A stretch of DNA of 21,103 nucleotides from an uncultured Acidobacteriota bacterium (GCA_963828465.1 CAWHEU010000016.1:1-21103); one strand, 5' to 3'; positions 1-21,103 are shown, numbered from the stretch's first letter. Notes: generated from the letters alone by a model not told the origin. A program made the numbers and translations.

Positions 1-659
1 GCACAGCCTGTCCGACGAGGAACTGATCTCGGAGTGCCAGGGCTTCGCCAAGCAGGGGATCACCGCCTACAAGTACAAGATCGGTGGTCCCCGGGACCGG
101 GAGCGAACCGAGCTGCTCCGTCGGGAGATGGGTGATGACTTCACGCTCTTTGCGGGACGCCAACCAGCGATTCACCGTCAACGAAGCCCTGGCGACGGCC
201 CGGATGCTGGCTGACCAGGGAGTGCCTGGTTCGAGGAGCGAGTGCCTGGCCGACAGCACTGACGATCTGGCCGAGGTGGCGGCGGCCTCACCGGTGCCGG
301 TGGCGACCGGGGAGAACGTCTACTTCGGATGGGGCTTCCGGGAGATCTGTGACCGCCGCGCCGCCGCCTACCTGCAACCCGATGTCGGTCGATGCGGCGG
401 AATCACCGAATTCGTCAAGATCGCCCATCTCGCCGACGCCTACAACCTCGCCCTGAGCAGCCATCTCTGGCATGAGCTCTCGATCAGCCTGGTCGGGGCC
501 AGCCGACGGGGGTTCATGGTCGAATACGCAGAGCTCATCCCACCCGATGCATTGACATTGCCCTTCGAAGTCGTCGACGGGCGATCCATGTGCCCGACAT
601 GCAGGCTACGGCGTGGACCTCACCACGGATGCCTGAGCCGGTTCGCGGTCGAGACGTAG
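1..659 (+). CDS. Enolase superfamily enzyme, mandelate racemase subgroup (5'-truncated, several frameshifts as sequenced)
   Basis: Joining frames gives YKYKIG (KxK), FA/DANQ, WFEE, ATGEN, LQPDV, SSHLW, MVEY and IHVPD.PGYGVDL, ending at TAG 657-659. Single-base indels lie near 155, 225-245, 581, 602 and 631. Confidence 0.8.
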
Positions 660-661
660 CC

Positions 662-1748
662 GTGCGCATCGAGAAGCTGGAGATCCATCCGATCACCATG
701 ACTCTGCGCAGCCCGATCCCGATGTCCAACGGAGTGATCGAGAGCACGGGAACGTCCTCGTGAAGCTGGTCACCGACGACGGAGCGACCGGATGGGGTGA
801 GGGAGTGGAGGCGCCGTCGCTGACCCACCAGCGCCAAGCGGACATCGTGTCAGACCTCGAGATGCTCACTCCGCTGGTCATCGGGACCGACCCGATGCGG
901 CGCAACGAGGTCTGGGTCGATTGACCCAGGCCCGTCCGTCGGCGGCGACTGCCATCGGCGCCATCGATATCGCCCTTCACGACCTCGGGGGCAAGGTGCT
1001 CGGCGTTCCCGCCTCCCAACTTCTCGGCGGTGCAGTCCGAGACAGGATTCCTGCGCTGACGCTCGTCGGAAGTGGGGATCCGTCGGCCGACGCCGAGAAG
1101 CTGGCGGACCATCGTGAACAGGGATTCCATTGGTTCAAGATCAAGCTGGGGATGGCCGCCCCTGAATCCGAGTTGGCCACCCTCGCCAAAGCTGCCGAAC
1201 TGGTTGGCGAGGAGGGCGTCGTCTGTGGCGACGTCAACGAAGCGTGGACCGAAGATGAGGCTAGGTCATTTCTGGATCAGGTCGACCCGGACCGCGTCCG
1301 CTTCATCGAACAGCCGGTGCCCCGCTCGGACAGGGATGCCCTGATCCGGCTGGCGGAATCGGTACCCGTAAAGCTCTGCGCCGACGAGAGCGCTGGGAGC
1401 CTGCAGGCTGTAGTGGGTTTCGCAGGCACGCCCGTTGGCGGGGTGAGTCTCAAGCTGATCAAACACGGCGGGATGACCGGGGTGATGAGGGGCGCGGCTA
1501 TCTGCTCGGCCGGTGGGCTCGGGATCAACCTCGCCGGCAAGGTGATCGAGTCCAGTGTGTCGGCGGCGGCGAACCTCCACTGTGCAGCGGCGATGAATGC
1601 TGTCGATTTCGGGTGCAGCCCGGCCGATCAAGGTGTCGTGCAGGACGTCACCGAATCCCCCATCACCGTCACCAACGGCCAATTCGATATCCCCACCGCC
1701 CCGGGCCTCGGCATCGAGGTCGACGAGGGGATGGTGCGCCGCCTCTAG
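662..1748 (+). CDS. Enolase superfamily enzyme, muconate cycloisomerase/dipeptide epimerase (MLE) subgroup (two frameshifts as sequenced)
   Basis: GTG at 662 gives MRIEKLEIHPITMTLRSPIPMSNG. A missing G near 750 leads into NVLVKLVTDDGATGWGEG, and a missing G near 915 joins ORF 921..1748. That ORF has AIDIALHDL, FKIKLG, DVN, IEQP, ADES, a Lys at beta-6 (LKLIKHGG) and PGLGIEVD. Confidence 0.82.
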
Positions 1749-2587
1749 CGCGACACCACCCCACGGGACCGCAGACCGTGCCCCAACCGCAGCACGTGAG
1801 TCAGATCCTCGACCGAGCTGGCGGCGTCGGCTGCCTCGTCCGGGTCGGGAAAGAACCCGAAACAGCCGGACCCCGAGCCGGTCATGAGCACCGGTCCGCC
1901 CCACCGGATCCTGAGATCCGCCATGAAATCGGCCAGTGACGGTTCCAGATCGAAAGCGGCCGGAGTGAGATCGTTTCGGACCGGGATCCCATCACGCAGG
2001 CCTGGCGGCAGAAGACGCGGAGGGATCGTCTCGCCTTCAGGGCCTTCCATGTCGTCCCATCGCTGGTAGACCTCGGCGCTGGACATCTCGACCGGCGGCA
2101 CTGCCACGGCCACGGCGAATCCGGTCAGTGGCTGTAGAGACTCGACCCGATCACCGATCCCGGTCATCAGCAGCGTGCCACCGGTGAGAAACAGGGGGAC
2201 ATCGGCACCGATTGTCGGGGCGACCTCCTCCGCCACGGAACGCGGGACCTTTCCGATATCGGCAGCGGCTAGCAGCGTGGCGGCGGCATTGGAGCTTCCC
2301 CCGCCGAGCCCGGCTCCCACCGGGACTTGCTTGTCGAGCCGGACGTCGAGTGGTGGGACGAAGCCCCTCCCCCTCATCGCCTGCAACGATCGGCTCACGA
2401 GGTTGTCCTCCGGATCCAGATCGGCGCCTTCGATGACGAGATTGTCCTCCTCGGACTCCTCGACCTCGAGGAGATCGAGCCAGTCGATTGTCTGGACCAG
2501 CGACTGAAGGGGATGCATCCCGTCTGCCCGGGGCGTCTCGACGAGAAGGGCGAGATTGAGCTTGGCGGGTGACTCGTAGACGGTCAC
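1745..2587 (-). CDS. ispE: 4-diphosphocytidyl-2-C-methyl-D-erythritol kinase
   Basis: PAKLNLAL, the GHMP motif KQVPVGAGLGGGSSNAA, GADVPLF, NDL and MTGSGS. Lies directly downstream of rsmA with a GTGA overlap. Confidence 0.95.
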   Translation of the reverse strand: MTVYESPAKLNLALLVETPRADGMHPLQSLVQTIDWLDLLEVEESEEDNLVIEGADLDPEDNLVSRSLQAMRGRGFVPPLDVRLDKQVPVGAGLGGGSSNAAATLLAAADIGKVPRSVAEEVAPTIGADVPLFLTGGTLLMTGIGDRVESLQPLTGFAVAVAVPPVEMSSAEVYQRWDDMEGPEGETIPPRLLPPGLRDGIPVRNDLTPAAFDLEPSLADFMADLRIRWGGPVLMTGSGSGCFGFFPDPDEAADAASSVEDLTHVLRLGHGLRSRGVVSR

Positions 2588-3387
2588 GCTCGAGCCAGCG
2601 CCAGGTAGTCGGCCGGTGAGAGGTCCTCGGCCCGGGAGGTCGGGTCGATCCCGCTACGCCTGAGGATGGCCACCGGGTCCTCGAACACACCCGCGAGCGC
2701 CCCGCGGAGCATCTTGCGTCTCTGGTTGAAACCGGCCGCCGCGATCTCGATCGCCCGCTCGGCACCGTCCGGCGCCGGAACCCGATCAAGGACCACGACC
2801 GCTGACTCGACCCGTGGCGGCGGGTAGAACACCTGGGCCGGAACCGCGAAGGCCAGCCTGCCGACGGCATGGATCCCGGTCACGACCGAGGGCAGGCCGT
2901 ACTGCTTGCTGCCCGGCCCGGACACGAGACGCACGGCCACCTCCTTCTGCACCATCACCACAAAGCGCTCGATCTGGGGGACACGACGAAGGGCATCGAG
3001 GACCAATGGCGTCCCCACGTTGTATGGGAGATTGGCAACCATCACCCAGCGACCACCATTCAATTCTTCAGCGAGGTCGGCGTCGGTTATGTCGAGAAAG
3101 CGAAGCTCGACGGAGAGATCCCGGGTGACCTCGTCCAGCACGGGAAGAAGCCCGGCATCGATCTCGTAGGCGACGACGTGAGCACCCGTGGCGGCGAGAG
3201 CCCTGGTCAGAGTCCCCGTTCCGGCGCCGATCTCTACGACCTGCTCCCCGGAGCTCACTCCGGCGACGCCCACGATCTTCCGGGTGATGTTGGCATCGGC
3301 GAGGAAGTGCTGGCCCAGCCGCCGCGAGGGTGACAGACCATGACGCGAGAGCAGGCCGGCGATCTCGGACCTGGTCTGGGCAGTCAC
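2584..3387 (-). CDS. rsmA: 16S rRNA A1518/A1519 dimethyltransferase (KsgA)
   Basis: LGQHFL, VEIGAGTGTLT, VANLPYNV, MVQKEVA, FYPPPRVESAVV, FNQRRKML and RAEDLS. The GTG at 3387 overlaps the tatD stop (GTGA); the 5' extension to 3669 in the ORF track lies inside tatD. Confidence 0.95.
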   Translation of the reverse strand: MTAQTRSEIAGLLSRHGLSPSRRLGQHFLADANITRKIVGVAGVSSGEQVVEIGAGTGTLTRALAATGAHVVAYEIDAGLLPVLDEVTRDLSVELRFLDITDADLAEELNGGRWVMVANLPYNVGTPLVLDALRRVPQIERFVVMVQKEVAVRLVSGPGSKQYGLPSVVTGIHAVGRLAFAVPAQVFYPPPRVESAVVVLDRVPAPDGAERAIEIAAAGFNQRRKMLRGALAGVFEDPVAILRRSGIDPTSRAEDLSPADYLALARA

Positions 3388-4130
3388 CGTCCGAAGACTC
3401 TGGCCGTGTTGGCGGTGGTCACTCGCGCCACCTCTTCGACCTGCATTCCCCACACCCCGGCCAGAGCGGCGCCCACCAGCGCCACCCAGGCCGGCTCGTT
3501 GGGTTGGCCGCGGTGCGGTGGTGGCGCCAGGTACGGGGTGTCGGTCTCCACGAGCGCCCTCTCCGGCGGGACCTGAGCCGCCCCCAGCCTCACCGTCTCG
3601 CCGGTCTCGAAGGCAACGGGACCGGCAAATGAGAACATCACGCCCAGGTCGAGATAACGACGTGTCCACTTGGGACCACCCGTCCAGCAGTGCATGACCG
3701 TCTGCTCCCCCAACCCGGTTTCCTCGAGGATCTCGATCACGTTGGCGAAGGCATCGCGGCAGTGCACCACGATCGGTTTTCCCAGATCCACGGCCAGCCG
3801 GGCTTGATGACGAAAAGCCCTGGCCTGGTCGGCCCGAGACGATAGATCGCGGTAGAAGTCGAGACCGGTTTCCCCGATGGCTGCCGCGGTCAGGGCAATC
3901 TCGCTCAAACCGTCCGCTTGATCACGCCAGTTCGCCGCATCATGTGGATGGAGCCCCGCGGTCGCCAGCACCCGACCCGGATGTTTTGCGGCAAGGCGCG
4001 CCGCCCCCTTGGAGCTCTCCAGATCGACACCGGGAACCACTATCCAGTCGACCTCGGTGGCCCGCTCCAAGAGCAGCACCGGGTCGCGTTCGTCGAGCTG
4101 GAGGTGACAGTGGGTGTCGACCCATTGCAT
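3384..4130 (-). CDS. tatD: TatD family metal-dependent DNase/hydrolase
   Basis: DTHCHL, GLHPH, IGETGLDFY, VHCRDA, MHCW and ETDTPYLAP. The ATG at 4130 has TACCGT 6 nt upstream. Confidence 0.95.
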   Translation of the reverse strand: MQWVDTHCHLQLDERDPVLLLERATEVDWIVVPGVDLESSKGAARLAAKHPGRVLATAGLHPHDAANWRDQADGLSEIALTAAAIGETGLDFYRDLSSRADQARAFRHQARLAVDLGKPIVVHCRDAFANVIEILEETGLGEQTVMHCWTGGPKWTRRYLDLGVMFSFAGPVAFETGETVRLGAAQVPPERALVETDTPYLAPPPHRGQPNEPAWVALVGAALAGVWGMQVEEVARVTTANTARVFGR

Positions 4131-4136
4131 GCCGGG

Positions 4137-4175
4137 ACGGTACCCGGGCACCGGTGTGAACCCCCCGGGTAGGCT
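4137..4175. promoter_or_regulatory. Divergent tatD/abrB promoter region with two -10 hexamers and an 8-bp inverted repeat
   Basis: Minus-strand TACCGT (4142-4137) and plus-strand TAGGCT (4170-4175). The perfect inverted repeat TACCCGGG (4141-4148)/CCCGGGTA (4164-4171) overlaps both. Confidence 0.5.
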
Positions 4176-4199
4176 CGCCGCGGGGAAGCTGAGGTGGAT

Positions 4200-4433
4200 A
4201 TGGAAACTGGTATCGCCCGAAAGATCGACGACCTGGGACGCATCGTGATCCCGGCCGAGACGAGAAGGCTGTTCAACATCAGGGAAGGGGACCACCTCTT
4301 CATCGCGGTCGAAGGCGGATCGATCGTGTTGCGCAAGCTCACCGATACCTGCACTTTCTGTGGGTCGGAGACCAAAGTCACCCAGTTCAAAGAAAAGGGG
4401 ATCTGCGCAACCTGCCGCGCTCAGCTCCGTTGA
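4200..4433 (+). CDS. abrB: AbrB-type swapped-hairpin transcriptional regulator with a C-terminal 4-Cys domain
   Basis: TGIARKIDDLGRIVIPAETRR closely follows the Bacillus AbrB N-terminal pattern; C-terminus has CTFC...GICATC. GAGG at 4191-4194 precedes ATG 4200 (GTG 4194 is an alternative start). Confidence 0.88.
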   Translation: METGIARKIDDLGRIVIPAETRRLFNIREGDHLFIAVEGGSIVLRKLTDTCTFCGSETKVTQFKEKGICATCRAQLR

Positions 4434-5257
4434 TCACCGATCAAGACTTCGTAGATCTCACGACGCGATACACCGGTCTCCGTCGCGACCCGTCTGGCGG
4501 CTTCCGACGGAGCCGCACCGCCCTCGACGAGGCCCCGGGCCTCCACTAACGCCGCATCGAAGGAGGGCGCCTCGAGCGGACCGGGAGCGATCACCATGGT
4601 CACCTCACCCTTCACGTCCCGGTCCGACCACTCCTCGATTGCCTGCCCGACCGGGCCGGACCAAACCTCCTCGTGGAGCTTGGTCATCTCCCGCGTGATC
4701 ACGATCTCCCGTTCGGGACCGGTAACCGCAGCGATGGACTCCAGGTCCGCCAGGAGTCGATGGGGGCTGACAAACAGGATCACAGGCCGGTCCTCGCCAC
4801 CGATCCGACTCAGACGCTCTGACCGCTCTTTGCCCTTTCGTGGAAGAAAGCCCTCGAACACGAAGCGGTCTCCCCCGAAGCCGGCCAAAGCCACCGCGGA
4901 TACGACGGCGGAAGGCCCGGGCACCACTGTCACCAGATGACCCGCTTGCCGTGCCAGTCGGATCACATCGGAACCCGGATCGGACACCGTCGGCATTCCG
5001 GCATCAGTGACCATCGCCACCGCGAGCCCCTGATCGAGAGAAGCGAGCAGGTCCGCTGTCCTGCTCTTTTCGTTGCCCACGAAAAGAGACCTCATCGACG
5101 GGTTCGCCCCGACGTGCCGGAGCAGGGTGGCGGTGCGTCTGGTGTCCTCGGCGTAGACCACATCCGCCGTCTGGAGGACCTCACGGAGACGATCAGAGAC
5201 ATCGCCGAGATTTCCGATCGGGGTTCCACAAACGTATAGCCGGCCGCCGTCAGCCAT
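4421..5257 (-). CDS. rsmI: 16S rRNA C1402 2'-O-methyltransferase
   Basis: LYVCGTPIGNLGD, AEDTRRT, VTDAGMPTVSDPG, VVPGPSA, FEGFLPRK, REMTKLHEE and KGEVT. Confidence 0.96.
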   Translation of the reverse strand: MADGGRLYVCGTPIGNLGDVSDRLREVLQTADVVYAEDTRRTATLLRHVGANPSMRSLFVGNEKSRTADLLASLDQGLAVAMVTDAGMPTVSDPGSDVIRLARQAGHLVTVVPGPSAVVSAVALAGFGGDRFVFEGFLPRKGKERSERLSRIGGEDRPVILFVSPHRLLADLESIAAVTGPEREIVITREMTKLHEEVWSGPVGQAIEEWSDRDVKGEVTMVIAPGPLEAPSFDAALVEARGLVEGGAAPSEAARRVATETGVSRREIYEVLIGDQRS

Positions 5258-5567
5258 CTGTGATCTCGATCTGGTCCCCCACCTCTGGGAGCGGGCTACC
5301 CGCCGGAAGCTCGACGATCATGTGGGCCGAAGGGATGAACGTGACTCGATTGGGCGGCAGGGTCATCGTGGCCACCACCCTCATCCGGGCGTCGACCCCG
5401 ACCAGATCCAGGGGTCGGCGCCGGCCGAAACTGTGGACACTCGTGACCGGCAGGACCACGGCCGAGCCGGCCGGAGCACGCCAAACACCGAGCAGTCGAT
5501 CGGAGAAAGTTCGGGCCATGTAGCCGGTTGTGGCCCATTCGGGGGCGGAAAGCGCGACCCTCTGCAC
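5250..5567 (-). CDS. DUF192-like protein
   Basis: ARTFSDRLLG...SVHSFG..PLDLVGVD...IVELPAG fits the DUF192 pattern. Its stop overlaps the rsmI start, and TAGCGT lies 7 nt upstream of GTG 5567. Confidence 0.7.
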   Translation of the reverse strand: MQRVALSAPEWATTGYMARTFSDRLLGVWRAPAGSAVVLPVTSVHSFGRRRPLDLVGVDARMRVVATMTLPPNRVTFIPSAHMIVELPAGSPLPEVGDQIEITDG

Positions 5568-5606
5568 AGGGACGACGCTACGTGATCGTCGGAGCTGGAG
5601 TAAGGC

Positions 5607-6926
5607 CTAGCTGCTGACCGAGGCCAGGATCGACTCGCCCACCTCGGGCTGGTCGGCGGCAATGAATGCCAGCCGGCCATCATCGAGGACCTCGACCCAC
5701 GCGTAGTCCTCCTCCGCCACCGCCGTCAGGGCGTAGTCGAGCAAGGCTGCCCTCAACTCTTCTGTGTCGCGATCTGTGTCGCCTTCGAAGAGGATGAGCA
5801 AAGCTGCGTTCTGGCCATCGAACCACTGTGCGTAGTAGTCGCCTCCCCAACCATCGGCCGCGTCGACGCCTACTTCCTCCCCGAGGATCTGATCGATCAT
5901 GATCCTGAACCCGAATTCGCCCCATACCGACTCACGCTCGAGCTCGTAACCGGGGACCGACGGCGCTGTCGCCTCGAGTGACTTGGGGAGGTCCCTCTCG
6001 TAATCACTTGGCGTGATGATCTGCTCAGTCGATCCAGGAAGGCCGGGCATCTCGGCATAAGCCCCGTTCACCGTCGTCCACTGGTCCTGGAGGTAGTTGG
6101 CCTGCACCCATGCCAGGCCCGAGTCGTAGGGGAAAATCAACGAGTCCTGGATGAAGGCAGGGGCGGAGTCGAGCGCTGTGGTGTCCACGTCCAGGGCCTC
6201 GGAGAAGAACTCGCCAAGCTCTTCCTGGGTGAGAGTCTGCAGGTAGAGAAGCTCGGCCATGCTCGCGTCACCCTCGATGAGGGCCTGATAGGCCGAGGCC
6301 TCGTCGAGACGGTCCTCGTCGAGCATCGCCGTGTAGCTCGTGTGGAAATCGAGTTGATCATCGGTCAATGCATGAGTGAGCTCGTGGATCATGGTTCCCC
6401 GCTGGACGACGCTGAACCCCTCCTCCCGCATCGGCACAACAAGCTCACCGGTTTCCCCGTCGTAATAGCCGGCGACCTGCTCTCCATAGAGCTCGGTGAG
6501 GAGAGACTGGAGATTGACCTCGGCGTCGAGCAGGCCGAGGAGCTTGTACAGGGCCTCGTCTGCCGGGAAGTCTTCGGATTCGTCCTCGATCTGCGTGCGA
6601 ACGCGGTCCTCGAGCTCCTGCTCGGTGACGATCACGATGGTCGGTGGCTCCTGGAAGCGAAGCCCGCGGATCTCTTCGGTCGTGCGGACCAGCGCCAGCA
6701 GCTCGTCCTGGACTTCCGCAGGGAGAGCATCGATGCCGGGAAGCTCCTCCCAGGTCGGCTCGGCAAGCGTTGTCGTGGTCGAGGGGGCCTCGCCACCTGT
6801 CGTCGTGCTGCCCTCAGGTGCGCTCGACGTCGCCGATGGCGCCGTGGTGGTTGTGTCGGCGGTGGTCGATGTGCAGGCGCCGAGAATCAGGGCGCACGCG
6901 AGGATCATGGCAAGACGGCGGGTCAC
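5607..6926 (-). CDS. Acidic lipoprotein with a HExxH zinc-metallopeptidase-like domain
   Basis: Signal peptide MTRRLAMILACALILGA-C (lipobox), a Thr/Ser-rich linker, AGYYD, HELTHAL followed by ALIEGDA, FPYDSG and AADGWGGD. TAATCT lies 7 nt upstream of GTG 6926. Confidence 0.8.
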   Translation of the reverse strand: MTRRLAMILACALILGACTSTTADTTTTAPSATSSAPEGSTTTGGEAPSTTTTLAEPTWEELPGIDALPAEVQDELLALVRTTEEIRGLRFQEPPTIVIVTEQELEDRVRTQIEDESEDFPADEALYKLLGLLDAEVNLQSLLTELYGEQVAGYYDGETGELVVPMREEGFSVVQRGTMIHELTHALTDDQLDFHTSYTAMLDEDRLDEASAYQALIEGDASMAELLYLQTLTQEELGEFFSEALDVDTTALDSAPAFIQDSLIFPYDSGLAWVQANYLQDQWTTVNGAYAEMPGLPGSTEQIITPSDYERDLPKSLEATAPSVPGYELERESVWGEFGFRIMIDQILGEEVGVDAADGWGGDYYAQWFDGQNAALLILFEGDTDRDTEELRAALLDYALTAVAEEDYAWVEVLDDGRLAFIAADQPEVGESILASVSS

Positions 6927-7013
6927 GACAGTCAGATTATCGGCGCCAAATCGCTAGATCGTGAGTGGCGTTCAACCGAACCGGTGGATGGGTACCCTCG
7001 CCGTCGATGGTGG

Positions 7014-7025
7014 AAAGGAGGTGAT
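7014..7025 (+). promoter_or_regulatory. Strong Shine-Dalgarno site for the FDH catalytic gene
   Basis: AAAGGAGGTGAT is complementary to the 16S rRNA 3' end; GGAGG is 5 nt before GTG 7027. A candidate -10 TACCCT lies at 6993-6998. Confidence 0.75.
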
Positions 7026-7026
7026 T

Positions 7027-8946
7027 GTGAAGCGAAGCTACGCACGTCTCACCGAGCCGCTGGTGCGGGACAACGGATCGCTGCGCCCGGCGAGCATGGA
7101 CGAGGCCATGGAGCGGGTGGCCACAGGGCTCTCTCCCCACATGGGTGACGCCTTCGGGTTGTTCAGCTGCTCGAAGGGGACCAACGAGATGAACTACATG
7201 GCACAGAAGTTCGCCCGTGTGGTCATGGCCAGCAACAACATCGATAGCTGCAACCGCACTTGACACGCCCCTTCTGTCGCCGGTCTGGCGACTGTGTTCG
7301 GGGCTGGTGGCGGCACTAGCTCCTATCGAGAGATGGAAGACACAGACCTCATCGTCCTGTGGGGGTCGAACGCGCGCGAAGCGCATCCGATCTTCTTCCA
7401 CCACGTACTGAAGGCCATCAACAAGGGCGCCAGGATGTTCGCGGTCGACCCGAGACGAACCTCCTCGGCGGCATGGGCCGACGTCTGGCTCGGCATCGAC
7501 GTCGGGTCGGACATCGCACTTTCCAACACCTTGGCGTGGGAGATCATCAAATCGGACCTCTACCACGAACATTTCGTCGCCCACGCGACGTCGAGTTTCG
7601 ACGAGTACGTCGAGTCGGTGGAGCACTGGACACTGCAACGCGGTCAGGAGGTGACCGGTGTCCCCGCCGAGGCGATCAAGCAACTGGCCCACGAGTACGC
7701 CACCGCCCCCACCGCCCAGGTGTGCTGGACCCTGGGCATCACAGAGCATCACAACGCCACCGACAACGTCCTTGCCCTGATCAATCTCGCCCTTCTCTGC
7801 GGACATGTCGGGCGCTACGGGTCGGGGGTGGTCCCGATACGCGGCCAGAACAACGTCCAGGGCGGCGGCGACATGGGTGCCCTCCCCAATCGGCTCCCCG
7901 GATTCCAGCTGGTGGCCGACCCGGACCTGCGAGGGAAGTTCGAGACGGCCTGGGGATGCACGATCCCGCACAGGCCCGGCAAGCACATCAGCCTCATGCA
8001 CGAGGCAATGGATGAAGGCGAACTCCGTGCTCTCTACGTCATCGGCGAGAACCCTCTGCAATCCGAAGCCGATGCCCAGCAAATGGAGCGGAGACTGACC
8101 GGTCTCGATTTCATGGTGGTTCAAGACCTCTTCCTGACGGCCACGGCGGAGATAGCCGATGTCGTGCTGCCGGCCGCCGGGTGGGGTGAGGTCGAGGGGA
8201 CATTCACCTCGAGCGAGCGGAGAGTGCAGCGGGTGCGGAGGGCGATCGATCCGCCGGGCGAGGCCAGGGATGACCTCGAGCTCATGAGCATGGTGGCGCG
8301 GGCGATGGGCCACGATTGGCCCACGCCCACGGCCGAGGAGGCGTGGGACGAGTTGCGCAGTCTCTCGCCGATGCACGGCGGTATGACCTATGAGCGACTC
8401 GACGAGTCGGGCGGGCTGCAATGGCCGTGCCCGACCGAGGACCATCCCGGCACGCTGTTCCTCCATGGTCGGCTCTGGGAGGAGGAGACGGGGCCGAAAG
8501 CACCCTTCTCGGTTGTCGATTGGGTGCCACCGGTCGACGCCCTCAGCGAGGAGTTCCCGCTGCGTCTCACCACGGGCAGACGTCTCGACTCGTACAACAC
8601 GGGGGTGCAGAGCGGCCGCTACCCCTCTCCCCGGCGCATCCATGGCGTGCTCGACCTCTCCCCGGAGGACGCGGAGGCACTAGGCGTCCATGAGGGTGAG
8701 ACGGTGAGAGTGGTCTCCCGACGGGGCAATCTGGAGGCCCCGGTCCGGCTCGACCGCTCGCTCCGACCCGGATTGGCCTTCATGGCCGTCCATTTCCCCG
8801 ACGACACCGATGTGAACCAGCTCACCATCGACGCCTGGGACCCCAAGTCGGGAACCGCCGAGTTCAAGGCAACGGCGGTGCGGATCGAGACGCTGGTGTC
8901 CAGTGCACCGACCGGCAACGTTCGGCGCGCTCAGGACGGCCAGTGA
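7027..8946 (+). CDS. fdhF: Selenocysteine-containing Mo/W-bisPGD formate dehydrogenase catalytic subunit (639 aa, Sec79; lacks the N-terminal Fe-S domain)
   Basis: ORFs 6961..7263 and 7294..8946 are in one frame, separated only by TGA 7261-7263. The reading is NIDSCNRT-U-HAPSVAGL (E. coli FdhF: DCCARV-U-HGPSVAGL). Also present are the catalytic Arg in PIRGQNNVQG, ADVVLPAA, GTFTSSERRVQ, LTTGR and AEFKATAV. Confidence 0.93.
7261..7298 (+). promoter_or_regulatory. Bacterial SECIS element
   Basis: UGA, then 12 nt, then stem GTCGCC (7276-7281), loop GGTCT and GGCGAC (7287-7292). A lower stem pairs GACAC (7262-7266) with GTGTT (7294-7298). Loop G and U fall at +23/+24 from the U of UGA, as in the E. 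coli fdhF SECIS. Confidence 0.88.
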
Positions 8947-9063
8947 CGCCGCTGGCTGCGTCCTCGTCCTCGACGAACGGACAGGTGCGCCTTCGTCCTG
9001 CGTCCTTGCCAACGCCGCCCCTGACTCGCCCTGAGCATCACCAACGTCACCGGCCAGAGCACT
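8902..9063 (-). repeat. 162-bp palindromic MITE/RPE-like element
   Basis: Imperfect inverted arms of about 55 bp (8902-8956 and 9008-9063) with AGTGC...GCACT ends. The interior has a small hairpin and four copies of CGTCCT. Confidence 0.75.
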
Positions 9064-9067
9064 ACTA

Positions 9068-10891
9068 ATGGACATCCGCGCCCTGCTCGAAGGACCGACA
9101 GACGTCGAGCGAGCGGCCGTCGACGATCTGCTGGGACCGCCGGAGTCGGGCTGGGAGGGCGGTCATTTCACCGGGCTCGACGGCCACGTCGCCTACGGAG
9201 GGCATGCCGCCCGGGAACGACGCAACCTATTGCTTCCCGCCTTGCACGCGGTGCAGGACGCAGCGGGGTCGGTGAGCAAGGGAGCGCTGGGTTACATCTC
9301 CGAGAGACTCACAGTGCCCCCCGCCGAGGCCTACGGGGTTGCCACGTTCTACGCCCTGATCAACACAGGGTCACGGTCGCAGACTCTGATCCACGTCTGC
9401 GACGACATCGTCTGCGCTCGTTATGGAGCCGACGAGATCAAGCGATCGCTCGAGCATGAGCTGGGCCCGTCCGGTGCCACCGATCCCGAGATGAGTTGGG
9501 CGCCGAGCCCCTGTCTCGGTCAATGCGACCGGGCGCCGGCGGCCCTCATCCACGCTGCCGGTGCCGGCTACCGCAATGTGGCACCTGCCGACGCCGCCGT
9601 GCTCACCCGTCTTGCCTTCGAGGAGCTGCCCACAGGTCTAATTCACCAGGGTCGAGAGGAGCTGCGTCTTCTCCGTCGGATCGGACATGTCGACCCGGAG
9701 AGCATCGATTCGTATCAGAGCAGCGGCGGGTATGCCGGTTTGGCAAAGGCGATCGACATGGGGAGGGACGGTCTGATCGCCGCCCTGGATGAATCGGGTC
9801 TGAAGGGTCGCGGTGGTGCAGCGTTCCCCATCGGCATCAAGTGGCGTGGAGTGGCCGACGCCGAGGGTGATGTGAAATACGTCATCGCCAACGGCGACGA
9901 ATCGGAGCCGGGCACCTTCAAGGACCGGATCCTGATGGAGGGCGACCCATTCGCCGTCATCGAGGCGATGACTATCGCCGGGTTCGCCACCGGGGCCACC
10001 AGGGGATTCGCCTACGTCAGAGGCGAGTACCCGGTGGCGGAGCGTCGTCTGGTCCACGCCATCGATCAGGCCAGAAACGCAGGTCTCCTCGGGGCCGATG
10101 TTGCCGAGGGCGGTTTCGAATTCGACATCGAGGTCAGACGCGGGGCTGGTGCCTACATCTGTGGTGAGGAGACTGCCTTGTTCGCCTCGATCGAGGGCGA
10201 GCGAGGTGAGCCGAGGCAGAAGCCACCCTTCCCCACCGAGAAAGGGGTGTTTGGCAAGCCGACCTCGGTGAACAACATCGAGACCCTGGTGGCAGTCCTG
10301 GCCGTGCTCGAGATGGGGGCTGCCGAGTTTGCCGCCATCGGAACGGAGCGCTCAACCGGTCCCAAGCTCTTCTGCATCTCTGGCGATGTGACCAGACCCG
10401 GGCTCTATGAGGTCCCGTTCGGGACCACCCTGCGCCAACTGATGACGCTCGCCGGTGGTGTGCGTGATGGCGCCGGAGTTGGGGCGGTCCTGGTCGGCGG
10501 CGCCGCCGGGAGTTTCGTCGACGCCGGCACTCTCGACATGGAACTCACCTTCGAGGGGGCGGCCGCCGCTCAGACCGGCCTCGGCTCCGGAGCAGTGATC
10601 GTCTTCGACGACACCACCGACTTTGCTCCGGTGCTTCGCCGAATCGCCCAGTTCTTCAGGGATGAGTCCTGCGGTCAGTGTGTTCCGTGCCGAATCGGCA
10701 CAGTCAGACAGGAGGAGTCCCTGGCTCGACTCGCCGCCGACAGCCCGATGGGTGGCATCGCCGACGAGCGACAGCGGCTCGACGACCTGGCCCGGGTGAT
10801 GACCGACGCCTCGATCTGCGGCCTTGGTCAGACCGCCGCATCCGCGGTCCAATCCGCATTCCGCCTCAGTCTCCCGGGGACGGCCCGATGA
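9068..10891 (+). CDS. Fused NuoE-NuoF (FdsG-FdsB-like) NAD/FMN-binding diaphorase subunit of FDH
   Basis: NuoE part: LLPALHAVQ, GVATFY, CDDIVC and CLGQC. NuoF part: GLKGRGGAAFP, NGDESEPGTFKDR, GAGAYICGEETAL, ESCGQCVPCRIG and SICGLG. Confidence 0.93.
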   Translation: MDIRALLEGPTDVERAAVDDLLGPPESGWEGGHFTGLDGHVAYGGHAARERRNLLLPALHAVQDAAGSVSKGALGYISERLTVPPAEAYGVATFYALINTGSRSQTLIHVCDDIVCARYGADEIKRSLEHELGPSGATDPEMSWAPSPCLGQCDRAPAALIHAAGAGYRNVAPADAAVLTRLAFEELPTGLIHQGREELRLLRRIGHVDPESIDSYQSSGGYAGLAKAIDMGRDGLIAALDESGLKGRGGAAFPIGIKWRGVADAEGDVKYVIANGDESEPGTFKDRILMEGDPFAVIEAMTIAGFATGATRGFAYVRGEYPVAERRLVHAIDQARNAGLLGADVAEGGFEFDIEVRRGAGAYICGEETALFASIEGERGEPRQKPPFPTEKGVFGKPTSVNNIETLVAVLAVLEMGAAEFAAIGTERSTGPKLFCISGDVTRPGLYEVPFGTTLRQLMTLAGGVRDGAGVGAVLVGGAAGSFVDAGTLDMELTFEGAAAAQTGLGSGAVIVFDDTTDFAPVLRRIAQFFRDESCGQCVPCRIGTVRQEESLARLAADSPMGGIADERQRLDDLARVMTDASICGLGQTAASAVQSAFRLSLPGTAR

Positions 10892-11814
10892 CGATCACGA
10901 GCGAAACGGTTTCCACGATCTCAGCCCGGGTCGATGGCGCCGAGATCGAAATCGCCCAGGGCTCCACCGTTCTCGACGCCTGCCGTCAGGCGGGTGCGGA
11001 CATCCCGACCCTTTGTTACGGGCCGACCATGACCGCGGCCAACGCCTGCCGGGTCTGCGTGGTGGAGATCGAAGGTTCCCGCACCCTCGTGCCGTCCTGC
11101 TCCCGCAAACTCGAAGACGGGATGGAGATCACGACTGGCTCGGACCGGGCCCGGCACAGCCGTCGCCTGGTGATGGAGCTGCTGGGCTCGGCGTCGGAGT
11201 TGGACCGAGCCGGACAGCGGCTCGATCGGTGGATGACCGAAGCGGGAGCCCACCCCGAGCGCTTTGGCAACCCTGGGCCGGAGTCGCCACGTGAGGCGCC
11301 GGCGCCGGGACACCATCACCTGGCCGATCCCAACTTCGCTGCCACGGTGGCCGAGCCGGCCAAGGTCGAGGACGAGCTCTATGTGCGTGACTACGGCCGA
11401 TGCATCCTCTGTTATCGATGTGTCGATGCCTGCGGGGTCGAGCACCAGAACACCTTCGCCATAGCCGTGGCGGGGCGCGGCTTCGACGCACGGATATCCA
11501 CCGAGTTCGACGTCGTCTTGCCCGATTCGGCCTGCGTCTACTGCGGCAACTGCATCGCCGTCTGTCCCACCGGGGCCCTGGCCGGGAAGATCGAGTGGGA
11601 CATGAGGGAGGCCGGGATCTGGGACGAATCGCGCCAGGACGTCACACGCACCATCTGCTCTTACTGCGGGGTGGGCTGCAATCTCGATCTCCACACCCAG
11701 GACGGTCGCATCGTGAGCGTCACCTCCCCGCACGATCACGACGTGACGCTGGGCAACCTCTGCATCAAGGGTCGGTTCGGTTGGATGTACGTCAGCAGCG
11801 GCCGTGGCGTCTGA
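10888..11814 (+). CDS. FDH iron-sulfur subunit: [2Fe-2S] + 2x[4Fe-4S] + molybdopterin-oxidoreductase Fe4S4 domain (N-terminal part of FdsA)
   Basis: ATG 10888 overlaps the upstream stop (ATGA). Motifs: IPTLC..ACRVC..VPSC; CILCYRCVDAC; CVYCGNCIAVCPTGAL; and C-terminal TICSYCGVGC...NLCIKGRFG. Confidence 0.92.
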   Translation: MTITSETVSTISARVDGAEIEIAQGSTVLDACRQAGADIPTLCYGPTMTAANACRVCVVEIEGSRTLVPSCSRKLEDGMEITTGSDRARHSRRLVMELLGSASELDRAGQRLDRWMTEAGAHPERFGNPGPESPREAPAPGHHHLADPNFAATVAEPAKVEDELYVRDYGRCILCYRCVDACGVEHQNTFAIAVAGRGFDARISTEFDVVLPDSACVYCGNCIAVCPTGALAGKIEWDMREAGIWDESRQDVTRTICSYCGVGCNLDLHTQDGRIVSVTSPHDHDVTLGNLCIKGRFGWMYVSSGRGV

Positions 11815-12661
11815 GGCGGTCAGCACCCGTTCGGTGATCCGTGTCAGGGGGAAGGCTGCGACCGTCGATGACAATCTCGTCGTCGAGGAGCCGGTCGAGT
11901 TCCGACTGGACGGGACCGCCCTCGCGGTGGTCATGCGCACCCCGGGCAACGACGCCGAGCTCGCTCTCGGCTTCGCCATCACCGAGGGAATCGTCAACGG
12001 GCCTGACGAAGTGGCCTCGGTGGTAGATCTGGGAGAAGGGCGATGGGATGTCAGGCTGGCTGAAGGGATCACCGTTGATCCGTCCCGGTTCCAGCGCAAC
12101 TTCTACGCCACGTCCTCGTGCGGCGTCTGTGGCAAGGCATCGATAGACGCCATCCGGGTCGCCGGGTCGGTACCACCTCATGGACCGGTGGTCACCCCGG
12201 ATGTCCTACTCGGATTGCCGGGTCGTCTCATCGAGGAGCAGCACGCGTTTCGCTCGACGGGTGGGATCCACGCCGCGGCCGCGTTCGAGCCGGACGGGAA
12301 CCTGGTGGCGGTGCGGGAGGACGTCGGCAGACACAATGCGGTGGACAAGCTGGTCGGGCATCTCGCCACCACCCGATGGCCGATAGATCAGCTCGGCTTG
12401 CTGGTCTCGGGCAGGGTTTCGTTCGAGATCGTCCAGAAGGCGGCGGTGGCCGGCCTTTCTCTGGTCTGTGGGGTCTCCGCAGCCTCCAGCCTCGCCCTCG
12501 ACCTCGCAGAAGAATTCCATATGACCGTGATCGGGTTCCTCCGCGACAAAGGCTTCACGATCTACACCGGCGAGGAACGAGTACATCTCCTCCCCCAGGA
12601 GCGCAGCGACGTTGGGGGAGGTGGCGCCGAAGGCGACGGAGGGGGTTCCGGAGAGGCCTAG
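11804..12661 (+). CDS. fdhD: Formate dehydrogenase accessory sulfurtransferase FdhD
   Basis: [63 protein letters not shown] and IGFLR. Confidence 0.96.
12588..12645. repeat. REP-like potential intrastrand triplex element
   Basis: CCTCCCCCA (12589-12597) pairs with TGGGGGAGG (12613-12621). A CGCC-GAA-GGCG hairpin follows (12625-12635), then GGAGGGGG (12638-12645), the mirror image of the purine arm. Confidence 0.7.
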
Positions 12662-14430
12662 TGCAGCCCGATCACCTCACCGGCCTCGTCGATGTCGACT
12701 TTCATGAATCCCGGAGTAGCCCCCAGGCCGGGCATCGTGCTCATCTCACCAAGGAGGGGGTAGATGAACCCGGCCCCGACCGACGCCCTTACTTCCCGCA
12801 CCGTGAGCTCATACCCGTGCGGAGCACCTTTCAATGAAGGGTCGTCGCTGATCGAAAGGTGGGTCTTGGCCATGCAGATCGGGAGATATCCGAATCCCGA
12901 CCGCTCGAAATCGGCGATCTGGGTCTCCGCCTGTTGTGTGTACTCGACCGACCCTGCCCGATAGATCTTGGTGGCGATGGTCTCGATTTTGTCCTTGATC
13001 GAGCGGTCTAGCGGGTAGAGGAAGTCGAAATGGGTCGGCTGGCTGCTGGCCTCGACCACCGCGCTGGCCAGGTCGCGCGCCCCCTCGCCACCCCGGGCGT
13101 GATGCTCGGTGGTCACTGCGGCGAAAGCACCGGCCTCCTCTGCCGACCGACGCACGAGCTCGAGCTCGTGCTCGCTGTCCGTGGGAAACCGGTTGATGGC
13201 CACGACGACCGGCACGCCGAAGCCGGCGGCGATGTCGAGATGCGCCTTCAGGTTGGCCATGCCGGCCCGAAGAAGCGGCAGGTTCTCTTCGGTGTATGCG
13301 CTCGCCAGCGGGCGACCGGCCACGACCTTCGGCCCTCCCCCATGCGTCTTCAGGGCTCGCACCGTCGCCACCATCACGACACAATCCGGCCGCAGTCCGG
13401 ACACGCGGCACTTGATGTCGAAGAACTTCTCCATGCCCATGTCGGCACCGAACCCGGACTCGGTCACCACGAAATCACCGAGATGAAGCGCCATCCGGTC
13501 AGCCAGGATCGAGGAGTTCCCGTGGGCGATGTTGGCGAAAGGCCCTGCGTGCACGAAGGCAGGCTGACCCTCCAGCGTCTGCATGAGATTGGGATGAAGT
13601 GTGTCCTTCATGAGGACCGTGACGGCGCCACCCACACCCAGGTCGTCGAGGGTGATGGGGGCACCGTCCTTGGACAGTCCCATGACGACCCGGCCCACTC
13701 GTTCACGCAGGTTGCGTAGCGCCGACGGATAGTCGGCGCCATCGGCGAGGGCGAGGATCGCCATCAGCTCGCTCGCAACCGAGATGTCGTACCCGCTCTC
13801 TCGGGGACGACCGTCGACCGCCCCACCCAGACCGATCACGACGTGGCGAAGGGCCCGGTCATTGACATCGACGACCCGACGCCAGCTGATCCGGTCGGGA
13901 TCGATGGCGAGCCGCTTCAACCCGAGCGCATTCAGGGCTTCGGTGGTGAGACGACCCTCGTGATACCAGCGGGCGTCGATGGCGGCTGCCACCAGATTGT
14001 GCGCTACCGAGATGGCGTGCATGTCCCCGGTGAGATGGAGGTTGAACTCTTCCATCGGGACCACCTGGCTGTACCCGCCGCCGGCGGCGCCCCCTTTGAT
14101 CCCGAAGGTGGGACCCATGCTCGGCTGTCGGATGCAGGCGATCGATCGGTGGCCTAACGCCCCCAGACCCTGGACCAGGCCTACGGTGGTCGTGGTCTTG
14201 CCCTCACCGAGCGGGGTTGGAGTGACGGCCGTGACGACCACGTACTTGCCCATGGGATTGCCGGCGATCCGGCGCAGGGCATCGAGGTGGATTTTCGCCT
14301 TGGTGGCGCCGTAGGGGATGACCTCCTCGTCGTCCAGACCGAGGTCCCGCGCCACGTCGCTGATCGGCTTGAGTTTGGCGGTGCGGGCGATCTCGAGGTC
14401 GCTCGCCATGCGGGGTAGCGGGTTGGACAT
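12658..14430 (-). CDS. fhs: Formate--tetrahydrofolate ligase
   Basis: [73 protein letters not shown] and TMPGL. Confidence 0.97.
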
Positions 14431-14476
14431 GGCGTAGTTCTAGCGGGTTCGGGTCTATGGGGCCTGATCTGCTGAT

Positions 14477-15130
14477 ATGCCATCGATGACAACTGCGAAT
14501 CGGCCCGAAGCCATCCTGTTCGATGCCGGCGGGACTCTCATCCTCCAGGATCCGGAGGAGATGGGTCGGCGACTCGACACCGTGATCGACCCCGCACGCG
14601 CTCACCGCGCCCACTACGAGGCCATGGCCGAGTACTCAGATCGCCGACTCGCAGGTCAGGAGGTCGACTGGGATTGGTGGATGGAGCGCTATTTCACGAT
14701 CCTCGGCGTGGTCGACCCCCACCTGGCCGGGGAGAAGACTGATCACGGGTATGGGCTGTGGAACCATGCCCTCGAGGGAGTGGGTAAGGCTGTCGAGCAG
14801 CTGAGAGACTCCGGAGTAAGGGTGGCAGTGGTGTCGAACTCGGACGGCTCGGTGCGTGGATCTCTTGGAACGGCAGGTCTACTCGACCTGTTCGAGTTCG
14901 TCATCGACTCACATGAAGTCGGAGTGTCCAAGCCCAACCCGAGGATCTTCCAGGCCGCCCTCGATCGCATGGACCTGGAACCATCGAAGGCCTGGTACGT
15001 GGGCGACTCGGTGTTTCACGATGTGAACGGGGCCCGCGCGGCAGGGCTCTCACGTGCGTTGTTGGTCGATCCCTATGGACTCGGCCCAGGGGACGTCTCA
15101 ACCATCGGGTCGGTCACCGAGCTCGTCTGA
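14477..15130 (+). CDS. HAD-superfamily hydrolase (HAD-IA)
   Basis: LFDAGGTL, VVSNSDG, SKPNPRIF and YVGDS.FHDV.GA. The start could be ATG 14486. Confidence 0.9.
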   Translation: MPSMTTANRPEAILFDAGGTLILQDPEEMGRRLDTVIDPARAHRAHYEAMAEYSDRRLAGQEVDWDWWMERYFTILGVVDPHLAGEKTDHGYGLWNHALEGVGKAVEQLRDSGVRVAVVSNSDGSVRGSLGTAGLLDLFEFVIDSHEVGVSKPNPRIFQAALDRMDLEPSKAWYVGDSVFHDVNGARAAGLSRALLVDPYGLGPGDVSTIGSVTELV

Positions 15131-15619
15131 GAGAAGGCGCTGCCTGGTCTCCCTTGAATCTTCGAAGAACTCTGCGACCCTCCGCTCCATCTCTTCAGGA
15201 CTGACATCTTCGACATGCTCAGCCAACCCCCATTGGTGTCCGAAGGGGTCTTCGATGCGCCCACCCTTGTCGCCATAGAACTGCAGCGACAAGGGGTAGA
15301 TCTCGCGTGCGCCCAGAGCAATCGCCCTTTCCCAGACGGAGTCGACATCCTCTGTATAGAGAAACATGACTGCCGTCGTCGTCCCGGCCGAAAGAGGCGA
15401 TTTGGTGGGTGAGTCGGGCTGCTCGTCGCTCAGCATCACGACGGTGTCGCCGATCCGGATCTCGGCGTGCGAAATCTTGTCGTCGGGTCCAATCATCGGG
15501 GGCATCGCCTCCTCGGCTCCGAACGCCGACTTGTAGAACTCGATCGCCTCTCGGCAAGGGCTCACGGTCAACGAGACCGTCACAGAGCCATAGGCCTCGG
15601 GCACAGGATTCACATCCAA
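15098..15619 (-). CDS. VOC/glyoxalase family protein (PhnB-like)
   Basis: AIEFYKSAFGA, HAEIRIGD, DVDSVWERAI..GA and FYGDKGGRIEDPFGHQW. GGAGGAGG precedes TTG 15619, with a -10 TAGGGT at 15649-15644. Confidence 0.9.
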   Translation of the reverse strand: MDVNPVPEAYGSVTVSLTVSPCREAIEFYKSAFGAEEAMPPMIGPDDKISHAEIRIGDTVVMLSDEQPDSPTKSPLSAGTTTAVMFLYTEDVDSVWERAIALGAREIYPLSLQFYGDKGGRIEDPFGHQWGLAEHVEDVSPEEMERRVAEFFEDSRETRQRLLSDELGDRPDG

Positions 15620-15782
15620 TTGTGACCTCCTCCGAATGTCCTCACCCTACGCCGGAGACCGACCTGACGGGAATGGCCGATGCATTGCATCGTCACCTGA
15701 CACATGGCGGGTTGGCCTTGCCCACGAGCTCGAGTGCCATCTCCGGCAACCAGACCCCGGGCCGTCTGAGACTCTCGCCGGG

Positions 15783-16807
15783 TCAGGCCAGGAACCAGTC
15801 CAGTTCCGCTAGTCGCTTGGCGGGGACCAGGCGTGGCACCGCGACCGCGGATGAGAGGGGCACGAGAACCAAATCCGTGCCCACACAGGCCACCATCGTC
15901 CCGTGATCCCCGTCGATCGCTGCCTCCGCAGCCCGAATTCCCATTCGGGTGGCCAGGACCCGGTCGAACGCGGTTGGCGTGCCTCCCCTCTGCAGATGCC
16001 CGAGGATCATCAAACGTGTCTCAAATCCGGTCCGGCGCCTCCAACTCGGCGGCGATCACCCCCGACACACCGCCAAGGCGTTCGAAGCCGGCATGGTCGA
16101 TCCCTATCGTGACCTGATCTCCAGACGGTGCGGGGACGCCCTCAGCCACGATGACGATCGAATAGTCCCTGCCCGACTGGTGACGAGCCAGCAACCGACG
16201 AGCCAGGTCGTCCAGGTCGTATTCCTTCTCCGGGACGAGAATCGCCTCCGCTCCTCCAGCCAGACCGGCATGGACGGCTATCCACCCCGACTGCCGTCCC
16301 ATGACCTCCACCACCATGATCCGGTTGTGCGCCTCGGCGGTCGTGGTGAGGCGATCGATGGCGTCAGTGACGATGTGGACCGCGGTGTCGAAGCCGAATG
16401 ACACGTCTGTGCCTTCGATGATCATTGTCGATTGTCTTGGGCACCCCGATCACGGGAAGACCCTCTTCTCCGAGCCTGGCCGCTGTTCGCAACGAGCCGT
16501 CGCCGCCGATCACGACAACAGAGTCGATACCGGTGGCCTTCAGCGCCGGTAGCAGGGAGGCAAGACCGTCGCCATGCTCGTATGGGTCGGTGCGCGACGT
16601 CCCGAGGATCGTGCCACCGCGGGTGAGGACGCCACGGACATCGTCTCGGCCCAAATGTCTTACACGACCCCCCATCAAGCCCTGCCAGCCGTCTTCGATC
16701 CCTGATACGGCATGGCCAACTGCGGCGGCCCGGGCGACGACGCCGCGGATCGCAGCATTGAGACCGGGGCAATCTCCGCCTGCGGTGAGAACGCCGATAT
16801 GAGTCAC
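15783..16807 (-). pseudogene. pfkA: 6-phosphofructokinase broken by two +1 frameshifts (pseudogene or sequencing error)
   Basis: Three consecutive ORFs join into one PfkA: GVLTAGGDCPGLNAAIR, GGTILGTSR, IGGDGS, PKTIDND / SFGFDTA, VEVMGR.SGWIA, VAEG / [14 protein letters not shown]. Extra bases lie near 16420 and 16034. GGDGS (Gly rather than Asp) suggests ATP dependence. Confidence 0.88.
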
Positions 16808-16908
16808 GACTTGTGATTGTGCCAGCGTCGATCACGGCTGAGGGCGCCGTTGGCGACGAGAAGGACTCCCGCTCCGATGAACAGCCCGTAGGCCCAGCTC
16901 TCGGCCAC
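16804..16908 (-). CDS. Putative 34-aa single-pass membrane protein (not in the ORF track)
   Basis: GTG 16908 to TGA 16804 gives MAESWAYGLFIGAGVLLVANGALSRDRRWHNHKS. Codons are mostly GC-ending, and the stop overlaps the pfkA GTG (GTGA). Confidence 0.4.
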   Translation of the reverse strand: MAESWAYGLFIGAGVLLVANGALSRDRRWHNHKS

Positions 16909-17003
16909 ATTTGGCTGCCTGAACTACGGTTCGCCCACTCTGGGTGATGCCACGAGCGACAGTCGGTCGTTGAGTTGGGCTCACCCAACAAAGGAGTCTG
17001 GTT

Positions 17004-17564
17004 ATGGGACTGCTCGGCAGACGGCAGGATCGAAGAGAAGAGCGTCAGGAGGACCGTCAGGAGTTCGGCGTCGGGGGAAGCGCCGTGCATTATCAGATGC
17101 GGGAGAAGCTGGTCTCGATCGGGGACGACTTCTGGATCGAGACCGATCGGGGCGAACGGGCGTTCAAAGTCAACGGGAAGGCGCTCCGGGTACGAAGCAC
17201 ACTCGTGTTCGAGGATCCACAAGGCAACGAAGTGGCAAAGATCCAGGATCGCCCGGTGCGTGTGAGGGAGGTCATGGAGGTGGAAGCGCCCGACGGGTCG
17301 ACCATGGCCACGATCAAGAAGGCGATGATCACGCCACTGCGGGAGAGATTTTCGATCTCGACTGCGAGCGGTGTGGAACTCGAAGCTCAAGGGAATCTCG
17401 TCGACCACGAATACGAGATCTCCAACGGCGGCGACAAGATCGCGGAGGTATCGAAGAAGTGGTTCCGGGTTCGCGACTCATACGGGGTCGAGATCGAGCC
17501 CGGTCAGGACCCGATCCTGATTCTGACTGCCACCGTCGCCATCGACATGATGGCCCACGATTGA
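17004..17564 (+). CDS. LURP-one-related/scramblase (tubby C-terminal-like) family protein
   Basis: YQMREKLVSIGDDFWIE, FKVNGKALRVR, GNLVDHEYEI, IAEVSKKWFRVRDSYGVEI and AIDMM. SD AAGGAG at 16991-16996. Confidence 0.85.
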   Translation: MGLLGRRQDRREERQEDRQEFGVGGSAVHYQMREKLVSIGDDFWIETDRGERAFKVNGKALRVRSTLVFEDPQGNEVAKIQDRPVRVREVMEVEAPDGSTMATIKKAMITPLRERFSISTASGVELEAQGNLVDHEYEISNGGDKIAEVSKKWFRVRDSYGVEIEPGQDPILILTATVAIDMMAHD

Positions 17565-17571
17565 CCGTTCC

Positions 17572-19983
17572 CTAGACGTACCCGTGTTTTCCCAGCCAGC
17601 GTGCACCGAAGAAACCTTCAATCGCGGGTAGGTAGAAGGTGATCACCCGATAAGCCACAGTGACCGCAAAAGCGGTCGACTGATCGACCCCGAACGTGAC
17701 CAACAAGGCGGTCATGGTCGCCTCGGCCACGCCAACCCCTCCCGGCACCGGCATGAACCCGGCCAGGAGACTGGTGCTTGCAGCGACGAACAGGGCTGAG
17801 CCGTAACTGATGCCGCTCCCAACGGCCTGCAAAGTCAGCCAGAGAGTGATACCGAGCACGTTCCAGTAGACGAAGTTGCTCCCGAGCAACCCGAACGCTC
17901 GCGACGGCTCGTGGAGCACGACTTTCAACGCGCCCCAGGCCTGAACGACCACAGGGACCACTCGCTCACGAAGTGTCTTGATCTTCAGAACCGCGACCAC
18001 CACCCCGACCGCGACGAGGGTCACCACGCCGAGTATCAACAGCCACGGCACATCAGCTGGGTCCATCTCGAGACCGAGGTCGACGTCGCCGAAAAGCACC
18101 ACGAGGATCAGGATGGCCGTCTGGACAAGAAACCCGGAGAAGCCGTCGATGGAGCCCTGAACGAGTGCCACTGGCACCGGGAGACCGAATTTGGCCAGAA
18201 ATGCCGTGTTCATCGCGACACGGCCGGCCGCGCTCGGTATGGCGAGGCTGATGAACTGGCTTGCCGTCTGCAATGTCAGCAACGGCCAAAAAGGCAGTTT
18301 TACCTGGACGGCGAACATCGTTGCCGTGGCTTGGGGGAAGAATTGAGTGTGCCCGACGATCAGGGCGAGGACCAGTAGGGGCCAATCCGCCGCCTCGAGG
18401 ACCGCCCATATCTCGGCGTAGTCGACACTGGTGAACAGCGGGATGATCGCCCAGGCGACCAGCAAAAGGAGCGCCGCCAGGATGAGATTTCTCGCCGTGA
18501 CCCGGCGCAACTTCACCGGCTCCGGCATCTCGGATTCGGTGACCTCGATCACCTTCGAGCTCAGAGAGGACATCAGGCTCTTGGGCTTCTCCGTGAGGCG
18601 CCGGGTCGTGGGGCTTACCGCAGGCACCTGGAGATAGGGCAATGCGGCAACGAGTCGGTCGCGTCCCAGTCCCTGGAGCGCAGTACCGACCGCCCGCTCC
18701 TCTCCGACCAGGACCGCGAGCGAGAACAAGAGCTCGACGATGTCCGTCGCCTGGTCGGACTCATCGGCAGAGAGCGACCCGAGGGCGAAGTCGGTGATGA
18801 TCGGCCCATCCGGGCCCACCTGGACAGCCGAGGTATCCAAAGAGCCATTGCTCAACGATCCCTCCTGCATGACACGCACCTGAGCCCATGCCTCGATGAG
18901 GAGGTCGTCGGTGAGGTCGATTGGGTCCAATTCGGGCAAGGCGATGCCGATGCCGCTGAACGAGATGAGAGCGACCTCCGACGTGGGGCTCCCCACGGCT
19001 GCCAATTGTGGCACTCGTACCCCGGCACGATTCGCGACGAGAGTGATCAAGGCCTCGTGCTCCACGGCCTGGAGTCGTGAATACCCCAGGGTTCTGCTCG
19101 ATTCGCGGTACCACAGCGTGTGCCAGAGCTTGGCCACGAGGCGTGACTCGACGGCATCACGTCCGTGCACCTTGATATCGACGCCCTCGTTGTCGCCGTC
19201 CCGCCCGACGAAACGAATGACTCCCCATGTCTGGTAGGGCGCTGGCTCGAGAGCACTCACATCAAGACCGAGGATGGAGAGGGCCGCGGCCACAGAATTG
19301 GGGTCGGGGTACCCCCGCGGCGACCCCACGATGGCCAAGAGGAGACCGGCACAGAGGAGACCGATCCCGAAAGAGCCAATGATGTGCGTCGGGCTTCCAT
19401 AACCCAGACTCACCGACGCGAATGCGGTAGCGACAATGGCGAGCCAGCCGAAACGTCGAAGGGGACGAGTGACATGGGGGCCGACCACCACGAGGATGGC
19501 TGTAACGATCGCCACCCTGAGCACCGGGAACTGTGGCGTGGGATTTTCCAGTCCGATCTCGGGCAAGACGTAAGGCCATGCGTCGTTGATGATGAACGAG
19601 AGAATTACCACCAGCACCGCAGCGGTCCCCCCCACGATCGCCAGGTCACGCAGCGCAGGCCGCCGCTCTCGACCTCCCATCACCAGTGCAGCGAAGACGA
19701 CGACGACGTAGACCAAGCTGGAGGCGTAACCGACCTCGAGGAGAAGGATCACCCACGATGGGCTCGCTTGCACCAGCTGGGTGAGTGCCAGCGCCCATGT
19801 CGAGATGCTTTCGACGTTGACGGTGGCCCATATGACCAAGAACAGGCCAAGAAGCGCCTTGAACACGTCGCTCGGCCGCCTCACCCGGGGCTGGCCACCA
19901 GACGTGACGAAGTATGAGGAAGGCCCAACAGTGAGTGATTTGATCGCGTCCCTCCCGGGTCTCGTCAGGTCCTGATTCTGCAA
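17572..19983 (-). CDS. Large membrane protein: N-terminal TM bundle, degenerate kinase-like domain and UPF0104 (lysylphosphatidylglycerol synthase TM/flippase-like) domain
   Basis: RVRRPSD N-terminus, several TM helices, a soluble domain (IKVHGRD, HEAL, VRVPQL, ITDF) and C-terminal PVPGGVGVAEA..L...AYRVITFYLP. The start codon is uncertain. Confidence 0.85.
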   Translation of the reverse strand: MQNQDLTRPGRDAIKSLTVGPSSYFVTSGGQPRVRRPSDVFKALLGLFLVIWATVNVESISTWALALTQLVQASPSWVILLLEVGYASSLVYVVVVFAALVMGGRERRPALRDLAIVGGTAAVLVVILSFIINDAWPYVLPEIGLENPTPQFPVLRVAIVTAILVVVGPHVTRPLRRFGWLAIVATAFASVSLGYGSPTHIIGSFGIGLLCAGLLLAIVGSPRGYPDPNSVAAALSILGLDVSALEPAPYQTWGVIRFVGRDGDNEGVDIKVHGRDAVESRLVAKLWHTLWYRESSRTLGYSRLQAVEHEALITLVANRAGVRVPQLAAVGSPTSEVALISFSGIGIALPELDPIDLTDDLLIEAWAQVRVMQEGSLSNGSLDTSAVQVGPDGPIITDFALGSLSADESDQATDIVELLFSLAVLVGEERAVGTALQGLGRDRLVAALPYLQVPAVSPTTRRLTEKPKSLMSSLSSKVIEVTESEMPEPVKLRRVTARNLILAALLLLVAWAIIPLFTSVDYAEIWAVLEAADWPLLVLALIVGHTQFFPQATATMFAVQVKLPFWPLLTLQTASQFISLAIPSAAGRVAMNTAFLAKFGLPVPVALVQGSIDGFSGFLVQTAILILVVLFGDVDLGLEMDPADVPWLLILGVVTLVAVGVVVAVLKIKTLRERVVPVVVQAWGALKVVLHEPSRAFGLLGSNFVYWNVLGITLWLTLQAVGSGISYGSALFVAASTSLLAGFMPVPGGVGVAEATMTALLVTFGVDQSTAFAVTVAYRVITFYLPAIEGFFGARWLGKHGYV

Positions 19984-20093
19984 GCTACGTCGGAGACGGC
20001 CCGCAGCACGTCATCCGACGTGGACGATCAAGTCTGACACCAGGAGGGACTTTCCTTACGGTCTAACGTGTCTTTGGTTTTGGTGGGGGGGTC

Positions 20094-20112
20094 GATGAGG
20101 TCAACCCTCATC
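20094..20112 (-). terminator. Hairpin just downstream of the DUF6325-like gene
   Basis: GATGAGG-N5-CCTCATC, a perfect 7-bp stem 9 nt after the stop at 20122. It has no U-tract. Confidence 0.35.
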
Positions 20113-20121
20113 CAATGTCGA

Positions 20122-20667
20122 CTACATGTCGGCTGACGTGTCGACGGCCTCCTGCTCGGCCTCGAGCTCGGCTGCATACCCCATCAGCATCCCCAGCCCG
20201 ATCAAGTCCTCCGCAGACACGGTGCGGTGGGCAAGGACGACCCCGCCGGCATCGCGGACCGCGTCCCGCAAAGGCACCGCCCAGAGATGCTCGAAAGCCA
20301 ACACCAACGCAGAGCTGCCGTCAGGCAATTCGTCGATCAGGTCTGCAGCGACCGACTCGGCAACGGTCATGGCATCGGCGTCGACCATGCCACCTGCCTC
20401 GGCCATCACCGCGGCTGCCTCCTCGCCGGCCACTCCCAGCCCGACCAGGGCGGCGACCACTGAACGCAGCTCGGCCCTCTGCTCATCGTCGAGACCGGAA
20501 ACCGACAACACATCGATCTCATCGCCGTCACGGGTCACGAACACAGCATCGATCACCCGAATCTGCCCGACATCACTGAGACGTGCCAGCTCCTCGGCGA
20601 TCCGACCCTCGAACATGTCGTTGTCCGGGAACCCGATCACCAGCCCTTGAATTGGTCCAATCGTCAT
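20122..20667 (-). CDS. DUF6325/DUF1269-like protein
   Basis: MTIGPIQGLVIGFP, IRVIDAVFV, ELPDGSSALVLAFEHLWA and AVRDAGG. AAGGAGG precedes ATG 20667, with a -10 TAGGGT at 20710-20705. Confidence 0.8.
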   Translation of the reverse strand: MTIGPIQGLVIGFPDNDMFEGRIAEELARLSDVGQIRVIDAVFVTRDGDEIDVLSVSGLDDEQRAELRSVVAALVGLGVAGEEAAAVMAEAGGMVDADAMTVAESVAADLIDELPDGSSALVLAFEHLWAVPLRDAVRDAGGVVLAHRTVSAEDLIGLGMLMGYAAELEAEQEAVDTSADM

Positions 20668-20759
20668 GCTGATATGCCTCCTTGCGAAGCGTCGTGGACA
20701 ATCGACCCTACCCCTGCACCAACTTCGCTGCGGAGGACGGGTACACAGCCGTCGTACTC

Positions 20760-21103
20760 TCAGATGTAGCCGTGTTGCTCTAACCAGCGGGCACCAAAGA
20801 AACCTTCGACGGCCGGCAGATAGAACGTGATCACACGGAAGACAATCGTTGCGGCGAAGGCGACTGACTCTTCGACCCCGAACAAGACCAAGAGAGCAGT
20901 AATGGTCGCCTCGGCCACACCGACACCGCCCGGGACGGGCAGGATCCCCACCAAGAGATTGGAGCCGGCGGCAATCAACAGAGCCGACCCGTAGGGAATG
21001 TCTGCTCCGATGGCCTCGAGTATCAGCCACAGGGTGAGCAGGACGCGTTCCAGTAGAGGAAGTTGCTTCCTAGAAGTCCCAATGCCCGGTTCGGCTGCTT
21101 GAA
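20760..21103 (-). CDS. C-terminal part of a second UPF0104 flippase-like membrane protein (paralog of 17572..19983; runs off the window; one frameshift)
   Basis: FKQPNRALGLLGSNFLYWN / TLWLILEAIG..YGSAL..PVPGGVGVAEATITALL..FRVITFYLPAVEGFFGARWLEQHGYI aligns residue for residue with the paralog. One base is missing within 21036-21046. Confidence 0.85.
   Translation of the reverse strand, partial: QAAEPGIGTSRKQLPLLERVLLTLWLILEAIGADIPYGSALLIAAGSNLLVGILPVPGGVGVAEATITALLVLFGVEESVAFAATIVFRVITFYLPAVEGFFGARWLEQHGYI

Follow-up and report, generated by a model that had tools for sequence, protein, structure and literature searches.

In reviews, the [4Fe-4S] cluster adjacent to the metal and its essential lysine are described as part of the catalytic subunit in every metal-dependent formate dehydrogenase (FDH; PMC12176258). 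FdsABG(D) of R. capsulatus and C. necator (6TG9/6TGA) combines, on the single FdsA chain, a [2Fe-2S] cluster, two ferredoxin-type [4Fe-4S] clusters, the Mo-proximal [4Fe-4S] cluster and Mo-bisPGD, together with a NuoF-like FMN subunit, a NuoE-like [2Fe-2S] module and an FdhD/FdsC-type factor. The direct electron chain of the R. capsulatus enzyme runs through bis-MGD, A1, A2, A3, A5, B6 and FMN, with cluster A4 off the path (PMC7171172). The beta subunit of Methylorubrum extorquens FDH1 (Fdh1A/Fdh1B; 7E5Z, 7VW6) is a NuoE-NuoF fusion, a two-gene-style diaphorase, and Fdh1A is a single chain of ~990 aa that holds all clusters and the pterin domain; it is entered with Cys and tungsten in a published table (PMC13397495). 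FdhF-type chains (E. coli FdhH, 1AA6; HDCR FdhF, 7QV7; the alpha subunit of F420-FDH) likewise carry the Fe4S4 domain in cis. A natural split of the catalytic polypeptide is found in an FDH relative, formylmethanofuran dehydrogenase FwdB/FwdD (PMC7171172), where it removes the C-terminal cap domain but leaves Fe4S4 on FwdB (5t5i_B aligns from residue 50).

Here we describe a locus that shares the modules of FdsABG(D) but divides FdsA into two chains, with the gene for the back half first, the diaphorase gene next and the gene for the front half last. It differs further in having Sec in place of Cys and a fusion of NuoE with NuoF, and FdsD was not found. The window, that is, the whole 21,103-nt stretch of DNA analyzed, comes from the draft genome of a soil bacterium, and the locus consists of a Mo subunit gene (7027-8946), a NuoE-NuoF fusion, an Fe-S subunit gene (10888-11814) and then fdhD. 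These four genes likely encode one soluble three-chain FDH and its maturation factor. The catalytic protein, with selenium and molybdenum, has no Fe-S cluster of its own, and its nearest cluster would have to come from the protein encoded two genes downstream. The coordinates and gene content given in the original prediction agree with direct reading and Pfam, and its central claim, the separation of the Fe4S4 domain from the Mo chain, is upheld by the Pfam domains and by the same layout in related loci. The split FDH is a real, uncharacterised variant within a known kind of enzyme. As anticipated, our literature search found no paper describing or characterising a split Mo/Fe-S FDH architecture, and the PDB holds no solved chain that begins at the split point and no solved structure of this architecture.

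The Mo/W-bisPGD catalytic subunit (639 aa; 7027-8946, plus strand) starts with GTG at 7027, after a Shine-Dalgarno-like GGAAAGGAGG at 7012-7021 (plus strand; direct reading), and its gene stops at 8946. The protein N-terminus is MKRSYARLTEPLVR. Many related loci have GGKEVI or a similar peptide, the in-frame translation of the Shine-Dalgarno-like stretch, immediately before the start. Pfam matches only Molybdopterin (residues 7-424, 2.2e-63) and Molydop_binding (512-616, 2.9e-27); the chain has no Molybdop_Fe4S4 match, no CxxCxxxC motif and no Fe-S motif. Its active site comprises TUHAPS, with Sec79-His80, and PIRGQ, with Arg272-Gly-Gln. U-H and R-G-Q are described as motifs of class I FDHs (PMC8808070), and because U79-H80 and R272 match these, the subunit has the Sec/Cys-His and Arg motifs of that class, which FdhF-type chains also share. 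Its best solved matches are FdhF-type chains (459-495 bits), which makes it, by sequence comparison, not nearest to proteobacterial FdsA.

Alignments of the Mo subunit to solved structures begin at chain residues ~60-64 in FdhF-type enzymes and at 308 in FdsA. Residues 7-621 align to R. capsulatus FdsA 308-932 and residues 11-303 of the Fe-S subunit to FdsA 25-304, which places the split at FdsA residues ~305-307. A single equivalog model, TIGR01591 (Fdh-alpha), is shared between the two chains: profile positions 52-672 match the Mo chain with 629.8 bits, below the curated cut-off of 666.25, and positions 1-50 match the Fe-S chain instead (46.2 bits). A 620-aa relative without the Fe4S4 domain (P0237), which looked like a second split form, has no Cys/Sec motif and was rejected.

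The Fe-S subunit (308 aa; 10888-11814, plus strand), whose start overlaps the stop of the NuoE-NuoF gene (ATGA), has by Pfam and alignment one [2Fe-2S], two [4Fe-4S] and the Mo-proximal [4Fe-4S] site. Fer2_4 (residues 10-84) and two Fer4 domains (~167-231) are followed, as the last domain, by Molybdop_Fe4S4 at residues 252-303 (11641-11796, plus strand; Pfam 3.6e-20), so that the domain lies in the Fe-S gene and is missing from the Mo gene, as had been proposed. Its ligands are Cys257, Cys260, Cys264 and Cys292, with Lys294 in addition, and the ligands of all four clusters and Lys294 are invariant in 38/38 aligned split Fe-S subunits. A six-frame search of the whole genome found two Molybdop_Fe4S4 domains, one at 11641-11796 and one on contig 13 fused in cis to another molybdoenzyme, and no other free Fe4S4 domain. 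Upstream of 7027 there are 100 bp and then an opposite-strand gene; the same search revealed no Fe4S4 domain hidden there by an assembly error.

All of the on-path clusters of FdsA (A1, A2, A3 and A5) are retained in the split enzyme. The His/Cys3 cluster A4, which in FdsA is bound by His117, Cys121, Cys124 and Cys130 at the dimer interface, is lost: alignment to 6tg9 and 9wxb shows none of its ligands, and they are missing from 38/38 split Fe-S subunits. Joining the two genes thus does not rebuild a fully canonical FdsA, contrary to what had been claimed. The reported lack of fdsD was confirmed, since PF11390 was not found in the host genome (92% complete) or in two other split-operon genomes; the same search located it beside FdsA in a canonical control genome.

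Selenocysteine at codon 79, an in-frame TGA of the Mo gene (7261-7263, plus strand), was also part of the original prediction and is well supported by a covarying hairpin and by the presence of tRNA-Sec, selA, selB and selD in the host genome. The SECIS-like hairpin (7262-7298, plus strand; from folding) has a lower stem of 7262-7267 with 7293-7298 and an upper stem of 7276-7281 with 7287-7292. Its loop, GGUCU at 7282-7286, is invariant in 48/48 Sec-type sequences, and GGUC may be similar to the loop of the fdhF SECIS of E. coli. Six base pairs form the upper stem, which is 99% paired; three of them vary on both sides, and the covariation score was reached by 0/500 shuffles. Cys-type loci encode the same residues in this region with other codons. 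Rfam at gathering thresholds gave no matches in the whole window. The aligned codon is TGA in 58/60 assessable split-type loci and TGC in two. The Cys form is frequent among proteins with Streptomyces, Nonomuraea and Amycolatopsis names, in line with the Cys-type Streptomyces operons mentioned in the original prediction; a literature search on the putative locus tags SCO6559-6562 returned no papers. An RNA-library contig from a relative with 97% likeness spans the start codon and retains the TGA, which is no proof of transcription. RNA contigs of run X20 cover the Mo gene, the NuoE-NuoF gene and fdhD only in part, and their gaps carry no meaning. Of the 20 sequencing runs listed, 15 each contained less than one-fifth of the sampled words.

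The NuoE-NuoF fusion (607 aa; 9068-10891, plus strand) has a thioredoxin-like [2Fe-2S] domain, an FMN/NAD(H) site and a [4Fe-4S] site, as judged from Pfam (2Fe-2S_thioredx 50-173, Complex1_51K 241-410, SLBB, NADH_4Fe-4S 522-599) and cysteine motifs. It aligns over residues 50-598 to the MeFDH1 beta subunit 7e5z_B, and in this respect resembles Methylorubrum FDH1 beta rather than FdsB plus FdsG. Between it and the Mo gene lies a repeat insertion of ~161 nt (8903-9064) that is not part of the enzyme and is absent in four close relatives, in which the Mo stop and the NuoE-NuoF start overlap. The insertion rewrites the C-terminal tail of the Mo subunit and abolishes that overlap, and might affect expression in this strain; the genome has four copies of the repeat, whose ends are inverted repeats, and 8897-9068 is missing from a DNA contig of run X3. 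A scan of 6800-12900 for promoters and terminators gave no sigma-70-like sites and one terminator-like site, no more than in shuffles.

Downstream, the FdhD sulfurtransferase gene (11804-12661, plus strand; Pfam FdhD-NarQ 3.5e-66), which encodes an SSCGVCGK loop, shares 11 nt with the Fe-S gene, and the protein scores 269.5 bits against the NF001943 cut-off of 269. It is followed by a convergent formate-tetrahydrofolate ligase gene (12658-14430, minus strand; Pfam FTHFS 4.4e-249), which is present in 30/51 related loci with room downstream. Given this conserved neighbour, the enzyme may serve to oxidise formate that the folate C1 pool releases.

The trans-cluster design is conserved and widespread. 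Among 58 related loci, 47 are complete, nine are cut by contig ends and two belong to other families. The order Mo, NuoE-NuoF, Fe-S holds in 47/47 loci showing all three genes, which are adjacent with overlapping or nearly overlapping stops and starts in each, and FdhD adjoins downstream in 50/51 loci with room, as the predicted gene order implied. The split family occurs in ~45/401 sampled Actinomycetota genomes and 29/151 sampled genomes of a second phylum. In quick trees of both the Mo and the Fe-S subunits, all 19 split rows fall into one clade (SH-aLRT 100), showing a single origin; in the Mo tree, two Cys-type rows are nested inside the Sec clade, and the sister of the split clade has no firm placement (supports 88-91, backbone support 0). 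Fused Sec FdsA-type operons (L084, L092-L094, L100-L103) occur in the same phyla and have a NuoE-NuoF-like gene, Sec at the same position and the GGUCU loop, but carry the Fe-S module and Mo domain in one frame, in the order NuoE-NuoF then FdsA, and their proteins are only 35-43% identical to those of the window.

The draft state of the genome (29 contigs, 92% complete, 4.8% contamination) and the repeat inserted inside the operon could point to the split as an artefact or recent break caused by misassembly, frameshift or pseudogene formation. This reading, whose probability is close to nil, is refuted by the survey. The same start, the same C-terminal end of the Fe-S protein and the same order recur in 47/47 loci, which come from independent assemblies bearing the labels of several phyla, and assembly error is rejected on this ground; 14 further loci from a phylum sample agree in all three respects, more than 2,000 database proteins fall within one Streptomyces-named cluster, and both halves show clear sequence conservation. 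It is also very improbable that the Mo protein and the Fe-S/NuoE-NuoF proteins are not one enzyme, with the Fe4S4 domain a relic and the Mo protein acting by itself or with a different partner, perhaps on a different substrate. Such a relic has a precedent in Thermus complex I, where cluster N7 is left over from this domain and disconnected (PMC7171172), and the score of the Mo subunit below the NCBIfam FDH equivalog cut-off counts against the single-enzyme explanation. However, the four Cys and the Lys of the domain are invariant in 38/38 subunits, the three genes are adjacent in 47/47 loci with FdhD next in 50/51, the genome has no other free Fe4S4 domain, and the FDH active-site motifs are intact. 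A co-fold of a homologous pair also passes its controls. The co-folded chains, Cys-type homologues from locus L081 that are 64% (Mo) and 57% (Fe-S) identical to those of the window, scored 0.93 against 0.01 for the best of three controls, by a mark that 58/80 solved complexes and 2/110 mismatched pairs reach. Three runs share at least 90% of contacts, with partner pLDDT of at least 79. Most contacts predicted with confidence fall within the Fe4S4 domain, and on the Mo side they involve the R-G-Q stretch. The interface foreseen in the original prediction is thus modelled for the homologues, with the Fe4S4 domain docked on the Mo subunit; since the halves of split genes tend to pass through their likeness to solved fused enzymes, the result may reflect likeness rather than binding. 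An AlphaFold2 model of the Fe-S subunit of the window alone, from a 38-row alignment, was too poor for use (mean pLDDT 51.2, pTM 0.48).

Within a three-chain FDH, we infer that the chains bind, and also the route of the electrons, their acceptor, the metal and the activity, as follows. Formate would be oxidised at the Mo- or W-bisPGD site of the 639-aa subunit (Sec79, His80, Arg272), in a formate/CO2 reaction that is presumably reversible. Electrons would exit via the [4Fe-4S] cluster and Lys294 at the C-terminal end of the separate, docked 308-aa Fe-S protein, pass to its two ferredoxin-type [4Fe-4S] clusters and then its [2Fe-2S], and finally reach the NuoE-NuoF fusion, whose [4Fe-4S] and FMN would deliver them to NAD(P)+; FdhD would provide the sulfurated cofactor. 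The domains point to a catalytically active enzyme that is probably NAD-linked. The path is plausible because the only missing cluster is the equivalent of A4, which is off the path in R. capsulatus. Rather improbably, the split enzyme would be real but not a simple NAD+-reducing formate oxidiser, and would instead be, physiologically, a CO2 reductase feeding formate to formate-tetrahydrofolate ligase, an enzyme using NADP+ or another acceptor, or a bifurcating one. The convergent ligase in 30/51 loci also fits CO2 reduction into the folate pool, and among solved structures the fusion is best matched by HydB subunits of bifurcating hydrogenases. One published table includes CO2-reducing acetogen enzymes among Sec FDHs (PMC10100899). 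Bifurcation is opposed by the fact that the fusion does not extend past NuoF: the match to HydB 7q4v_B reaches only residue 518 of the 599 in that chain, and the extra C-terminal ferredoxin domain of NuoF-like subunits of the Bfu/HydABC type was not found, with no Fer4 domain after NADH_4Fe-4S by Pfam. The loss of the His-ligated cluster from the Fe-S subunit also speaks against anything other than a simple oxidiser, as do the named holders: Streptomyces, Nonomuraea and Amycolatopsis are aerobic bacteria not known as acetogens.

A further proposal, which we consider unlikely, is that fission and the Mo-first order are an adaptation to Sec decoding and modular maturation. The Mo(Sec) protein would then be the first known Mo/W-bisPGD subunit to load its cofactor without a cis proximal cluster and then dock as an exchangeable module. 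In fused Sec enzymes, failure to decode UGA would leave a fragment of ~370-400 aa with all Fe-S clusters, which could still pair with the diaphorase in dead-end complexes that oxidise NADH; in a split enzyme, the same failure would leave only a 78-residue peptide and an intact Fe-S module. This proposal draws on the use of Sec in 58/60 split loci and the position of the two Cys rows inside the Sec clade, and is weakened by the persistence of fused Sec operons in the same phyla and the abundance of the Cys form in Streptomyces-named proteins. For NarG and DmsA, the cofactor is reported to enter only once the proximal cluster is in place (PMC5123574), and a cluster-free apo-subunit would therefore need a different order of maturation.

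Database names for these proteins are generic, with the Mo subunit called only ‘molybdopterin oxidoreductase family protein’ and the Fe-S subunit ‘2Fe-2S iron-sulfur cluster-binding protein’, and gene callers end the Sec forms at UGA. A published survey demanded a [4Fe-4S] motif in its candidates (PMC10100899). Given these names, truncations and motif demand, together with the missed cut-off, the capacity for formate oxidation in soil Actinomycetota and the second sampled phylum is probably under-counted. A Sec-containing, probably NAD-linked FDH would also be attractive for CO2 reduction, particularly with aerobic hosts; most named holders of the split FDH are aerobes. NAD-dependent FDHs in the accessible part of one table are all Cys types (PMC13397495). 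With its cluster and lysine on another chain, the split family breaks a textbook rule, and such a natural family provides a direct test both of the rule that the cluster resides in cis and of the order in which cluster precedes cofactor.

The Mo subunit of this formate dehydrogenase (FDH) operon is encoded on the forward strand at 7027-8946 (639 aa), in an open reading frame that begins with a GTG 3' of a Shine-Dalgarno-like GGAAAGGAGG and reaches 8946 provided that a TGA at 7261-7263 is read through. A Pfam scan of the 639 aa recovered Molybdopterin (residues 7-424), Molydop_binding (512-616) and no further domain. Next on the same strand is a NuoE-NuoF fusion (NuoEF; 9068-10891, 607 aa), in which a thioredoxin-type [2Fe-2S] domain resembling NuoE is joined to a NuoF-like FMN/NAD module with its [4Fe-4S] motif. 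Its architecture matches that of the Methylorubrum FDH1 beta subunit, and it has no additional ferredoxin domain such as bifurcating HydB carries. The Fe-S subunit gene (10888-11814, forward strand, 308 aa), whose start lies within the NuoEF stop in an ATGA overlap, encodes Fer2_4, a pair of ferredoxin-type [4Fe-4S] motifs and, at the C-terminal end, Molybdop_Fe4S4 (252-303). As the original prediction had it, Pfam places Molybdop_Fe4S4 in the Fe-S gene and none in the Mo gene.

FdhD, recognized by Pfam/NCBIfam profiles and by the SSCGVCGK loop in its sequence, follows at 11804-12661. A formate-tetrahydrofolate ligase gene (Pfam; 12658-14430, reverse strand) is convergent with the operon, a possible sign that the enzyme acts on formate moving to and from the folate C1 pool. 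Upstream, a 439-aa gene on the opposite strand (5607-6926) leaves just 100 bp ahead of the Mo gene; its product has a weak match, below the Pfam cut-off, to DUF6782 (putative metallopeptidase), and it is conserved beside the operon in the closest relatives only. Elsewhere in the window, the neighbouring forward-strand ORFs 84-659 and 921-1748 each match the enolase-superfamily MR_MLE C-terminal domain, and could be two paralogues or a single gene broken in the draft.

The division falls at a precise place. Residues 11-303 of the Fe-S subunit align to residues 25-304 of Rhodobacter capsulatus FdsA in solved structures, and residues 7-621 of the Mo subunit align to FdsA 308-932 and to FdhF-type chains from residue ~60-64 onward. 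The NCBIfam FDH-alpha profile is likewise divided, with positions 1-50 on the Fe-S chain (46.2 bits) and 52-672 on the Mo chain (629.8 bits; cut-off 666.25). Among the PDB matches listed, no chain had the start point of the Mo subunit.

The split layout is no artefact. An assembly error hiding an Fe4S4 domain upstream of the Mo gene is ruled against by the same layout in 47/47 loci, and by a whole-genome search in which the one other Molybdop_Fe4S4 domain lies elsewhere, in cis with a different molybdoenzyme. Our survey, limited to one genome per species, returned 58 loci, 56 of split type. As predicted, the order Mo, NuoEF, Fe-S held in every locus showing all three genes (47/47, a count that leaves aside nine loci cut by contig ends and includes one, L066, with a 295-nt gap ahead of the Fe-S gene), and FdhD came next in 50/51 loci with room downstream, the exception being L068. 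The ligase gene was present in 30 of these 51. That other molybdoenzyme, a second molybdopterin oxidoreductase (L079; contig 13, 12265-12399), falls far under all curated cut-offs, with weak matches to FDH-alpha, PhsA, NasC and QrcB. Soil metagenome contigs cover the greater part of the stretch; among 34 contigs compared from run X1, 12 were at least 99% alike, and the best-matching run may be the window's own sample.

A repeat element of ~161 nt with inverted-repeat ends (8903-9064; searched as 8898-9067) lies between the Mo and NuoEF genes, and its insertion has changed the C-terminal tail of the Mo subunit. It is missing in a DNA contig of run X3 and in four close relatives, whose Mo stop and NuoEF start overlap. 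The genome holds four copies (100%, 99%, 88% and a partial copy at 83%).

The split enzyme is widespread yet uncharacterized. At least 8000 database relatives of the Fe-S protein are of similar length, and the best 120 of these (261-392 aa) share the C-terminal domain; one Mo-subunit protein cluster has 2251 members. Locus record titles name mainly Acidimicrobiia, together with Gemmatimonadaceae, Anaeromyxobacteraceae, Thermomicrobiales and Candidatus Eisenbacteria. Of 401 genomes sampled evenly from the window's phylum, 54 matched at E <= 1e-40, 45 of them (counting the window's own) at ≥57% identity; 14 of 20 matching places examined were split-type, all in the same order, and six were fused or other forms. 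Sampling of the phylum of L066 gave matches in 69/151 genomes, 29 at ≥58% identity, and four weaker matches there were fused Sec-type operons. Homologues of a Cys-type copy carry names from Streptomyces, Nonomuraea, Amycolatopsis, Herbidospora, Thermopolyspora and others, which agrees with the Cys-type Streptomyces operons mentioned in the original prediction.

Several observations uphold the assignment as a selenoenzyme. The genome encodes tRNA-Sec (72 bits; ARAGORN anticodon tca), selA adjoining selB, and selD. The aligned codon is TGA in 58 and TGC in two of 60 assessable split loci. Directly 3' of the UGA is a hairpin with the loop GGUCU, invariant in 48/48 Sec-type sequences (four of them fused-type), which we take to resemble the Escherichia coli fdhF SECIS; the two Cys-type loci use different codons for identical residues. 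In the upper stem 99% is paired, and pairing is found in 90.8% of cells against 27-49% in slid controls. None of 500 shuffles equalled the observed covariation score, but this control is blind to relatedness, so the weight rests on the compensatory pairs (3/6 pairs changed on both sides, in seven cells). A 628-nt contig from the RNA library X20, ~97% alike over 6941-7570, bridges the start codon and keeps the TGA; it is only a hint of expression, as DNA can occur in RNA libraries.

The direct chain of R. capsulatus FDH is described as bis-MGD, A1, A2, A3, A5, B6 and FMN, A4 (His117, Cys121, Cys124, Cys130) lying off this path where two FdsA subunits meet (PMC7171172). All 38 aligned split Fe-S subunits keep the ligating residues for A1, A2, A3 and A5, and the lysine beside A1, without variation, and all lack those for A4. 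Joining the two genes, proposed to rebuild a canonical FdsA, gives a chain that lacks the A4 cluster and so is not fully canonical. Since A4 is off path, the metal-to-flavin path can be complete, and its first electron step would cross a subunit interface. FdsD, predicted to be absent, went undetected in three split-operon genomes, whereas the canonical control genome has it next to FdsA; loss of A4 and FdsD suggests a different quaternary structure. The region replacing A4 holds a 21-residue insert with a conserved P-G-H-H motif (Fe-S residues ~130-150; window ~11275-11340), seen in the Acidimicrobiia-type but not the Streptomyces-type sequences of the alignment.

A co-fold of the Cys-type pair from L081, standing in for the window's chains, scored 0.93 against 0.01 for the best control, by a mark that 58/80 solved complexes and 2/110 mismatched pairs reached. 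At least 90% of contacts were common to runs, with partner pLDDT ≥79. Confident contacts on the Fe-S chain were mainly at residues 231-286, the Fe4S4 domain, and those on the Mo chain included the N-terminal RLTxPL stretch and an R-G-Q stretch. Because fused homologues have been solved, this pass reflects likeness to solved enzymes rather than binding.

A quick maximum-likelihood analysis of 81 Mo domains gathers the 19 split rows into a single clade (SH-aLRT 100, stem 0.54). Its nearest rows are FdhF-type with supports of just 88-91, the backbone is without resolution, and 'FdsA-type' and 'FdhF-type' labels are scattered (18 and 10 changes needed). A second tree, of 72 Fe-S modules, likewise recovers the 19 split rows as one clade (100); around it lie N-terminal modules from fused FdsA-type proteins (98). 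Both trees, which are unrooted, fit a putative single fission of a fused gene. Fused selenocysteine FdsA-type operons (L084, L092-L094, L100-L103), in which a NuoEF gene precedes one chain combining the Fe-S and Mo parts, are found in both sampled phyla and share the GGUCU hairpin loop; their six-frame open frames end at UGA after ~360-410 aa.

In the literature, the cofactor-adjacent [4Fe-4S] cluster is called ubiquitous in the catalytic subunit and Lys44 of FdhH is shown to be essential (PMC12176258), and in NarG and DmsA cluster insertion is reported to be a prerequisite for cofactor insertion (PMC5123574). The studied NAD-dependent metal FDHs in a 2026 review table (MeFDH1, Cupriavidus necator FdsDABG and R. 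capsulatus FdsABGD) are all Cys types and each have one large subunit (PMC13397495). FdsA is described as a cytoplasmic FDH fused to an iron-only-hydrogenase-type module in a study that screened candidate sequences for the cluster motif and lists families with a lost N-terminal cluster, the word 'split' being absent from its accessible text (PMC10100899). The split form is likewise absent from the accessible part of a further paper on FDHs (PMC8808070), and searchable full text yielded no description of the layout, though subscription journals and supplements, outside that scope, could hold one.

The split is confirmed and the FDH interpretation is supported overall, with the corrections that the diaphorase is MeFDH1-like, the Mo domain is not specifically FdsA-like, and A4 and FdsD are lacking. 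From these sequence comparisons, the split enzyme most likely works like an FdsABG/MeFDH1-type enzyme. FdsA and the FDH-alpha equivalog are defined by a single chain and a proximal cluster in cis, whereas the split enzyme has neither feature. Public annotation gives its parts generic names. Sec-type Mo subunits are broken by gene callers at the UGA, and as a result their nearest database representatives measure 540-550 aa and start past residue 89 of the window's Mo protein, and the split family falls 36 bits below the cut-off of the NCBI FDH model. Together, this truncation and the missed model would hide the enzyme from metabolic surveys.
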